Source of the DNA: Candidatus Uhrbacteria bacterium
GTDB lineage: Bacteria; Patescibacteriota; Patescibacteriia; UBA9934
Length of the DNA stretch: 64,000 bases
Direction: 5' to 3'
Assembly: GCA_963822405.1 (NCBI GenBank)
Contig: CAWGHH010000005.1
Coordinates: forward strand, 39,439-103,438
The translations under genes were made by a program, and so were the position numbers. Under the pieces are notes generated by a model. That model did no database searches. It saw only the letters and a list, made by a program, of their open reading frames with translations, and was not told the origin of the DNA. Below are positions 1 through 64,000 of this stretch, in pieces; within the stretch, counting starts at the first letter, position 1, and every line of letters starts with the position of its first letter.

Positions 1-351
1 TCCTGGCGTTGCGAATATCCCAATTGTCCCGCCATGCACCTGCTCGACCGTTGGCACAAGAATTCCAAGGACTCGCTTGTCCGGGTACTTCGACGGAAGA
101 ATCTCCTGCTGAATTCGACGCAACGCATTCGCACTAGCCGTATTGCACGCGAGGATCACGAGCTCACACCCTCGACTAAACAAATATTCAACAGCCTCAA
201 GGGTAAACTGGTAGACCTGCTCAGGGGTTTTCGACCCATAAGGCGCCCTGGCGTTATCCCCCAAATACATAAAAGAATACTCGGGAAATTGCTTGTCGAG
301 TTCTTTCATTATTACTAAACCGCCGAGACCGGAGTCGAACACGCCGATCAT
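1..351 (-). CDS. murI: glutamate racemase MurI, N-terminal 117 codons (gene continues beyond window start)
   Basis: Reverse-strand translation from ATG at 351-349 gives MIGVFDSGLGGLVIMKELDKQFPEYSFMYLGDNARAPYGSKTPEQV...VILACNTASANALRRIQQ. The DSGxGG and ACNTAS motifs are MurI hallmarks. Start overlaps the NUDIX stop (ATGA). Absent from the ORF track because it has no in-window stop; the listed + ORF 34..318 is its antisense shadow. Confidence 0.8.
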   Translation of the reverse strand, partial: MIGVFDSGLGGLVIMKELDKQFPEYSFMYLGDNARAPYGSKTPEQVYQFTLEAVEYLFSRGCELVILACNTASANALRRIQQEILPSKYPDKRVLGILVPTVEQVHGGTIGIFATPG

Positions 352-782
352 AAATCCTTAAAAATCACGCCAGCACGATATCCATTTATTACTCCCAACG
401 AATCGAGAAACATTGGTTGTGGCAATTTATCAAACTCGAACCAACCCCACTCGGAAATTTTCTCTTCGGGAAAGATCTGTGGTTCGCCGCTTTTCCAGTC
501 CGCCACCATCCCAATCGCTAAAAAATGTTTCGGCGGGTACTTAATGCTATTCATCAGGGATCCGAATCTTACATTCTGAATCTCCATCCCCGACTCTTCA
601 CGAATCTCACGTCGACAACATTCTTCAATCGACTCACCATGATCAAGCTTTCCGCCGATCAACGCCCATTCGCCGTCACCGTGCGTATTTCGGCGCTGAC
701 CGAGCAACAATTTACCGTCGCGTAATACCATAACACCAACACCGACACGCGGAACGGAATATGGATCGATTAATTCAGACAT
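348..782 (-). CDS. NUDIX hydrolase (MutT-like)
   Basis: Nudix box GGKLDHGESIEECCRREIREESGMEI (GX5EX7REUXEEXGU) in the 144-aa ORF. Confidence 0.85.
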   Translation of the reverse strand: MSELIDPYSVPRVGVGVMVLRDGKLLLGQRRNTHGDGEWALIGGKLDHGESIEECCRREIREESGMEIQNVRFGSLMNSIKYPPKHFLAIGMVADWKSGEPQIFPEEKISEWGWFEFDKLPQPMFLDSLGVINGYRAGVIFKDL

Positions 783-799
783 AATATTTTTTTTAATAG

Positions 800-834
800 C
801 CCACCTCTAGATCCTTCGCCTACGCTCAGGATCG
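800..834 (+). repeat. short hairpin repeat family, copy C (CCCACCTCTAG-stem-TCGCCTACGCTC-stem)
   Basis: cccacctctaGATCCTtcgcctacgctcAGGATCg. Related copies at 33543-33578 and, inverted, at 33048-33101. Stems differ between copies but stay complementary; the 12-nt loop is conserved. Confidence 0.6.
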
Positions 835-851
835 AATGCACGCACCATCCA

Positions 852-3507
852 TTAACCACCAGTTTTCGACGAATTCCCTCCCCCGCCGAGCATGCTGTTT
901 AGCATCTTCATCATCTTTGGGGCGGCTTCAATAGCGGCGCGAGCTTGAATGGCTTGATCGAAAATTTTGAAGATATTATACGCAACTTCGCGGGTGATTG
1001 CGTGACGCATTTCACCGTAGATGCGGAAGGCTTCTTTCTTATACTCGACTAGCGGATCGCGCTGAGCGTAACCCTGAAGACCAATCGTACGGCGCAAGTA
1101 AGTCATGTCATCTAAGTGACGCATCCAAAGGTTATCGGTAGCTCGAAGAAGAGTCGCGCGCTCAAGACGCTCAATAGTTGAGGGGTCAGAAACCTTCTCC
1201 GTTACTTCAACGTACTTCGCGTTGATTTCGGCCATCACAGTCTCAATCACAACTGTGCGCTGGCGTGCCAGCTCTTCTTTGTCGCGCGAAATAGTCTTCA
1301 AGGTCTCGCCAATTTTGGCCGATGCCTCACTAGACAATGGCGTGATGGTCGAAAGTGCCTCGAACAATTTCCTTTGGATCCCAATCGCCAGCTGGCTTAT
1401 CAGCGAATTCTCTTGGCACCTCGACATCCTGCTTTGATGTGTGGAAGAAAATGATGCGCTCAACCTCAGATTCAATCATGCGCAATACTTCATTGTGCGG
1501 ATTCATTTCTTTACCAGTCAAAAGATCCTTGCGCTCGGAATAAACCGTCAAGCGATGGCGATTCAACACGTCGTCGTATTCCAAAACGTGCTTTCGAGTA
1601 TCGAAGTGATGGCTTTCGACGCGTTCTTGGGCCTTCTCAAGCGAACGTGTAACCATTGAACTTTCAATTGGTGTTTCGTCATCTATGCCTAGAGTATTCA
1701 TCATGCCTTTCACTCGGTCTGTACCGAAAATTCTCATCAAATCATCGTCGAGCGAAACAAAGAACTGCGTTGAGCCAGGATCACCCTGTCTGCCAGCTCG
1801 ACCACGTAGCTGATTGTCAATACGTCGAGACTCATGTCGCTCTGTACCAATCACATGGAGTCCGCCAAGAGCGCGCACTTCCTCAGCCTCTGCTTTGTCA
1901 GGTGGGTTACCGCCAAGAATGATGTCAACTCCACGACCGGCCATGTTAGTGGCGAGCGTGACCGCACCCTTACGTCCAGCCTGTGCAATAATCTCACCTT
2001 CTTTCTCGTGATTTTTAGCGTTCAACATTTTGTGAGACACACCAGCCGCGTGCAATAAAGCAGACAAGCGTTCATTCTTGTCGATCGAGACTGTGCCGAT
2101 CAAAACCGGCTGACCTTTTTCATGTCTTTCTTTTGCCTCACGAACTACCGCCATCCACTTGCCCATTTCGTTCTTATAAATACGGTCGGGCAAATCTTTT
2201 CGGTTGTTGTCGCGATTGGTTGGAATCTGCGTCACGTCAAGCTTGTAAATCTTCTCAAATTCTTCAGCTTCAGTAGCAGCCGTACCAGTCATTCCGCCAA
2301 GCTTCTCGTACAAACGGAAATAATTTTGGAACGTAATAGTCGCTAGCGTCTTACTCTCACGCTGAATTTTCACCCCTTCTTTCGCCTCAATAGCTTGGTG
2401 CAAACCCTCAGAATAACGTCGACCTTCCATGAGACGCCCAGTGAACTCATCAACAATAATCACTTCACCGTCACGCACCACGTAGTCTCGATCAACCTTA
2501 AACATGGCGTGCGCACGAAGGGCCTGTTCAGCATGGTGCACCATCTGCAGACCTTCCTCGTAAATGTTTTTTACGCCAAGTAGAACCTCAAGCTTCTGCA
2601 AGCCAGGTTCGGTAAAAGTCGACGTCTTCATCTTCTCGTCTAGATTGAAGTCATCCTTGATCACGAGGCCCTTAATCAACTCAGCAAACTTATAATATAA
2701 GTCAGCAGATTCCTCGGCGGGTGCGGAAATGATTAGTGGCGTGCGAGCCTCATCGACTAAAATCGAGTCAACCTCGTCAACAATGGCGTAATGCAAACCG
2801 CGCTGAGACAAATCCTCTACTCGACCAGCCATGTTGTCTCGCAAATAATCAAAACCAAATTCATTGTTCGTGCCGTACGTAATGTCCGCTGCGTATGCAT
2901 CCTTACGTGAACACGGACGCAAGAAATCCATTTGCACGAAGAATGAACCCTTAATGTCCTGCGCTTTTTCCTCTTCAGCTACAACCTCTGGAGACTTTTC
3001 TATTTTGAACGACTCGTCATAACGATAACCTCCTTCGTGCTGAATTACGCCCGTTGACAATCCCAGGAAATGGAATACTTGCCCCATCCACACCGCGTCA
3101 CGTTTTGCTAAATAATCGTTCACCGTCACCACGTGTACACCCTTTCCGGATAACGCATTCAAATACATGGCCGTGATAGCCATTAATGTTTTACCTTCAC
3201 CAGTACGCATTTCAGCAATTCCTCCGCGGTGTAGCGTTAAGCCTCCCATGAGCTGAACGTCATAATGACGCTGACCAAGGGTTCGCTTTGACGCCTCACG
3301 AACAACTGCAAAAGCCTCATGCGCGATATCATCCAGTTTAGATCCCTGCTCTAGTTTATCTTTAAATTCTTTCGTCTTGGCTGACAACGATTCGTTCGGC
3401 AACGCTGAAATAATCGGCTCAAGCGCGTTAATCTTATCTACCTCTGCGCGTAAACCTTTAACAACCTTAGCGTTTGGATCTCCAAAAATCTTGGTCAACA
3501 AGGACAT
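852..3507 (-). CDS. secA: preprotein translocase ATPase SecA, interrupted by an apparent +1 frameshift near 1380 and lacking the C-terminal zinc-finger tail
   Basis: ORF 1330..3624 (start taken at internal [13 protein letters not shown] 3507) matches SecA from the N-terminus through NBD1/NBD2 ([48 protein letters not shown]). ORF 852..1475 carries the helical scaffold/wing ([42 protein letters not shown]). The two are in different frames and overlap at 1330-1475. Confidence 0.85.
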
Positions 3508-3599
3508 AGTATTGGTAAATTGTTCACCGCCATATATTGCCTTAAACTTGATAATTCCACAAGAACTGCTAGTGTATTCCGGTCTTTGTGGAGGGAAAT

Positions 3600-3899
3600 A
3601 TGTTAGCGTCTCATCGAGCCACATTTGAACGAGCCTGTAGAGGCAAGCGAATTATCGCCAAAGAAGGTGACGTGAGGTTCGAAGGAATCCTCCGCGACAT
3701 CAGGATATACACGGAAGAACGTATTGTGTTCGACGTCATCAGGCTGACCGAAGATCCACAGCCTAGCTACCGCAGCGGCACGATCACCGAACGCCAGTTC
3801 TGCGTCGGTCCCTACGCGTATCTCGTGAAAACAGAGCGTGGCAACATCCTCTTTCGTGGCCACAACCTTGTCGGCCTCGTCCTCGTCTCGCCAAAGTAG
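3600..3899 (+). CDS. hypothetical small protein (99 aa)
   Basis: ATG at 3600 sits 5 nt after GGAGGGAAAT. The ORF is followed by an intrinsic terminator at 3929-3958. An overlapping antisense ORF 3603..3863 is the alternative reading. Confidence 0.35.
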
Positions 3900-3928
3900 A
3901 ATCTCATGTCACCGAACACCACTTCAGA

Positions 3929-3958
3929 CGCCGTCCTGCGCACAGGGCGGTGTCTTTT
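3929..3958 (+). terminator. rho-independent terminator
   Basis: cgccgtcctg-cgca-cagggcggtg stem (two G-U pairs) followed by TCTTTT. Confidence 0.5.
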
Positions 3959-3967
3959 ATACCAAAA

Positions 3968-5272
3968 TTAACGACTCAGTTTCCGCGCAATCTCATCCAC
4001 GTTCCCCGCGCCCATAACTAGGACAACGTCACCTTCTTTAATTTCTTTTTCGAGTATTCCGCGAGCTTCATCCAAGTCTTTCGCGTAGAACATTGGTTTA
4101 GCAAAGTTCGGTTTGAGTGCATCGAGCAAGTCTCGGCTTGAAATCTTTCCCTCTTCTTCATTGCGACCTTCAACGTGATAAATTTCTGGAAGCACAACAA
4201 CATCCGCACCAGTAAAACTTTTCACGAAATCAGCGAACAACGCTTGAGTACGGGAATGCTGGTGAGGCTGAAAACACAACACTATTCGTCGACCAGGGAA
4301 GAATTCGCGCGCGGCTTCGATCGTCCCCGTCACCGCCGTTGGATGATGACCATAGTCAGAAATAATTTCCGCGCCATGATACTGGCCAACTCTTTCAAAC
4401 CGGCGCCACACGCCAGAAAATTCAGCCAATGACGCCAAAGAAACTTTGTCATTAATGGCGTACTGTCGAGCCACCGAAAGAGCCGCGAGCGCGTTCATTC
4501 TGTTAAACGCTCCAGGAACTTTAAGCTTGATCGCCTCGGCTTCAACCGAGCTAAAGCGAAGTGCTCGCTCGGAGAATATCTGCATCGAATTCTTGTCATC
4601 GGCATTCAATAGAACTGCACCAGTGGTTTTATCTACGCATTCCTGAAACGTCGCAATGATATGGTCGAGATCTCGGTAAACATCCAAATGATCTTCCTCG
4701 ATATTCGTAATCACGGTTGTCTCCGGCCAGAGCTGCACCATTTTTTGCTTGTACTCATCGCCTTCAATGATCAAAATGTCGCTCGCACCAACACGCAAAT
4801 TGCCAAGCTCCCAACCAGGAACAAGCGTGCCAACGAATACGGTCGGATCCAATCCGGCATCTTCGAAAATCTTTCCAGTCATGGCCGTAGTCGTCGATTT
4901 TCCGTTCGTGCCCGTCACACAAATAGTTCGATATTCTTTCGAGAGCTCCCCAAGAAAATCAAAATGCCCAAGCTGAGGAATCCCCAGCTCGGTTGCTCGC
5001 GCACGTTCTGGATCCTCGACGGGTACCGCCTCAGAATATACAATCAGATCAATATCACTCGAAATCTTCTCGGGATTCGATCCGATCCACACCTCCACCG
5101 AATGTACGGGCTTGGCGCCGCCAAGCCCCTTCACCGAATCTACAATCATCGATGCCTTCGCATCCGATCCACTCACCTCTTTTCCCTTCACAACCAAAAA
5201 CTTGGCAATGGCACTAATGCCAATACCGCCAACGCCGATACAATGAACTCGCTTGTATTTATCGAGGAACAT
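3968..5272 (-). CDS. murC: UDP-N-acetylmuramate--L-alanine ligase MurC
   Basis: N-terminal HCIGVGGIGISAIAKFLVVKGKEVSGSD and P-loop ICVTGTNGKSTTTAM; 434 aa. Confidence 0.9.
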   Translation of the reverse strand: MFLDKYKRVHCIGVGGIGISAIAKFLVVKGKEVSGSDAKASMIVDSVKGLGGAKPVHSVEVWIGSNPEKISSDIDLIVYSEAVPVEDPERARATELGIPQLGHFDFLGELSKEYRTICVTGTNGKSTTTAMTGKIFEDAGLDPTVFVGTLVPGWELGNLRVGASDILIIEGDEYKQKMVQLWPETTVITNIEEDHLDVYRDLDHIIATFQECVDKTTGAVLLNADDKNSMQIFSERALRFSSVEAEAIKLKVPGAFNRMNALAALSVARQYAINDKVSLASLAEFSGVWRRFERVGQYHGAEIISDYGHHPTAVTGTIEAAREFFPGRRIVLCFQPHQHSRTQALFADFVKSFTGADVVVLPEIYHVEGRNEEEGKISSRDLLDALKPNFAKPMFYAKDLDEARGILEKEIKEGDVVLVMGAGNVDEIARKLSR

Positions 5273-5303
5273 AATTTACCCGTCCTCCTTGCCCTCCCCC
5301 CGA

Positions 5304-5326
5304 CCCCCTCCACTGCGTGGAGGGGG
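5304..5326. repeat. 23-bp GC-rich palindrome (ccccctccac-tgc-gtggaggggg), left inverted repeat flanking the DUF559 gene
   Basis: 10-bp perfect stem with a 3-nt loop. Its exact reverse complement occurs at 5738-5760. Confidence 0.8.
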
Positions 5327-5333
5327 AGGAGTG

Positions 5334-5708
5334 CTAAGAGACAATTCTTTCGCGAATAATTAAAATGATTGATTCCAAAACTCTATCCGGATTATCACAA
5401 AACTCATTATTGGAAAACCGTAGTACCACAACACCGGCCTCTACTAAATATAAGTCCCGCTCTTTGTCATAATCTTTTGCCTCCGCATTATCATGCACCG
5501 CACCGTCTAGCTCAACCGCAATCTTTCCCTCGTGCGTATAGAAATCAACAATGTATGGACCAATTCCTACTTGTCGACGAAACTTTACACCGCCACATCT
5601 TCGTTGCCGCAATCGATCCCACAACAATTCTTCAGCCGGTGTCTGGTGAACTCGAAGCTCTCGACGCCTCTCCTTACTCCAAGATGGATTAACCAGCTGC
5701 TGCTCCAT
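5334..5708 (-). CDS. DUF559 / very-short-patch-repair-like endonuclease-domain protein
   Basis: LLWDRLRQRRCGGVKFRRQVGIGPYIVDFYTHEGKIAVELDGAVHDNAEAKDYDKERDLYLVEAGVVVLRFSNNEF is typical of DUF559 (Vsr/restriction-endonuclease-like fold). The listed ORF start at 5798 reads through the hairpin (PPPLPPPLRGGGG); start is more likely the internal Met at 5708. Confidence 0.7.
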   Translation of the reverse strand: MEQQLVNPSWSKERRRELRVHQTPAEELLWDRLRQRRCGGVKFRRQVGIGPYIVDFYTHEGKIAVELDGAVHDNAEAKDYDKERDLYLVEAGVVVLRFSNNEFCDNPDRVLESIILIIRERIVS

Positions 5709-5737
5709 AACATTTTCAAGCTCAGGGTTTCGAACTC

Positions 5738-5760
5738 CTCCCCCTCCACGCAGTGGAGGG
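5738..5760. repeat. 23-bp palindrome, right inverted repeat (ccccctccac-gca-gtggaggggg)
   Basis: Reverse complement of 5304-5326. Confidence 0.8.
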
Positions 5761-5775
5761 GGTAAGGGGGGAGGA

Positions 5776-6078
5776 TTACCTTTCCTTCCGATCAACAAGC
5801 TGTCTCTTCAAATCATCTTTAGCTTCGTCAATCGCCGCGTACAAATCATCCTTCACGCACTCAGCGCGCAACATACCTCCAGGAATAGTCATGTTGAATT
5901 CGGCGCGGAAAATCTCTCCCTTGTTGTGATGATTGCTCGTCTTCCCTACGTCAACGGCAACAACGCACGGATTGTAACGCTCAGTAAACTTATCAAGCAT
6001 GTCCAGCTTCTCCACAACATAAGCCTTAATAGCTTCCGTCAATTCCATGTTCGTCCCCTTGATTTCGGTAATGTTCAT
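5776..6078 (-). CDS. hpf: ribosome hibernation promoting factor (HPF/RaiA family)
   Basis: MNITEIKGTNMELTEAIKAYVVEKLDMLDKFTERY... (100 aa) is typical of the short HPF/YfiA family. Confidence 0.85.
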   Translation of the reverse strand: MNITEIKGTNMELTEAIKAYVVEKLDMLDKFTERYNPCVVAVDVGKTSNHHNKGEIFRAEFNMTIPGGMLRAECVKDDLYAAIDEAKDDLKRQLVDRKER

Positions 6079-6222
6079 ATGCTTGCACTATAACTACACT
6101 CCAATTTTTTTGCCAGTTAAATATCCTGAGCCTGTCAAAGGCTAAATATGAAACACCCGTCCCCTCGCGTAGAGGAAACGGGTGTCCGAGCAACTAACCA
6201 GCCTAGCCGGTATAAGTTGCTA

Positions 6223-6825
6223 TCAAACTCGAGTGATCGTGATCGGTTGCTCGGGGAGAGCCGCGGAGAAGCGCTCGGTGAGCGTTCCCATCGGCGGAAG
6301 CCCCACGGACGCGCGCAACACGTCTGAGACATCACGCATCCACTCGTGGATGGTCGCCTTCTGATCTTCATGCCGACACGAAGCCGACATCTGGATGTGC
6401 AGGGTACGACCGCTCTTGGTTTCGGACTCGATCGACACGGCGACGAACAGCCAGCTTCCCTTGAGGTAGGTCCCGAGCTTGAGCACCGGCGGAACATCGC
6501 GTGCGATCACGCGAATGCCCTCGACGTACCGTTCGTAGCCACGAAAGCGATTGTCGAGTCGAAGCTCGGCCGCGTAGACCTGCGGGTTCTCGTCCACGAC
6601 CTCGAGCAAGGCGTCGTGACCGGACGAGAACTTGATCTCGCTCTGGTCAAACTGACGAAGCAGGAGATCCGAAGAACGGAAACGCTTGCCACGCTCACGC
6701 CATTCATCGAGAGCCTTCTTGTCCGGATTCTCGAGTTTCGCGCGCTCATCAAGGGCGTCTTGAAGGTTACCTTCCGAGTCCCTGACGTGCCCCGGATTGA
6801 TCTGATAACGAACACTGACTTTCAT
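6223..6825 (-). CDS. hypothetical protein (200 aa) in GC-rich island 1
   Basis: Local GC is about 60% against about 50% in flanking DNA. Shadow ORFs appear in several frames. RBS GGAAGGAGAAGACC precedes the ATG at 6825. Own promoter upstream. Confidence 0.55.
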   Translation of the reverse strand: MKVSVRYQINPGHVRDSEGNLQDALDERAKLENPDKKALDEWRERGKRFRSSDLLLRQFDQSEIKFSSGHDALLEVVDENPQVYAAELRLDNRFRGYERYVEGIRVIARDVPPVLKLGTYLKGSWLFVAVSIESETKSGRTLHIQMSASCRHEDQKATIHEWMRDVSDVLRASVGLPPMGTLTERFSAALPEQPITITRV

Positions 6826-6919
6826 GGTCTTCTCCTTCCGATCAGGTTAATGCCATCCAAGAAAACTTGATCTGGCCCTGTCTCGGATTGTTAGCGGCGG
6901 GATTGCAGCCAACCTCAAT

Positions 6920-6948
6920 ATAATAGCAAAAATTAGCCAAAAAGTCAA
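6920..6948 (-). promoter_or_regulatory. near-consensus sigma70 promoter (TTGACT-17-TATTAT) for island-1 gene
   Basis: Minus-strand sense reads cattGACTttttggctaatttttgcTATTATattgagg. Spacer architecture (…tttttgcTAT) is related to the promoter block at 24273-24328 and 38239-38294. Confidence 0.55.
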
Positions 6949-6972
6949 TGTTTTGGCTTGTTTTAGACGTTT

Positions 6973-7977
6973 TTAGCCCAAAAACTGCACTTCTTCTTCT
7001 AGTTGGATTCCGTAATGATCCCGCACCTTCATCTTAATAAGAGAAATCAGCTCCATGATCTGGCTCGCGGTAGCATGACCGGTGTTCATCAAAAAATTAC
7101 CGTGTTCTTCGGAAACCATGGCGTCACCCATTTTTGTACCCTTCAAACCGGCTTGATCGATCAACCAACCAGCAGCAAGACGCTTAGATTTCAACATCGC
7201 TTCTGGAATGTCAGCGTCCTGTTTTAGTTTGGCGAGAGTCGACTCGTCCGTGAATTCGTAATTCTTAAACATGCATCCTGCACTCGCCGCGCCGAGGGGT
7301 TGGGACTTCTTTCGCTTCTCAAGGTTCGCATCGATCAATGCGAGTGCCTCAACCTTGTCACCGGGAGTAAGCTTGAACGTCGCCTCGAGGATGACATCAT
7401 TGTTTCCAAGTTCCTTAAGTACGCTGTGACGATATTTCATCTTCAAATCTTCAGCGGCGACGTTAATAACATCGCCTTCTCGAAGCAATTTCACGGACAC
7501 CAAATTATCCTTCGTCTCCCCGCCAAAACAACCGGCATTTCCGCGCACCGCTCCCCCGATCGTACCGGGCAACGAAACCGCCCATTCAAAACCTCGCAGA
7601 CCGGCATTCGCTGTTTGTCGAGCCACTGTCGCTGAAATAGCGCCAGCCTCGGCCGTAACAACGTCGCCGTTGATCGAAATACTTCGCATCGCAAGCTTGA
7701 TCACGAGTCCCTCGAATCCTTCGTCCGAAACTAAAGTATTCGATCCCCCGCCAAGAATAAAAAACTTCAAGTTATTTTCTTTGGCGAGCTTAATCGCGTC
7801 AACTACATCCTGGCTGGACTTAGCCTCAACGAAAAACTTGGCTGGCCCGCCGATTTTCATGTTTACATGTTTAGCAAGCGGCTCGTTTTCCTTGAATTGT
7901 GCACCGAATCGTTTCTTCATTTCATCGATCATAGAATGGGTCGACGCAGGGACATACCCCTCCTTGCGTTCTTGCAT
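6973..7977 (-). CDS. murB: UDP-N-acetylenolpyruvoylglucosamine reductase MurB
   Basis: FAD-binding N-domain (KIGGPAKFFVEAKSSQDVVDAIKLAKENNLKFFILGGGSNTLV), GTIGGAVRGNAGCFGGE and the C-terminal MurB domain. Confidence 0.85.
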   Translation of the reverse strand: MQERKEGYVPASTHSMIDEMKKRFGAQFKENEPLAKHVNMKIGGPAKFFVEAKSSQDVVDAIKLAKENNLKFFILGGGSNTLVSDEGFEGLVIKLAMRSISINGDVVTAEAGAISATVARQTANAGLRGFEWAVSLPGTIGGAVRGNAGCFGGETKDNLVSVKLLREGDVINVAAEDLKMKYRHSVLKELGNNDVILEATFKLTPGDKVEALALIDANLEKRKKSQPLGAASAGCMFKNYEFTDESTLAKLKQDADIPEAMLKSKRLAAGWLIDQAGLKGTKMGDAMVSEEHGNFLMNTGHATASQIMELISLIKMKVRDHYGIQLEEEVQFLG

Positions 7978-8033
7978 ATTCTATACTATATTTCGGGGTC
8001 GGCAACCAGTCGACCATACATCAAGGGAGTACA

Positions 8034-8313
8034 CATGCCTCGCAGGCCTCAGTTCTATCAGTACGGTGACGTCATCCGGCTCATTAATGTCGTCAGCCCG
8101 CGTGTTGAAGAACTCTTGAGCGCGGATGAGCTCGACGAGTTTAACCTTCGGAAGGAAAGGCTCGGCAGGCAGATCGCCGAAGATGAGAACGTGCCGTTCC
8201 GCGCAGATCTTCCTAGCGTTGCGAACCTCACCGTTCTTTCGCCACAAGCCCGACGGATCGCCCGCTGGATCAAGCGTTGGCTCATCAAAAATGACATCCC
8301 GCTCACGGCGTAA
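8034..8313 (+). CDS. hypothetical protein (92 aa), GC-rich island
   Basis: ATG at 8034 follows aGGGAGtacac. The 5' part of the listed ORF (7867..) overlaps murB antisense. GC-rich (about 58%). Confidence 0.45.
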
Positions 8314-8502
8314 ACCATCAGAGCCTCATGACCCGCCACGTTCACCGCCCACCACCCTGAGGATAGAATGATCGAATCCCTGTTTCTTGCCGCTATCCGA
8401 AATCTCCGCGACTGAATCAAAGACTTCCGAGAGTCCGATATCCGCGGCTCAGAAGAGGCCGCAAAAAAGGCTGAAAAAGGTCTGAAGGATCTCGGCATCA
8501 AC

Positions 8503-8700
8503 GTGACACCGCACAAGATCTCCTTCGACCGGGATCCAGTGATTCCCGACTCCGAGTTTGTCGATTCCGGCTTCGTCCGCGGATTCGAACGGGTCCGTGA
8601 CCAGTTCTTGAAAACGTACGAACCCGTACTCAGAAAGCGCAACCGCAAGCCCGGTCGGTTGACCGCCGGGAACATAGACGCACGACACAGCGAAGCGTAA
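8503..8700 (+). CDS. hypothetical small protein (65 aa, GTG start)
   Basis: Open frame with GTG start, followed by the terminator at 8726-8757; weak support. Confidence 0.25.
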   Translation: MTPHKISFDRDPVIPDSEFVDSGFVRGFERVRDQFLKTYEPVLRKRNRKPGRLTAGNIDARHSEA

Positions 8701-8725
8701 CGGAAACCGTCCGTCGCCTCCTCTA

Positions 8726-8757
8726 ACCCCCGCGGAAACGTGGGGGTTTTCATTTAG
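8726..8757 (+). terminator. rho-independent terminator
   Basis: cccccgcg-gaaa-cgtggggg followed by TTTTCATTT. Confidence 0.55.
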
Positions 8758-8848
8758 TCAAAGTTTGACTTTTCCCTAATCTTGGCGCACTATCTTGCTC
8801 GCAATCCAACCTGCAATAGGTTAGGACGAGCAAAAAAGTGAGGTCCAC

Positions 8849-9211
8849 GTGGCACAACGCATTACCCGACAAAATTTCCTGGCAATGATCCTCAAGACCT
8901 GGAATGAGGCACTTGCTCTAAGTGATCAGAAAGCACTGGACAAGCTGAAGATCGGCATCAAGCGGTGCCATGTCCTCATCAAGGTCGATAACGATGGCCA
9001 CGCAATCATGGTGCCCGCCAAGACGATCACCACCGCGATCGGTAAAGGCAAGAAACGCCGACTGATCATTCGTCCTGAGCTGATCAAAGTCATGCATGGC
9101 TTCGTCGCCAACTACGAGACGATGCGCGACAAGATCCTGGCCGAACGCCTCGCAACGGCCGCCCCCACCGCTCAGCCCGAGTCCCAGCTGAACGAAGGCG
9201 TGACCGCCTAG
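8849..9211 (+). CDS. hypothetical protein (120 aa), GC-rich island
   Basis: GTG start preceded by aaaGTGAGG. No recognisable domain. Confidence 0.4.
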   Translation: MAQRITRQNFLAMILKTWNEALALSDQKALDKLKIGIKRCHVLIKVDNDGHAIMVPAKTITTAIGKGKKRRLIIRPELIKVMHGFVANYETMRDKILAERLATAAPTAQPESQLNEGVTA

Positions 9212-9280
9212 CTGTTCACTCGTCGTCGAATGTCCTCAGTCTTCAGAGGCCACAATGTTCCCACCTGCCTTGGAGGCGTT

Positions 9281-9574
9281 ATGAAAATACTTCGGGGTAA
9301 ATTTCGCAAAGACGAACCTCGCAAGGCCACGCTCGAAAAACCGAAGCCGGTTCCAATACTCACCTACGGCGAGTTCAGACGAGAGCTCGTGAGAGTAGAG
9401 GCCAAAGTCGACAAAGTCTGGACCCCTGCTCGGGCAGACGAACTAGCCAGACGTCTGGCGACGATCAACGGCTTTATCACCGATGAACAAAGGTTGACGA
9501 ACGGCCTACTCAGTCTTGAGGCAACTGGCGCAATCAACGTGCTGAAGAAATGGGCCATCAAGCTCAAGCCGTGA
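9281..9574 (+). CDS. hypothetical protein (97 aa), GC-rich island
   Basis: Internal ATG at 9281 preceded by GGAGGcgtt. Followed by a strong terminator. Confidence 0.45.
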
Positions 9575-9576
9575 AC

Positions 9577-9606
9577 TCCCGTCGTACGGACGGGGGTTTT
9601 CTTTTT
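9577..9606 (+). terminator. rho-independent terminator
   Basis: cccgtcgtacggacggg hairpin followed by GGTTTTCTTTTT. Confidence 0.65.
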
Positions 9607-9633
9607 ACCTCTTTCAGCTACACTACTTCCTAT

Positions 9634-10868
9634 ATGTATGAATCCATCGCCAACATTGACCCCGTCATTGCGGACGCGTTAAAACTCGAACTCGCCCGCG
9701 AGCGTGAAGGTCTTGAGCTTATCCCAAGCGAAAACTTTGTATCGCCCGCTGTGCTCGAGGCGCTCGGCTCAGTAGCGACAAATAAATATGCCGAAGGCTA
9801 CCCAGGCAAGCGCTATTACGGCGGTTGTTACGCTATAGACATCCTCGAACAAACAGCCATTGATCGTGCTAAACAACTTTTTGGCGCCGAACATGTAAAT
9901 GTTCAGCCACATTCAGGGCCCCGGCGAATATCATTGTATATACCGCGCTCCTACAGCCAGGCGACACTGTGCTCGGCATGGATCTTTCTCACGGCGGACA
10001 TCTGACACACGGTCATCCAGTCACAGACTCGGCCAAGCGTTATAATTTCATCCGCTATAAGACCGACGCAGAGGGCAAACTCGACTATGACAATTTGGCG
10101 AGCATGGCACGCGAGCATAAACCAAAATTAATTCTCGTTGGCTACTCCGCGTACTCCCGCGAAATTGATTACGCCAAAGTAAAAGAAATTGCTGATGAAG
10201 TCGGCGCCATGACCATGGCTGATATTGCGCACATCGCCGGCTTGATCGCCGCCGGTGAAATGAATAATCCTGTTCCCTTGTTCGACGTCGTAACCACCAC
10301 CACACACAAGACACTTCGCGGCCCTCGAGGCGGCATGATCATGTGCAAAGAAAAGTTCGCCAAACAAATTGATAAGGCCGTTTTTCCTGGCGTTCAAGGC
10401 GGTCCACACATGAACGTCATCGCTGCAAAAGCAGTAGCGTTCGGCGAGGCACTCAAACCAGAATTCAAAGAGTACGCCAAACAAATTAAATTGAACGCCA
10501 AAGTTTTGGAGCGCGAACTTTCGGCCAAAGGCTACAAACTAATGTTCGGCGGAACAGACAACCATTTACTCCTCGTCGACGTCACGCCAAAGGGCGTCAC
10601 CGGTGGCGAAGCCCAACATGCCCTCGACGAAGCCGGCATCACCGTCAACAAAAACATGATCCCGGACGACCCACGTTCGCCTATGGATCCATCGGGAATC
10701 AGGCTCGGTACTCCAGCGATCACAACTCGCGGTCTCAAAGAAAACGACATCGTAAAGGTTGCCGAATGGATTGATCGTGCGATAATGTCTAAGTCCGATA
10801 CCGTTGAACTCGCCAAGATAAAAGAAGAAGTAAAACAGTTCATGTCGAAGTTTCCGCTCTATACATAA
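9634..10868 (+). CDS. glyA: serine hydroxymethyltransferase GlyA with apparent -1 frameshift near 9922
   Basis: ORF 9550..10005 (from [11 protein letters not shown]) carries [20 protein letters not shown]...[11 protein letters not shown] 9969..10868 carries [13 protein letters not shown], the [17 protein letters not shown]-lysine region and the C-terminus. The two frames switch inside gggccccggcgaatatc. Confidence 0.85.
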
Positions 10869-10870
10869 CT

Positions 10871-11716
10871 ATGACCGAAATACTTAACGGTTCCGTCCTC
10901 GCTAAAACCATTAGAAGTAAAGCTACTAAAAGAGTGGCTGGTTTTGAGCATCCTCCAGGGCTGGCCGTTATTCTGGTGGGCGACAATCCAGCCAGTTCGC
11001 TTTACGTTGGCCTCAAAGAAAAGGCGGCTAAAGAAGTTGGCATCTATGTTGAGCGTCATCAATATAGTAACGAGGCGACCGCTGAGCATATAATCGAAAA
11101 AATAAATGAGTTGAATGGTCGCAAGGATATTAACGGCATCCTTGTTCAGCTCCCTCTTCCTAACTCCGCGGACACCGACGCGGTTATTTCAGCTATTCAT
11201 CCCGTCAAAGATATTGACGGCTTCCATCCAGAAAACCGCAAAGCCCTTTTGCAAAATGCCCCAGTACTCGTTCCGCCGGTGGCACTCTCAATCATGCGCC
11301 TCATTCAAGCGTCTCGTCAGCCGGTTTCTAACAAGCATGGAGTAATCATTGGCAACTCGGAAATCTTCGCTGAACCGATCATTGAGCTCATGCGCGAGGC
11401 AGGAATTTCAGCCACCTTCGTCAAAAAAGATACCGCCGGACTGGACGCCATTACTCGCGCCGCAGACATCATCGTCGTCGCTGTTGGCGAAGCAAACTTT
11501 TTAACCAAAGACAAAGTCAAAGACGCCGCCATCGTCATCGACGTCGGCACAAACAAAGTTAACGGCTCAACCATTGGTGATGCCTCAAATGATCTCTTTG
11601 GTCACGCCGGTTTTCTGTCGCCAGTCCCCGGCGGAGTTGGCCCACTCACCGTTGCCTACCTGCTCATGAACGTGATTAAGGCGAAAGAGTTGCAAGAACG
11701 AGCCCTGAAGCCCTGA
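10871..11716 (+). CDS. folD: bifunctional methylenetetrahydrofolate dehydrogenase/cyclohydrolase FolD
   Basis: 281 aa with GLAVILVGDNPASSLYVGLKEKAAKEVGI, INGILVQLPLP and DIDGFHP motifs. Confidence 0.85.
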   Translation: MTEILNGSVLAKTIRSKATKRVAGFEHPPGLAVILVGDNPASSLYVGLKEKAAKEVGIYVERHQYSNEATAEHIIEKINELNGRKDINGILVQLPLPNSADTDAVISAIHPVKDIDGFHPENRKALLQNAPVLVPPVALSIMRLIQASRQPVSNKHGVIIGNSEIFAEPIIELMREAGISATFVKKDTAGLDAITRAADIIVVAVGEANFLTKDKVKDAAIVIDVGTNKVNGSTIGDASNDLFGHAGFLSPVPGGVGPLTVAYLLMNVIKAKELQERALKP

Positions 11717-11750
11717 ACCCCCTTGGTCCCCCTGGGAAGGGGGTTCAGGG
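11711..11750. other. GC-rich 12-bp stem-loop between convergent folD and permease genes
   Basis: ccctgaaccccc ... gggggttcaggg with a nested cccc/gggg hairpin. No flanking T-run, so it is not a canonical intrinsic terminator. Confidence 0.4.
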
Positions 11751-11774
11751 TGATGCGAGGGGGTCGAACGTGCG

Positions 11775-12890
11775 CTAGCGCCCGCTCAGGAGTTGCACCA
11801 CCGTCAGAATCATCATCCCCGCGTACATGAGGAATGTCAGAAGTACCAACCATTGCGGAATCGCTAGGGCGTTTTTTGGTAGCACGTGAGAAATTCTAGC
11901 TCGCTCGTAGGCAAGAACCAGGAAGATACCGATTAACGCGGCCAGGATTCCGCCAGTGACCCCAATAACTGAAACTAAATTTGTCGCCCCAGCCAAGAAG
12001 ATAATTAACGGCAAGAAAATTGTAGCTAGCCAAGCAAGCCCAAAGCGCATCTTCAAATCATAAACAAGCGTCCCCGAAAGGCTCGTGCCAACCGTCAAAA
12101 ATGCCCCGGTCACAATCGCCAAACCTAGAAAATTTCCGATAGTCATCACTACCGGACCCGCCAACTTAGTTAATCCCTCAAGTGCCTGCTCGGTCGTAAG
12201 ATCCCCAGTGACGCCGACGACCAACAAGGTAAACAACGCGTAGAAAATGCCAATCAATAAAATACCAAGAGAGATCGCTCGATAAAGATCTTTTCTATTT
12301 CCGTGAACAAGCTCCTTAACCTCTGGGATAGATGCAATGCCACCAAAAGCAAATAACGCAATACCAAACGGAAGCGTAAAATTATTCGGATGCAACACGA
12401 GAATGTTCGCCAAATGAAACTGCGAACCCAAGACAACTGCGAGTAAAATAACCAGAAATCCCAGGAGCGGAAATAGCAAACCTTGTACTCGCAGGACTAA
12501 CGGTAGACCGCCCATTAATAGAATAGAACACACTGCCCAAAAGATAATGACGTAGAATGATGCCTCACCACCAACAAACGGCGAGAAAGCTCCGTAAGCA
12601 AATGATCCACCAGCGATAAGGTAAGCAAGAAGAGTCCCAAACTGCGAGCCAAAGAAAGCAAAACCGGAAATGCCTCGCTCGACCACATTCAGTTCAGACC
12701 CAACTACTGACAAATATCGACCATGACCGTTTTTTACAAGCACCAAATCAGCATAAAGAAGTAAGGCCACTAAAGTTAGACCGCCGACTATCAAAAGCTC
12801 GACCAAGGCAATACCGTAACCCGCTTGGGCAAAAGCGTAGGGCAAACCAAACACTCCGACCCCCACAATTGTCCCAAATAACGGCTTCAT
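11775..12890 (-). CDS. amino-acid permease, HAAAP/aromatic amino acid transporter-like membrane protein
   Basis: Eleven or more hydrophobic segments. N-terminal FGTIVGVGVFGLPYAFAQAGYG resembles TyrP/Mtr family GAGMLALPLAAAGVGF. Start uncertain (12890 or 12917). Confidence 0.5.
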   Translation of the reverse strand: MKPLFGTIVGVGVFGLPYAFAQAGYGIALVELLIVGGLTLVALLLYADLVLVKNGHGRYLSVVGSELNVVERGISGFAFFGSQFGTLLAYLIAGGSFAYGAFSPFVGGEASFYVIIFWAVCSILLMGGLPLVLRVQGLLFPLLGFLVILLAVVLGSQFHLANILVLHPNNFTLPFGIALFAFGGIASIPEVKELVHGNRKDLYRAISLGILLIGIFYALFTLLVVGVTGDLTTEQALEGLTKLAGPVVMTIGNFLGLAIVTGAFLTVGTSLSGTLVYDLKMRFGLAWLATIFLPLIIFLAGATNLVSVIGVTGGILAALIGIFLVLAYERARISHVLPKNALAIPQWLVLLTFLMYAGMMILTVVQLLSGR

Positions 12891-12996
12891 GGCCTGCCAA
12901 AGCTTAGCTATTCGCATAGATCATCCCCCAGTATATCTTATCCACGCTTCGTCCACTTCCCCTCCGGACTCGACCGCGTTACCATCAGCCTCATCT

Positions 12997-14499
12997 ATGG
13001 CTACCCTGGGCAGAATTCCACCTCATAATCTTGAAGCCGAGCAGTCCATTTTGGGCGCGCTTTTCCTTGATCAAGACACCATGCTGAAGGTGGGTGATAT
13101 TTTGCGCCCAGAAGATTTCTATAAAGATTCTCACCGCATTATTTTTGAAACAATGGTCGAGCTGTTCGAGCGTCATGAACCAGTCGATCTCTTGACCGTT
13201 GGCAACAGACTAGACGAAAAGGGCACGCTCAAAAACGTTGGGGGACGCACAGCATTAGTCGAGCTGACAAATGCCGTCACTACCGGCGCCCACTCGGCAC
13301 ACTACGCAGAAATTGTCAGCAAAAAAGCGGCGCTACGCAGACTCCTAAAAGCTGCTGGCGAAATTTCTGAGTTAGGTTTCGACGAAGAACAAGATGTCGA
13401 TACCGTTTTAGACGAAGCTGAACAAAAACTATTCAGCGTTTCTTCAAACTTCATTAAGCAAACTTTCTTCCCGTTACACTCGGTTCTAACAGCCGCCTTC
13501 GAGCGCATTGACGAGCTGCACAAAGATCCAGGGAAGCTACGCGGTGTGCCAACTGGTTTCACTGGCGTCGACAATCTCCTCGCCGGCCTTCAACGGTCAG
13601 ATCTGATCATTCTCGCTGCTCGTCCGTCTGTCGGCAAAACATCTTTTGCGCTAGACATCATGCGTGCTGTAGCGCTCAAGACGAAACTCCCAGTTGGCCT
13701 GTTCTCTCTAGAAATGGCCAAGGAACAGCTGGTTGACCGTTTGATTTGTGCGGAAGCCGGCGTTGACCTGTGGAAACTGCGTACTGGTCGACTATCTGAC
13801 AAGGACGATGACTTCCCACGCATTGGCGACGCCCTCGGCAAACTTTCAGAAGCACCCATCTTCATTGACGACTCCCCAACCGCCAGCGTCATGACTATTC
13901 GCACTAAAGCTCGAAGGCTACAAAGCGAACATGGACTCTCCATGATCGTGATCGACTACTTGCAGCTCATGGAAGCCAGAAACAAAACTGACAACCGTGT
14001 ACAGGAAGTGGCGGAAATTTCTCGCGGACTAAAACAGATTGCGCGTGAATTGAACGTACCCGTGCTCGCCCTAGCTCAGCTCTCCCGTGCCGTCGAGCTA
14101 CAAAAACCGGCCATCCCGCGCCTCGCCCACTTGCGTGACTCCGGATCTATCGAACAAGACGCTGACGTAGTTATGTTCTTGTATCGAAAAGCCGCTGATC
14201 GAAACTACCAGCCAGAAGAACTTACACCGGAAGAAAAATCATCGGCCGAACTGCACATCGCTAAGCATCGTAACGGCCCAACCGGCATGGTGAAATTATT
14301 CTGGGACGCGGCTAGAGCATCATTCAAGAACCTAGATACGAGATACGCTGGAGGCGGTTCGCCGGGTGGATCACCGGGAGGATCGGCGCCATCGTCGAAT
14401 CCCTTCCCACAGTCAACGTCCCTTCCGCCTTCTGGCCCTAGACCAGAAAACAAAGGACTCCCACCAGGTATTCCCCCTAAAGGCTTTAAACCAGTATAA
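12997..14499 (+). CDS. dnaB: replicative DNA helicase DnaB with a Gly/Ser/Pro-rich C-terminal tail
   Basis: N-terminus HNLEAEQSILGALFLD. Walker A ILAARPSVGKTSFALD. Conserved DYLQLM, SRGLKQIARELNVPVLALAQLSR and RDSGSIEQDAD motifs. About 60 residues of GGGSPGGSPGGSAPSSNPFPQ...PPKGFKPV after the canonical end. Confidence 0.9.
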   Translation: MATLGRIPPHNLEAEQSILGALFLDQDTMLKVGDILRPEDFYKDSHRIIFETMVELFERHEPVDLLTVGNRLDEKGTLKNVGGRTALVELTNAVTTGAHSAHYAEIVSKKAALRRLLKAAGEISELGFDEEQDVDTVLDEAEQKLFSVSSNFIKQTFFPLHSVLTAAFERIDELHKDPGKLRGVPTGFTGVDNLLAGLQRSDLIILAARPSVGKTSFALDIMRAVALKTKLPVGLFSLEMAKEQLVDRLICAEAGVDLWKLRTGRLSDKDDDFPRIGDALGKLSEAPIFIDDSPTASVMTIRTKARRLQSEHGLSMIVIDYLQLMEARNKTDNRVQEVAEISRGLKQIARELNVPVLALAQLSRAVELQKPAIPRLAHLRDSGSIEQDADVVMFLYRKAADRNYQPEELTPEEKSSAELHIAKHRNGPTGMVKLFWDAARASFKNLDTRYAGGGSPGGSPGGSAPSSNPFPQSTSLPPSGPRPENKGLPPGIPPKGFKPV

Positions 14500-14508
14500 T
14501 TAAATCCT

Positions 14509-14814
14509 ATGTTCAACAAACTCAAGCAGTTCAAAGAAATGCGTGACGAAGGCAAGAAGATGAAAGCCATGTTAGACGAAGTCGTCATTGTTGGCTCTGG
14601 TGCTGGTGGCAAAGTCATGATCACCATGAACGGCAGCCATGAAGTGCTTGGCGTTGCCATTGAAGATGGACTCGACAAGGCTCGAACAGAACAAGGCGTC
14701 AAAGAAGCAATCACTGACGTGAACAAGAAACTTCAAACCGAGCTCATGAAGAAAATGCAGGCTATGGGAGGAATGGGAGCGCTCGGTGACATGATGAAAG
14801 GGATAGGAGGTTAA
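14509..14814 (+). CDS. ybaB: YbaB/EbfC nucleoid-associated protein
   Basis: 101 aa, MFNKLKQFKEMRDEGKKMKAMLDEVVIVGSGAGGKVMITMNGSHEVLGVAIED. Classic ybaB-recR pairing. Confidence 0.8.
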   Translation: MFNKLKQFKEMRDEGKKMKAMLDEVVIVGSGAGGKVMITMNGSHEVLGVAIEDGLDKARTEQGVKEAITDVNKKLQTELMKKMQAMGGMGALGDMMKGIGG

Positions 14815-14820
14815 TGTATT

Positions 14821-14908
14821 GTCATTGCGAGGGTCCCGTCTGCGGGAGCCCGAAGCAACCTCAAAGATTGCTTCGACCCAGACGATTACGTCTGGTCTCG
14901 CAAAGACG
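14821..14908 (+). repeat. ~88-nt structured repeat, copy 1 (sense, 5' of recR)
   Basis: gtcaTTGCGAGggtcccgtctgcgggagcccGAAGCAAcctcaaagatTGCTTCgacCCAGACGattaCGTCTGGtCTCGCAAagacgg. A closing stem TTGCGAG/CTCGCAA encloses three hairpins. A near-identical inverted copy lies at 20556-20642. Confidence 0.7.
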
Positions 14909-14916
14909 GATGAGAC

Positions 14917-15516
14917 ATGCGTAAATTCCCCGCCCCCATTCACAATGCCATGGCCGCCATGGGGCGTTTGCCAGGAGTTGGTCCGAAGACGGCACTTCGG
15001 TACGTGTTTGCGCTGTTGCATTTGAAAAAGGACGAGCTCGATCTTGTCGCGCGAGCCATAGATAACCTAAAACGCGTCGCCACCTGCGTGACGTGTTTTA
15101 CGTATGCGGAAAGTAGCGTCTGCGATATCTGTTCGGACGCTCGACGGTCGACAGACGTTCTTTGCGTTGTGGCCGAAGCGCGCGACATTTCGACCATTGA
15201 AGCAACTGGCATGTACAAGGGAAAATACTTTGTCCTCGGTGGCGTTTTGAATCCAATCGACGGCTACACGCCAGACACCCTTCACGTTCGCCAGCTCAAT
15301 GAGCGAATCAAAAACGACCTTGCGATTAAAGAAATCATCCTCGCCTTCTCCCCCGACGTTCACGGTGAAACTACCATTTTATATTTGAGCCGTCTTTTCA
15401 AAGGCGTCGACAAAAAGATTACGAGACTAGCTCGAGGACTGCCGATGGGCGCAGATATTGAATATGCGGATGAAGTGACGTTAGCGAGCGCGCTAAACGG
15501 GAGAAGCGAAACTTAA
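14917..15516 (+). CDS. recR: recombination protein RecR
   Basis: HhH region RLPGVGPKTALRY, zinc finger CVTCFTYAESSVCDICSD, and Toprim domain (LCVVAEARDISTIEATGMYKGKYFVLGG). Confidence 0.9.
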   Translation: MRKFPAPIHNAMAAMGRLPGVGPKTALRYVFALLHLKKDELDLVARAIDNLKRVATCVTCFTYAESSVCDICSDARRSTDVLCVVAEARDISTIEATGMYKGKYFVLGGVLNPIDGYTPDTLHVRQLNERIKNDLAIKEIILAFSPDVHGETTILYLSRLFKGVDKKITRLARGLPMGADIEYADEVTLASALNGRSET

Positions 15517-15540
15517 AAACAAGAGCCCCAAGCTTTACGC

Positions 15541-15840
15541 CTAGGGCTTACGGTAATCATTGGGCAACCAATTTTCGGGTCTACCAGCACGTTTCCAAGC
15601 CTTGAAATGCTTAGTGCAATATCCATTCGCACGATATGCACCGCTGCATCCTGGCACTCGACAGATGTGTGCACGTTTCGGTATTTGTGGCTCGCTGAGC
15701 CGTAAGCGCGTCACGCCACGTCGGTCGAGGAATCCGTGAAAATGGCAAACGGTGCATAATCCATCCTGGTACTCCAACCTTGGACAACCCTCCGTTCTAC
15801 AGGGCTGCCGAGGTCTTTCGAACTCTGACGAACGACGCAT
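15541..15840 (-). CDS. small Cys/His-rich protein with two tandem C-x2-GC-x7-9-G-x-C-x2-H zinc-ribbon-like repeats
   Basis: CRTEGCPRLEYQDGLCTVCH and CRVPGCSGAYRANGYCTKHF. Resembles the tandem zinc-binding repeats found N-terminal to some HNH endonucleases; no nuclease domain present. Confidence 0.45.
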   Translation of the reverse strand: MRRSSEFERPRQPCRTEGCPRLEYQDGLCTVCHFHGFLDRRGVTRLRLSEPQIPKRAHICRVPGCSGAYRANGYCTKHFKAWKRAGRPENWLPNDYRKP

Positions 15841-15928
15841 CTAGCACCCCCTTTTTTGAAAATACGGCCAAAGTAAAACAACTTTCTCAACTTTAGTCAA
15901 ACAAAAAAATATCGCGACCTGACCCCTT

Positions 15929-16714
15929 TTATATATACTCCCCGTGAATCCTTTCTAGTACAAACCACCCATGACGAACCTTGTCTGGTTTTGTTTCCTT
16001 GGATTTTATCATCCTAAAGCCATGTTCCTTGAAGAACTGCTTCCAAGCATCCGTGTTCTTATAATTATGCGGGCCGTGGTTTAGTACCTCAAAATTTAGT
16101 TTACGATCGATCGTTTCGGTCACCGCCTGCTCTTCTTTCGAATCGACCAAATCCTCCGCGATGAATACTTTGCCATCTATTTTTAGTACCCGCTTCAACT
16201 CGCTCATCACTTGGTCATATTCACCAGTGTCAATATGGTGCAGGACGAAAAATAACGTAGCGACATCCATTGAGTTGTCAGCGATCTCCTTCAAATCACC
16301 CGCATGCACAGTCTCATGCAGATACTCAAAATCTTTTTTGCCAGCTTCAAGTCGTTTTTCTACAGTCGGCGAAATATTGTCATGCGGATCAACGCCAACC
16401 ACTTTCATATCAGAAAACTCGTTGAGGATCACCTCCATCTCATGACCCTTACCAGCGCCAATACATAGTACTTTTTGCGTATTCTTTTCTTCTTCGATTC
16501 CCCCCTTTTCGCCCATCACTAATTCATTCGGCGATGCCTGCATTACGTCCTTAAATGAAACCTCGCCAATCATCCAATTGGCTCTTGGCTTAAGCGCTCG
16601 ATCAGCAAAAAACTGCACAAACCCTCCAGATAAAAATCTATTCACCCAACTATTCCTGGTCGGTTCAATTTGTTTCTTAACTTCAGGTGACTTCTCAAAT
16701 CCTTGTTCGTTCAT
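15929..16714 (-). CDS. class I SAM-dependent methyltransferase
   Basis: Motif I VLCIGAGKGHEM and later motifs (VVGVDPHD, MDVATLFFVLHHI, LKIDGKVFIAED). Start taken at internal MNEQGFEK (16714), because the longer ORF reads through a terminator hairpin. Confidence 0.65.
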   Translation of the reverse strand: MNEQGFEKSPEVKKQIEPTRNSWVNRFLSGGFVQFFADRALKPRANWMIGEVSFKDVMQASPNELVMGEKGGIEEEKNTQKVLCIGAGKGHEMEVILNEFSDMKVVGVDPHDNISPTVEKRLEAGKKDFEYLHETVHAGDLKEIADNSMDVATLFFVLHHIDTGEYDQVMSELKRVLKIDGKVFIAEDLVDSKEEQAVTETIDRKLNFEVLNHGPHNYKNTDAWKQFFKEHGFRMIKSKETKPDKVRHGWFVLERIHGEYI

Positions 16715-16742
16715 ATGTGCATAGTTTACTGCAACAATCCTT

Positions 16743-16773
16743 ACAAAACAAAACCGAGGCATTTCTACCCCGG
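16743..16773 (-). terminator. rho-independent terminator (copy 1 of duplicated terminator sequence)
   Basis: Minus-sense ccggggtagaaatgcctcgg followed by TTTTGTTTTGT. Nearly identical to 17396-17430. Confidence 0.6.
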
Positions 16774-16828
16774 AATTATTTATGAAATGTTGTTATTTTG
16801 AATCGATACAGTCTGCGACCAAATCGAA

Positions 16829-17326
16829 CTAAAACTTAACACTACTCAAGATGGCTGTAACATCTGTGCTAGGGTCAGAAGTGTGAACGATGAACCACTT
16901 CGTTCCCGCATCGACAAAATACTTACCGTAACGGAAATTCTCTTGCCCGTTTACCATACGAGCGAAAATCTTTTCCGTAGTTGGGAATGTCCCAATTGTG
17001 ATGTTCCTCGTGTTCACCAATACATCTCCCGATTGAGGAGCTACGTCACTATCAAGCCATGACGCCTTATTCGTAAACACCTCAAAAGACACAGTGCTAT
17101 AAGGACTACCCTTTGTCAGCAACAAATTCCGGCTCTCATCCTCGCTAACCGACCAACCCGTAGGAATAACAAATCCAATTCCAGTTTTTGAATCCGTATA
17201 CGACTTTCCACTTTGTTGTGCAGAAGAATCCACCTGTGGTGAGGCTGGAGATACAGGCGCTGTAGAACAGCCTGCACCAATCAACAAAACGGAACACACC
17301 GCCGTCAATGCAATAATTTGTTTCAT
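16829..17326 (-). CDS. secreted lipoprotein, hypothetical
   Basis: Signal peptide MKQIIALTAVCSVLLIGAGC with lipobox LIGAGC. No recognised domain. Confidence 0.6.
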   Translation of the reverse strand: MKQIIALTAVCSVLLIGAGCSTAPVSPASPQVDSSAQQSGKSYTDSKTGIGFVIPTGWSVSEDESRNLLLTKGSPYSTVSFEVFTNKASWLDSDVAPQSGDVLVNTRNITIGTFPTTEKIFARMVNGQENFRYGKYFVDAGTKWFIVHTSDPSTDVTAILSSVKF

Positions 17327-17395
17327 AAAATACTGATTTTATCTTTTACTTCTTGCGCAAGGATAGCACTGGGGGGGGTAAAACAATAGCATCTG

Positions 17396-17430
17396 TGCAA
17401 AAAACAAAACCGAGGCATTTCTGCCCCGGG
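17396..17430 (-). terminator. rho-independent terminator (copy 2) after rplU
   Basis: Minus-sense cccggggcagaaatgcctcgg followed by TTTTGTTTTTTG. Confidence 0.65.
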
Positions 17431-17435
17431 CTTGT

Positions 17436-17747
17436 TTAGGAAATCTTTTCGATTTGGATGATTGTGTAAGGCTGGCGGTGGCCAACGTTACGGCGGTAGC
17501 GAGTCTTTCGCTTGTACTTGATAACGGAGATTTTATCTGCGCGACCATGTTCAGCGATTTTCGCTACAACCTCAGCACCCTTTACTTCAGGGCTGCCGAC
17601 CTTCACTTCAGAGCCGTCATCATTGCTGATGAGCATGGCTGTAAAAGTCATGGTCTTACCTTCTTCAAGGTCAATCTTCTCTACCTGGACTTTAAGCCCC
17701 TCTTTTACAAGGTATTGCTTACCGCCAGTGGTAATTACTGCGTACAT
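17436..17747 (-). CDS. rplU: 50S ribosomal protein L21
   Basis: MYAVITTGGKQYLVKEGLKVQVEKIDLEEGKTMTF... (103 aa) is the canonical bL21 N-terminus. Confidence 0.9.
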   Translation of the reverse strand: MYAVITTGGKQYLVKEGLKVQVEKIDLEEGKTMTFTAMLISNDDGSEVKVGSPEVKGAEVVAKIAEHGRADKISVIKYKRKTRYRRNVGHRQPYTIIQIEKIS

Positions 17748-17878
17748 AGAATTTTGTGCTGCTCGGGCGCCCCGAAGGGACTTTAAAAAGCCGTACGCAA
17801 GCCAAGGATTAACGGCAGAATTGTAACGGACAACCCAATATCCGTCAACTTCTTACATGGTACAATAGGTATAGATTT

Positions 17879-19003
17879 GTGAAAAACAAAGGATTCCACG
17901 CATTTTTCCAAGACCACTTCATTCCCCACCATGGGAATAAGCACACCCCACATGCCTTAGGCCACGGGGCGCTTTTAGCGTATAGCGTAGGGATGGTACT
18001 CCTGAAGTTTGGCGCTCTGTGTATAGCCATCGCTCTCCCCGCTGCCAGTCTGTACTCTTCAGCCATTACCCCGATTAACATCATTTCGCTGACTAACGCC
18101 TCAAGATCGAGCCTCGAACTTCCGGTACTGGCCGAGAATTCCCTCCTCGACGCTTCAGCTCAAGCCAAGGCCGAAGACATGCTCGCTAAGCAATACTTTG
18201 CCCATACCTCGCCAACTGGACTTACCCCGTGGTCATGGATCAAAGGCGGTGGATATTCATATAAATACGCCGGTGAAAACCTGGCTGTGTATTTCTCACA
18301 AGCTGAAGACGTAGAAGCTGGTTGGATGGCCTCGCCCACTCACCGGGCGAACATTGTCGATACTAAATTTACGGACATTGGCGTCGGCGTAGCTCAAGGC
18401 GAATACAACGGTTACCCGGCGGTCTTTGTAGTTCAACACTTTGGTAAGCTGGCTACTATGGCTGAACCCGCTCCCCCAGCCGCGGCGGTACTAAGTGAAC
18501 AAATAGAAATTGCCGCTAGTGAGCCGGCAGTGACGGTTATTCCGCAAAAAGATTCTTACGCGGTGGCTCTAAAAGCACCGGACGCTACAGCCGTGTCAGC
18601 TCATCTTGGGAATACCTCAATCGCGCTCACAAAAACTGGAGATAACACCTGGCAAGGCTCCGTGCCCGCAAAAACAAATGAACTGTCCCAAAATGGTGAG
18701 CAGCTAACACTTGTGGTATCAGATAAAAATGGTCAAAGCGTTGAATCCGCCGCCATCGTGGCCCCAACTGCCACCGCGCAAGACATGTACGCCTTTGAAA
18801 ATAAAACACCTCAAGCAAAGGTGTTTGGACTCTCACTAAATGGCTTGCAAGATAACGTAACGCAAATCTATCTCATCACCATCGCCGTTCTAGCCGCTCT
18901 GCTCTTTGTCACGCTTATGGCTAAGATGCACTGGAAACGCTTGCCACTCGCCGCTCACGTCTTTGCAGTAATCGGTATTGCCGTCTTGCTCATGGCGATT
19001 TAA
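17879..19003 (+). CDS. CAP/SCP (PR-1-like) domain protein with N- and C-terminal transmembrane segments
   Basis: YAGENLAVYFSQAEDVEAGWMASPTHRANIVDTKFTDIGVGVAQG matches the CAP (YkwD-like) signature. GTG start. C-terminal TM helix. Confidence 0.65.
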   Translation: MKNKGFHAFFQDHFIPHHGNKHTPHALGHGALLAYSVGMVLLKFGALCIAIALPAASLYSSAITPINIISLTNASRSSLELPVLAENSLLDASAQAKAEDMLAKQYFAHTSPTGLTPWSWIKGGGYSYKYAGENLAVYFSQAEDVEAGWMASPTHRANIVDTKFTDIGVGVAQGEYNGYPAVFVVQHFGKLATMAEPAPPAAAVLSEQIEIAASEPAVTVIPQKDSYAVALKAPDATAVSAHLGNTSIALTKTGDNTWQGSVPAKTNELSQNGEQLTLVVSDKNGQSVESAAIVAPTATAQDMYAFENKTPQAKVFGLSLNGLQDNVTQIYLITIAVLAALLFVTLMAKMHWKRLPLAAHVFAVIGIAVLLMAI

Positions 19004-19485
19004 CGCGCGTTCACAGCGTCACCAGTTTTAATACCGTTCGCATTCACAAACCCTGCAGGAAATTCAAACACAGTATCAGCAGAAACCGGCTTTGAGGAAA
19101 CTTGAACCGGTTTTTCATTTACTTTTGGCGCAGGGATATTTTCATCGAGTTTTACAATCGCCCCATCTTGCACCCACAAAAAATCTAACGCAAAAAGCAT
19201 TCGTCGCATTTCAAAAGTTCTCTGCTCGGCTGTAGGAAAAGTAAACATCATCCCGTCAGCCCCCAATTTTTCAATAGTCTTACCAGACAAACCTTGGTAT
19301 CTGCTAACCGGAGTATTAGCTACAAGCACAGTATGGCCTTTGCCATTAATTGTAACCGTTTTTGTGATTGGTCGAGCTGTCACTAATGAATACAACGCTA
19401 AACCAATCATCAAGCACACAAAAATACCGAGTAGATTCAAACTCATAGTTACTATTCCTGGTAGACCATCGTGATGTTCGGACAT
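19000..19485 (-). CDS. DUF192 (COG1430) domain protein
   Basis: TPVSRYQGLSG...GMMFTFPTAEQRTFEMRRMLFALDFLWVQDGAIV matches the DUF192 pattern (GLMxR...GMLF...FWMKNT..LDIIF). Confidence 0.6.
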   Translation of the reverse strand: MSEHHDGLPGIVTMSLNLLGIFVCLMIGLALYSLVTARPITKTVTINGKGHTVLVANTPVSRYQGLSGKTIEKLGADGMMFTFPTAEQRTFEMRRMLFALDFLWVQDGAIVKLDENIPAPKVNEKPVQVSSKPVSADTVFEFPAGFVNANGIKTGDAVNAR

Positions 19486-19505
19486 AAGCTGTAAAGTTAA
19501 GAGGG

Positions 19506-20540
19506 TTATGAAGGCCGTCTAGAAATTCGCGCGAGCGTTCGTGCTACGCCGAGGAATACTAGTGACAACAAGACAAGAATCAATAGTTTTTCAAGATGCG
19601 AAAAGAACAATGTCGTCAGGCCGAACAACAACGAGAACCCAGCGTACACCGCTACTACCTGTCGTTCCGACAATCCTGCATCGAACAGTAGATGGTGAAA
19701 ATGATAGCGGTCACCACTAGTGATCGATCGATGCTCTCGCAAGCGACGATACATCACCTGGACTACGTCGAGACATGGCACGCCGAGCACGAGGAGTAAC
19801 GTCACCATTTTACTACCGGCAATGATCGACAGCACACCAAGCGTAAATCCGAGGAACGTACTTCCGCCCTCGCCTAGAAATATTCGAGCGACAGGAAAGT
19901 TCCAAAGTAGAAAACCAATAAGTGCAGCGGCAAACATGAGAGCGAGGAGTGCAACGTCTGGCTGAAAGTATGCCGTCGATAACGCCAGAGCCGCAATCAC
20001 GAGTGAACCGATCGTTGCGACGCTTGTCGTTAGTCCGTCAACGCCGTCGAGCAGCTTAGTCGCGTAACTCATGACAACGAGCCAAACGAAAGTTATAGCA
20101 GCAGATACCGTCGACGACACAACAATCGCCTCGCCAACGGGATTAGTCAGCTTCGAGACTCCGATACCAGCAAGACTCGCAATCAACGCTGCAACAACCG
20201 GAAACCACACACTGTATTTCGGCGACAATCCGAGTTTATCGTCGAGCGCACCACCGATCATGAGCACGAGTCCAGCGACAAAGAATCCGAAGTACTGCCT
20301 AAGCTCTATCTGTCCGCTCGTCAGATGCGTCGACAACGCAAGCACAAGAAGCACCGGCACAAAGAAACCGACGAACACCGCGAGTCCGCCGAGCAATGGG
20401 GTCGACGCCGTGTGAATCTTTCGTCCCCCCGTTGGCTCGTCGACAATCCTAAATTTCTTTGCCAATAAAATAACGAGCGGAGTAAGACTCGCTGAAAGAA
20501 TAAATGCGAGAGCGATGGGGAGGGGGAACCAGGGAGGCAT
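19506..20540 (-). CDS. UDP-HexNAc:polyprenol-phosphate HexNAc-1-phosphate transferase (WecA/TagO/MraY family, GT4)
   Basis: KFRIVDEPTGGRKIHTASTPLLGGLAVFVGF plus about 10 TM segments; more WecA/TagO-like than MraY. Confidence 0.75.
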   Translation of the reverse strand: MPPWFPLPIALAFILSASLTPLVILLAKKFRIVDEPTGGRKIHTASTPLLGGLAVFVGFFVPVLLVLALSTHLTSGQIELRQYFGFFVAGLVLMIGGALDDKLGLSPKYSVWFPVVAALIASLAGIGVSKLTNPVGEAIVVSSTVSAAITFVWLVVMSYATKLLDGVDGLTTSVATIGSLVIAALALSTAYFQPDVALLALMFAAALIGFLLWNFPVARIFLGEGGSTFLGFTLGVLSIIAGSKMVTLLLVLGVPCLDVVQVMYRRLREHRSITSGDRYHFHHLLFDAGLSERQVVAVYAGFSLLFGLTTLFFSHLEKLLILVLLSLVFLGVARTLARISRRPS

Positions 20541-20555
20541 AGTCAGAATGTCAGT

Positions 20556-20642
20556 CCTTGCGAGACCAGACGTAATCGTCTGGGTCGAAGCAATCTCATT
20601 GAGGTTGCTTCGGGCTCCCGCAGACGGGACCCTCGCAATGAC
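20556..20642 (-). repeat. ~88-nt structured repeat, copy 2 (inverted; sense, 5' of the WecA-like gene)
   Basis: Reverse complement matches 14821-14908. The only differences are a 2-nt insertion in a hairpin loop and the 3' tail. Confidence 0.7.
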
Positions 20643-20655
20643 GAAGAGTAAGTCT

Positions 20656-23250
20656 CTACAACTTCTGTGCCTTCTTTACCTCAATTTTCCCGCCGGCGTC
20701 AAAAATAACGGTATCGCGCCTAGTAATATTACCTTTTAATAATTCGTCAGCTAGCTTATTCTCCAGTTTTTCCTCTATTGTCCGTCGTAATGGTCGCGCA
20801 CCGAATTTCGGGTCGAATCCCTGTTTACCAAGTTCGTGAATGGCCGCATCTGTTACCTCTAGCGTCATGCCCTTGGCCTCAATCTGCCTCTTTACTTTCT
20901 CGACTAGCAAATATGCAATAGCGGTCACGTCGGCTTCCGTCAACGGCGCAAACACAATCACATCATTAAACCGGTTCAGGAATTCTGGTCGGAAAAGTGA
21001 TCGCAATTCTGTCGCGAGCAATGACTCTTTTATGGTCGACAGCGCCGTACCCTTTGCTACCTCGTCTTGAATGTATTGTGTCCCCGCATTACTCGTCGCA
21101 ATCAGAATCACATTCGTGAAGTCAACAGTCTGGCCGAGCCCATCGGTTAGTCTGCCGTCGTCCATAACCTGAAGGAACAAATTCAAAATATCAGGACTTG
21201 CTTTTTCGAGCTCGTCGAGTAGTAACAACGAAAATGGATTTCTTCGAATCGCCTCAGTGAGCAATCCAGTCTGTCCGTTGCCGCCGATTAATCGAGTAAC
21301 TGACTCAGCTGCTTGGTACTCGCTCATATCAAAACGCACCATTGCGTTTTCGTTTCCAAAGAATAGTTCACTCGTCGCTTTAGCAAGTTCGGTTTTACCA
21401 ACACCAGTTGGCCCCAAGAACAAAAAGTTGGCGATTGGTTTCCCCGCGCTGCGCATCTCGGTGCGTGCTCGACGTAAAGCCGAAGCGACCGCTGATACTG
21501 CGTGTTCTTGACCGATCAATCGCTCGTGTAGCTTTTCCTCTAGGTTCAATAGCTTCTGCCCTTCCCCCTCGCCCACCTGACTAACTGGAATCTTTGTTTT
21601 CAACTCGACCATTGATGCTACGTCATCCTTAGTCACCCAAGTCAAAGTTTTATTCTGTTTGCCTACAGTCAAAGCAACTTCTTTTAAAAGCGAAATCGCG
21701 TTGTCCGGCAACACACTGTCATGCAAGTACCGCAACGAGAGATCAACCGCCGAGGCAATCGCTCCATAAGTGAAAATAACATGATTTTTCACCTCCATGA
21801 GCCCGACTTTTGACTCGACAATGCGAATAGCAAGGTCACGAGGAGGCTCCGCAATCTGAATACGTTCGAGCCTCTTCCCAATCACTGACCGCTCTATTTT
21901 CTCGGCGTAACCTTGAGGCGTCGTTGTTGCGATCACGAACGTATAACCCTTTTCGAGTTCGCCAGCGAGAATGCTCGAAAGATCAATCGACGAGCCAACG
22001 CCCACTAGTTCGTGAATATCTTCGATGACAAGCACGATGTTACCCGAGTGACCAACCTCATTAAGCGCATGCAAAAAACGTTCTTCTGCCCCACTTCCAC
22101 CATGTGCGCTTACAATGTGCGGAACGGACAATTTCAAAAGTCGCTTGTCTTCGAGGATCCCCGGAACACGCTCTTCGACCATCAGGTCAGCAATGCCCTC
22201 GATAATAGCTGACTTACCAACGCCAGAAGGACCGACAAGTACAACACTCGTTCCGCCGCCTTCTATAGCGCGAAAAATAGACTGAATCTCTTCGTCGCGT
22301 CCAACAAGCAACTCAGTGTATCCACGAGCAGACGCACGGGTAAGGTCTTCGCTCACCGAATCAAGAAACGGCGTAGCAATAGCCGTCATTGCGCGGTCCA
22401 TGTTGTTTTGTGGCTTGAAGGCAGCCGCTCGGCGAAATACCTTATAACGCTCCTGTTGCTCCTCAGAAATTCGCATCCAGTGCAGAGCATTTTCAAGTTC
22501 AGCTTGCGGAATTCCCTGCTCATCAAAAAGTTCTTTGAAAAATTCATCAGACTGATAAGCAGCGGCAAATATATCGAGACTTGTGAGGTGTCGTCGCCCG
22601 CCTTTTACGGCAATCACTCCAGCCAGAGCCAACACGTGTGCGCCCCGCTCGCCAATAACCGTGTCACCTTTTGGTTCAGTGGCTAGATGTCGACGCAACG
22701 GCTCGCGCACCGTATCAATCGTCAAACCAAGACGAGCAAATAGAATCTGGCCAGGCCGAGAACCAAGCGCACCGGCAAAAAGATGAGATGGCCCAACATC
22801 TGCATTTTCATCTTTCTTAGCTAGAAGATACGCATCTTCTACTGTCTTAATGGCTTCGTCGGTTGAATATACCGAAAGCTCATTGGCCTTCTCACTCACC
22901 GAATCCTCAAATTCAGCTGACGCATTCTTCGGAAACGCCAGTGGCTCCGGCGCAGAAATTCTTTTTTCGAAATACGCAAAGAGGAAGAGGATAAGACCCA
23001 AAGGCAGAAAAGCGAACATCGCCCGAGGCTCGCTCCATGTCTGTAGAGGCGTAGCTTGCCACGCCCCCACGAGCGCAGCGAATCCCAGAATTGAAAGCGT
23101 CCCCATTGCAAACGCCACCAGCGCAAACATTTTTCTAGCTTTCTTCAATCCCCTCTCATGGCCTATAGAAACTTCATCAATCTCCTTTCGCCAAACAAAA
23201 GTCTGATCACCCGCGCGAAGTCCCGGTAATGATTCTTGATTACGCGACAT
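20656..23250 (-). CDS. Clp/Hsp100 family double-AAA+ ATPase (ClpA/ClpC-like) with N-terminal membrane anchor
   Basis: Two Walker A sites (VLVGPSGVGKSAIIEG; LFLGPTGVGKTELAKA), a Clp N-domain, and the ClpAB signature RFDMSEYQ. Two predicted TM helices precede the Clp N-domain. Start probably internal MSRNQ (23250). Confidence 0.75.
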   Translation of the reverse strand: MSRNQESLPGLRAGDQTFVWRKEIDEVSIGHERGLKKARKMFALVAFAMGTLSILGFAALVGAWQATPLQTWSEPRAMFAFLPLGLILFLFAYFEKRISAPEPLAFPKNASAEFEDSVSEKANELSVYSTDEAIKTVEDAYLLAKKDENADVGPSHLFAGALGSRPGQILFARLGLTIDTVREPLRRHLATEPKGDTVIGERGAHVLALAGVIAVKGGRRHLTSLDIFAAAYQSDEFFKELFDEQGIPQAELENALHWMRISEEQQERYKVFRRAAAFKPQNNMDRAMTAIATPFLDSVSEDLTRASARGYTELLVGRDEEIQSIFRAIEGGGTSVVLVGPSGVGKSAIIEGIADLMVEERVPGILEDKRLLKLSVPHIVSAHGGSGAEERFLHALNEVGHSGNIVLVIEDIHELVGVGSSIDLSSILAGELEKGYTFVIATTTPQGYAEKIERSVIGKRLERIQIAEPPRDLAIRIVESKVGLMEVKNHVIFTYGAIASAVDLSLRYLHDSVLPDNAISLLKEVALTVGKQNKTLTWVTKDDVASMVELKTKIPVSQVGEGEGQKLLNLEEKLHERLIGQEHAVSAVASALRRARTEMRSAGKPIANFLFLGPTGVGKTELAKATSELFFGNENAMVRFDMSEYQAAESVTRLIGGNGQTGLLTEAIRRNPFSLLLLDELEKASPDILNLFLQVMDDGRLTDGLGQTVDFTNVILIATSNAGTQYIQDEVAKGTALSTIKESLLATELRSLFRPEFLNRFNDVIVFAPLTEADVTAIAYLLVEKVKRQIEAKGMTLEVTDAAIHELGKQGFDPKFGARPLRRTIEEKLENKLADELLKGNITRRDTVIFDAGGKIEVKKAQKL

Positions 23251-23662
23251 AAGTTGGAGATACGCCAGACATGAAAGCGTGATAAGCAAAAAGCAAAGCC
23301 AAAGCGATTGGTCCAAAGACGTACAAAGCGAATAATGCGAACGCGACAATCACCCAAAATAAAAGTGCAATCACCCGGCCAACAATCTGCACGCTCCGCA
23401 TGAACACACTAATCAACCGACTCTGCCAATCATACGCGCCGTACATCGGCACGAATATATTTTTCACCCAAACTCCAATCTGCAAAGACCTAGAAGCTCC
23501 AATAATCAAATCACTCGTGCCCGTCACTCTTTCGAGTAATCCCGTGGAATACCACCAAATTGGGAAATACAAAAAATCGAGGGTCAGGTCTCGCACAATA
23601 CGGAAACTGGCCTCAAGCGAAGGCATATGGGGAAAGTATAGCAGGAAAATGAAGAACCACAC
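23240..23662 (-). CDS. hypothetical membrane protein
   Basis: Hydrophobic 140-aa ORF. Start uncertain; it overlaps the 3' end of the island-2 ORF in another frame. Confidence 0.35.
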   Translation of the reverse strand: MWFFIFLLYFPHMPSLEASFRIVRDLTLDFLYFPIWWYSTGLLERVTGTSDLIIGASRSLQIGVWVKNIFVPMYGAYDWQSRLISVFMRSVQIVGRVIALLFWVIVAFALFALYVFGPIALALLFAYHAFMSGVSPTYVA

Positions 23663-24234
23663 CGCGAAGGCCAGTGTGGCTCTTCATGATGTGGTCGTTG
23701 TTCGGATCTTAACGTTTCAGGAGCTCGAGGGGCCGGCTCGGCCCCCGGCGTTGATTCGTTGGTCTCGACGAAGTGACAAGACACTGGGTCGTCGTACGAA
23801 AACGGTCGGAGATCGATTCCCGGACCATCGCCACCCGGAATAAAGACGAGGATCTGCGGTTGGCCGTTGATCACCATCGGATTCGCGGGCAACACCATGA
23901 TTACTTCATCACCACCGCGGCGATTCCGCTGTCCTTTCATGTTGATCAGGAACCAACGCAGTCCGATTTCGTAGGTCAGCGGAGAACCCTGCTGATACTC
24001 GAGCAGGTCTCGCATGGTTGCGTTCGTCCCGGGTTCGAGGCTGGAACGCCAGGTCTGGTAGAACCCGATGGAGCTCTTACCACAGACGACCTTCGCGGCA
24101 TCCTCATAGATCCTCGCACCGCCAGACCACATAACGTGGATCGCGGTCAGGATCTGTTCGGTGGTCACGCCGTCTCCGGTGGTCACCACGTACCGACTAT
24201 TCAGATCTGAATTCACGGAAAGGTTGGGTCGCAT
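23584..24234 (-). CDS. hypothetical protein in GC-rich island 2 (3' end uncertain)
   Basis: GC is about 58% from about 23690 to 24240. RBS GAGGAGcgacaATG. Preceded by a consensus promoter block shared with the DGR target gene. The C-terminal part of the listed ORF probably reads past the true stop. Confidence 0.5.
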   Translation of the reverse strand: MRPNLSVNSDLNSRYVVTTGDGVTTEQILTAIHVMWSGGARIYEDAAKVVCGKSSIGFYQTWRSSLEPGTNATMRDLLEYQQGSPLTYEIGLRWFLINMKGQRNRRGGDEVIMVLPANPMVINGQPQILVFIPGGDGPGIDLRPFSYDDPVSCHFVETNESTPGAEPAPRAPETLRSEQRPHHEEPHWPSRCGSSFSCYTFPICLRLRPVSVLCET

Positions 24235-24272
24235 TGTCGCTCCTCACAAAAGGTGATCGCAAATACCATGTA

Positions 24273-24328
24273 AATATAGCAAAAAAATGGCTTTTTGTCA
24301 AGCCATTTTCTGCTTATATTTGCGAATA
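24273..24328 (-). promoter_or_regulatory. conserved promoter block, copy 1 (TTGACA-17-TATATT with hairpin-forming spacer)
   Basis: Minus sense reads gcagaaaatggcTTGACAaaaagccatttttttgcTATATTtacatgg. About 55 nt are nearly identical to 38239-38294. Confidence 0.65.
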
Positions 24329-25489
24329 TTAGCCTCTTTCTATCAGCGCACGAATCTCCTCCATCATCCTAATATAAAACCTCAGGTTCTGGTACGTGGC
24401 TAGGCGAAGGCCAAGGATTTCTTGGTTCTTAAATAAATGTCGCAAGTAAAGTTTCGAGTAGGTTTGAGAAGTCGGCCAGTCATTGAATGGATCAATCGGT
24501 GATTCGTCAGTGATGAATTCTTCGTTCTCAATCGAAATTTTCTTATATAGAGCTTCGGCGATTCTAAAATCAGCCGCATCATCTTGGGCGCGGGCAAAGG
24601 CCTCCGCCACACACGTAGCTGGGTCGCCGGCCCAAACAAATAATCCGCCGTGACGCGCGTGCCTGGTCGGGATTACGCAGTCAAACATGTCCACGCCGTG
24701 GGCGACGTAGTACATGATTTCCTCTGGCATTCCCCCGCCCATGAAATAGCGTGGCTTGTCAGCTGGCATGTTTGACGCTAAACGCTTCACAATGCGGAAC
24801 GTGTCTTCGCGGTGCTCGCCAACAGACAAACCACCAATAGCATAGCCGTCAAAATTACTCTTCAAAAGTCCTGCCAGTGATCGCGCGCGCAAGTCTTCAT
24901 ATGTCCCGCCTTGAATGATTCCAAATAAAAGTCCGTGGCCGGAATGCGCCGCCTTTGACCTCTCGGCCCAACGCAACGATCGTTCCATTGCCTCTTCATA
25001 TCTTTCGCGCGTGGACAAACCAGCCGCCACATCATCAAACTGCATTCGAATGTCGGATCCGATCGCGGCCTGGATACGCATCGATTCTTCAGGAGTGAGT
25101 CTAACAGTGTGCCCGTCTAAGTGCGATTGGAATGTCACGCCGTCTTCGTCCGTCTTATTCAACTTCGCCAAAGAAAAAACCTGATAGCCACCGGAGTCCG
25201 TCAGAATCGGCCCCTCCCAACGCATAAACTTTCTCATCCCGCCAACTTTCTGCAGAATCTCAGTGCCTGGTCGAAGCAACAAATGATAAGTATTGCCGAG
25301 AATAATTTGCGCGCCCAAAGACTTCACCTCCTCCGAAGTCATCGCCTTTACGGCTCCTGTCGTCGCAATCGGCATAAACACCGGCGTCTTAACCACTCCG
25401 CTTGGCGTAGTCAATTCACCGGCACGAGCTAGACCTTTGGTCGACGAAACGTTAAACGCTGAGCTCATAGAGCGCAATGCTAGTGGCAA
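24329..25489 (-). CDS. tgt: queuine tRNA-ribosyltransferase (tRNA-guanine transglycosylase)
   Basis: TPVFMPIATTGAVK, LGNTYHLLLRPG, DSGGYQVFSL and a C-terminal zinc-binding region. Start may be internal MSSAFNV (25468). Confidence 0.85.
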   Translation of the reverse strand: MPLALRSMSSAFNVSSTKGLARAGELTTPSGVVKTPVFMPIATTGAVKAMTSEEVKSLGAQIILGNTYHLLLRPGTEILQKVGGMRKFMRWEGPILTDSGGYQVFSLAKLNKTDEDGVTFQSHLDGHTVRLTPEESMRIQAAIGSDIRMQFDDVAAGLSTRERYEEAMERSLRWAERSKAAHSGHGLLFGIIQGGTYEDLRARSLAGLLKSNFDGYAIGGLSVGEHREDTFRIVKRLASNMPADKPRYFMGGGMPEEIMYYVAHGVDMFDCVIPTRHARHGGLFVWAGDPATCVAEAFARAQDDAADFRIAEALYKKISIENEEFITDESPIDPFNDWPTSQTYSKLYLRHLFKNQEILGLRLATYQNLRFYIRMMEEIRALIERG

Positions 25490-26123
25490 TCGCCACGTTC
25501 AGGGACTCAAGTTCAACATTTTGTGGAATGTAGACGCTGGTCGCATTTTCAAGTTCGAGCGTAACTCCCCTGCCCTCGTTGCCAGCGACAATGATGAGTG
25601 GTTCTTTGGGAATCTCGCTGATCATTTTTGCATCGCCTCTCAGTTCGAGCTTGTAGATTGGTCGGCCAATGCTTGCGAGAATGTCTGGTGCGTCAGATTT
25701 TGCAATTTCAATCCACGGAGTCTTCAACATGGAGGCCGCACTCGCGCGAACAGATTTCGGATTTGTTGGATCAGCAGACTCGACAAGAATCAATCCTGCG
25801 TCGAACGCCAAACACACGCGCATAATTGTTCCAACGTTGCCTGGGTCTTGGACGTTATCGAGAACAACAATTAGCTTGCACTTCTTTACATTGTCGAGCG
25901 TGAACTGCGGAATCTTCGCTACGCCCGCAACGTTCTGCGGAGTTTCAGTTGAGATCAGCTCGCGGAAATTTGCCACGTCTTTGTCCGTAAAAGAGAACTC
26001 TAAGTATTTCTTTGCATCTTTCACAAACTTCGCCCCTTCAATCAAAAACATTCCGTGCTCACGGCGGGCTTTTTTGTTATCAACGAGCTCCTTAACCAAC
26101 TTCTGCTTAGCTTTGTCTAACAC
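25452..26123 (-). CDS. TrmH/SpoU family RNA 2'-O-methyltransferase (RlmB-like)
   Basis: N-terminal substrate-binding domain plus SpoU motifs LIVVLDNVQDPGNVGTIMRVCLAFDAG and LIIVAGNEGRGV. Confidence 0.75.
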   Translation of the reverse strand: MLDKAKQKLVKELVDNKKARREHGMFLIEGAKFVKDAKKYLEFSFTDKDVANFRELISTETPQNVAGVAKIPQFTLDNVKKCKLIVVLDNVQDPGNVGTIMRVCLAFDAGLILVESADPTNPKSVRASAASMLKTPWIEIAKSDAPDILASIGRPIYKLELRGDAKMISEIPKEPLIIVAGNEGRGVTLELENATSVYIPQNVELESLNVAIATSIALYELSV

Positions 26124-26126
26124 AAA

Positions 26127-26372
26127 TTAGGCTTTAACCTTATCTTCTAAATTCATAATTCGGTTTTCGTGATCATCTACTTTGCCAAGAACATGATCAT
26201 CAAGAATCTCTGCGGTCGATGTCAGAATCTCAGTCTTCATCTGATCAAGTTTTTTATCTGTCCTTGCCTCTGAAGCTCTAATTTCTTGCTGAACCAAATC
26301 AACAGTATCACGATGTTTATCGTCAATATGTTGGGTCAACTTTTCGTATAGTTCTTCAAAATCTTTGATCAT
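26127..26372 (-). CDS. small coiled-coil protein (~81 aa), hypothetical
   Basis: Internal Met MIKDFEELYEKLTQHIDDKHRDTVDLVQQEIRASEARTDKK... The upstream part of the listed ORF overlaps the preceding gene. Confidence 0.35.
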   Translation of the reverse strand: MIKDFEELYEKLTQHIDDKHRDTVDLVQQEIRASEARTDKKLDQMKTEILTSTAEILDDHVLGKVDDHENRIMNLEDKVKA

Positions 26373-26391
26373 AGATATTCTATCTTCTTCA

Positions 26392-27750
26392 TTAAACCAC
26401 AAGTGGCAACGCATGCATAGTAAATGGTCGACCGCGCACGACATCCTCAATTCGGTATGCCCCGTGGGTCGGCGCGTTGATGTAGCCATTCCAAGCCATG
26501 CGTGCAAAAGCTCCGCCTTCAATCCAATCCCAGAGCCATTCATCGGCGTAACGTGGATCGAGTGCGTCGACCCCGGCACCTACCTGAAATAGCCAGTTTC
26601 GATTGAAATCTTCTTGGCTGCCGACTGTCGGCGACATAAGAATCGGGATACCAAGGCCAGCATAAAAAGACAGCTCGGACGGTTTTGTCCAAAGAATATC
26701 CGTTTCCATCATGAGTTTGTTGAACGTGGAAAAGTATTGATGGCGATCCTTGTTCTCGATGATGGCCACTCGACCATCATGTAACGCTTCTTCAAGCCCC
26801 GCTTTCGCCAACTCCCGACGGAAATACTCGCCAACTTCTGGTCGAATTCCAGCCACCAGATTTACTTGTAGTTTGCCGGCCAAAATACTTTGCGCGAGTG
26901 ACTTAGCGGCAATTGCTCCAATTTCTTTTTGTGCCCCTGCCCCACCAATAGCAAACGTCACAGATACCGCTCGGCTCTTCTTATTAATCACATTCTGGCA
27001 AAACATTGGCCCCATCTGCGCCTCGAGCATGACTGACGCCTGTGACAAGAAAACCGCCTTAGGATCAAGATGACACATTCGCCTAGTCAAATCACTAATC
27101 AGCTGCGGGGCCTCGGCACCACCCACCGCTTCCATCGGCAACGGGAAACCAGTGAGAATGATATTTTCGCTCCGCACTCCGTACAACTGCAATCGTTCAG
27201 CCACTCGACCAGTCGGCGCCAGATATTTGATTCTACTCTTGTATGGATTGAGCGGAGCCCATGGTCTGGCTACGTCAGCATCGCAGCACACAACATAAAT
27301 ATCTTCCGGATAATTGAATTCCTCCGCTGCAAAAGCCGGAGCCATAAATGTTGAAACCAATGGCTTTGGATGCTTGGCGAGTGTATCAACCAAGTGATGA
27401 CACCAGTTTCTTTGGCGAATGAGAGCGTACGTACTTCGCAGCTGCATGGTTGGTTCAGACAAATCTCGACGAGGATAAAATGATTCAATTCGCTGCGTCC
27501 AATCAAGAACGCCAAAAACAGCCTCGCCCAAAACTGGCACTTTCTTAAACCGCGAAATTCGTTCGTACCAACGTCTACTAGTAGCCCACAAGTTTCTGTC
27601 ATTGTCTGGAATCCCCGGGTAATCATTTGCAATGATAACTTTCTTATCAACAGCAAAAGGTTTAAGGCTGGACGCCGCCCGCTCATGTCCATAACCCATG
27701 CTCACGGCCACCACATGCGCCGCGCCTTCTCCCCCATGAAGCTCCTTCAT
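26392..27750 (-). CDS. GT-B glycosyltransferase, MGDG-synthase/MurG-like (GT28 family), putative
   Basis: N-terminal VVAVSMGYGHERAASSL (G-x-G-H motif of the MGDG_synth/MurG N-domain). C-terminal FAIGGAGAQ...ILWTKPSELSFYAGLGIPILMSP resembles the GT28 C-domain. Start taken at MKELHGG. Confidence 0.5.
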   Translation of the reverse strand: MKELHGGEGAAHVVAVSMGYGHERAASSLKPFAVDKKVIIANDYPGIPDNDRNLWATSRRWYERISRFKKVPVLGEAVFGVLDWTQRIESFYPRRDLSEPTMQLRSTYALIRQRNWCHHLVDTLAKHPKPLVSTFMAPAFAAEEFNYPEDIYVVCCDADVARPWAPLNPYKSRIKYLAPTGRVAERLQLYGVRSENIILTGFPLPMEAVGGAEAPQLISDLTRRMCHLDPKAVFLSQASVMLEAQMGPMFCQNVINKKSRAVSVTFAIGGAGAQKEIGAIAAKSLAQSILAGKLQVNLVAGIRPEVGEYFRRELAKAGLEEALHDGRVAIIENKDRHQYFSTFNKLMMETDILWTKPSELSFYAGLGIPILMSPTVGSQEDFNRNWLFQVGAGVDALDPRYADEWLWDWIEGGAFARMAWNGYINAPTHGAYRIEDVVRGRPFTMHALPLVV

Positions 27751-27836
27751 ATTAGGGAAGTATAACAAAGGTGCGTTACGGTTTGACGGGAATCCCCCAG
27801 TCAAGTACACTCTCACAGTCTTAATTTTCGTTTTGT

Positions 27837-28067
27837 ATGGCCAAAGTCTGCGCAATAACAGGCAAGCTGCGACTGACGGGCAATAACGTCAGCCACTCCA
27901 ACGTGAAGACGAAGCGTCGCCAGATGCCAAACTTACAGCCAAGAACGGTTGTAAACCCAGCTACTGGCAAAGCCCACCGGATTACAGTATCCGGCCGTGG
28001 CCTCCGCACGCTCCGCAAGTGGATGAAGGAAGGAAAAGTTTTCGACCTTCGTAAGCTAGCCTCATAA
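27837..28067 (+). CDS. rpmB: 50S ribosomal protein L28
   Basis: MAKVCAITGKLRLTGNNVSHSNVKTKRRQMPNLQ matches bL28 ([25 protein letters not shown].PNL). Confidence 0.85.
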   Translation: MAKVCAITGKLRLTGNNVSHSNVKTKRRQMPNLQPRTVVNPATGKAHRITVSGRGLRTLRKWMKEGKVFDLRKLAS

Positions 28068-28071
28068 AGAA

Positions 28072-28106
28072 AATGCCCCTAACTCGTAAGAGCGGGGCAT
28101 TTTTCT
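28072..28106 (+). terminator. rho-independent terminator (bidirectional position)
   Basis: atgcccc-(13 nt)-ggggcat followed by TTTTTCT. Confidence 0.6.
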
Positions 28107-28116
28107 ATCTGATATT

Positions 28117-29331
28117 TTATTGTGGCGCAAGTTCTGGATGGTTCTTCAAAAACGAATCGAGCAACCGCGCGCCTTTATCCTTCCAAACTGTTAGACCGTA
28201 ATAATCTTTTTCTAAAATGTAATCAGCAATTGCCTGCTCGGCGGCTTGGGGGTTTGACCCAACAATTTGCAAGACGTACTTATCAAGATAGCGGAACTCT
28301 AGCTCTTCACGATCATCTTCATTTTCAACCTGCTGCCAGACCTGCGCATCATAAACACGCTTCACTACGTCAGCCTTAGACAATCCAGCTCTAAGATAAG
28401 TTACTAGTTCTAGCTGTATGTCATCAATGGATCTAAGCGAAAGATCATCAGAAGAAACCTTGCCCTTAAGAAAATCAATCAACGCCCCTACCTGCTGATC
28501 TGCCGTACCTGGGTCAAAATGCATTTCTTTCACAGCGTATTCCGGCTTCATGACTAGCCCAATATCATTCGCTCTGTGGCCAATATCTGACGCATAGTAC
28601 GCATCATAAAGCGCCTTAGCCGTGCTGAAGTCCATATCCGTGTGAATGAACTTAAACATCATGTACAAAAAAGGCGTAGGAATTCTGTCCCCGCTAGTCA
28701 GTTTAAGCAGAACATCTTTCATGAACGTTCCTTGGTTGGCACTTCTCTGTGGATCACCAATTTGGTAGCTTCGGCGGTGACGTAGGAATTCGAGAGTATC
28801 TGTAGTTGGCAAATTCAAAGCTCTGAAAATTCCAATTGCTTCAGAAAATCCAACTGTGGCCACATAGTCAGCTTTTACACCGGCTACTTTTTCAATCTGC
28901 TTCACGCCGTAATCCAGCCCGCCGAAATAACAAGCGTTTGCCAAATAGTAATCAGTAGTCAAATAAGTGTGACCAGCAATCGACGGCAATGACGAGGTAG
29001 TACCACGTGGCACAGAAATGATACTCATGGTCCAAGTCTTCACGTTCAGACTCACCATGTGAATAGCGTCGCAGTGGGCATAGGCGCCTTCTTTGCGAGA
29101 ATCAATGCCTAAAGTCAAAATGTTGATTGTGTCCTTATCGCCAAAAGAAGCGTCCCCAGTCTGAAGAATTTCCGCCTCTCGGCTCTTTAAAACCGCCGAA
29201 ACCGCATCCTTAACCGCCGGCTCAGCCGCGGCCAAATCATGTGGTGCAGAGGGCTGATTTACGAACGCGCCAAACAAAACCATGGTAGCCACCACAAAGC
29301 TCGTCGGGACAATATAGGCCAGCTTGCGCAT
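28117..29331 (-). CDS. LytR-CpsA-Psr (LCP) family cell-wall polymer transferase
   Basis: N-terminal TM anchor, then INILTLGIDSRKEG...HCDAIHMVSLN (LCP catalytic region). Start at MRKLAYIV. Confidence 0.7.
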   Translation of the reverse strand: MRKLAYIVPTSFVVATMVLFGAFVNQPSAPHDLAAAEPAVKDAVSAVLKSREAEILQTGDASFGDKDTINILTLGIDSRKEGAYAHCDAIHMVSLNVKTWTMSIISVPRGTTSSLPSIAGHTYLTTDYYLANACYFGGLDYGVKQIEKVAGVKADYVATVGFSEAIGIFRALNLPTTDTLEFLRHRRSYQIGDPQRSANQGTFMKDVLLKLTSGDRIPTPFLYMMFKFIHTDMDFSTAKALYDAYYASDIGHRANDIGLVMKPEYAVKEMHFDPGTADQQVGALIDFLKGKVSSDDLSLRSIDDIQLELVTYLRAGLSKADVVKRVYDAQVWQQVENEDDREELEFRYLDKYVLQIVGSNPQAAEQAIADYILEKDYYGLTVWKDKGARLLDSFLKNHPELAPQ

Positions 29332-29409
29332 ATCTGTATCCCTCTTATCAAAAAACCCCGACTGTTGTCGAGGATTTTTGATCCACACTTGTGGAGAACG
29401 GCGTGAAAA

Positions 29410-29691
29410 TTAGAGAAGAGCTTCCTTAGCAGCCTTGCTAACTCCGAACTTTAGAACAGTCTTAGCTGGGATCTTAATGGTCTCGCCAGTGGCTGGGTTA
29501 CGGCCCATGCGTGCTGGACGGTTCTTCTTAACGAGCTTTCCAAGACCTGGCATTACGAATTCGCCAGAACGCTTGATCTCGCCGAATACAACGGCCATGA
29601 ACTTGTCATACATGTCTGAAGCATCCTTCTTGGAAACGCCCCATGTCTCTGAAAGTGCAGTCATGATCTGTGCCTTTGTGAGTCGTGCCAT
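29410..29691 (-). CDS. hup: HU family DNA-binding protein
   Basis: MARLTKAQIMTALSE...GEFVMPGLGKLVKKNRPARMGRNPATGETIKIPAKTVLKF (93 aa). Confidence 0.9.
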   Translation of the reverse strand: MARLTKAQIMTALSETWGVSKKDASDMYDKFMAVVFGEIKRSGEFVMPGLGKLVKKNRPARMGRNPATGETIKIPAKTVLKFGVSKAAKEALL

Positions 29692-29774
29692 ATGAGAATT
29701 CTTTAATTCATTAACCTTTTACGGTGGCAAGCGTAGCACAGGCCTTAAAATGCTGGGAAAATCTATCCACAGCA

Positions 29775-31016
29775 CTAATTCGCGCTCTTTCTCTCCTCTA
29801 AAGTTACGGTTATTGTTTTTTCTTTTCCGTCATGCATAATTTTCAACGTCAACTTGTCCCCCACGCTATGTGACGCGATGATATTTTCAAGTGGCACCTT
29901 GTCCGTCACCTTCTCGCCGTTCACTTCTAGAATAATATCGTTCTCTTCTATTCCCGCCTTATCTGCTGGCGAGCCGGGCACAACCGCCAGGTCACCAATC
30001 TTCGCTCCGCGAATAACTAGCACCCCGTAATCAACCGTTAGATCATTCGCATTTTTTACTTCGTCGTTAATCGGAATATATCGCACACCAATATACGGTC
30101 GAATAACCCGCCCATTTGTTTTTATCGAGTCAACCGTCTTCTTGACCGCGTTCGCCGGTAAAGCAAAACCGATACTCTGTGCACTCCCGGCACTCGCCGC
30201 CACGTTCACGCCGATCACATTTCCCATGAGGTCGAGCAACGGTTCGCCCGAGTTCCCTGGATTAATCGCCGCGTCCGTTTGGATTACATTCGGCAAAGTT
30301 TCTGAATTACCATAATTAGTCGAGGCTGAAACTGACCGCGCCAAACCGGACACCACGCCGGTCGAAACCGTATTGCGATACTCGCCAAGAGCATTACCAA
30401 TAGCGATTACCGACTGACCAACCTTAAGCGAATCAGAGTCGCCAAATGAAAGATACGGCAAGCCCTTTGCCTCAACCTTTAGTAGCGCAATATCCATAAC
30501 CGTATCTGCTGCAATCACCTTGGCGTCATATTTTGTACCGTCCGTTAAAAACACTGTGTACTGCGCAGTGTCGTCCGCCACTACGTGAGCATTCGTCACC
30601 AAGTAGCCATCATCACTTACAAAGAACCCACTACCGCCACCAACCTCCCGAGTCTTCGTCTGCCCACTTTGTCGATATTGCGGAATTTGAAAACCTCCCA
30701 TGCCATTCCCAAACGGATCGTAATTCTGCATGTACTGCTCCATGACCGGCACATCTTTACTGATAACGATCGCGACCACAGCTGGATTTACTTTCTCAAC
30801 TACACTCACCACGTTATCTGACTTCCCTGTTGAATCCATCAGAACTACAGGTGTCGACGAAGCAGAAACGGACTGGATATGCAGGTTCTGAGAAACCCAA
30901 CCAGACAAATCTGTATGCTGAATCACGGTCACTAAACCAAAAATCAACAAACCGTTTGCAACACATGCGCCCAAGAACCCAAACAGGAACGATTTTTTTA
31001 ATGTTTCGTTGTCCAT
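29775..31016 (-). CDS. HtrA/DegP-family trypsin-like serine protease with PDZ domain
   Basis: Catalytic His (GSGFFVSDDGYLVTNAHVV), Asp (DIALLKV) and Ser (GNSGEPLLD) motifs. C-terminal PDZ. N-terminal TM anchor. Confidence 0.85.
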   Translation of the reverse strand: MDNETLKKSFLFGFLGACVANGLLIFGLVTVIQHTDLSGWVSQNLHIQSVSASSTPVVLMDSTGKSDNVVSVVEKVNPAVVAIVISKDVPVMEQYMQNYDPFGNGMGGFQIPQYRQSGQTKTREVGGGSGFFVSDDGYLVTNAHVVADDTAQYTVFLTDGTKYDAKVIAADTVMDIALLKVEAKGLPYLSFGDSDSLKVGQSVIAIGNALGEYRNTVSTGVVSGLARSVSASTNYGNSETLPNVIQTDAAINPGNSGEPLLDLMGNVIGVNVAASAGSAQSIGFALPANAVKKTVDSIKTNGRVIRPYIGVRYIPINDEVKNANDLTVDYGVLVIRGAKIGDLAVVPGSPADKAGIEENDIILEVNGEKVTDKVPLENIIASHSVGDKLTLKIMHDGKEKTITVTLEERKSAN

Positions 31017-31075
31017 AGTGTCTAAATTATTTCCCTATCCTATATTACTCGTCAACTGCTATAATTCTTTCATCT

Positions 31076-31957
31076 ATGAATATCAGCATAATTGGCTACG
31101 GAGAAATTGGTAAAGCTCTTCAAGCAGTACTCAAAGATAAGAAGGGCGTAAACGTAAAAGTCTGGGATAAAAATGCTAATAAAGTTCCAGATCAAGGAAC
31201 AATGCATGATCTACTGGCAACATGTGAGCTAGTCTTTCTCTGTGTGCCATCATGGACGCTTCATGGCGCACTCCTGGAAATTCATCCACATTTAGTCGAG
31301 GGCACCGGCATCATCACCCTCGCCAAAGGCATCGAGCAGGAGACTTGCAAAACCTCTGACAATTTACTTAGCGATCTTTTAGTTGGTCACCCAGTTGGCA
31401 TTCTTGGCGAACCAATGATTGCCGATGAACTATTTGCTGGAAAACCAACGGCTGGAATTCTTGGCAGTACAGATGCTGACTTACGGAAAAAAGTCCGCGC
31501 CTTATTTAGAAAAACTAACCTAGAAATACGAACCAGTGCAGACGCCAGAGGAGTGGCGCTTTGCGGTGTGCTCAAAAACACTTATACCCTTGCTCTCGGC
31601 ATTGCTGACGGTCTAGCTCTCGGCGATAACGCCAAAGGCTGTCTTCTGACTCGTTCGATTAGAGAAATGCGCATTATAATCAAAGAACTTGGTGGCAAAC
31701 AAAGCACCATTCTCTCGGAAGCAGGTATTGGCGATCTATTCGCCACTGGCCAAAGCCCACATTCCCGCAACCACGGCGTGGGCGTTGCCCTTGGTTCCGG
31801 CGCCAAACTAGACGGCATGCAAAGCGAAGGCGTTATGAGCATGTTCTGCCTAAAGAAGCTACTCGAGCCTAAACTTGCAGAACTCCCCCTCCTGTCATAC
31901 CTTTACGAGGTAGTCCAAAATAACCGAAAACCCGAGGACATCTCGAGTCTTCTCTAA
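31076..31957 (+). CDS. gpsA: NAD(P)H-dependent glycerol-3-phosphate dehydrogenase
   Basis: ISIIGYGEIGKAL Rossmann motif; AKGIE, GVLKNTYTLALGIADGLALGDNAKG, SPHSRNHGVGVALG. Confidence 0.8.
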   Translation: MNISIIGYGEIGKALQAVLKDKKGVNVKVWDKNANKVPDQGTMHDLLATCELVFLCVPSWTLHGALLEIHPHLVEGTGIITLAKGIEQETCKTSDNLLSDLLVGHPVGILGEPMIADELFAGKPTAGILGSTDADLRKKVRALFRKTNLEIRTSADARGVALCGVLKNTYTLALGIADGLALGDNAKGCLLTRSIREMRIIIKELGGKQSTILSEAGIGDLFATGQSPHSRNHGVGVALGSGAKLDGMQSEGVMSMFCLKKLLEPKLAELPLLSYLYEVVQNNRKPEDISSLL

Positions 31958-31960
31958 CGT

Positions 31961-32707
31961 ATGCTCGAACTTTATTTCCCGATAATAGTCTTTCTCGGCA
32001 TCGTGTTTCTCTCGACTCTTAAGCAGGTCAACCAGTACGAACGTGGTATCCGCTTCACCATGGGCAAATATTCAAGCATGGCGGAACCTGGTTGGCGCGT
32101 GGTCATCCCAGTGTTTCAGTTCATGCGTAAGGTCGATCTTCGTCTAAAAGCGGTCGACGTTCCTTCACAGGAAGCTATTACTAAAGATAACGTCTCCGCA
32201 AAAATCAATGCGGTTATTTATTACAAAATTGTTGATCCAGCTAAAGCCATTATCGAGGTTGAAAATATCAACTACGCCGTTCTTCAGTTAGCGCAGACAA
32301 CCATGCGTAATGTAGTTGGCGAAGCCACCCTCGACGAACTCCTCTCTCAGCGCGCGATCATCTCCGAGAAGATCGAAAAGCAAGTTGACGTTACTACTCT
32401 TCCTTGGGGTGTCGAGGTTACATCCGTCGAACTCAAGGACATTAACTTGCCTCCCGACATGGTCCGCACTATCGGCAAGCAAGCCGAAGCCGAACGCGAA
32501 CGCCGCGCCGTCATCATTAACGCTGAAGGCGAACTAGCCGCCGCCACTAATCTCTCCGCCGCCGCTAAGCTACTCGCCGAAACCCCAGGCGCTCTACATC
32601 TCCGAACGCTCAACGCCATCAACGACATCAGCTCCGACGCATCAAACACGGTTGTGTTCACGGTACCGCTTGAAATTCTCTCGGCGATCGCCGGGTTTAA
32701 GAAATAA
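31961..32707 (+). CDS. SPFH/band-7 (stomatin-like) membrane protein
   Basis: N-terminal TM helix, then QYERGIRFTMGKY...AVDVPSQEAITKDNVSAKINAVIYYKIVDPAKAI...MRNVVGEATLDELLSQR. Confidence 0.8.
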   Translation: MLELYFPIIVFLGIVFLSTLKQVNQYERGIRFTMGKYSSMAEPGWRVVIPVFQFMRKVDLRLKAVDVPSQEAITKDNVSAKINAVIYYKIVDPAKAIIEVENINYAVLQLAQTTMRNVVGEATLDELLSQRAIISEKIEKQVDVTTLPWGVEVTSVELKDINLPPDMVRTIGKQAEAERERRAVIINAEGELAAATNLSAAAKLLAETPGALHLRTLNAINDISSDASNTVVFTVPLEILSAIAGFKK

Positions 32708-32708
32708 T

Positions 32709-33029
32709 ATGGAGAACACCCACGATCACCGCGCTGAAAACCAAGAAAAATTTAGAGTATTTCTTGAACGATATCCTGTAGTTATTCCTCCCGAGATTGT
32801 CGGACATATTCTCGATCTCCAAAAACGAGCAGACGCCACTCCCACATCCAAAGAACTAGAACCGATCACCGAGGAGATGCAACACAACAATACCGGCAAG
32901 TATGAGCGCCTCTATCAACTCAGAAACACTCCCGACAGCTCAACAGATGAAATCAAAAAACTCGAAGAACAACTCTCCGACTGCTTCTGCGGTAGCGGCA
33001 AAAAGTTTAGTGAGTGTCATGGGGTGTAA
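32709..33029 (+). CDS. stand-alone SEC-C motif protein (YecA-like)
   Basis: C-terminal CFCGSGKKFSECHG is the SEC-C metal-binding motif (C-x-C-x8-C-H). Confidence 0.6.
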   Translation: MENTHDHRAENQEKFRVFLERYPVVIPPEIVGHILDLQKRADATPTSKELEPITEEMQHNNTGKYERLYQLRNTPDSSTDEIKKLEEQLSDCFCGSGKKFSECHGV

Positions 33030-33047
33030 CGATGGTCAACCCGCTCC

Positions 33048-33101
33048 CAGTCCCTGAGCGTAGGCGGCTTGCCCGGCTATGCCGGGAAGGGCCTAGAGGT
33101 G
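33048..33101 (-). repeat. hairpin repeat family, copy A (inverted, with a 22-nt hairpin insertion)
   Basis: agtccctgagcgtaggcg-[gcttgcccggctatgccgggaag]-ggcctagaggtgg; reverse complement aligns with copies B and C. Confidence 0.55.
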
Positions 33102-33152
33102 GTGCGCTCGATCACATTAGTTGACCGTTGAAATACGAACTTTCATAAATCT

Positions 33153-33533
33153 ATGCGCACCCCCTATATCACCATCGCCGGCATGGCACCGGATACCAGA
33201 GACACGTTCCGGGCAATGCTCAAAGATCCGGAGAAAAAAGAACAGCTCGAAAGGCACTTTGAAGAAAAACTTCGCCCAGCTATTAAAAAACTTGCTGGCG
33301 AAGAAATGGTTGATTATGAATCATGGATGGTTTTCGATGTTATACCTGGAGAAAAATTTCTTGAGCTCTTGAATCCAGACGAGTCGCTCCCATTCTCTGC
33401 ACGAATTCCAGACTACTATATATTTGAAGGTTGGCTGGATTCTGATGGCACCATAAAAGACACGGATACATTCGAAGATGAGCTCGAAAAACTCAAGAAC
33501 ACATTGATCATATATTTCAATATTGATTTCTAG
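33153..33533 (+). CDS. hypothetical protein (126 aa) bracketed by inverted copies of the hairpin repeat
   Basis: ORF with no recognisable domain, flanked by repeat copy A (33048-33101) and copy B (33543-33578). Confidence 0.4.
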   Translation: MRTPYITIAGMAPDTRDTFRAMLKDPEKKEQLERHFEEKLRPAIKKLAGEEMVDYESWMVFDVIPGEKFLELLNPDESLPFSARIPDYYIFEGWLDSDGTIKDTDTFEDELEKLKNTLIIYFNIDF

Positions 33534-33542
33534 ACCCAATAA

Positions 33543-33578
33543 CCCACCTCTAGGCCCCTCGCCTACGCTCGGGGACTA
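33543..33578 (+). repeat. hairpin repeat family, copy B
   Basis: cccacctctaGGCCCCtcgcctacgctcGGGGACt. Same loop as copy C with a compensating stem. Confidence 0.6.
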
Positions 33579-33584
33579 AATGCG

Positions 33585-35378
33585 TCATTGGCCAATCGCA
33601 CGTTCAATCTCCTCATCAATCTCTTTGAGCCTGGTTGCTTTAGCCGGTGCGTAGTCAGTCGGGTTCTCGAAAAAATATGCAAGAATCTCGCTGCGTTCTT
33701 TTTCTAGGCCAGCGAGTTTTTGTTTTTGCTTATCCTGACGTTTGCGTTCTTCTTTCTGCAACGCATTCACCGCAACACGATCAGCCTTGCTCCGGGTGGT
33801 GACTTCCCCCTCTTTCCAAGAGGGGGCTACGGGGGAGTCGGTGGTCAGGGTGGTCGCCTCCGCCAGGTCGTCGACATACTCCTCATACGTCCCAATGTAG
33901 TGGCGAAGTGTCCCTCCCCGAATTTCATAAATCTGGTCCGCAAGCGCGTTCACGAACGTGCGGGCATGTGACACAAAAATAACCGTCCCGCCGTATTCTT
34001 TGAGCGCGAGGGCGAGAGCTTCGGCGGTCTCAACATCGAGGTGGTTCGTAGGCTCGTCGAGAATGAGTACGTTATGTTCGCGCAAAAGAATCCCCGCTAG
34101 ACATAGTCGCGCCCGCTCTCCCCCAGACAAAACGCTACAAGTTTTCTCAAGGTCGTCATTGCGGAACAAAAAGTTCCCCGCCATCATTAAAATTCTCTCG
34201 CCCGAACTCATCACCGGTGCCATTTTCGTCAGGTACGCGAGGAGTGTCTCTTGAGGAATTAACGACGCATCCGTCTTCTGATCGTAGTAACCAATATCTG
34301 CTTTGTGCCACCATTTATACGATCCAGCTAGTGGTTCAAGCTTTCCGGCGAGCGTTTTCAAGAGCGTCGACTTTCCTTTTCCGTTCTCCCCCGCAATCAC
34401 AATCTTTTCGCCCCGCTTGAGTTCGAAGGTAATGTCACTCGCGATTACTTTCTCACCGTAACCAATTGTCATTTTCTCAGCTCGAACAGCAGTTCCCGGC
34501 ACAAAGTGCGGAGTGGGAATGACAATTTTTGAAGTCGAAAGTGCCCCATGAACGGCTGCAATTTGATGCCTGAGTTTCGCAATGTGTTTGATCTTACTTT
34601 GCGCGCGTGACGCCTGGCTCGCCTTATAACGAAACCGGTCGACGAAGTCTTGGTGATGGGCAATCTCGCGCTTAAGTCGCTTATTCGTTCGCAACTGAAA
34701 TTCTTTCTGCTCTTCCTTCCACGCAAAATATTCTTCGACGGCTCCAGGATAAGTCGTCAACTCAGCCCGCTCGATTTCAAAAGTGTCTGTGCAAGTATTC
34801 TGCAAAAACTCTCGATCATGCGCGGTCACAATAAAACTCCCCTCGTACTCGGCCAAGAATCTTTCGAGGAGCAACAACGTCGAAAGGTCGAGATAGTTCA
34901 CCGGTTCGTCGAGCAACAACAAGTTCGGCTCGGCGAGCAACATCGCGACGATCTTCACGCGCATCTGATAACCTCCCGATAATTCCGCCGGTGATTTCCC
35001 TAGTTCGTCGAGCCCTAAGCCAAACTTCGCAGCCAGCTTTCGAGTCTCCCACTGAGGCCGCCCGCTCTTCTGTTCGAGATACTCTTCCGTCGACACATCC
35101 GCCGGCAACACTTCATGCTGGTGAACGATCCCGATTCTCGTCCACGGCAAAATCACAACCTCGCCCTTATCCGATTCTTCTTTTCCTATCAGGATATTCA
35201 GTAGCGTGGACTTCCCCGCTCCGTTTCTCCCGATAAGTGCAATCTTCTGCCCCTCAGACACCACAAAAGACAGATCGTCGAGCACAACCTGCTTGCCGTA
35301 TGTCTTGTGTAAACTTTTAACTTCTAGGAGAGGGCGGATCATGGACGAAAGCCTATCAGACATTCTCATCAAGCTCAA
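33585..35378 (-). CDS. ABC-F family ATPase (tandem ABC domains, no TMD; EttA/Uup-like translation factor)
   Basis: Two Walker A sites (GRNGAGKSTLLN; GENGKGKSTLLK), two LSGG signature motifs, an inter-domain linker, and a C-terminal charged coiled-coil tail. Start ambiguous (35342-35378). Confidence 0.8.
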   Translation of the reverse strand: MSLMRMSDRLSSMIRPLLEVKSLHKTYGKQVVLDDLSFVVSEGQKIALIGRNGAGKSTLLNILIGKEESDKGEVVILPWTRIGIVHQHEVLPADVSTEEYLEQKSGRPQWETRKLAAKFGLGLDELGKSPAELSGGYQMRVKIVAMLLAEPNLLLLDEPVNYLDLSTLLLLERFLAEYEGSFIVTAHDREFLQNTCTDTFEIERAELTTYPGAVEEYFAWKEEQKEFQLRTNKRLKREIAHHQDFVDRFRYKASQASRAQSKIKHIAKLRHQIAAVHGALSTSKIVIPTPHFVPGTAVRAEKMTIGYGEKVIASDITFELKRGEKIVIAGENGKGKSTLLKTLAGKLEPLAGSYKWWHKADIGYYDQKTDASLIPQETLLAYLTKMAPVMSSGERILMMAGNFLFRNDDLEKTCSVLSGGERARLCLAGILLREHNVLILDEPTNHLDVETAEALALALKEYGGTVIFVSHARTFVNALADQIYEIRGGTLRHYIGTYEEYVDDLAEATTLTTDSPVAPSWKEGEVTTRSKADRVAVNALQKEERKRQDKQKQKLAGLEKERSEILAYFFENPTDYAPAKATRLKEIDEEIERAIGQ

Positions 35379-35523
35379 TCAAAATAGCCCGCAGGTCACC
35401 TCGGATTTCTTTTCCCTGAGCAATTTCATCCTCTGATAACAGAACATCTGCTAATATTTTTTCATCCATAATTACTATATATCTAGTTCACCAACTCAAA
35501 TGATACCCCGCCAAATACCATAA

Positions 35524-36456
35524 TCAAATTTTCGGATTTCGAAAGCAAAAGTTCTTTAATGTTAGCGACAGCTCATACGCATCGGCATGGCTACACAATC
35601 CCAGATACGACGACTCGCTTCGTTCGCTAACACGAGCGAGAGCTCGCTTTGCGGTTTCAGACCTCAAAATAGTCGCATGTGGCAAAAGGACATACCCAAG
35701 AAAATCTATTCCCTGTTTCCAAGTTCTGACACTAACTTTATTGGGATGTAGTTCAAGTTTCAACGTCTCGGCCAAGAAATACTCTAGTTTCATGGCGAGC
35801 TTCCACGCCTCTTCTCTCGATTCTGTCACAATCACAAAGTCATCACAATACCGGACATAATAATGAATCCCAAGCCGTTGCTTCACATACCAATCGAGCT
35901 CGTGCAAGTACACATTTGCAAAAAGTTGACTGGTCAAATTACCGAGAGGTATACCAACTCCAGAATACGACGAAAATGTACGAACAATGTGCTCAACTAA
36001 TAGCGTTATTTGATCACCACCAATTTTATCGCGCAACAGCCGAAGCAGAATTTCATGATTTATGGTCGCGAAAAACTTTCTCACATCACATTTCAAAACA
36101 TAAACAGTCTTCGTGTTATTCGAGCTAGCTGACCTAAGGAAGTCACGAAATCTCGCAACTCCAGCGTGCGTCCCTTTATCTATTCGGCAAGAATAACTAT
36201 CATAAATAAATCGCTTCTCAAAAAGTGGTTCGATGATATTCACGAGCGCCTGATGAACAACTCGGTCGCGAACTTGCGCCTTATGAATTGTCCGCTGCTT
36301 TGGATCATAAATGGTAAACTGTTCATACGGTCCGTGTCGATATGTTCCTGCGTGTAAATCATGTTGAAGTTCAGAAATATTTTGCTTGAGATTCTTTGTG
36401 AAAACTGTTACGTCTTCTTTTGATGTTTTTCCACGTTTAAACAGTTCCCACGCCAT
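35524..36456 (-). CDS. diversity-generating retroelement (DGR) reverse transcriptase
   Basis: 310 aa. GTYRHGPYEQFTIYDPKQRTIHKAQVRDRVVHQAL (RT motifs 1/2), KCDVRKFFATINH (motif A), GIPLGNLTSQLFANVYL (SQ-containing motif 4 diagnostic of DGR RTs), and YVRYCDDFVIV (YxDD). Confidence 0.85.
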   Translation of the reverse strand: MAWELFKRGKTSKEDVTVFTKNLKQNISELQHDLHAGTYRHGPYEQFTIYDPKQRTIHKAQVRDRVVHQALVNIIEPLFEKRFIYDSYSCRIDKGTHAGVARFRDFLRSASSNNTKTVYVLKCDVRKFFATINHEILLRLLRDKIGGDQITLLVEHIVRTFSSYSGVGIPLGNLTSQLFANVYLHELDWYVKQRLGIHYYVRYCDDFVIVTESREEAWKLAMKLEYFLAETLKLELHPNKVSVRTWKQGIDFLGYVLLPHATILRSETAKRALARVSERSESSYLGLCSHADAYELSLTLKNFCFRNPKI

Positions 36457-36560
36457 TATTAAATTATTTGTCTGCCAAATATGCCAGAAGAGACTTTTAA
36501 AGCCCCCCCCACGCCGTCACCCCTAATCACCCGATCAGGAAATTTAAACCCGAGCTCAAG

Positions 36561-36986
36561 TTGTTCCATAATGGTTCGGGAGATATTCCGTTAGTGCATC
36601 TTCTCTATCAGGCATACGCCGACTGGCACGAACTACTGTTACGATTTCCAAAATCCCAAAGATATTCACTTGGCGAAAAATCTCAAACAACTCTGCTTGC
36701 AACACTACAAGATATTCTTTCGGCCGCAGCAACCTCAAACCTTGAAATAAAGTGCTCTAAACTTCTTGAGGCGAGTGGCGAACTAGACACCCTCAAACTT
36801 CTTGCTCAACTGACAAAAAAATGTAAGTGTATTTCGAACATCCAATACCAGCAATTTGATTCAAAACTTCACTCTGCCGGCAAAATGTTAGGAGCCTGGA
36901 TTAAATCAGTGGAAAGCAAAAAAGCGCAGAACGCTCTTTTGCCTCATGAGGAGTCCCTGAGAACGGGGAACGACGTGTTGTCGTAG
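36561..36986 (+). CDS. Avd-like accessory variability determinant (four-helix-bundle family)
   Basis: FPKSQRYSLGEKSQTTLLATLQDILSA, LEASGELDTLKLLAQLTKKCKCIS and C-terminal MLGAWIKSV align with Avd/TIGR02436 four-helix-bundle proteins (FPKEE.YGLTSQ.RRAA.SI; GSASELETQL; LGSWI). Opposite strand to the RT. Its 3' end overlaps the TR. Start codon uncertain (TTG 36561 or GTG 36594). Confidence 0.6.
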   Translation: MFHNGSGDIPLVHLLYQAYADWHELLLRFPKSQRYSLGEKSQTTLLATLQDILSAAATSNLEIKCSKLLEASGELDTLKLLAQLTKKCKCISNIQYQQFDSKLHSAGKMLGAWIKSVESKKAQNALLPHEESLRTGNDVLS

Positions 36987-37069
36987 GAGTTAGCGACGTG
37001 GTTACCGTTCAAGTTCGCGTCCTGACCATTGCGGTTGACGTTCGGCGAGTAAGCCCACAGGTCATAGCC
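36954..37069 (-). repeat. DGR template repeat (TR)
   Basis: 116 nt homologous to 37349-37464. All 14 mismatches place T on the + strand (A on the minus/sense strand) in this copy. Sense-frame translation is Asn(AAC)-rich: SPNVNRNGQDANLNGNHVANSYDNTSFPVLR. Confidence 0.85.
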
Positions 37070-37332
37070 AAACACCGTCCTTTACATCTCTCCCTTCAAG
37101 GACACCGGAAGCAGGCGCACCCACTTCCTGAATTTTATGCGGAACCTACGCGAATGCTGGTTCCTAGAAGAGATGCGGAGTACTCATAAGTCCCGCCGCA
37201 CGCTTCTGAAATCCGTAGATTCCAAAACTCTGGCGGTGATTGGGACAATGAAAGTATACCAAAATCAAAATGGCACCCGGACTTCTCTGAACCACGAGGT
37301 CCAGAAAATCCGAGTGCCGAGTTTCCAAGTGC

Positions 37333-38148
37333 CTAGCTCTGCACGTACTCCCTGAGAACGGGGAACGACGCGTCGTCGTAGGAGTAAGCGACGTGGTCAC
37401 CGAACAAGACCGCGCCCTGACCATCGCGGCTGACGAGCGGCGAGTAAGCCCACAGGCCATAGCCAGACACGTTGAGCAGGATTGCGGCGGCGATGGCGTA
37501 CGGCGTCTTCACACCGTCCATCTGCTTGACCCATTCGGGGGACTGACAGGCGGCGTAGAGGACTGCGAACCCGGCAAGCTTCCCGGCCTGGGTCTTCTGC
37601 ACTTCGCCCAGGATCACGCCCTTTGGGTTGAAGTTGGCGTGAAGATCAAGCACCTCCACCTTAATACTGTTCGGGACGAATGACTCCTCTTCGAGCATCT
37701 TCACGCGGTTCTCGTCCACGCCGTTGGCGTAAGCGGCCGCCCACTCCTGGTAGGTGCCCACGAACGTATCCTTGATACGCTCGCGCACGAACTTGAGAGT
37801 GGCCGGGACGTCCTCCTTGAACACGGAGATGACGATCTCGAGCCCCTCATTCTTCGGGCTCTCCTTCTCGTAGCCGGCAATGAGCCCGCTCTTGTGAGCC
37901 AAGGCCACCGCGACGTCCACTTCTTCCGGGTTCACACCCGGGTAGGACTTGGCAATGGCGATCTTGTCCGCGAGCGTGTTGTACTTTCCGTGAATGAGAC
38001 GGAAGACCGGCTCGGACGCCAGGTTCTTCACCCAGCGCTCCATGAGTACGTCGTTCGTCAGGAGCTCGATGACCATCTTCAGCGTCCCGCCAAAGCGGAA
38101 GAAACGACGGAAGAACTCGCCAGCCTGCTCAAGATGCACATTTGCCAT
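37333..38148 (-). CDS. DGR target (variable) protein, 271 aa, VR at the C-terminus
   Basis: ORF ends ...GYGLWAYSPLVSRDGQGAVLFGDHVAYSYDDASFPVLREYVQS. The last ~40 codons are the VR. GC is about 60%. RBS GGAGAttacgaaaATG. Own consensus promoter. Confidence 0.75.
   Translation of the reverse strand: MANVHLEQAGEFFRRFFRFGGTLKMVIELLTNDVLMERWVKNLASEPVFRLIHGKYNTLADKIAIAKSYPGVNPEEVDVAVALAHKSGLIAGYEKESPKNEGLEIVISVFKEDVPATLKFVRERIKDTFVGTYQEWAAAYANGVDENRVKMLEEESFVPNSIKVEVLDLHANFNPKGVILGEVQKTQAGKLAGFAVLYAACQSPEWVKQMDGVKTPYAIAAAILLNVSGYGLWAYSPLVSRDGQGAVLFGDHVAYSYDDASFPVLREYVQS
37349..37464 (-). repeat. DGR variable repeat (VR)
   Basis: Differs from TR only at TR adenine positions (14 of 14). The 22-nt identical GC-rich 3' end (cgtcgttccccgttctcaggga in sense) is consistent with an IMH element. 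Confidence 0.85.
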
Positions 38149-38238
38149 TTTCGTAATCTCCGGCCACCTCTGACTTGCCTACAGGAACACGAATTGTGCC
38201 CCATAAACCAGCCTATTCTAATTGAGAGTGACCATGCC

Positions 38239-38294
38239 ATAATAGCAAAAAAATGGCGTTTTGTCAAGCCATTTTCTGCTTATATTGGCCTAGA
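38239..38294 (-). promoter_or_regulatory. conserved promoter block, copy 2 (TTGACA-17-TATTAT) driving the DGR target gene
   Basis: Minus sense reads gcagaaaatggcTTGACAaaacgccatttttttgcTATTATggcatgg. Near-identical to 24273-24328. Confidence 0.65.
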
Positions 38295-38837
38295 TTAGCC
38301 CATTTCTTCCCTAATTTCACCTTCTAACTGTTCAACGTCAATCATGTTCATCATTTTCTTCAGCTCCGGGTCGTTCTTCGGGCCAACTTTCAGCTCTTTG
38401 CGAATGTCATTCAGCATCTCGAGCATCTTGGTAATTTCGCGCTCGGCTTGGACGTTTACTTGAAAGTCGATCTCTTCACGTAACTCGGCCACTCTTGCGG
38501 CACGGTTCTCGCTCATGAGCACGATGATAGATAAGAAAATTGCTTCAAGCGACACGAATGTTGTCAGCAAGAAAAACGGAAACGGGTCAATCACTTTAAC
38601 TCCCGGAAAAATACCGGAATTAAGAAATATCCAAATCGCAAAAACTGACATATTCCCAACCAAAAATGTCATCGTACCAAAACCACTCGTTAATAAATCA
38701 GCCGTACGCTGACTAAAAGATCTCTGACGGTTCATCTTGGACGCAAAAATTGCCATCGTTCTATTTGTAGTGGCTTGCCTGAATGCTGGTTTCTTTTTGG
38801 TCGAACCTCTCCTCTTGGTCGCCATAATCTCCTCCAT
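38295..38837 (-). CDS. DUF1003 family membrane protein
   Basis: LLTSGFGTMTFLVGNMSVFAIWIFLN...DPFPFFLLTTFVSLEAIFLSIIVLMSENR, two TM helices and a C-terminal coiled coil. Confidence 0.6.
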   Translation of the reverse strand: MEEIMATKRRGSTKKKPAFRQATTNRTMAIFASKMNRQRSFSQRTADLLTSGFGTMTFLVGNMSVFAIWIFLNSGIFPGVKVIDPFPFFLLTTFVSLEAIFLSIIVLMSENRAARVAELREEIDFQVNVQAEREITKMLEMLNDIRKELKVGPKNDPELKKMMNMIDVEQLEGEIREEMG

Positions 38838-38846
38838 AATACCACG

Positions 38847-40742
38847 CTACTTTTTCATGGACGACAGGAATTCGACAGTTCGGTTTCTTTCTTGAAGTAG
38901 TTTTCTGGCTTCGACGGAAAAAACAGCAACCATCTTACGCCAAAATGGCCGGCAGATTTCTGGCAAACGTTCACAGGCTTCGCCAGCAGACTCGACATGA
39001 AGAAAAACATCAGCACAAACCCGTTCAACACTTTCTGACCAATAAATTCGTTCGAGCTCCTGACTATACGCGCTCAACCAATCAAACCGAGCGACATCAA
39101 ATCCCTTATTTCGCAATCTCTCGAGCACGTCTACGTTCACGTGCGTCAGCTGACCACGGCGCAAATCACTCTGCCAACCTCTCGCGTCTTCAAGTAAACG
39201 CTTCGCTAAAATATAGTGCCTTAAGAATTCCTCGAAGGCTTTTATCTCTCCCCCGTCAGACGCAAATCCAAGTTTCAAAAATACTGCCCTCGCGGCCAAC
39301 ACCATACCCCAAGAACGATCAACTAGCTTTTCATCTCGGCCAAACTTCGGCAAAATATTTGGAAACACAAACCCGCGTTCACTTTTCTTTAGTCGACATT
39401 CAGACACTTCCCACGCATTCGCACTGTCGACTCTATCCATTGCATCCGCCAGTACTTCCGGCTCGACGAGCTTTGAAAATAGTTGGGTCAACTCTCGCAG
39501 AGCCACGTTTGCCACCGGCAAGTCCCGCGGATCAAGCTCGCCGTCAATGACGTTGTCGTAAATAGTGTACGCAATCCAACCAAGCGTGTGCGCCAAACAA
39601 GCGTCAACAAAAAAGTCTTCGGGAATTTCATGCGCCCGTTCAAGCGACGAAGCAATAAAATACGGAAACAAAGTTTTTTCACCGCGAACATCCGTTCTCA
39701 GCAGTTCTTCAATGTTGTAATGCGCACTCGCCGCCAACACCGGATCCAATCTCGCAAACCTTTCTTCGGCCGCATCTCGAAGAGTCGCCTGCAGCGATAA
39801 CACCTGTTCCTCCGGCTTGATCTTCTCGCGTCTGCCAATCTCCGCCTCGACTCTCGTCAACGCCCCAAGCACCATGGCCATCGTCACTACCTGCGCGCTC
39901 GCAGTCGACACCTGACCACCACGCGCCATATCAAGACAAACTGGATACGCTTGAAATGCTCGGCCGTCCTCAACCATTAATTTAAGCTCGTCGCGCCCGC
40001 TAACCAACAACTCCACATCAGCCCCTAGCCGAACCAACGCATTTAATAGTCGAGCGTAATCAAACGGATCCGTCGCACCCCGAAACCTCGCTACTACCTC
40101 GGCCAACAGCTCGTCATGCCAAGCTGGAATATTTGCATATGACAAAGCCGACAAAAATGCGGTTCGATTTGGATAAAATGGTGACTGTTCACGCTTGGCT
40201 AACAACACGCTTTTCAAGTACTCGGCTAGCTTTGGAAGCGCAATATCTTGATCCGTCAAAAATGCATAAATATGCGCGTTCACCGTAGGATCAACATTTC
40301 GCCACGCCTGCGCCCGACTTTGATTCGTTAGCCAAGTTCCATACGGACCACCAGGCTCCGCCTCCATGGTCATGAGCAACTTCACATACTGGGCAAGTTT
40401 AACGCCCGTCAAAAAATCCGAATCGTGCATCCACAAAGCGTGCATCGCAATACTCGTCGTATCAAGGTCATCAGGGTACGGCGCCTCAACTGCACCCGAC
40501 GACGCGCGCAACCAATAATTCCAAGTGCCCTCCGCACTCATCTCTCCAAGTAGTCGATGTGCCAGTCGCGCAGTCACCTCCTCAACTCCCGGCACGCCCG
40601 TTAACGCCCGCAGCGCCATGGCAACAAAAAACGAGCTCTGACGCTCGCAACTCTTCTCCCCCGTTCTATCCAACGAAACACAAACCGCAAACGCCCCATC
40701 GGACGGTACTGCGTTAACCAGTGCACTGCGGAGTCTATCCAT
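38847..40742 (-). CDS. large hypothetical protein (631 aa)
   Basis: Long ORF with conserved-looking Trp/Asp-rich segments (GTWNYWLRASS, DDLDTTSIAMHALW, YTIYDNVIDGELD). No confident family assignment. Confidence 0.5.
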   Translation of the reverse strand: MDRLRSALVNAVPSDGAFAVCVSLDRTGEKSCERQSSFFVAMALRALTGVPGVEEVTARLAHRLLGEMSAEGTWNYWLRASSGAVEAPYPDDLDTTSIAMHALWMHDSDFLTGVKLAQYVKLLMTMEAEPGGPYGTWLTNQSRAQAWRNVDPTVNAHIYAFLTDQDIALPKLAEYLKSVLLAKREQSPFYPNRTAFLSALSYANIPAWHDELLAEVVARFRGATDPFDYARLLNALVRLGADVELLVSGRDELKLMVEDGRAFQAYPVCLDMARGGQVSTASAQVVTMAMVLGALTRVEAEIGRREKIKPEEQVLSLQATLRDAAEERFARLDPVLAASAHYNIEELLRTDVRGEKTLFPYFIASSLERAHEIPEDFFVDACLAHTLGWIAYTIYDNVIDGELDPRDLPVANVALRELTQLFSKLVEPEVLADAMDRVDSANAWEVSECRLKKSERGFVFPNILPKFGRDEKLVDRSWGMVLAARAVFLKLGFASDGGEIKAFEEFLRHYILAKRLLEDARGWQSDLRRGQLTHVNVDVLERLRNKGFDVARFDWLSAYSQELERIYWSESVERVCADVFLHVESAGEACERLPEICRPFWRKMVAVFSVEARKLLQERNRTVEFLSSMKK

Positions 40743-40833
40743 AGGCCAGGCTTTTCTTTAGTCTTGTCCGAAAACATGAACGTGTCAATGTTATTGCGAG
40801 ATTTTTTGAAATCAAGTATTATCGCTCCGTTCT

Positions 40834-40908
40834 AGGGGAGTAGTGAAATGGCTATCACATTAGTCTCCAAAACTAATATTTCGGGTTCGAGTCCCGGCTC
40901 CCCTGCCA
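40834..40908 (+). tRNA. tRNA-Trp (anticodon CCA)
   Basis: Manual cloverleaf: acceptor AGGGGAG/CTCCCCT, D-stem GTGA/TCAC, anticodon stem TTAGT/ACTAA with loop CTCCAAA, T-arm TCGGG-TTCGAGT-CCCGG, discriminator G, encoded CCA. Confidence 0.8.
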
Positions 40909-40991
40909 CAAAACATTCAGCAAGCAATTGCTGGATTTTTTGTTGTACAAAGATATATCAAAGTAACTTGATGGGAGCATAAAACGAACGA

Positions 40992-42203
40992 ATGCATTAT
41001 CACGCGATGACAGACGGCCGAATTACATTAACTCCACGCAACTGTGCTAAAATAGCACCAATAATCCTCAACGGCCTTATGAAGGAAAAACGATCTACGG
41101 GGTATCAGCGCGTCATTATTTTGTTTCTGATTTGGCTCGTTGCCGTGAACGTATTCGCCTATATCACAAGTAATCGATTCAACTTAACATCCGACAACTC
41201 GTACGAATGGATGCAGCCGGCAGAACAATTTACGCCCAAGCGTGTTGATAATTTAGTTGATAGTCACGTGCGATGGGATTCACTTTGGTATCTTGATATT
41301 GCCCAAAATGGATACTTCTACAAAGGCGAAGGGCAACTTTCAAATATTGTGTTTTTCCCGATGTATCCAGGACTAATCGCGCTCTTCGGTTGGGCGATAG
41401 GATTCCAACTCGCGGGGTGGCTGGTGGCTCTGGCGGCACTTTTAGGTGCCATACTGCTCTTAACAAAATACGTTCAGGAGCATCATCCAGATCTTGATCA
41501 TGATGACGTCATCTTCTTTCTGCTCATCTTTCCGACAGCCGTCTTTCTTGATGCCGTTTATACGGAATCGTTATTCCTGCTCTTTACAATCGCCACATTT
41601 TACTTCGGCTTAAAACGAAATTTTTTGGTCGCAAGTATTTTTGGAATGGCGGCAGCGTTGACTCGCGTTACTGGCGTATTACTTGTTCTCCCGCTCCTCA
41701 TCGAATACATCACTGCCGTTAAATTAGAAAAGAAAAAATTTGGCCTTGATTTGTTCGCGCTTGGGCTTATTCCGCTCGGCTTGCTCGCATTTTTTGCATA
41801 TCACTGGCTGGCATTTGGCAGTCCCACCATTTTCTTTGATGTTCAGTCAACGTGGGGCCGTGGATTCGAGCTTGAGTCGAAGCACTTCTTAACCCAAACA
41901 CTTCCGGCGACCATGAACCTTTGGCTGGACGTGTTCTTCACTGTATTTGCTGTCGTGGCAACATGGTTTGTATGGAAACGATTGCGTCCTTCCTACGCCG
42001 TCTATATGTTTCTTGGGTTCATGATACCGATCTTAACGGGTACCCTCATGAGCGTTGGCCGCTATCTGGTAGTACTCTTCCCAATCTTCCTACTGGCGGC
42101 AGGAATTAAAAATAAAATCGTGCGCCAGACTTGGATTATTATTTCGATTCTTTTATTCGCCCTGTATACGATCTTGTTCGCGGTAAATTATTGGGCTGGA
42201 TAA
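40992..42203 (+). CDS. polytopic membrane protein, putative GT-C-type glycosyltransferase
   Basis: About 12 TM segments. Operon partner of a GT2 polyprenol-phosphate glycosyltransferase and a GtrA flippase-like protein. Start uncertain. Confidence 0.45.
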   Translation: MHYHAMTDGRITLTPRNCAKIAPIILNGLMKEKRSTGYQRVIILFLIWLVAVNVFAYITSNRFNLTSDNSYEWMQPAEQFTPKRVDNLVDSHVRWDSLWYLDIAQNGYFYKGEGQLSNIVFFPMYPGLIALFGWAIGFQLAGWLVALAALLGAILLLTKYVQEHHPDLDHDDVIFFLLIFPTAVFLDAVYTESLFLLFTIATFYFGLKRNFLVASIFGMAAALTRVTGVLLVLPLLIEYITAVKLEKKKFGLDLFALGLIPLGLLAFFAYHWLAFGSPTIFFDVQSTWGRGFELESKHFLTQTLPATMNLWLDVFFTVFAVVATWFVWKRLRPSYAVYMFLGFMIPILTGTLMSVGRYLVVLFPIFLLAAGIKNKIVRQTWIIISILLFALYTILFAVNYWAG

Positions 42204-42206
42204 GCT

Positions 42207-42923
42207 ATGGCAACGCCAGAAATTTCCATTGTAATACCGTTTAAAGATGAGGAGGCGCGATTACCAAAAACTCTGGCAGCAGTATTGAAATACGCAAAAA
42301 GATTCTACCCCCTTTTTGAAATTATTCTGGTAGACGACGGAAGCACCGACAATTCAATAAACAACGTCAAAAGTCTCTCAGAAGAATCATGCGTTAGATT
42401 TGTGAGCCACAAATTAAACAAAGGAAAAGGAGCAGCAGTTCGCTCAGGTGTCTTGGCAGCCAGAGGAAAGCTAATTTTATTTTCGGATGCAGATCTTTCG
42501 ACGCCAATTAAAGAGCTCGGTCACATGATGTCAATACTTAAAGAGAATGACTGCGATATTGTAATTGGTTCCCGGGCTCTCCCCGGATCTCGGATAACAA
42601 CACCACAGCCTTTATCTCGCGTGTTCGTGGGTAAGGTGGGAAATCTATTCATCCGCCTAATGACTGGCATGCCGTTTAAAGACACTCAATGCGGTTTCAA
42701 GCTGTTTACGCGCCAAGCTGCCAGAGAATTATTTGCCGAGCAACACTTTCCAGGGTGGAGTTTTGATATTGAGGTACTTCTAAAGGCAACGCAAAAAAAG
42801 TATCACATTTGTGAAGTGCCAGTTGAGTGGCACGACGTTATTGGTTCAAAAGTTAGCCCGGTTCGGGATGCGATTCGCGTGTTACTTGATGTCGTTCGAA
42901 TAAACAGAACGTACAAAGTATGA
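42207..42923 (+). CDS. GT2 polyprenol/dolichol-phosphate hexosyltransferase (DPM1/GtrB-like)
   Basis: ISIVIPFKDEEARL, ILVDDGSTDNS, FSDADLSTP and QCGFKLF motifs. Confidence 0.8.
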   Translation: MATPEISIVIPFKDEEARLPKTLAAVLKYAKRFYPLFEIILVDDGSTDNSINNVKSLSEESCVRFVSHKLNKGKGAAVRSGVLAARGKLILFSDADLSTPIKELGHMMSILKENDCDIVIGSRALPGSRITTPQPLSRVFVGKVGNLFIRLMTGMPFKDTQCGFKLFTRQAARELFAEQHFPGWSFDIEVLLKATQKKYHICEVPVEWHDVIGSKVSPVRDAIRVLLDVVRINRTYKV

Positions 42924-43327
42924 AACCATTTCCCAAACATTCGCATCTTAATTTTAAAACGTTCTTACGCTATTCACTCGTTGGACTTTCAGGGACGTGC
43001 GTGGATCTTGGCGTTTTAGTTTTCTTAGTAGAAATATTTGCAGTCCGACCAGAAATAGGGAATATTTTCTCTTTTATTTTGGCGGTAGTTAATAATTTTG
43101 TCTGGAACAAATACTGGACATTCAAACACAAGGAAGGAAAATTCGCCAAACAACTCACGCAATTTTTCATCATCTCTATTGTGGGACTAATTGTAAATAT
43201 TACTTTACTTCCGTTTCTTATCAGCCTCGGTCTTTGGTATGTTTATGCAAAAATTGCAATTATCGCGCTCGTCATGATGTGGAATTTTTTCGGCAATTCG
43301 ATTTGGACATTTCGCAAGCTGTCATAA
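42920..43327 (+). CDS. GtrA family membrane protein
   Basis: 135 aa, four TM helices, FLRYSLVGLSGTCVDLGVLVFL...NNFVWNKYWTFK (GtrA signature). Confidence 0.75.
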   Translation: MKPFPKHSHLNFKTFLRYSLVGLSGTCVDLGVLVFLVEIFAVRPEIGNIFSFILAVVNNFVWNKYWTFKHKEGKFAKQLTQFFIISIVGLIVNITLLPFLISLGLWYVYAKIAIIALVMMWNFFGNSIWTFRKLS

Positions 43328-43360
43328 CTAAAAAATAATATCAAATCGGGAAATAGGAAT

Positions 43361-43942
43361 TTATAACAATTTATTGGTGATAATGCCCAAACACGTTTGC
43401 GCGACGATTGGTTCTGGTTGTTCGGCGTCGATTATGAAATCGGCGAATACTTTGCTTGGCATAATATATTGTCTAGCAGCTGGAAGCATAACGTTATACA
43501 AATAGTCTTCCTGAACTCCTGGTTGACGTTGACGGCGACGGATCAATTGACTCTCTTCGGACAGGTCGAAAAATAACTTGAGATCAAGCAGTTCACGCAG
43601 TTCCGGATGATAGAGTGACATGAACCCATCAACTAAAATAATTTCCGAAGGTCTAATTAGTTTTTCGCCAATTTGTTTATTCTCATGACGGGAATAATCT
43701 GGAACAAATATTTCTTGACCGGCTCGTAAATCACTTACGGCTCGCAATAACTGATCCCATTTCAACGCCTCCGGTTCATCCCACTGAGTAGCCTCGCCTA
43801 ACTTTGGAACGTCCGCCTCATCTTTGAAAAAATCGTCGAGCTTGAATCTAGTGACGCCTTTAAGGGCATTTTCAATAACTCGACAACATGATGACTTCCC
43901 TGCCCCGCTTGGACCCGCTATGCCAATAATCAATGGTTGCAT
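43361..43942 (-). CDS. uridine kinase / PRK-family P-loop nucleoside kinase
   Basis: Walker A IIGIAGPSGAGKSS and ILVDGFMSLYHPELRELLDLKLF. Confidence 0.55.
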   Translation of the reverse strand: MQPLIIGIAGPSGAGKSSCCRVIENALKGVTRFKLDDFFKDEADVPKLGEATQWDEPEALKWDQLLRAVSDLRAGQEIFVPDYSRHENKQIGEKLIRPSEIILVDGFMSLYHPELRELLDLKLFFDLSEESQLIRRRQRQPGVQEDYLYNVMLPAARQYIMPSKVFADFIIDAEQPEPIVAQTCLGIITNKLL

Positions 43943-44018
43943 ACGGAAGTATTATAGCAATGTCTCTTGATTTTTTCCCCAAACGGCCTAAGGTGAGTCC
44001 GTCACTATTGGAGGACCT

Positions 44019-45260
44019 GTGCGTAAAGAACTTCCGAGCAATGTTGCTGCTGAAACATTCGCGGTTAGTGGAGCGTATGATCCTGCCCTGTCTCAAGGAG
44101 CGATGAAGCCGCCAATCTTCGCGACGTCAACGTTCGAAGCTAAATCAGCGAGCGAACTTGCCCTCTGCTTCCGCCAAGCATACGGGTTAGACACCGGAAA
44201 ACCCGCCCAACCGCCTGAGCTCATCTACTCGCGCGTCGTGAATCCAAACTTGCAGATTTTCGAGGAGCGGTGGTCAAAGTTTGAACACGCGGAACAATCC
44301 GCCTTGTTCGGTAGCGGCATGGCCGCCATCTCAACCGCCCTCCTCACGTTCTGCCGGCCAGGTAGCCATGTGTTGTACTCGGCTCCGGTTTACGGTGGCA
44401 CAGATTACTTCATGTCCCATCTCATGCCGGCGCTCGCAATCAACTCGCACTCTTTTCTAGTGACCGATGGTCAGGAAAAGATTGCGCGCCTGTTGCACCG
44501 AATAAACAGATTGGGTGCGGTGAGCGTGGTCTACGTGGAAACGCCCGCTAATCCCACGCTCGCCTTGGCAGACCTGCCGGCCATCGTCGAGGAATGCGCC
44601 AAATTGAATCCGCGACCGATCGTCATCGTTGACGCCACCGTCCTTGGTCCGATCTTTCACCGGCCACTTGATCTCGGTGCTGACCTAGTGATCCACTCGG
44701 CTACAAAATCAATCGGCGGGCACAGTGACCTCATTGCCGGCATTGCGTCAGGAAAAAGCGAGCTAGTGTCCGCTATCAAAGCCACGCGCACCATCTTTGG
44801 CACCATGGCTGATCCGAACACCGCCCATCTCCTGTTGAGAAGTCTCGAAACCTACACGATTCGGATCGAGGCGACCGAACACAAGGCGCTCAAGGTGGCC
44901 AAGTTCCTCCTCGGACACCCGGCCGTAGATCAGCTGTATTTCCCGGGCTTCACAAAAGACGCCGAGCAACAACGGCGCTGGGAAGCACAGTTCACCGGAC
45001 GCGGTTCGCTCATGTCCTTCACCGTTCGTGGCGGACGTGAGGAAGCGTATCGCGTGCTTGATAAACTGCGCGTGGTCAAGCTCGCCGTCAGCCTTGGGGG
45101 CACAGAGTCCCTCGCAGAACACCCGCGTACGCACACGCACTCAGACGTCATGCCCGAGGATCTTGATCGCTTCGGCGTCACCGAAGGCATGATCCGCCTG
45201 TCCGTTGGTCTCGAAGACGCGGACGACATCATTGCTGACTTGAAACAAGCACTCGAGTAA
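44019..45260 (+). CDS. PLP-dependent Cys/Met-metabolism enzyme (methionine gamma-lyase / cystathionine gamma-synthase family)
   Basis: IHSATKSIGGHSDLIAGIA (PLP-lysine motif) and overall transsulfuration-fold length. GC is above that of neighbouring genes. Confidence 0.7.
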   Translation: MRKELPSNVAAETFAVSGAYDPALSQGAMKPPIFATSTFEAKSASELALCFRQAYGLDTGKPAQPPELIYSRVVNPNLQIFEERWSKFEHAEQSALFGSGMAAISTALLTFCRPGSHVLYSAPVYGGTDYFMSHLMPALAINSHSFLVTDGQEKIARLLHRINRLGAVSVVYVETPANPTLALADLPAIVEECAKLNPRPIVIVDATVLGPIFHRPLDLGADLVIHSATKSIGGHSDLIAGIASGKSELVSAIKATRTIFGTMADPNTAHLLLRSLETYTIRIEATEHKALKVAKFLLGHPAVDQLYFPGFTKDAEQQRRWEAQFTGRGSLMSFTVRGGREEAYRVLDKLRVVKLAVSLGGTESLAEHPRTHTHSDVMPEDLDRFGVTEGMIRLSVGLEDADDIIADLKQALE

Positions 45261-45285
45261 CCCCACCGTTGCTTAACCTCGATCA

Positions 45286-45316
45286 AGGCGCACCCACTAG
45301 GTGCGCCTTTAATTTT
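45286..45316 (+). terminator. rho-independent terminator
   Basis: aggcgcacc-cacta-ggtgcgcct followed by TTAATTTT. Confidence 0.6.
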
Positions 45317-45342
45317 GTAAAATGCCTGACCCCATTTTCTCA

Positions 45343-46325
45343 TCACCTAGCAAGTTCAGCAATTACATCCCGAGTTTTCATTGTCGACATGTCCTGTGCG
45401 GTTACATCCGTTTGAGCTGATCCAACGTGATACCGAGTGAACAACGTTGGCTCTAGGTCAATTACATAATCAGCCCAGCGCGCGCCATATCGAGCCTTCG
45501 CTATCTCTTCGTTTGGTAGCCAACGCAAAACTCCCACGCCGTCAGGTGCTGATTCTACTTCATAGGTCTTAGAATCGCTTTGAATCTTTACGAGCACTAC
45601 GCCCGGCTTGGGCAACATTGGAATGTCCATCGGCAAAGTTGGCAAAGTAGCGTCCGTCACCCAGATGACGTCTTTAAAGGACGACGCCCAAGTAAAAAAT
45701 GTTGTGCTATTCCAAAATGGTCGACGCTTAAAATCACTCGTCACATAATAAACCGTATCAAACCCAAAGCTTCGAATATACTGCCCCGCCTTCACCTCAG
45801 AAATCGGCTCGATTAGTCCAGTGATCGGCGAAGGACCGGTTCGTGCGGTGATTGGCGCAGTCACCGTTAATACGACTTCGCTCGCAACCAAGTTAACACC
45901 GCTATTATTCCGACCGGTCGTCTGTAAAATAACTTGACCGGAAAGTGTTGATGGAACGATCCAAGAATAAGGCCCACTGTTGAGACATCGGTGACAATAG
46001 GCGTGAAGTGAACACCGGCATCAACAGAGTAAGCGAGAGAAACGCTGCTAATGCCCTGACCACTAACCGTCCAATTAACGGAAACGTTGCTACCGGCCGC
46101 AACAGAACCTGCCGAAGGAGCAGTCAAAGCAATGTCAGGAATGGTCGATGGCACCCAACCACCTCCGCTACTCGTAGCACAAACGGTGGTTGATGGCGTA
46201 AAAACTACAGGGCTGTTTGACGAAGTAACGGTCAAAGTCACAATACCAGAAACTTTCGTGCAAGGATTTAAACCCTTATCATTTTCAAGTCGACCATTAC
46301 CCGGCGCTTGTAGTCGGTGAGGCAA
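45343..46325 (-). pseudogene. frameshifted C-terminal paralog fragment of the large surface protein (homolog of the last ~330 aa of ORF 57891..61181)
   Basis: ORF 45343..45891 aligns with the final ~130 aa of the 1096-aa protein (YYVTSDFKRRPFWN...VTDATLPTLPM..LPKPGVVLVKI...RWLPNEE...ARWADYVIDLEPTLFT vs YYIDSSMKRRPFQD...VTDATLSTLTMGKPMLPKAGVILVKI...RWIPSET...ASWADYVIDIPSTLYT). ORF 45867..46325 aligns with its preceding domain (NVSVNWTVSG..SVSLAYSVDAG vs ELNSITWSS..SVNLSYATSNTG). The two ORFs are in different frames. No signal peptide or N-terminal region. Confidence 0.6.
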
Positions 46326-46531
46326 TACTCGACGGCAAAATTACCCCTATCGTTCCCGGCGATATTGTCATCGTCACTCCAGGTACACAGCACAACTTCA
46401 AAAATACCAGTAAGGTGGTCATGAAAATTATGACCATTTACTCCCCACCAAATCACATTGACGGTCGCATCCAGCACACAAAAGTAGAGGCTGATGCTGA
46501 CGTAGCCGATGAGGCTTTTGGCGAAGCTCAA
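46229..46531 (+). pseudogene. 5'-truncated cupin-domain gene remnant
   Basis: Frame open from 46229 with no start codon. Encodes ...GEAILDGKITPIVPGDIVIVTPGTQHNFKNTSKVVMKIMTIYSPP (cupin motif 2 P-x-G-x2-H-x3-N). Its 5' end is overwritten by the minus-strand surface-protein fragment. Confidence 0.45.
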
Positions 46532-46618
46532 TAATTGCTAGCTATTATTTCAGATCCCTGTTATGGTGCGATCCTAAGAGACGGTAGCCGACTTAACGGC
46601 TCCAATACGCACACCAAT

Positions 46619-46759
46619 ATGTCAGACGACACCATGCCAGTAGCAGACGAGACAGTAGTAGTTCCTCCAGCTGCTCCAGTAGCTGACAAAACAACCGCAG
46701 CTCCAGTAGAGGAGGCTGAGGAAGTAGCAGCAGATGTTACAGAAGAGGCAGCCGCGTAA
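46619..46759 (+). CDS. small acidic protein (46 aa), hypothetical
   Basis: MSDDTMPVADETVVVPPAAPVADKTTAAPVEEAEEVAADVTEEAAA; followed by a terminator; weak. Confidence 0.2.
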   Translation: MSDDTMPVADETVVVPPAAPVADKTTAAPVEEAEEVAADVTEEAAA

Positions 46760-46773
46760 CTCACTGGTTTGAA

Positions 46774-46803
46774 AAAATCCCACTGAAAAGTGGGATTTTT
46801 TGT
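46774..46803 (+). terminator. rho-independent terminator
   Basis: aaatcccact-gaaa-agtgggattt followed by TTTTTGTTT. Confidence 0.65.
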
Positions 46804-46834
46804 TTAGGTCGTCCTCACGGTACACTACTGTCAT

Positions 46835-47449
46835 ATGATCCCCTGGACTCCTGACGAACGTCGACTGTTACGCACACTCTCAACGCCGGCCAAAATTCAA
46901 GACTTCGTGAACTCGCTTACTTATCGAGTATCCGGCGACAACGAAACCTGCCTCTCCCCTCGCCGAGTACTTGAAGAACGCAACGCTCAATGTATAGAAG
47001 GCGCCATGTTTGCCGCGGCCGCACTTCGAATCAACGGCTTCGCGCCGCTTATTGTCGACATGGAATCAACCGCCAATGACTATGACCATGTCATAGCGGT
47101 TTATCAGATCAATAAACATTGGGGCGCAATTTCCAAAACGAACCACGGCGTTCTACGCTATCGCGAACCAGTCTATCGAACCATCCGAGAACTCGTCATG
47201 AGTTATTTCCACGAATATTTTCTCCAGTCTACTCGCACTAAAACTCTTCGAACCTTTTCAAAACCTGTCGATCTTACTAGGTTCGACAAACAAGGCTGGG
47301 AAACGAGCGAAGAATCCATTTGGTATATCCCCGAATATTTGCTTGAGATTCCCCACTCGCCAATTTTAACCAAAAGCCAAATCTCCCGACTTCGAAAAGC
47401 AGATGTAATTGAAGTCCAAATGGGCGAGCTCACAGAGTGGCCTGAATAA
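46835..47449 (+). CDS. hypothetical protein, possible papain-like (C39-type) Cys/His peptidase fold
   Basis: RNAQCIEGAMFAAAALRINGF resembles the C39-family catalytic-Cys context (CG.AS.AM.L.YG), with downstream DYDHVIAVYQ as a candidate His; tentative. Confidence 0.35.
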   Translation: MIPWTPDERRLLRTLSTPAKIQDFVNSLTYRVSGDNETCLSPRRVLEERNAQCIEGAMFAAAALRINGFAPLIVDMESTANDYDHVIAVYQINKHWGAISKTNHGVLRYREPVYRTIRELVMSYFHEYFLQSTRTKTLRTFSKPVDLTRFDKQGWETSEESIWYIPEYLLEIPHSPILTKSQISRLRKADVIEVQMGELTEWPE

Positions 47450-47454
47450 GTGAT

Positions 47455-49512
47455 ATGATATGTAACAAAGGCTTTTTCTCTATTAGTGAATCTATGAAAC
47501 AAATCGCCAACCGTCACACCACACGCTTCCGTTCGATGGCTGGTTTAGCGGCCATATTTGCAATGTCAATGTCGATCATCGTGCTTAGTGGCTATATTGC
47601 GCACATTCGAGTGCTTCAGTCTTTCACCATGCCGGTAGCCATGAATCCAGTCACGGCTATTTTATTTTTTCTAGGTGGTGCGACACTGTTAATTCTTTGG
47701 CAAACAAATCCGTCACGCATTGTAATACGCATCGGAATTTTCGCAGCCTTTTTCATCGCCTCGCTAGGCGCAATCAAAGTGGTTGGGGTGTTAACCAATC
47801 AGCCAGTTTACTTTGATCAAGCACTATTTTCTAATCAGTTGATACAAGAAGGCCTACAAACCGGCAAAGAAAATGAAATCGCCCCGAACTCAGCTCTCTG
47901 CTTCTTTTTCCTCGGCCTCGCAGTATATTTCCTCCTACTCAAACGTAACATATATATAGCCCAAGGATTGACCTTAGCAACCTTTTTCATTGCCCTCATC
48001 GTTCTCCTTGGATACCTTTATGACGCAGAACGATTTACCGGTATATCCGGGGACATGCCAATGGCACTAAACGCTACCATTACCTTTGCAGTTTTGTCCC
48101 TCGGAATAATTCTCGTGCGCGCGAATACTGGATTTATTAAAATAATTGTTGACTACGGAGCTGGTGGCACAATGATCAGAAAATTAGTTCCTGTAGCTGT
48201 TATTGTTCCCGCGCTACTTGGGTACATCCATGTCCTAGCAGAAGAAAAACAATGGCTGTCATATGATCTTGTGACCGCATTACTCGTCATGGCCAATATA
48301 ATCCTTATCATTGGCGTCATTGTTCTGCACTCCGCAAAAATTCACCGGCTTGATGCAGATCGCCAAACTGCACTGGAACATTTTGAAAATCTTAACGCAA
48401 AAAATGTAGCCATACTAGACAGCATTGGCGAAGGGCTAATTGCTACAGATGCTTCTTTCCGCATACTTCTAGCAAATGATAGCGCTGGCAAGCTACTCGG
48501 AGAAACACCGTCTCGTTTACTCGAACCCAAACAACGAGAATCTGCCATGATTCTCTACAATCACGAGGGAGGAGAAGTTCCGAACAATCTTCGTCCGTGT
48601 TGGAAAGCGCTCCATACGGGGAAAAAAGTAGTTTCAGATATTGTCACTAATGATCGTTACTTCGTCAAACGCAAAGATGGAACGGCCATCCCAATAGCCA
48701 TAACCGCAACCCCAGTAAAGCTTCATCAGAAAACTATAGGAGTAGTCATCATCTTCAGAGATCTGACGAGTGAACTCGCCCTAGAACAAACTAAAACCGA
48801 ATTCATCTCACTTGCCACTCACCAGCTACAAACGCCCCCTACGGCTATCAGCTGGAACACCGAATTATTGCTCCAAGGGGACGCCGGAAAACTCTCCCCA
48901 CAACAACGCTCGCTCGTTAACGATATCCATGACACAAGCAAGGGCATGACAGAAATTGTACACGCCCTATTAAACGCCGCCCGACTGGAGTTAGGCACAT
49001 ACATGGTCGAGCCAAAGCCAGTAGACGTTGTAGAGCTCTGTCACAACGAAGCAAAAACCTTCACCTCGGCACTTGAGACGAATAATCTACATATCGTCGA
49101 ACACTATGAATCAAAAATTCCAACCATTACAGCAGATCCAACGCTCACTCGAGTAATTCTCCAAAACCTTATCTCGAATGCGGTGAAATATACTCAGAAA
49201 GAAGGAACGATCACTCTAACTATTAAAAAGGCCGAGAAGCCAGCAGGCGTCACTATCTCAGTTACGGATACCGGTGTGGGTATTCCAAAAAACCAACAAA
49301 CGTTAATTTTCTCCAAAATGTTCCGAGCTGATAACGTCAGGGAAAATAGTCAGGGCACAGGACTCGGACTCTATCTAGTAAAATCGATAGTTGACCTGTC
49401 GCACGGAAAAATTTGGTTCGAGTCTAAAGAAAACAAGGGAACAACTTTCCACGTATTCCTTCCACAAATAGGCATACATGCAAAACAAGGCACGTCACGG
49501 ATTACGACCTAA
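47455..49512 (+). CDS. sensor histidine kinase (polytopic membrane N-domain, PAS region, HisKA, HATPase_c)
   Basis: About 8 N-terminal TM segments. H-box FISLATHQLQTPPTAISWNTELL. N, G1 and G2 boxes (LISNAVKYT; VTDTGVGIP; GTGLGLYLVKSI). Confidence 0.85.
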   Translation: MICNKGFFSISESMKQIANRHTTRFRSMAGLAAIFAMSMSIIVLSGYIAHIRVLQSFTMPVAMNPVTAILFFLGGATLLILWQTNPSRIVIRIGIFAAFFIASLGAIKVVGVLTNQPVYFDQALFSNQLIQEGLQTGKENEIAPNSALCFFFLGLAVYFLLLKRNIYIAQGLTLATFFIALIVLLGYLYDAERFTGISGDMPMALNATITFAVLSLGIILVRANTGFIKIIVDYGAGGTMIRKLVPVAVIVPALLGYIHVLAEEKQWLSYDLVTALLVMANIILIIGVIVLHSAKIHRLDADRQTALEHFENLNAKNVAILDSIGEGLIATDASFRILLANDSAGKLLGETPSRLLEPKQRESAMILYNHEGGEVPNNLRPCWKALHTGKKVVSDIVTNDRYFVKRKDGTAIPIAITATPVKLHQKTIGVVIIFRDLTSELALEQTKTEFISLATHQLQTPPTAISWNTELLLQGDAGKLSPQQRSLVNDIHDTSKGMTEIVHALLNAARLELGTYMVEPKPVDVVELCHNEAKTFTSALETNNLHIVEHYESKIPTITADPTLTRVILQNLISNAVKYTQKEGTITLTIKKAEKPAGVTISVTDTGVGIPKNQQTLIFSKMFRADNVRENSQGTGLGLYLVKSIVDLSHGKIWFESKENKGTTFHVFLPQIGIHAKQGTSRITT

Positions 49513-49526
49513 CTAATAATGCCTAT

Positions 49527-50339
49527 ATGAAAAAATATCTATTCCCGTCACTACTCCTCGCCTTAAACATTATCATCATATCCGTAGCCGAGTTTTCTGG
49601 TAACGGAAGTTTTTTTGAGACCAGTGGCTTGATTCATTTAATGGCCATTTTTTTCTGTCTATTAAGCATCTACACCATTTACCGGCTGCGATATTTACAG
49701 GGAGAAGTATTTTCTAAAATTTTTCAAAGCCTCTCCGCCGCTCTACTCATCTTCAGCGCCGCTCACGTCATTGAATACTTCATGACCATTGCCAACCTGC
49801 AAAATTCATTGAAACAAATCACAGACGTCAGTGTCTTGGTCTTATATGCCTTTAGTTTAATCGTCACCTATCGTGGCTTTGAAGGTATATTAAAAATGCG
49901 CCCGAGCAATAAAAAGAGACTAATGTTTCTACCCGGAATCGCTCTTTGTCTTCTTGCCGTCATCGCCTTACTAATATTAATGGTTGATCGCGAGGCTCTA
50001 GCGGGATATGCGCTAATCTTCCCAATGGGCTTAGCTCTATTCAATATCACGATTACCCTATTTCTCGTCTCGCAAAACAAAGAGATCACAAAAATCATGC
50101 CTTTCCTCAATCAGTTCATCTCCATGTTGCGATACAGTCTATTATTAATGGCTCTAGCAACTATCTTCGAGCTACTCGAAATCATGAAAGTGACTGCCAT
50201 TCCTCAAATTCAAATAACATATCTGGCGCATTTTGCCCTTTATGCCGGAATCAGCGTCCAACTACTAGCCTTCAACAAATTGTACAATTTAGGCGGAATC
50301 TATGAGGATCTCCGCAACGCTTCCAAAAAATCCAAATAG
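49527..50339 (+). CDS. polytopic membrane protein (7-8 TM), hypothetical, adjacent to histidine kinase
   Basis: Hydrophobic profile only. Confidence 0.45.
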   Translation: MKKYLFPSLLLALNIIIISVAEFSGNGSFFETSGLIHLMAIFFCLLSIYTIYRLRYLQGEVFSKIFQSLSAALLIFSAAHVIEYFMTIANLQNSLKQITDVSVLVLYAFSLIVTYRGFEGILKMRPSNKKRLMFLPGIALCLLAVIALLILMVDREALAGYALIFPMGLALFNITITLFLVSQNKEITKIMPFLNQFISMLRYSLLLMALATIFELLEIMKVTAIPQIQITYLAHFALYAGISVQLLAFNKLYNLGGIYEDLRNASKKSK

Positions 50340-50347
50340 TTCTACCT

Positions 50348-50500
50348 ATGGAATGCCCAAATTGTCACCGACACATGAGTACCGTTAAAACCGGAACCTC
50401 CTACGGTCACAGCGGAAAAAAGTATGACACTGTTCAGTACCGCTGTATGAGCTGTGATACTTGGGCGAATATTGAAACTCCGCAAGAAGAAAAAGAATAG
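50348..50500 (+). CDS. 50-aa zinc-ribbon protein (C-P-x-C...C-x2-C)
   Basis: MECPNCHRHMSTVKTGTSYGHSGKKYDTVQYRCMSCDTWANIETPQEEKE. Below the ORF-track length cutoff. Confidence 0.4.
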   Translation: MECPNCHRHMSTVKTGTSYGHSGKKYDTVQYRCMSCDTWANIETPQEEKE

Positions 50501-50507
50501 TCACGGG

Positions 50508-51260
50508 TCACTCAGCGAGCAGGCATTCGCCCTCACAGCTAACAAGCGTTCCCGCGTCTTCGCCAAGCAGTACTCGAGCGATACTTCCTGGTTCTGACAA
50601 GCTAAAAACGAGGATGGGCAAATTTCTATCTCGACTGAGCGCAAGTGCTGTCGAGTCCATGACGTTCAGCTGTCGATTTATAGCTTCATTAAACGATAGT
50701 CGAGTGAATCGCCTGGCATCTGGATGATGCCTTGGATCTTTTTCAAATACGCCGTTAACATTAGTTGCCTTCATGACAATATCCGCCTTGATCTCAGCGC
50801 CGCGAAGAACCGCGGCAGTATCCGTTGTAAAATGCGGATTCCCAGTGCCAGCGCCAAAGATCACAATACGTCCCTTCTCCAAGTGACGTTCGGCTCTGCG
50901 CTGAATATACGGTTCGGCAATTCGGTGCATTTCAATGGCGGACATGACACGCGTCTTCACGTTCATGTTTTCGAGCGAGCTTTGTAAAGCAAGCGCGTTC
51001 AACATCGTGGCCAGCATCCCCATGTGATCCCCTGTTTCTTTTGGAATCTTTAGTTCATCCGCCATTCGTCCACGGAAAATATTACCGCCACCAACCACGA
51101 CCGCAATTTCCACACCGCGCTCAGCAGCCTCCTTAATCTCAGACGCAAACCGCTCAAGATGCTCAACGTGAATAATCCCTCGCTCTCCCCCACCAAGCGC
51201 CTCACCGGAAAGTTTTAACAGCACGCGTTTGTACTTAGGCTCGATCATTTGTTCAGTCAT
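50508..51260 (-). CDS. pyrH: UMP kinase
   Basis: KYKRVLLKLSGEALGG, VVGGGNIFRG and the amino-acid kinase fold (250 aa). Confidence 0.9.
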   Translation of the reverse strand: MTEQMIEPKYKRVLLKLSGEALGGGERGIIHVEHLERFASEIKEAAERGVEIAVVVGGGNIFRGRMADELKIPKETGDHMGMLATMLNALALQSSLENMNVKTRVMSAIEMHRIAEPYIQRRAERHLEKGRIVIFGAGTGNPHFTTDTAAVLRGAEIKADIVMKATNVNGVFEKDPRHHPDARRFTRLSFNEAINRQLNVMDSTALALSRDRNLPILVFSLSEPGSIARVLLGEDAGTLVSCEGECLLAE

Positions 51261-51510
51261 AGGTTGCCATCATTAATACGACTAGCGAGTCGCAGAGTCA
51301 ACCCAAGCTGTGTCATTCTCATTCTTGGCACAAAAAAGCGCAGAGCCTGGGTTCTACCTAGGGACAAACTGTCCCCAGATAAACATTCCGAAACCGATTA
51401 AACTACCATGTGAAATATTCCGGTTAGCCAAGTGTAGTACTAGGTGAGCCTGAAGGCAGACGTCCCTTCGGCCAAGTCTAATGCGTTACATAAGTATTCA
51501 TTTTTCTCTT

Positions 51511-52047
51511 ATGACATCAATGCAAAAAGCGTTCATTGCGGCCGTGGCTACAGCTACTATTGGTGCTGGCACAATAGGTATCGGTTCGGCCTTTGCTGCA
51601 GAAACCGGAACTCATCCAAAATTAGATAACCTAATGCAAGCAATTGCAACAAAATTCAACCTAAAGACTGATGAGGTACAGAGAGTATTCGATGAGCAAC
51701 GCGCCCTAGGACAAGCAGAACGCAAAACTGAATTCGAACAACACGCGGCTGATGTCCTAGCTAAAGCAGTGACTGACGGCAAGCTGACCCAAACGCAGGC
51801 CGACGCGCTCATCGCTAAACGAGCTGAGATAGAAGCGAACAAACCAGATCTCACCGGCAAAACTCCAGCTGAAATTAGAGCAGCTCTAAAGACGCAACAC
51901 GAAGCAGTCCAAGCCTGGGCCAAAGAAAACGGAATTCCAGAAAACTTCATCTTCCGTGGCGCGCCATTCGCTGGTCGTGGTGACAGACCAATGGGAGGTA
52001 GGGGCATGATGGGTGGTGCTGGTATGTTCCAACTAAACAATAAATAA
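51511..52047 (+). CDS. secreted hypothetical protein with Gly/Met-rich C-terminus
   Basis: Signal peptide MTSMQKAFIAAVATATIGAGTIGIGSAFA, helical repeats, C-terminal RGDRPMGGRGMMGGAGMF. Confidence 0.45.
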   Translation: MTSMQKAFIAAVATATIGAGTIGIGSAFAAETGTHPKLDNLMQAIATKFNLKTDEVQRVFDEQRALGQAERKTEFEQHAADVLAKAVTDGKLTQTQADALIAKRAEIEANKPDLTGKTPAEIRAALKTQHEAVQAWAKENGIPENFIFRGAPFAGRGDRPMGGRGMMGGAGMFQLNNK

Positions 52048-52058
52048 TTATTACCCCC

Positions 52059-52089
52059 AAACATCCGGTCTATCCGGATGTTTGTTTTT
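52059..52089 (+). terminator. rho-independent terminator
   Basis: acatccgg-tcta-tccggatgt followed by TTGTTTTT. Confidence 0.65.
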
Positions 52090-52146
52090 AACAGATATTC
52101 GTGCAAATGAAATAAAACCGGCGCAAAAGCGTAGTATCAGCATACT

Positions 52147-54141
52147 ATGATCAAGAAAATCACAACTTTCGCTAAAAACCGCAAAAAAACCACTGCCACA
52201 GCTGGCGTAGCTAGCCTCGCCTTAGCTGCGGTCATGATCAATTCACTAACTGGCGCCGCACCAGAAACTAAGTATGTGGTGCAAACTGTAGCCAGAGAAA
52301 CCGTTTCCACGACCATCTCCGGGACTGGTCAAATTTGGGGCGAAACGCAAATTGACGTAAAGCCCGAGGCAAGCACTAAAATTACTTCCGTGAAAGTAAA
52401 AAATGGTAGCTTTGTTAAAGCAGGAACAATCCTAGCAACGCTTGACGCGGGCGACGCCCAAAAAACAGTCCGTGACGCGTCTCTAAGTTTGCGAAGTGCT
52501 GAACTAGCTTATGCAAAACTCGTGAAGGCGCCAAGCACACTCACCCAACTCCAAACGGAGCACGCGCTTGAGGACGCCAAAAGCACGCTCAGTAATTTGG
52601 AATCTCCAAGCACGGTAGACGTGGCAGACGCGCAGGTTGCGGTTGATACCGCGGAACGGTCACTTAATAAAGCCGAACGAAATCTGGAGTCAGTTCAGTC
52701 CACAAACGCCACCGATTCCGTTTCTCCGTATACTGATGCTTATGGCTCAGTCTCTTCAGCTTTCGTTAATCTCCCGGACGTCATGCAGGATTTAAAAAAC
52801 GTCTTGGGCAGTGAAACGCACGGTAATGAAAATATTGCCTATTATAAATTGCTCATCGATCCCATCTTTACGGATCGAGTCGAAGTGAGCGTCACTCGAG
52901 CGAATACTTCTTATGCCAAGGCCTTTTCTGACTACTCGACCACAAGTCGAACCAGTGATCCAGAAACTATCACTGCATTAGTCTCAGAAACGCTCGACGC
53001 CGCAACAAATATCGCTGATGCCCTGGATAATGCAGCCACCATGTTCGACGAAATGAGCCGCGCAAACTACGGCAATCTTGCGATAGCCGATACGATTGAC
53101 GAATTAATACCCGCAATCGAATCAGATATTAACACCGTAAAATCCGACGTCTCGTCCCTAAACAACGCCTCAGATGCTATCACTAAAAGTGCGGTAGATG
53201 TTCCAAATAATTTAGCCGACGCTCAAGATGCTGTTAGCACGGCTCAAGTGAATCTCGCGAAAACTCAACAAGCACTTGAAGACCTCATTCATCCGAGCGC
53301 CGAAACTTTAAGAAAAGCTCAGGCTGCTGTTCTTGAAAAAACTGCCTCACTTGAGGCGCTCAATAGTGGCACTGATCCACTTGATCTTGAATCCCAAAAA
53401 CTCTCGCTCGAGGGCAAGAGAAATGCCCTAGCTGACGCCTTAGAAACGTATTCCAAATATACTGTTAAGGCACCAATGGATGGCACCGTTGCCGGCCTCA
53501 CAGTAAAAACAGGGCAAACGCTTGGTACGGGTGCCCTCTTAACCATGATCTCAAATCAACAGTCGGCAAAGATTGACGTGAATGAAATTGACGCCGCAAA
53601 AATCTCCGTTGGTCAAAAAGCCACGCTCACTTTTGACGCTGTAGACGGACTTGAAGTATCCGGTCACGTGGCGGACGTGGACATCATGGGAACAGTAGCT
53701 CAAGGCGTTGTGTCCTACGGCGTCGTTGTAATTCTCGACACCGAGGACGCTCGAATAAAGCCCGGCATGAGCAGTAGCGTAACCATTATCACCGCCGTTT
53801 CTCAGAATGCCCTCACCGTCCCAACTTCGGCCGTCAAAACTTCTGGCGGATCTTCTTATGTCGAAGTTTTCGATCCCGCATTAACCGACACCGGTAGCAC
53901 GTCCGGCACAGCCTCAAAAACTCCCCCAATCAAAAAACCGGTCACTACCGGCTTAGTTGGCGACACCTCAACCGAAATTCTCTCCGGCTTAAATGAGGGC
54001 GATCAAATAGTAGTCCGCACCATCACCGCCACTACTACCACCAAAACTACTTCAGCCGCCCCGAGTATCCTCGGTGGTTCAACCGGTGGTAGCCGAGGCG
54101 GAGGCATGCCGAGCGGTGGGCCTTCGTTCATTGGTCAATAA
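52147..54141 (+). CDS. HlyD/MacA-family periplasmic adaptor (membrane fusion protein) with extended coiled coil
   Basis: N-terminal TM anchor, biotinyl/lipoyl-like hairpin (IDVKPEASTKITSVKVKNGSFVKAGTILATLD), about 300 aa coiled coil, C-terminal beta-barrel/MPD domains. Confidence 0.75.
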   Translation: MIKKITTFAKNRKKTTATAGVASLALAAVMINSLTGAAPETKYVVQTVARETVSTTISGTGQIWGETQIDVKPEASTKITSVKVKNGSFVKAGTILATLDAGDAQKTVRDASLSLRSAELAYAKLVKAPSTLTQLQTEHALEDAKSTLSNLESPSTVDVADAQVAVDTAERSLNKAERNLESVQSTNATDSVSPYTDAYGSVSSAFVNLPDVMQDLKNVLGSETHGNENIAYYKLLIDPIFTDRVEVSVTRANTSYAKAFSDYSTTSRTSDPETITALVSETLDAATNIADALDNAATMFDEMSRANYGNLAIADTIDELIPAIESDINTVKSDVSSLNNASDAITKSAVDVPNNLADAQDAVSTAQVNLAKTQQALEDLIHPSAETLRKAQAAVLEKTASLEALNSGTDPLDLESQKLSLEGKRNALADALETYSKYTVKAPMDGTVAGLTVKTGQTLGTGALLTMISNQQSAKIDVNEIDAAKISVGQKATLTFDAVDGLEVSGHVADVDIMGTVAQGVVSYGVVVILDTEDARIKPGMSSSVTIITAVSQNALTVPTSAVKTSGGSSYVEVFDPALTDTGSTSGTASKTPPIKKPVTTGLVGDTSTEILSGLNEGDQIVVRTITATTTTKTTSAAPSILGGSTGGSRGGGMPSGGPSFIGQ

Positions 54142-54144
54142 ATT

Positions 54145-54858
54145 ATGCTCGAAGTTTCCAACGTTACCAAAACCTACACCACCGGAAAAGAAACTTTCCA
54201 AGCTCTAAAGGGCGTAAGTTTTAGTATTAAAGATGGAGAGTTCGTTGCTATCATGGGACCGTCTGGTTCCGGCAAATCTACGCTCATGCATATCTTGGGC
54301 GCACTCGATACTCCCTCGTCGGGAACATATACGCTTGACGGTAAAGACGTGTCGACGCTCTCCGAAGATGAACTCGCAAATATCCGAAAGCAACATATCG
54401 GATTTGTGTTTCAGTCGTTCAACTTGCTTCCCCGGGCAACAGTTCTTCGCAACGCGACACTTCCTCTTATCTATTCCGGTATCCCAAAAGAAGAACGTGA
54501 ACGCATAGCTGGGGCAGCACTCAAAGCAGCAGGCCTTCAAGAATCTCACTTCAACCACCGGTCAAACGAACTCTCCGGCGGACAGATCCAGCGCGTCGCC
54601 ATTGCCCGAGCACTCGTAAATAATCCCGCAATTATTCTTGCCGACGAACCAACCGGCAACCTAGATTCACAAACCGGTGAAATTGTTCTCGGCACTTTTC
54701 AAAAACTTAACCGCGAGCATGGTCGAACAATTATTCTCATCACTCACGAACCGGATGTCGCTGAACATGCAGACCGGATTCTACTCATGAAAGATGGCCT
54801 GCTTGTCAGCGACAAAAGCAGCCACACCAAACGCAAAAGCCCTTATGCGATTTCCTGA
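54145..54858 (+). CDS. ABC transporter ATP-binding protein, MacB/LolD type
   Basis: [44 protein letters not shown]. Confidence 0.85.
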
Positions 54859-54863
54859 TCTAC

Positions 54864-56066
54864 TTGAAGAAACCGTCAGCCGCCTTAACCGCAAACAAAG
54901 GGCGGTCAGCATTAACGATCCTTGGCATTGTCATCGGCATCAGCTCAGTCATCACCATGGTGTCCGTTGGCCAGGGCTCCAAACAAAACATCGAGAACAG
55001 CATTCAGTCACTCGGCGCGAATCTCATTATGGTCACTCCTGGTGCCGAACGTGGAGTTGGCGTCACCGTCTCCGCTGGTCGAGGTAGTGCAAAATCCTTA
55101 ACAGAAGATGACGCATCCGCTATCGCACAACTCTCCGGCGTCTCCGCAGTTTCGCCGGAAATCTCTGGCCGATACCAAATCACCGCCAAAGGCACAAATA
55201 CGAATGTCTCCGTCGTTGGCGTGACTGAAGCCTATCCGGCCGTCCGAAATGTTTCAGTGGCTGACGGCGTATTCATAGTAAACAGTCAAAATACCGGCTC
55301 GACTAAAGTAGCGGTCATTGGACCAACCGTTCAAACTGATCTATTCGGCGAAGGAGGTTCAGCCCTCGGCCAAAAAATTCGCATCAAAGGCAATGAATTT
55401 ACAGTGATCGGAATTCTCGCTGCAAAAGGTGGCAGTAGCTTCAACAGCCAAGATGACATGGTCTTCGTTCCGCTCAAAACCGCCGAACGCCTACTCTCCG
55501 GCGACAAGTATGTGACAAGTATCAACGTGCAGGCAGCCAACGCGGATGTAATGTCAGATGTGCAGGCCACAATCACTTCCACATTACTTGACCTCCATCA
55601 CATCAGTGATCCAACTGCCGCCGATTTCTCAACCGTAAACCAATCCGATATCGTTTCCTCGGCCTCAAGTATCACAAGCACGCTGACCTCACTTCTTGCG
55701 GCCGTGGCCGGCATCTCACTCCTAGTTGGCGGAATCGGCATCATGAACATGATGCTCACAAACGTCACCGAGCGCACAAGAGAAATCGGCTTACGCAAAG
55801 CGATCGGAGCGACACGAGCCGAAATCAGTCAACAATTCTTGCTTGAAGCCGTAATTCTCACGACAGTCGGCGGAGTGATTGGTATCATTCTCGGCGTCGG
55901 ACTCGGTATGGCGCTATCGGCCTTGCACATTGTGTCCGCTGTCACCTCACTGCCGTCAGTTCTCCTGGCGTTCGGCGTTTCGGCCGGGATTGGTCTCATC
56001 TTCGGCTACTACCCGGCCAAACAAGCGGCCGGTTTAAATCCAATCGTCGCCTTAAGATACGAATAA
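54864..56066 (+). CDS. ABC transporter permease, FtsX/MacB type
   Basis: TTG start. N-terminal TM, large periplasmic MacB_PCD-like domain, and C-terminal FtsX four-helix region (MNMMLTNVTERTREIGLRKAIGA). Confidence 0.75.
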   Translation: MKKPSAALTANKGRSALTILGIVIGISSVITMVSVGQGSKQNIENSIQSLGANLIMVTPGAERGVGVTVSAGRGSAKSLTEDDASAIAQLSGVSAVSPEISGRYQITAKGTNTNVSVVGVTEAYPAVRNVSVADGVFIVNSQNTGSTKVAVIGPTVQTDLFGEGGSALGQKIRIKGNEFTVIGILAAKGGSSFNSQDDMVFVPLKTAERLLSGDKYVTSINVQAANADVMSDVQATITSTLLDLHHISDPTAADFSTVNQSDIVSSASSITSTLTSLLAAVAGISLLVGGIGIMNMMLTNVTERTREIGLRKAIGATRAEISQQFLLEAVILTTVGGVIGIILGVGLGMALSALHIVSAVTSLPSVLLAFGVSAGIGLIFGYYPAKQAAGLNPIVALRYE

Positions 56067-56075
56067 TTAATACCT

Positions 56076-56516
56076 ATGAAAACTCAAATCATCGTTGGTA
56101 CGGCAGTCTGTGCAATCGTCCTCTCTGGTGGCTCATTTTTCGGTGGCATGCAATATGAAAAATCACACTTGCCAAACGGCGTAGTAGCCGGTGCGTTTTC
56201 TGGTCGAGGCGGAATCGGTGGCGAGTTCCCCGGTGGTATGCCGGGAGGCACTCGAGCAAAAACTGGTGGAATGGGTGGCGCGGGATTTATTGCCGGCGAA
56301 GTGCTCGCCATTGACGACCAATCGGTAACCATCAAACTCCCGGACGGCGGATCAAAGATTGTTTACTACTCCGATTCCACGCAAATCATGAAAAGTGACG
56401 CCGGAACAAAAACCGATCTAACAGTTGGTGCCCAAGTAACAACTACTGGTACAGCTAACGCCGATGGCACGTCTACCGCTCAATCTATTCAAATTCGACC
56501 AGCTACTATAAAATAG
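56076..56516 (+). CDS. secreted Gly-rich hypothetical protein
   Basis: Signal/[21 protein letters not shown], then GG-rich repeats. Confidence 0.4.
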
Positions 56517-56522
56517 TGGCAT

Positions 56523-57816
56523 ATGAAAATTCGTGGCTGGTTAATCACTGGGCTATTTTTACTTCTCCCAAGCATTCTCTGGCTCATCAAAAACCCCATT
56601 GACTTCTCCGCCACTAGCTCATTCGCCTACTCTCTTGGCCAATTTCTTGGCATCCTTGGCTTTGCACTCTTCACCCTTTCGCTCGTCCTCTCACTCCGTC
56701 TTCCCTTCTTCGAGCGTATCTTTGGGAACCTCGCTATGTCTTACCGTTTTCACCAATGGTCAGGCGTGATTGCAACGGCTCTCCTCATCCTCCATCCAAT
56801 TCTACTCGCCGTGCCAACTGCACTGTATTTCCCGACTAAGCTAGTGGGATTCTTCTTATCACCACACATTTTTACACTTCTTGGAACTATTGGTCTCATT
56901 GTCCTCGTCATCAGCATCATAGTCACTCTCTTCATAAATCTCCCTTATCACATCTGGCGACAGCTTCACCGCTTCCTAGCTATCGCGTTCCTCCTTGGTG
57001 CACTCCATGGATTCTATGTCACCGGCGCAATCCAGTTTTCGCCAATGTCTCGTGCTCTCTTGGGTATCTTTGGTCTAGCCGGCCTAATCGCCATTTTTGT
57101 TCGAGTGATTTTTAAAAAACATTTACTCCGCCGAACCAAGTTTACACTCGACCAAATCAAAGTCGACGGCACGATCATCACGCTCATCTTGAAGCCGATA
57201 AACAAACCGCTCACTTTTAAGGCTGGTCAATTCGTCTACCTGGCCATTCACGATCCATCCATAGTCGACGAGCACCCATTCTCCATCGTTTCTAAAGAAG
57301 GCGACGCAAATCTAGTCATCATGGCTAAAATGTTAGGCGACGACACAAACAAATTTGGCAGTCTAAAACCTGGAACGCTTGTTGATGTCGAAGGTCCGAT
57401 TCGGAAACTTCTCCTACGCGCTTGGTGGCAAACGTCAGCTCTGGATTGGCGGAGGTATCGGCATCACTCCGTTCCTATCCCTCGCCGCCTCGCTTCCCGC
57501 TGGATACACCATCGACCTCTACTATTCAGTAAAGGCGAAGGGCGAAGAAGTCGGCAACGATCTCCTCTTGGCGGCTGCCGGTAATTATCCTGGCCTCAAA
57601 ATTCACCTTTGGATTACAGCTGACAAAGGCTATCTCTCTTTGGCTGGCATTAAAAATGACGGTCTCGATCTTACCCAAATCGACGACGTTCTAGTGTGCG
57701 GCCCAAGTGTCATGATGTGCGCGCTCGAAGCTGACTGCAGTAAAAACAACATCAAACCAAGCCATATCCACACCGAAAAGTTCGCCACACGCACTCTCCT
57801 CCCAGCAAAAAAGTAA
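56523..57816 (+). CDS. ferric-reductase-like transmembrane oxidoreductase (FRD TM domain, FAD- and NAD-binding), apparent +1 frameshift near 57399
   Basis: ORF 56523.. carries six TM helices with His pairs, then HPFSIVS and VDVEGP. ORF 57379..57816 in another frame continues FGNFSY...LWIGGGIGITPFLSL (NAD-binding). The frame junction is at ccgAttc. Confidence 0.7.
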
Positions 57817-57890
57817 TAAGGGGACTAATTATCCGTTACCTCGCGAAGATTTGTTATACTCTTTAACAAATTATTATCTTTAATTTTTGT

Positions 57891-60800
57891 ATGCATCAAG
57901 CATCAACATTTCGCCTTGCTCGAACGCGTTCAATCATAAGCGCGGTCATCGTTCTTTTCGCTATAACTTCTTCAGTTTTTCTAACCAAAACTTCCCCAGC
58001 GCTGGCCGCGGCAGGAGATGGAGCATCAAGTGGCATCACCCTACAAGACACTAATGCCAACGGAAAACTTGACCAAATCATTTTCAACGTAGCCAATCCA
58101 AACGGTGAAACATGGAGACTCCAAGGAGCAATGCCTTACGGCCTAGTTGTCACCCAAGGTGGAGCAGATATCACCATCACTGGTGTTACTCTTACCACAG
58201 CCGCTACAGCTCCCTCGGTTGGTGTTCAAGTCAGTCTAAGTGAAGGTGATGCTGACCTTTTAGTGAATACAGACAGCGTTGTTGGCAATGCTATGGAACT
58301 AAGCTACGCCCAAGTAACCTGGGCTACCTGTGACGTAGGTGCAACACCAAGCATTTGTGACGCCATAGACGAAGAATTAAATGCTATTGCAACTGGAGAT
58401 GGCGCCGGTGCAGTTAATACTGAAATCGATGGCGCTAAACCAGTCCTAATCAGTATGAACATGGGCGTTGTTTCAAATATAAATGTACTACGTTTTATCT
58501 ATTCAGAATCGATGACCGTTACGGATGGCGCTTCCACAACTACAAAAGGAGATATTACAGCGGCAGGTGTAGTAGCCGGGTTTGGCACCTTCGTTACTGC
58601 CGGTACCCCGGGCAATGTGACTGTGCCGACAATAAAAAATACTATCAGTGGAAGCGGCTCTACTCAATTGACAGTCAGCTTAGCCGCTCAAAATGGCGGC
58701 TTCATGTATTCAACCTCAACAACCGAACCAAGCGGTGTTTTCACGCCGGTTGATAGCGCCCAAGTTACAGACTCCGCCCTCACCCCACTTCATGTAAACG
58801 TAGCGGGAACACCAACAGTATCAGGTGGTGGCACCTGGGATCTTACAAGACCAACGATCACCTCCGTCACCCTTGGCGATGTTGCCACAACACCCAACGG
58901 AAAAGTTGATCAAGCTACTCTAGTATTTAACTCCAACATGCGAGATTCAAGCCTTACCAGTGCTGATGCTGCATTAGGCGGAGGTGCCGGTACCTTCGAC
59001 ACTCTCAGCGCAAATGATGCGACCACAGTCTTTAACATCACGGCCGATACGCTCGCAACAAACACGTCAGCCACAGCAGCTCAGTTCACCTACAGTGCAG
59101 CCACCACTCCAATTACTGACCTTGCCGGAAACCTACTCGTCACAGCTGACGACCTAACCATTGCCGCGGGTGATATCGTAGAAACAGATGGCGCAGCCCC
59201 AGTGCTAACAGCCGTAGACGTAAACATAGTCGACGGCGCAGATACTATCGAACTTCATTACTCTGAACCAATTCAAGTTTCTAACGGTGGAGCATTCAGC
59301 ACCGTCTCTGTTGTGAGCAGTGCCACTCTCGGAGCAATGACTACCGCAAAAACCCTCGAAAACATTGCTACTTTCAATGGTGCAAGTGACATGACAGCCA
59401 GTATCGCCACTGGCAACAGCCTGCTCGTTACAAATACCTCGTCTACCGGACTCCTACAAATAGAGATGAACCAGGCAGGAACAGGAGCCTACTTTAGCGC
59501 CGGCACAACAGCTCCAACCACGGATACCTATACTCCGCTTTCTGACGTAACTAGAATCAAAGATTTAGTAGGAATCGCTGTCAACGCCTCAGCTTCACCT
59601 GTTGTTGCTACCGTTGCCTCAGCCTGGGATATAACCAAGCCAACCATCTCTTCTGTCACCATTTCCGACGCCGATGCTGATGGTCGGATTGATACCGCTA
59701 CTGTAGTTTTCAACAAAGCCATGAATGATTCACGGTTTACCAACAGCAATGGATCATTAGGCGCCGGAGCCGGAACCTTCTCAACGGGCGTTACCCCAAA
59801 TGACGCAACAACGATTTTTACCCTCACCTCTGACACGCTCGCTGTCAATACCTCGGCCACAGCCGCCCAATTTGGCTACTCAGCCGTCACCACAAAACTA
59901 GCCGACCTACTAGGAAACCTGGTGAATACCGCCGTTGATGGAGCCGTTGCAGACGCTGACATAGTAGAAACAGACGGTGCATCACCAGTAGTCGTCTCTG
60001 TCTCCCCGGCAAACGGAACTACCGGTGTCATCAGAACATCACAGTCGCTCGTTATCACTTTCTCAGAAGCCATGAATACAACGTTTGCAGAAGCCACCCA
60101 ATTCACCATTACCCCTGACCCAACCGGCTCACAAACCGCGGTCTGGTCAGTCGGCAACACCATCGCCACCATTGCCCTACCAACACTTACCGCTAGCCAG
60201 CTCTACGCCGTAACCACAGCACAGGCCACTATCAATGCAGCGTCTGGCTCACCTACTGTGCTGGTAACAACAGGTCCGTCCACCGGCGACTGGTCATTCA
60301 CTGCGGCTGGTACTGGCTCCAGTAGCAGTAGCGGGTCGTCCAGCCTCTCACACTCTGTCATGGTCAATTCGCCAAACGGTGGTCAGACTTACCATGCCGG
60401 TGAATTGAATTCCATCACTTGGTCGAGCTCAAACGTTAGCAGTGTTAATTTGTCCTACGCTACCTCAAACACAGGAACCTACACATCTATCGCTACTGGT
60501 CTAGCTAGCAGCGGTTCATATAACTGGACAGTGCCGAACGTTTCTAGCACAGATGTGTACATCAAGGTCGAAGGCTACGATCTAAATACCCTTCTAGCTA
60601 CTGACGTATCAGACTCAGCTCTCACTATCATTGGTACAGTTGTAGTTCCTGCCCCAACAGCCCCACAGAATCAACCAAGCACTGGCACTGGAGTTTCACC
60701 TTTCACTGGTCTTCCGGAAGTCATCAACGTAGTTACCGCTGGCGATGTTCTCCGTGGTGAGCACTACTCTACCGTGTATTACATTGACTCAAGCATGAAG

Positions 60801-61181
60801 CGCCGACCGTTCCAGGACACACAAACTTACTACACGCACTACAGTTCCTTCAGCAACGTCCGCACAGTAACTGACGCCACGCTCAGCACGCTCACTATGG
60901 GCAAGCCAATGTTGCCAAAGGCTGGAGTAATACTGGTCAAAATCGTTTCCGATCCACGTGTTTATGCCCTCCAGACAAGCTATGACGGCTTGCATGAAAC
61001 CTTGCTCCGTTGGATCCCAAGCGAGACAGTCGCTCAGACTCTCTACGGTGCATCATGGGCTGACTACGTGATTGACATCCCTTCCACGCTCTACACTCAC
61101 TTCGGTGCCGGTTCAGACATGACTAGCTCTGACACAGTTGACCGCGGTGGTATGCAAACCCGCGCTCATGTGAATCGATAG
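57891..61181 (+). CDS. large secreted repeat-rich surface protein (1096 aa, Thr/Ala/Ser/Gly-rich, tandem ~130-aa repeats, conserved C-terminal domain)
   Basis: Signal peptide. Internal repeats TPNGKVDQATLVFNSNMRDS...IVETDGAAPV versus DADGRIDTATVVFNKAMNDS...IVETDGASPV. C-terminal domain shared with the pseudogene at 45343-46325. Confidence 0.7.
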   Translation: MHQASTFRLARTRSIISAVIVLFAITSSVFLTKTSPALAAAGDGASSGITLQDTNANGKLDQIIFNVANPNGETWRLQGAMPYGLVVTQGGADITITGVTLTTAATAPSVGVQVSLSEGDADLLVNTDSVVGNAMELSYAQVTWATCDVGATPSICDAIDEELNAIATGDGAGAVNTEIDGAKPVLISMNMGVVSNINVLRFIYSESMTVTDGASTTTKGDITAAGVVAGFGTFVTAGTPGNVTVPTIKNTISGSGSTQLTVSLAAQNGGFMYSTSTTEPSGVFTPVDSAQVTDSALTPLHVNVAGTPTVSGGGTWDLTRPTITSVTLGDVATTPNGKVDQATLVFNSNMRDSSLTSADAALGGGAGTFDTLSANDATTVFNITADTLATNTSATAAQFTYSAATTPITDLAGNLLVTADDLTIAAGDIVETDGAAPVLTAVDVNIVDGADTIELHYSEPIQVSNGGAFSTVSVVSSATLGAMTTAKTLENIATFNGASDMTASIATGNSLLVTNTSSTGLLQIEMNQAGTGAYFSAGTTAPTTDTYTPLSDVTRIKDLVGIAVNASASPVVATVASAWDITKPTISSVTISDADADGRIDTATVVFNKAMNDSRFTNSNGSLGAGAGTFSTGVTPNDATTIFTLTSDTLAVNTSATAAQFGYSAVTTKLADLLGNLVNTAVDGAVADADIVETDGASPVVVSVSPANGTTGVIRTSQSLVITFSEAMNTTFAEATQFTITPDPTGSQTAVWSVGNTIATIALPTLTASQLYAVTTAQATINAASGSPTVLVTTGPSTGDWSFTAAGTGSSSSSGSSSLSHSVMVNSPNGGQTYHAGELNSITWSSSNVSSVNLSYATSNTGTYTSIATGLASSGSYNWTVPNVSSTDVYIKVEGYDLNTLLATDVSDSALTIIGTVVVPAPTAPQNQPSTGTGVSPFTGLPEVINVVTAGDVLRGEHYSTVYYIDSSMKRRPFQDTQTYYTHYSSFSNVRTVTDATLSTLTMGKPMLPKAGVILVKIVSDPRVYALQTSYDGLHETLLRWIPSETVAQTLYGASWADYVIDIPSTLYTHFGAGSDMTSSDTVDRGGMQTRAHVNR

Positions 61182-61208
61182 TTAATAAACAAAAGTGACC
61201 GATCGCGA

Positions 61209-61264
61209 GGAAATGCCAGGAGGTAACTTGCCCGTAGGCTTAGCCGAGGGTCCGACTCCATTTC
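61209..61264 (+). repeat. hairpin repeat containing AGGAGGT, copy 1 (long form)
   Basis: GGAAATGccaggaggtaa-[25-nt insert]-ccgactcCATTTC. Short form at 61980-62012. Confidence 0.5.
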
Positions 61265-61317
61265 TGAACAACCGGTCACTTTTGTTTTCCAGGGATAATC
61301 CCGTATACTCAGCTCAT

Positions 61318-61941
61318 ATGACCCCCTTTCGACAGATAATCTCCCCAGTTCTCATGAGTGTGATCGGAATCGCCCTTGGCTATGTCTTGGCGCAAAAGCC
61401 AAGCACGTCACCGAGCATTCCAAATGCAGTTGAAGGCTGGCAGTCTTACACGGACGCCACAAATGGTTTTACTCTCAACTTCCCCCTCGCCGAGACACAG
61501 CGTCCTTTTAATGGCGAGCCGACTACTGACCTCGCAAAAGGCCAAGTGTCGCTCCCTGACGCAGTGGGTAATAAAGAAAGGTGGCTAGAAGTCTCCGTGC
61601 TCAACGCCGATAGCACACATCTAGATAACAATAAATGTTTTATTATCAACGACGAACAAAAAACCAATAACCGATTCTTTGATAGTCGAAGATTTTGTCA
61701 GTCAATTTCCGAGGAAGGCGCAGCTGGCAGTACATACAGAACCGATATTTATACGACCAAAATTGGTGATAACTACGCCGTCCTCAAGTTCACTTCCCGC
61801 CACACTAATGACGTCCACGTCTATGGAGACTGCGAACAAGACATGGATCTAGCTAAGCCCCTCTGTCAGAACTATGCTTTCGATCCTATCCGCGATCTAA
61901 AACTCTTTGACGATATCGCAGCCACTTTAACCGTAAAATAA
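61318..61941 (+). CDS. membrane-anchored extracytoplasmic hypothetical protein
   Basis: Start at MTPFRQIISPVLMSVIGIALGYVLA (TM). Upstream part of the listed ORF overlaps the repeat. Confidence 0.45.
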   Translation: MTPFRQIISPVLMSVIGIALGYVLAQKPSTSPSIPNAVEGWQSYTDATNGFTLNFPLAETQRPFNGEPTTDLAKGQVSLPDAVGNKERWLEVSVLNADSTHLDNNKCFIINDEQKTNNRFFDSRRFCQSISEEGAAGSTYRTDIYTTKIGDNYAVLKFTSRHTNDVHVYGDCEQDMDLAKPLCQNYAFDPIRDLKLFDDIAATLTVK

Positions 61942-61979
61942 CCCTCGCCATAAAGGAAACCAAAAAAACAACCTTTCAA

Positions 61980-62012
61980 GGAAATGCCAGGAGGTAATCC
62001 GACTCCATTTCC
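61980..62012 (+). repeat. hairpin repeat, copy 2 (short form)
   Basis: GGAAATGccaggaggtaatccgactcCATTTCC, 7-bp stem. Confidence 0.5.
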
Positions 62013-62042
62013 GAGAGAGGTTGTTCTTTTGGTTTTCAAACC

Positions 62043-62255
62043 TTACTTCTTCTTCGCGCTACAGCATCCGCACATCCCTCCCATGAGCTTCATGAGTCCG
62101 ATGATGATCAAACCTATTGGCCAAATCATGGCCACGGTTGCTGCCGGAAGTGTGCCGGTGGCTTGAAGTAAAAACGCAACACCGATCAGGATGATAATAA
62201 TCGGCTTAATCTTGTGATGCGGACAGGCACACATACCTCCTTCCATGTTACACAT
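62043..62255 (-). CDS. small Cys-rich membrane protein (70 aa)
   Basis: Two TM helices flanked by CACPHH and MCGCCSAKKK. Confidence 0.35.
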   Translation of the reverse strand: MCNMEGGMCACPHHKIKPIIIILIGVAFLLQATGTLPAATVAMIWPIGLIIIGLMKLMGGMCGCCSAKKK

Positions 62256-62350
62256 AGAAAATATAGTAAAGAATTAGCCTCAACTATTATACCCCCGCTT
62301 CCCGCTTGCCCACCCGCCTATCCCATGCTAACCTATGGCTCGAAACTTGT

Positions 62351-62426
<76 letters not shown>

Positions 62427-62558
62427 CAAAGCACTTCTCGTCAATTCGAGGAGTTTTTTGTTTGATTAAATTTTTTCTGTAAATAGAAAAGCCCCGCACT
62501 GAGAGCGACGTCCCGAATGGGATCAGTCGAGCTCACACGGGGCGATACCTTCTGCCGA

Positions 62559-63131
62559 CTACCGCTTTGCGGTGCGCAGATGGCTGAAGTAGAGTTTTGC
62601 CGGTTGGTTGCTGCTAATCTCGAGAATCTTTTCCATTCGTTCATTACTGACGAGACCGAGTTTTCGGCCGACGATGACGCACAGCATCTCGTCGAACAGC
62701 GGAAAACCAGGGAAAGCCGAGCAAGAGAAGATCATGTCCTCTATACCCGGGTATCCACAGTAAATTGCTCCAGCCTCGACCCGCTCTCCCTCAGTATCCG
62801 ACCGCCAGGGGTTTCCGTGGGGATCCAAGTGGATTTGCACACTTGAATTACGGAAGGGATCGTTCGCTAGTAACCTCAGTTTGTCATGGGCGTTCGTGAC
62901 CACTATCTTTATATGATCCCACCTTCCGGTATTGCCGAACGCGAAGCCGACGATCGGACAAGGAACACACATAGGTTCCGGCGGTCTGCCGAAAACGAAC
63001 CAGCCACCGTCTGATTCCGAGCCCGCTTTCTTAGCGAGCGGAACGACAATCCTAGCCGTCTCCTCAACAAGCAAAGAGAGAATCTCTGTCGCACGAACAA
63101 TTGAGCATGACATCAATTCTGCGTCTTGCAC
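62559..63131 (-). CDS. hypothetical protein (190 aa) immediately downstream of tRNA-Thr
   Basis: Moderately GC-rich ORF with no recognisable family. Confidence 0.4.
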   Translation of the reverse strand: MQDAELMSCSIVRATEILSLLVEETARIVVPLAKKAGSESDGGWFVFGRPPEPMCVPCPIVGFAFGNTGRWDHIKIVVTNAHDKLRLLANDPFRNSSVQIHLDPHGNPWRSDTEGERVEAGAIYCGYPGIEDMIFSCSAFPGFPLFDEMLCVIVGRKLGLVSNERMEKILEISSNQPAKLYFSHLRTAKR

Positions 63132-63231
63132 GGTACCTCCAAATCAAAGCTAAATGTGAGCGCCAATACACACACTACAAATGTTCGGAACGACAAAAAC
63201 ACTAACAGAAAAAATTCATGAGAGCAAACAA

Positions 63232-63852
63232 TTACAAAAGTAATGAAAGTTTATCAAAAATTCTTTGATACACCTCTTCTGCCGTCCCAGTCGCATCAAC
63301 AACCTCCCACTTATCCTTGAAAAGCGGGTGCTCGGCGAGAGTTTTATAGCCCTCCGCACAACGAGCATGAAAATCAGCCGGCATGGTTTCGAATTTATCA
63401 CCTGGAGCATCAAATGTTCGTTTGAGTGAGATCGAGGGGTCAACTCGAAGCTCAAGGAACATGTCAGGTATTAGTCCTTCAATAGCTGGACGGTTGATTT
63501 CAAGGATCTTTTCGAGCCCTAACCCTCGACCAAAACCCTGCCAGGCAATACTCGTTGCAAAGCTACGGTCAGCAACAACTATGCCCCCGTGAGCAAGAAC
63601 AGGCGCAACAACAGCACGCAAGGACTGAGCTCTAGCGGACGCGTAAAGATACGCCTCGCACACAGGGTCCATCACCTCTTCAAACGGCGTGGCTTGCGCC
63701 AGAAGTCGAATAGCCTCCGCAATAGCACTTCCGCCTGGTTCACGAGTCCACAAGACCTCCCTACCCGGATACCGCTTTTTCAACTCATCCACAAGGCGTG
63801 TTGATTGGGTAGTTTTCCCTGAACCTAATAGACCTTCAAAGACTATGTACAT
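63232..63852 (-). CDS. tmk: thymidylate kinase
   Basis: MYIVFEGLLGSGKTTQ P-loop, TREPGGS, and an LID region. Confidence 0.85.
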   Translation of the reverse strand: MYIVFEGLLGSGKTTQSTRLVDELKKRYPGREVLWTREPGGSAIAEAIRLLAQATPFEEVMDPVCEAYLYASARAQSLRAVVAPVLAHGGIVVADRSFATSIAWQGFGRGLGLEKILEINRPAIEGLIPDMFLELRVDPSISLKRTFDAPGDKFETMPADFHARCAEGYKTLAEHPLFKDKWEVVDATGTAEEVYQRIFDKLSLLL

Positions 63853-63887
63853 ATATTATAATCTGCTTCGTTTGATATACTATCCGC

Positions 63888-64000
63888 ATGGCAACAATTA
63901 ATCAGATCCAAACTCTATCCGTGATCGAATGGTACACAATCAAAGAATTGAGCGCGAGAGAAATAGCTGACAAACTCAACATCGGACTAGATGCGGTCTA
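63888..64000 (+). CDS. partial ORF, possible HTH-domain protein (runs off window)
   Basis: MATINQIQTLSVIEWYTIKELSAREIADKLNIGLDAV is HTH-like. Not in the ORF track because it has no stop. Confidence 0.25.
   Translation, partial: MATINQIQTLSVIEWYTIKELSAREIADKLNIGLDAV

What the first reader, a model, noticed from the sequence alone, without database searches (positions are those of the whole stretch)
36457..37080. Unusual DGR architecture: avd is divergent from the RT and antisense to the TR-to-RT spacer, with its stop codon inside the TR
In characterised DGRs, avd, TR and RT are usually co-oriented. Here the TR sense strand (the strand carrying the adenines) and the RT are both on the minus strand. 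The ~500 nt between them encodes the Avd-like protein on the plus strand, divergent from the RT across a ~100-bp region at 36457-36560. The last nine codons of avd (LRTGNDVLS) are encoded by the IMH-like end of the TR read in antisense. If the TR-containing RNA extends to the RT, it must be antisense to avd mRNA. This raises questions about cis-acting RNA structure and avd regulation.
Basis: inference. Interest (0 to 1): 0.55.

Follow-up and report, generated by a model that had tools for sequence, protein, structure and literature searches.

The report
CPR-type DGR with self-contained template RNA
The back-to-front accessory gene is the normal, already published layout of mutagenic retroelements in ultra-small (CPR) bacteria and its overlap with the template is a local accident, but beside it lies a conserved folded RNA, seemingly with its own promoter and terminator, that carries the template.

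Summary
A DGR lies on the minus strand: target/VR, TR, then RT. An Avd gene lies on the plus strand between TR and RT, and its stop codon sits 33 nt inside the TR.

It is not unusual for its lineage. This is architecture "B3, TR-(avd)-RT" of Wu et al. 2018, which accounts for 90% of CPR DGRs. All 67 related loci I fetched have it, so it is not an assembly inversion.

The stop-in-TR is idiosyncratic. In about 40 of 43 relatives avd stops 7-48 nt before the TR. The window's Avd simply carries an extra tail of about 20 aa.

The inference that the TR RNA must run antisense through avd is probably unnecessary:
- The gap between TR and avd holds a conserved 9-15 bp hairpin with a U-rich 3' side.
- Upstream of the TR lies a roughly 170-260 nt structured leader (42 covarying pairs; no match in Rfam 15).
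- The leader is preceded by a conserved -10 box and by the target gene's own terminator.
- A leader segment pairs with the TR's 3' edge.

The TR therefore looks like a discrete RNA gene, with its accessory RNA upstream rather than downstream as in phage BPP-1. This is inferred from sequence, not shown experimentally.

The parts
38239..38267 (-). Sigma-70-like promoter of the target gene (TTGACA-17-TATTAT, with TG)
   Evidence: 11 of 12 consensus matches. Consensus match only.
37333..38148 (-). DGR target gene (271 aa, no family match), GC 0.60
   Evidence: no Pfam or PDB relative. It carries the VR at its 3' end.
37349..37470 (-). Variable repeat (VR)
   Evidence: 88% identical to the TR; 14 of 15 differences lie at TR adenines.
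37272..37318 (-). Strong hairpin after the target stop codon, followed by a U-rich run (37271-37259): terminator-like end of the target transcript
   Evidence: -35.7 kcal/mol. The equivalent hairpin plus T-run is present in relatives.
37253..37261 (-). Extended -10-like box TGGTATACT, 7 nt upstream of the leader RNA match
   Evidence: In 27 of 28 relatives a TAnnnT hexamer (17 with TGn) lies 6-8 nt before the conserved 5' end of the leader.
37076..37246 (-). Structured leader RNA immediately 5' of the TR. Helices: P2 (37236-37196); P3 (37176-37166 with 37094-37084); P4 (37163-37142); P5 with a UNCG-type mini-hairpin (37128-37107). Domain P1 of the relatives is missing here.
   Evidence: Covariance model R1, built without the window, gives 149.9 bits and E 4e-49 at 37246-37066, the only hit in 64 kb. 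Covariation. Own fold: z -2.9. Coordinates.
37177..37187 (-). Leader strand AUGAG-U-ACUCC, which pairs with the 3' edge of the TR
36954..37075 (-). Template repeat (TR); the sense strand carries the adenines
36946..36956 (-). TR 3' edge plus linker (GGACU-C-CUCAU), the partner of the leader strand. TR-VR identity ends at GGGA (36957-36954).
   Evidence: 92% of cells paired against 30-57% when slid; 25 double-sided changes..
36913..36945 (-). Hairpin 8 nt after the TR (stem with A-rich 5' and U-rich 3' arm): terminator-like and/or Avd-binding stem-loop. Here it lies inside the avd tail codons.
   Evidence: -18.6 kcal/mol. An equivalent hairpin is present in about 38 of 43 relatives.
36561..36986 (+). 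avd ORF (141 aa from TTG; the NCBI homologue is called from GTG 36594). The Avd domain is 36624-36911. 36912-36983 is a lineage-specific tail that reads through the hairpin and 33 nt into the TR.
36503..36510 (.). Homopolymeric C8 tract (G8 on the RT strand) in the avd-RT divergent region
   Evidence: 43 of 60 relatives have a 7-15 nt tract at the same place.
35524..36456 (-). Reverse transcriptase ORF from the first ATG. The conserved N-terminal residues (..LFWHIWQTNNLI) continue in frame upstream to about 36516 without a canonical start codon.

Best explanation
This is an ordinary member of the CPR/Patescibacteria class of diversity-generating retroelements, with the published B3 layout: target-VR, TR, inverted avd, RT.

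The avd stop codon lies in the TR only because this lineage lost the usual stop just after the Avd domain. The frame then runs on through the short TR-avd gap.

I infer that the template is made as a separate RNA of about 340 nt (about 420 nt in relatives). The proposed order of events on the minus strand is:
1. Transcription of the target gene ends at its own hairpin terminator.
2. A -10-type promoter starts a structured leader.
3. The leader runs into the TR.
4. The RNA ends at, or is at least punctuated by, a hairpin with a U-rich tail that fills the gap before avd.

A leader segment (AUGAG-U-ACUCC) base-pairs with the 3' edge of the TR (GGAGU-N-CUCAU). This closes the TR into a loop and marks where information transfer to the VR stops. 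By analogy with the Sp:TR duplex of phage BPP-1, this is probably where cDNA synthesis is primed.

On this view the RNA elements that BPP-1 carries downstream of the TR (the spacer, Sp) lie upstream here. That frees the TR-to-RT interval to encode Avd on the other strand. avd and RT would then be expressed from the divergent region between them.

What is shown: gene order, homology, RNA covariation, conserved boxes. What is inferred: transcript ends, priming site, termination.
For: DGR identity.

B3 is published and typical of CPR: (PMC5758913).

Same layout everywhere: all 24 Avd-selected loci that have an RT hit. Also 40 of 40 loci selected only by an RNA motif, of which the 33 with an RT hit all have it co-oriented.

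The Avd tail is unique: homologues end 2-9 residues after GGW(I/L)KS. The avd stop lies 7-48 nt before the TR in about 40 of 43 loci.

Hairpin in that gap:
- Perfect 9-15 bp stems of unrelated sequence are seen in 18 of 22 and 20 of 21 loci. 64% score above the 99th percentile of random 70-nt windows.
- The U-rich side is on the TR-RNA strand: mean 4.7 U against 3.3 A in 9 nt, Wilcoxon p 3e-4.

Leader:
- 51 pairs, 42 with compensatory changes.
- 91% of cells are paired against 40-49% when partners are slid.
- Covariation score is 0.64 against 0.12-0.16, with 0 of 500 shuffles reaching it.
- Model R1, built without the window, finds the window at E 4e-49 and 30 of 35 other loci.

Promoter: TAnnnT lies 6-8 nt before the conserved 5' end in 27 of 28 loci. 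The target's own terminator hairpin is upstream of it.

Leader:TR-edge duplex:
- 92% paired against 30-57% when slid, with 25 double-sided changes.
- It appears unaided in the MFE and centroid folds of the window RNA.
- TR has C where VR keeps G just 3' of GGGA in 15 of 15 alignable loci. Transfer therefore stops there.

No significant pairing was found between the 40 nt upstream of the TR and the 160 nt downstream of it, z about 0.
Against: No transcript data exist. Promoter, terminator and priming site are sequence inferences.

The hairpin could be only an Avd-binding stem-loop. Handa et al. predict one just 3' of the TR in 207 of 278 Avd-DGRs. In that case transcription may read through into antisense avd and the RT.

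Four or five relatives (L007, L018, L028, L040) have no such hairpin, and avd abuts or overlaps the TR in them.

The window's own hairpin has only 5 G-C pairs. The consensus terminator scan did not flag it.

No promoter for the RT was identified.

The inner half of the leader:TR duplex is invariant, so it is uninformative. It carries a C.C mismatch in 12 of 29 loci, including the window.

The window copy lacks leader domain P1 and canonical start codons for the conserved N-termini of RT and Avd. It may therefore be impaired.
Confidence: 0.62

Rival explanations
1. One long minus-strand transcript runs from the target (or leader) promoter through VR, TR, the hairpin and antisense-avd into the RT, as TR-Sp-brt does in BPP-1. 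The functional spacer RNA is then the antisense of avd. Sense/antisense pairing or transcriptional interference would couple avd and RT/TR expression. The hairpin would be an Avd-binding stem-loop, not a terminator.
For: - The BPP-1 paradigm; Handa et al. predict stem-loops just 3' of the TR, including in CPR DGRs.
- No RT promoter was identified.
- The terminator scan found nothing between TR and RT in the window.
- A few relatives lack the hairpin altogether.
- In the window the hairpin lies in translated avd sequence.
Against: - The hairpin has a consistent U-rich 3' side on the TR strand, and it exactly fills the avd-TR gap.
- There is no significant complementarity between TR-upstream and TR-downstream sequence.
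- Third-codon positions of the avd 3' end vary freely in the antisense sequences (by inspection).
- The covarying RNA elements, including the partner of the TR 3' edge, are all upstream of the TR.
Confidence: 0.25
2. The window's DGR is a decaying or switched-off copy. The loss of the avd stop codon, the loss of leader domain P1, and the absence of canonical start codons for the conserved N-termini of RT and Avd would all be degenerative lesions. The overlap of avd with the TR would then have no function at all.
For: - P1 is present at a fixed distance in nearly all relatives but absent here.
- The RT frame has TGA just upstream of the G-tract, and the first start would delete about 20 conserved residues.
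- The Avd tail is unique.
Against: - VR and TR differ only at adenines (14 of 15), so retrohoming acted on this VR.
- RT, Avd domain, leader core, TR-edge duplex and hairpin are all intact.
- Several relatives also lack canonical starts, so unusual initiation may be normal.
- A -10 box sits exactly 7 nt before the shortened leader. That looks like a clean deletion variant rather than decay.
Confidence: 0.2
3. The arrangement is an assembly artefact: an inversion of the avd segment.
For: None found.
Against: The same order and orientation occur in 67 independently assembled loci from many samples and several Patescibacteria classes. It is also the published B3 class.
Confidence: 0.01

Closest known systems
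CPR/DPANN DGRs of cassette architecture B3, TR-(avd)-RT (Wu, Gingery, Zimmerly et al., NAR 2018, PMC5758913; Paul et al., Nat Microbiol 2017, not readable here)
   Same: The order is identical: target-VR, TR, avd on the reverse strand, RT. There is a single target gene with no recognisable domain. The hosts of all named relatives are Patescibacteria MAGs.
   Different: Nothing at the level of gene order. Two local oddities: the Avd tail reads 33 nt into the TR, and leader domain P1 is missing. The leader RNA, its promoter box, the TR-edge duplex and the TR-avd hairpin are not mentioned in the parts of that paper I read. They have no match in Rfam 15.
Bordetella phage BPP-1 DGR RNA (avd 3' end - TR - 140-nt spacer Sp; Handa et al., bioRxiv 10.1101/2023.10.23.563531)
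   Same: - A stem-loop lies a few nt after the TR.
- A short duplex lies at the 3' edge of the TR, beyond which nothing is copied into the VR.
- A duplex sits just 5' of the TR (here P3) next to a UNCG-type mini-hairpin and an A-rich single strand.
- A G follows the strand that pairs with the TR edge, and a G in the TR lies next to the duplex.
   Different: The partner strands come from upstream of the TR, not from a downstream spacer. The TR-RT interval encodes Avd on the other strand. The hairpin carries a U-tract like a terminator. The upstream:downstream (cPRT-Stop type) pairing was tested and not found. The sequences do not match the Rfam RT motifs.
Retron ncRNA (msr-msd); the comparison is from my own knowledge, not tested here
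   Same: It is a discrete structured RNA. A 5' segment pairs with the 3' end of the template, enclosing it. A conserved G lies right after that duplex, which is where retrons prime from a 2'-OH.
   Different: The RT belongs with DGR loci and has an Avd partner. The template is a TR with a cognate VR and adenine-specific changes. The RNA is not adjacent to the RT. No msDNA is implied.

Membership tests
Diversity-generating retroelement (DGR) | TR/VR repeat pair whose differences fall almost only at TR adenines | tested here: met
   14 of 15 mismatches lie at TR adenines on the minus strand, over 122 nt.
Diversity-generating retroelement (DGR) | Reverse transcriptase gene next to the TR | tested here: met
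   RVT_1 at E 2.8e-23. RT relatives at 45-73% identity all sit in TR/VR-bearing loci. No DGR-specific RT phylogeny was run.
Diversity-generating retroelement (DGR) | VR at the 3' end of a protein-coding target gene | tested here: met
   the VR ends 14 nt before the stop of the 271-aa ORF.
Diversity-generating retroelement (DGR) | Invariant 3' block (IMH/IMH*-like) after the last variable adenine, with TR and VR diverging beyond it | tested here: met
   the last A>N change is 19 nt before GGGA, and identity ends at GGGA. TR has C and VR has G at the next base in 15 of 15 alignable loci. The function of the block is not testable here.
Diversity-generating retroelement (DGR) | Ongoing mutagenic retrohoming | not testable with these tools
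   This needs read-level VR heterogeneity or an experiment.
DGR cassette architecture B3 (Wu et al. 2018) | Core order TR-(avd)-RT, with avd on the strand opposite to TR and RT | tested here: met
.
DGR cassette architecture B3 (Wu et al. 2018) | Avd-family accessory protein | tested here: met
   PF22296 bAvd at 51.5 bits, above the cut-off of 40.
DGR cassette architecture B3 (Wu et al. 2018) | CPR host | tested here: inconclusive
   The window's origin is not given. Nearest relatives are Patescibacteria, Uhrbacteria and Saccharimonadia MAGs. A few are binned as other phyla.
BPP-1-type DGR RNA (TR followed by spacer Sp) | Stem-loop immediately 3' of the TR (Avd-binding stem-loop) | tested here: met
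   the hairpin lies 8-18 nt after the TR in about 38 of 43 loci. Avd binding is not testable.
BPP-1-type DGR RNA (TR followed by spacer Sp) | Non-coding spacer of about 140 nt between TR and RT carrying the primer and RT-binding elements | tested here: not met
   The 497-nt interval is filled by avd on the other strand. The covarying elements are upstream of the TR.
BPP-1-type DGR RNA (TR followed by spacer Sp) | Duplex between sequence just upstream of the TR and sequence downstream of the TR (cPRT Stop) | tested here: not met
   z about 0 in 20 loci. The upstream strand instead pairs with the leader (P3).
BPP-1-type DGR RNA (TR followed by spacer Sp) | Short duplex at the TR 3' edge that positions the primer | tested here: inconclusive
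   a covarying duplex exists, but its partner strand is upstream. Priming is untested.
Rfam families (incl. RT-1..RT-19 motifs of Weinberg et al. 2017) | Covariance-model match | tested here: not met
   no hit at E<=1 in the window region or in L002, and none at gathering score in four loci apart from a tRNA.
Rho-independent terminator (for the TR-avd hairpin) | G+C-containing stem, short loop, U-rich tract on the 3' side | tested here: met
   36 hairpins, mean 4.7 U in the 9 nt after the G-C core, 20 with 5 or more. The window has a U6 run inside and after the 3' arm. Actual termination is not testable here.

The most novel reading that the evidence does not exclude
In the B3 class, the commonest DGR layout in CPR bacteria, the DGR RNA may be organised differently from the BPP-1 paradigm.

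It would be a stand-alone, retron-like RNA gene: promoter, then a leader of about 250 nt with a three-way junction, then the TR, then a terminator hairpin. The leader, not a downstream spacer, would supply the strand that pairs with the TR's 3' edge. It would presumably also supply the priming nucleotide, next to the invariant ACUCC-G.

The inverted avd would be a consequence of this rearrangement. The window would be a natural variant lacking leader domain P1. As far as my Rfam scans and four literature searches reach, this leader RNA family is undescribed.
Probability: 0.35. Interest if true: 0.72.

Novelty: new member of a known kind. Interest (0 to 1): 0.35.

Why it matters
The finding as stated does not change anything. 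Inverted avd is the textbook layout for CPR DGRs, and the stop-in-TR overlap is a one-off.

What could matter is the context. DGR mechanism is known almost entirely from one phage, in which the RNA elements that prime and limit cDNA synthesis lie downstream of the template.

The loci gathered here suggest a different organisation in this Patescibacteria group of B3 elements. The elements appear to lie upstream, in a strongly covarying leader with its own promoter box. The template RNA appears to be punctuated by a terminator-like hairpin before avd.

That gives concrete, mutable sequence elements for testing how these elements prime reverse transcription: AUGAG/CUCAU, ACUCC-G, P3, and the hairpin. 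It would also help to define minimal parts for engineering DGR-based mutagenesis.

Tried and rejected
1. MAFFT plus RNAalifold on the TR-to-avd gap failed, because the hairpin sequences are unrelated. I replaced it with per-locus folding and a background test.

2. I searched for a BPP-1-like cPRT-Stop duplex between the 40 nt upstream and the 160 nt downstream of the TR. The result was z about 0, so I rejected it.

3. My first motif pattern had one N too many and found nothing. The corrected pattern found 40 metagenome loci and none in viral contigs.

4. I tested whether the C/G homopolymer in the avd-RT region is a phase-variation switch that sets both reading frames.
- In the window, one extra C would give avd an ATG and the RT a GTG start.
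- Across 33 loci the assembled states are 9 ON/ON, 9 off/off, 8 and 7 mixed, no better than chance.
- The idea is therefore not supported as stated.

5. Rfam gave no family.

6. The target protein has no Pfam or PDB relative.

7. No extra VRs were found in the window.

8. Paul et al. 2017 could not be read. A bioRxiv paper from 2026 that mentions DGRs and covariation could not be read either. Prior description of the leader there cannot be excluded.

9. An exact look-up of the window's Avd (P0001) found no contig record.

10. An apparent A>N change at the A of GGGA in seven VRs is equally well explained by 1-nt insertions that create stop codons. I did not use it.

Full report
**1. What is in the window**

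On the minus strand lies a complete DGR.
- **TR and VR.** TR (37075..36954) and VR (37470..37349) are 122 nt long and differ at 15 positions. Fourteen of these are adenines of the TR on the minus strand.
- **Target gene.** The VR closes a 271-aa ORF (38148..37333) that has no Pfam or PDB relative.
- **RT.** The ORF 36456..35524 is a reverse transcriptase (RVT_1, E 2.8e-23).
- **Avd.** Between TR and RT, on the plus strand, ORF 36561..36986 matches Pfam bAvd above its gathering score (E 1.6e-13, residues 22-117). It has 'four helix bundle protein' homologues in Patescibacteria.
- **Overlap.** Its stop codon (36984-36986) lies 33 nt inside the TR.

**2. Is the layout unusual?**

It is not unusual for this lineage.
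- Wu et al. 2018 classify DGR cassettes and define B3 as TR-(avd)-RT, with parentheses meaning the reverse strand. [quoted passage not shown]
- An Avd-profile scan of one genome per species returned 27 loci, mostly Patescibacteria MAGs. Wherever the RT was on the contig it was on the strand opposite avd. In 22 loci a TR/VR pair was found with its adenines on the RT strand.
- A scan of metagenome contigs with an RNA motif alone, using no protein information, returned 40 loci. All 40 had antisense avd downstream of the motif, and all 33 with an RT hit had it co-oriented.

An assembly inversion is excluded.

**3. The stop codon inside the TR**

- Close homologues of the Avd end 2-9 residues after the conserved GGW(I/L)KS. 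The window protein continues for about 20 more residues.
- In the relatives the avd stop lies 7-48 nt, mostly 35-43 nt, before the TR. This holds in 20 of 22 loci and in about 19 of 21 further non-redundant loci.
- Only the window (-33), L007 and L040 overlap the TR.
- The Avd domain ends at 36911, so the tail is extra.

I conclude that the ancestral stop was lost and the frame runs on until the next stop, which happens to lie in the TR. It is not a conserved design.

**4. What fills the gap between TR and avd**

- In about 38 of 43 loci the gap holds a perfect 9-15 bp hairpin that starts 8-18 nt after the TR and ends 0-8 nt before the avd stop. The stem sequences are unrelated from locus to locus.
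- 64% of the hairpins score above the 99th percentile of random 70-nt windows from the same loci.
- The stems are flanked by A's on the 5' side and U's on the 3' side. The U-richness on the TR-RNA strand is the stronger: mean 4.7 U against 3.3 A in 9 nt, p 3e-4.

This is the form of a rho-independent terminator facing the TR transcript, and a partly bidirectional one. It also matches the position of the 'Avd-binding stem-loop' that Handa et al. found just after the TR in BPP-1 and predicted in 207 of 278 Avd-DGRs, CPR included. The two readings are not exclusive.

In the window the hairpin is at 36945-36913 (-18.6 kcal/mol) and lies inside the Avd tail codons.

**5. What lies upstream of the TR**

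The VR-to-TR spacer is not junk. Aligning it across loci showed the following, in order:
1. A hairpin plus T-run after the target stop. In the window it is at 37318-37272 (-35.7 kcal/mol) followed by a U-rich run.
2. A -10-type hexamer. TAnnnT lies 6-8 nt before a conserved GGAGAGUAGG in 27 of 28 loci, 17 of them with an extended TGn.
3. A conserved leader that runs up to the TR.

RNAalifold on 19 loci gave 51 pairs in 8 helices, 42 of them with compensatory changes. Counted independently:
- 91% of cells pair, against 40-49% when partners are slid;
- the covariation score is 0.64 against 0.12-0.16;
- none of 500 shuffles reaches the observed values.

The fold has four features:
- a 5' domain P1;
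- a hairpin P2 with a conserved internal loop;
- a three-way junction closed by P3, whose 3' strand ends about 8-20 nt before the TR;
- arms P4 (variable insertions) and P5, which is capped by a GGA-UNCG-UCU mini-hairpin.

Invariant single strands include GAGUACUCCG and GCAUAAAAU(U/A)CAGG.

A covariance model built from 18 relatives without the window matches the window once, at 37246-37066 (149.9 bits, E 4e-49). It also matches 30 of 35 other loci. The misses were two loci apparently cut off by contig ends and three loci with only about 30% Avd identity.

The window leader folds into the same helices on its own (z -2.9). Rfam 15 has no matching family. Four literature searches did not find a description of it. 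I could not read Paul et al. 2017.

The window lacks P1. Its -10-like box TGGTATACT (37261-37253) sits 7 nt before the start of the shortened leader.

**6. A long-range pairing**

A column-by-column search between the leader and the TR's 3' end found one candidate. The leader segment AUGAG-U-ACUCC is complementary to GGAGU-N-CUCAU, that is the last bases of TR-VR identity plus the linker.

I tested this on a gap-free alignment of the two anchored segments from 29 loci:
- 92% of cells pair, against 30-57% when slid.
- Four pairs show 25 double-sided changes (AU/UA/CG/GC, CG/UA/UG, GC/AU, AU/GC).
- The inner five pairs are invariant and therefore uninformative.
- One inner pair is a C.C mismatch in 12 of 29 loci, including the window.

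The outer part of the same pairing (UUAUGAG with CUCAUGA) appears unaided in the minimum-energy and centroid folds of the window's whole 342-nt unit.

TR-VR identity stops at GGGA in every locus. Where the TR has C at the next base, the VR keeps G (15 of 15 alignable loci). Information 3' of GGGA is therefore not transferred.

This is the behaviour of the Sp:TR template-primer duplex in BPP-1. There the duplex sits at the TR 3' end, a G follows the primer strand, and the first template base is a G. Here, however, the partner strand comes from upstream of the TR. By contrast, the BPP-1-type pairing between TR-upstream and TR-downstream sequences is not detectable (z about 0).

**7. Most likely mechanism**

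Shown:
- the B3 gene order;
- the covarying leader;
- the leader:TR-edge pairing;
- the hairpin;
- the conserved -10 box;
- the target terminator.

Inferred:
- The TR is transcribed as a separate RNA: promoter, leader, TR, hairpin.
- The leader provides the functions that the downstream spacer provides in BPP-1.
- The RNA need not extend antisense through avd.
- avd and RT are expressed from the divergent region.

In the read-through model the hairpin would act only as a protein-binding element. The few hairpin-less loci show that some antisense overlap must be tolerated at least there.

**8. Is this copy functional?**

For:
- the adenine-specific VR differences;
- intact RT motifs, Avd domain, leader core and duplex.

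Against:
- P1 is missing.
- The Avd stop is lost.
- The conserved N-terminal residues of the RT (..LFWHIWQTNNLI before MAWE, compare bRT ITTWENLLDAY) have no canonical start codon.

Several relatives share the last oddity.

**9. Verdict**

The architecture is already published. The overlap is a local accident.

The interesting residue is the upstream leader and the discrete-RNA model. It applies to the whole clade rather than to this window, and it needs transcript mapping and reconstitution to be established.

Noticed in passing
window 37076-37246 (-), outside the finding's coordinates; also L002 4523-4772 and about 60 other loci: A conserved, strongly covarying structured RNA fills the VR-to-TR spacer. 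It has no match in Rfam 15. It is preceded by a conserved -10 box and by the target gene's terminator.
   Followed up: yes
window 36503-36510; the same place in 43 of 60 related loci: A homopolymeric C tract (G on the RT strand) of 7-15 nt, most often 9-10, sits in the avd-RT divergent region. Both reading frames are often open across it. Near-identical loci differ in its length (L045 has 9 and L055 has 10; L062 and L065 have 9 and L066 has 8). In the window one extra C would give both genes upstream start codons, but across 33 loci the frames look random. Its function is unknown.
   Followed up: partly
window 36457-36516 (-) and relatives: The RT frame is open and conserved (..DLFExIxSxENLxxAWE) for about 15-20 codons upstream of the annotated ATG. 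Several loci (window, L006, L008, L011) have no ATG/GTG/TTG there. This suggests non-canonical initiation or mis-set starts.
   Followed up: partly
window 37246-37262 compared with L002 and others: The window's leader lacks the whole 5' domain P1 (about 75 nt; GGAGAGUAGG ... GCCGAAAUCUC), which nearly all relatives keep at a fixed distance. A -10-like box is fused directly to the linker before P2.
   Followed up: partly
window 37333-38148 and the target genes of 12 relatives: The target gene is much richer in G+C (0.56-0.69) than the adjacent RT and avd (0.37-0.59) in every locus checked. The skew is not an adenine depletion outside the VR. Unexplained.
   Followed up: partly
window 37272-37318 (-): A -35.7 kcal/mol hairpin followed by a U-rich run lies directly after the target stop codon. 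The consensus terminator scan missed it.
   Followed up: yes
L022, avd-RT intergenic region: A tandem repeat of a roughly 14-nt unit (GGTAATTCGTAATT) is inserted between avd and RT.
   Followed up: no
L009, L011, L014, L021, L023, L010, L026: Large lineage-specific hairpin insertions occur at the tips of leader helices P1, P4 and P5. Some are GC-rich palindromes such as GCCTGCCTGCAGGCAGG, a variant of which (GCCTGCCGGCAGGCAGG) recurs in an unrelated position in L026.
   Followed up: no
L003, L004, L011, L018 ('Gammaproteobacteria'), L021 ('Ignavibacteriae'), L023 ('Lentisphaerae'): Several contigs that carry this Patescibacteria-type DGR are binned into MAGs of unrelated phyla. This is probably mis-binning, possibly transfer.
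   Followed up: no
L007, L018, L028, L040: A minority of relatives have no hairpin between TR and avd, and avd ends at or inside the TR edge. L007 instead has a -40 kcal/mol hairpin inside the antisense of the avd coding region.
   Followed up: partly
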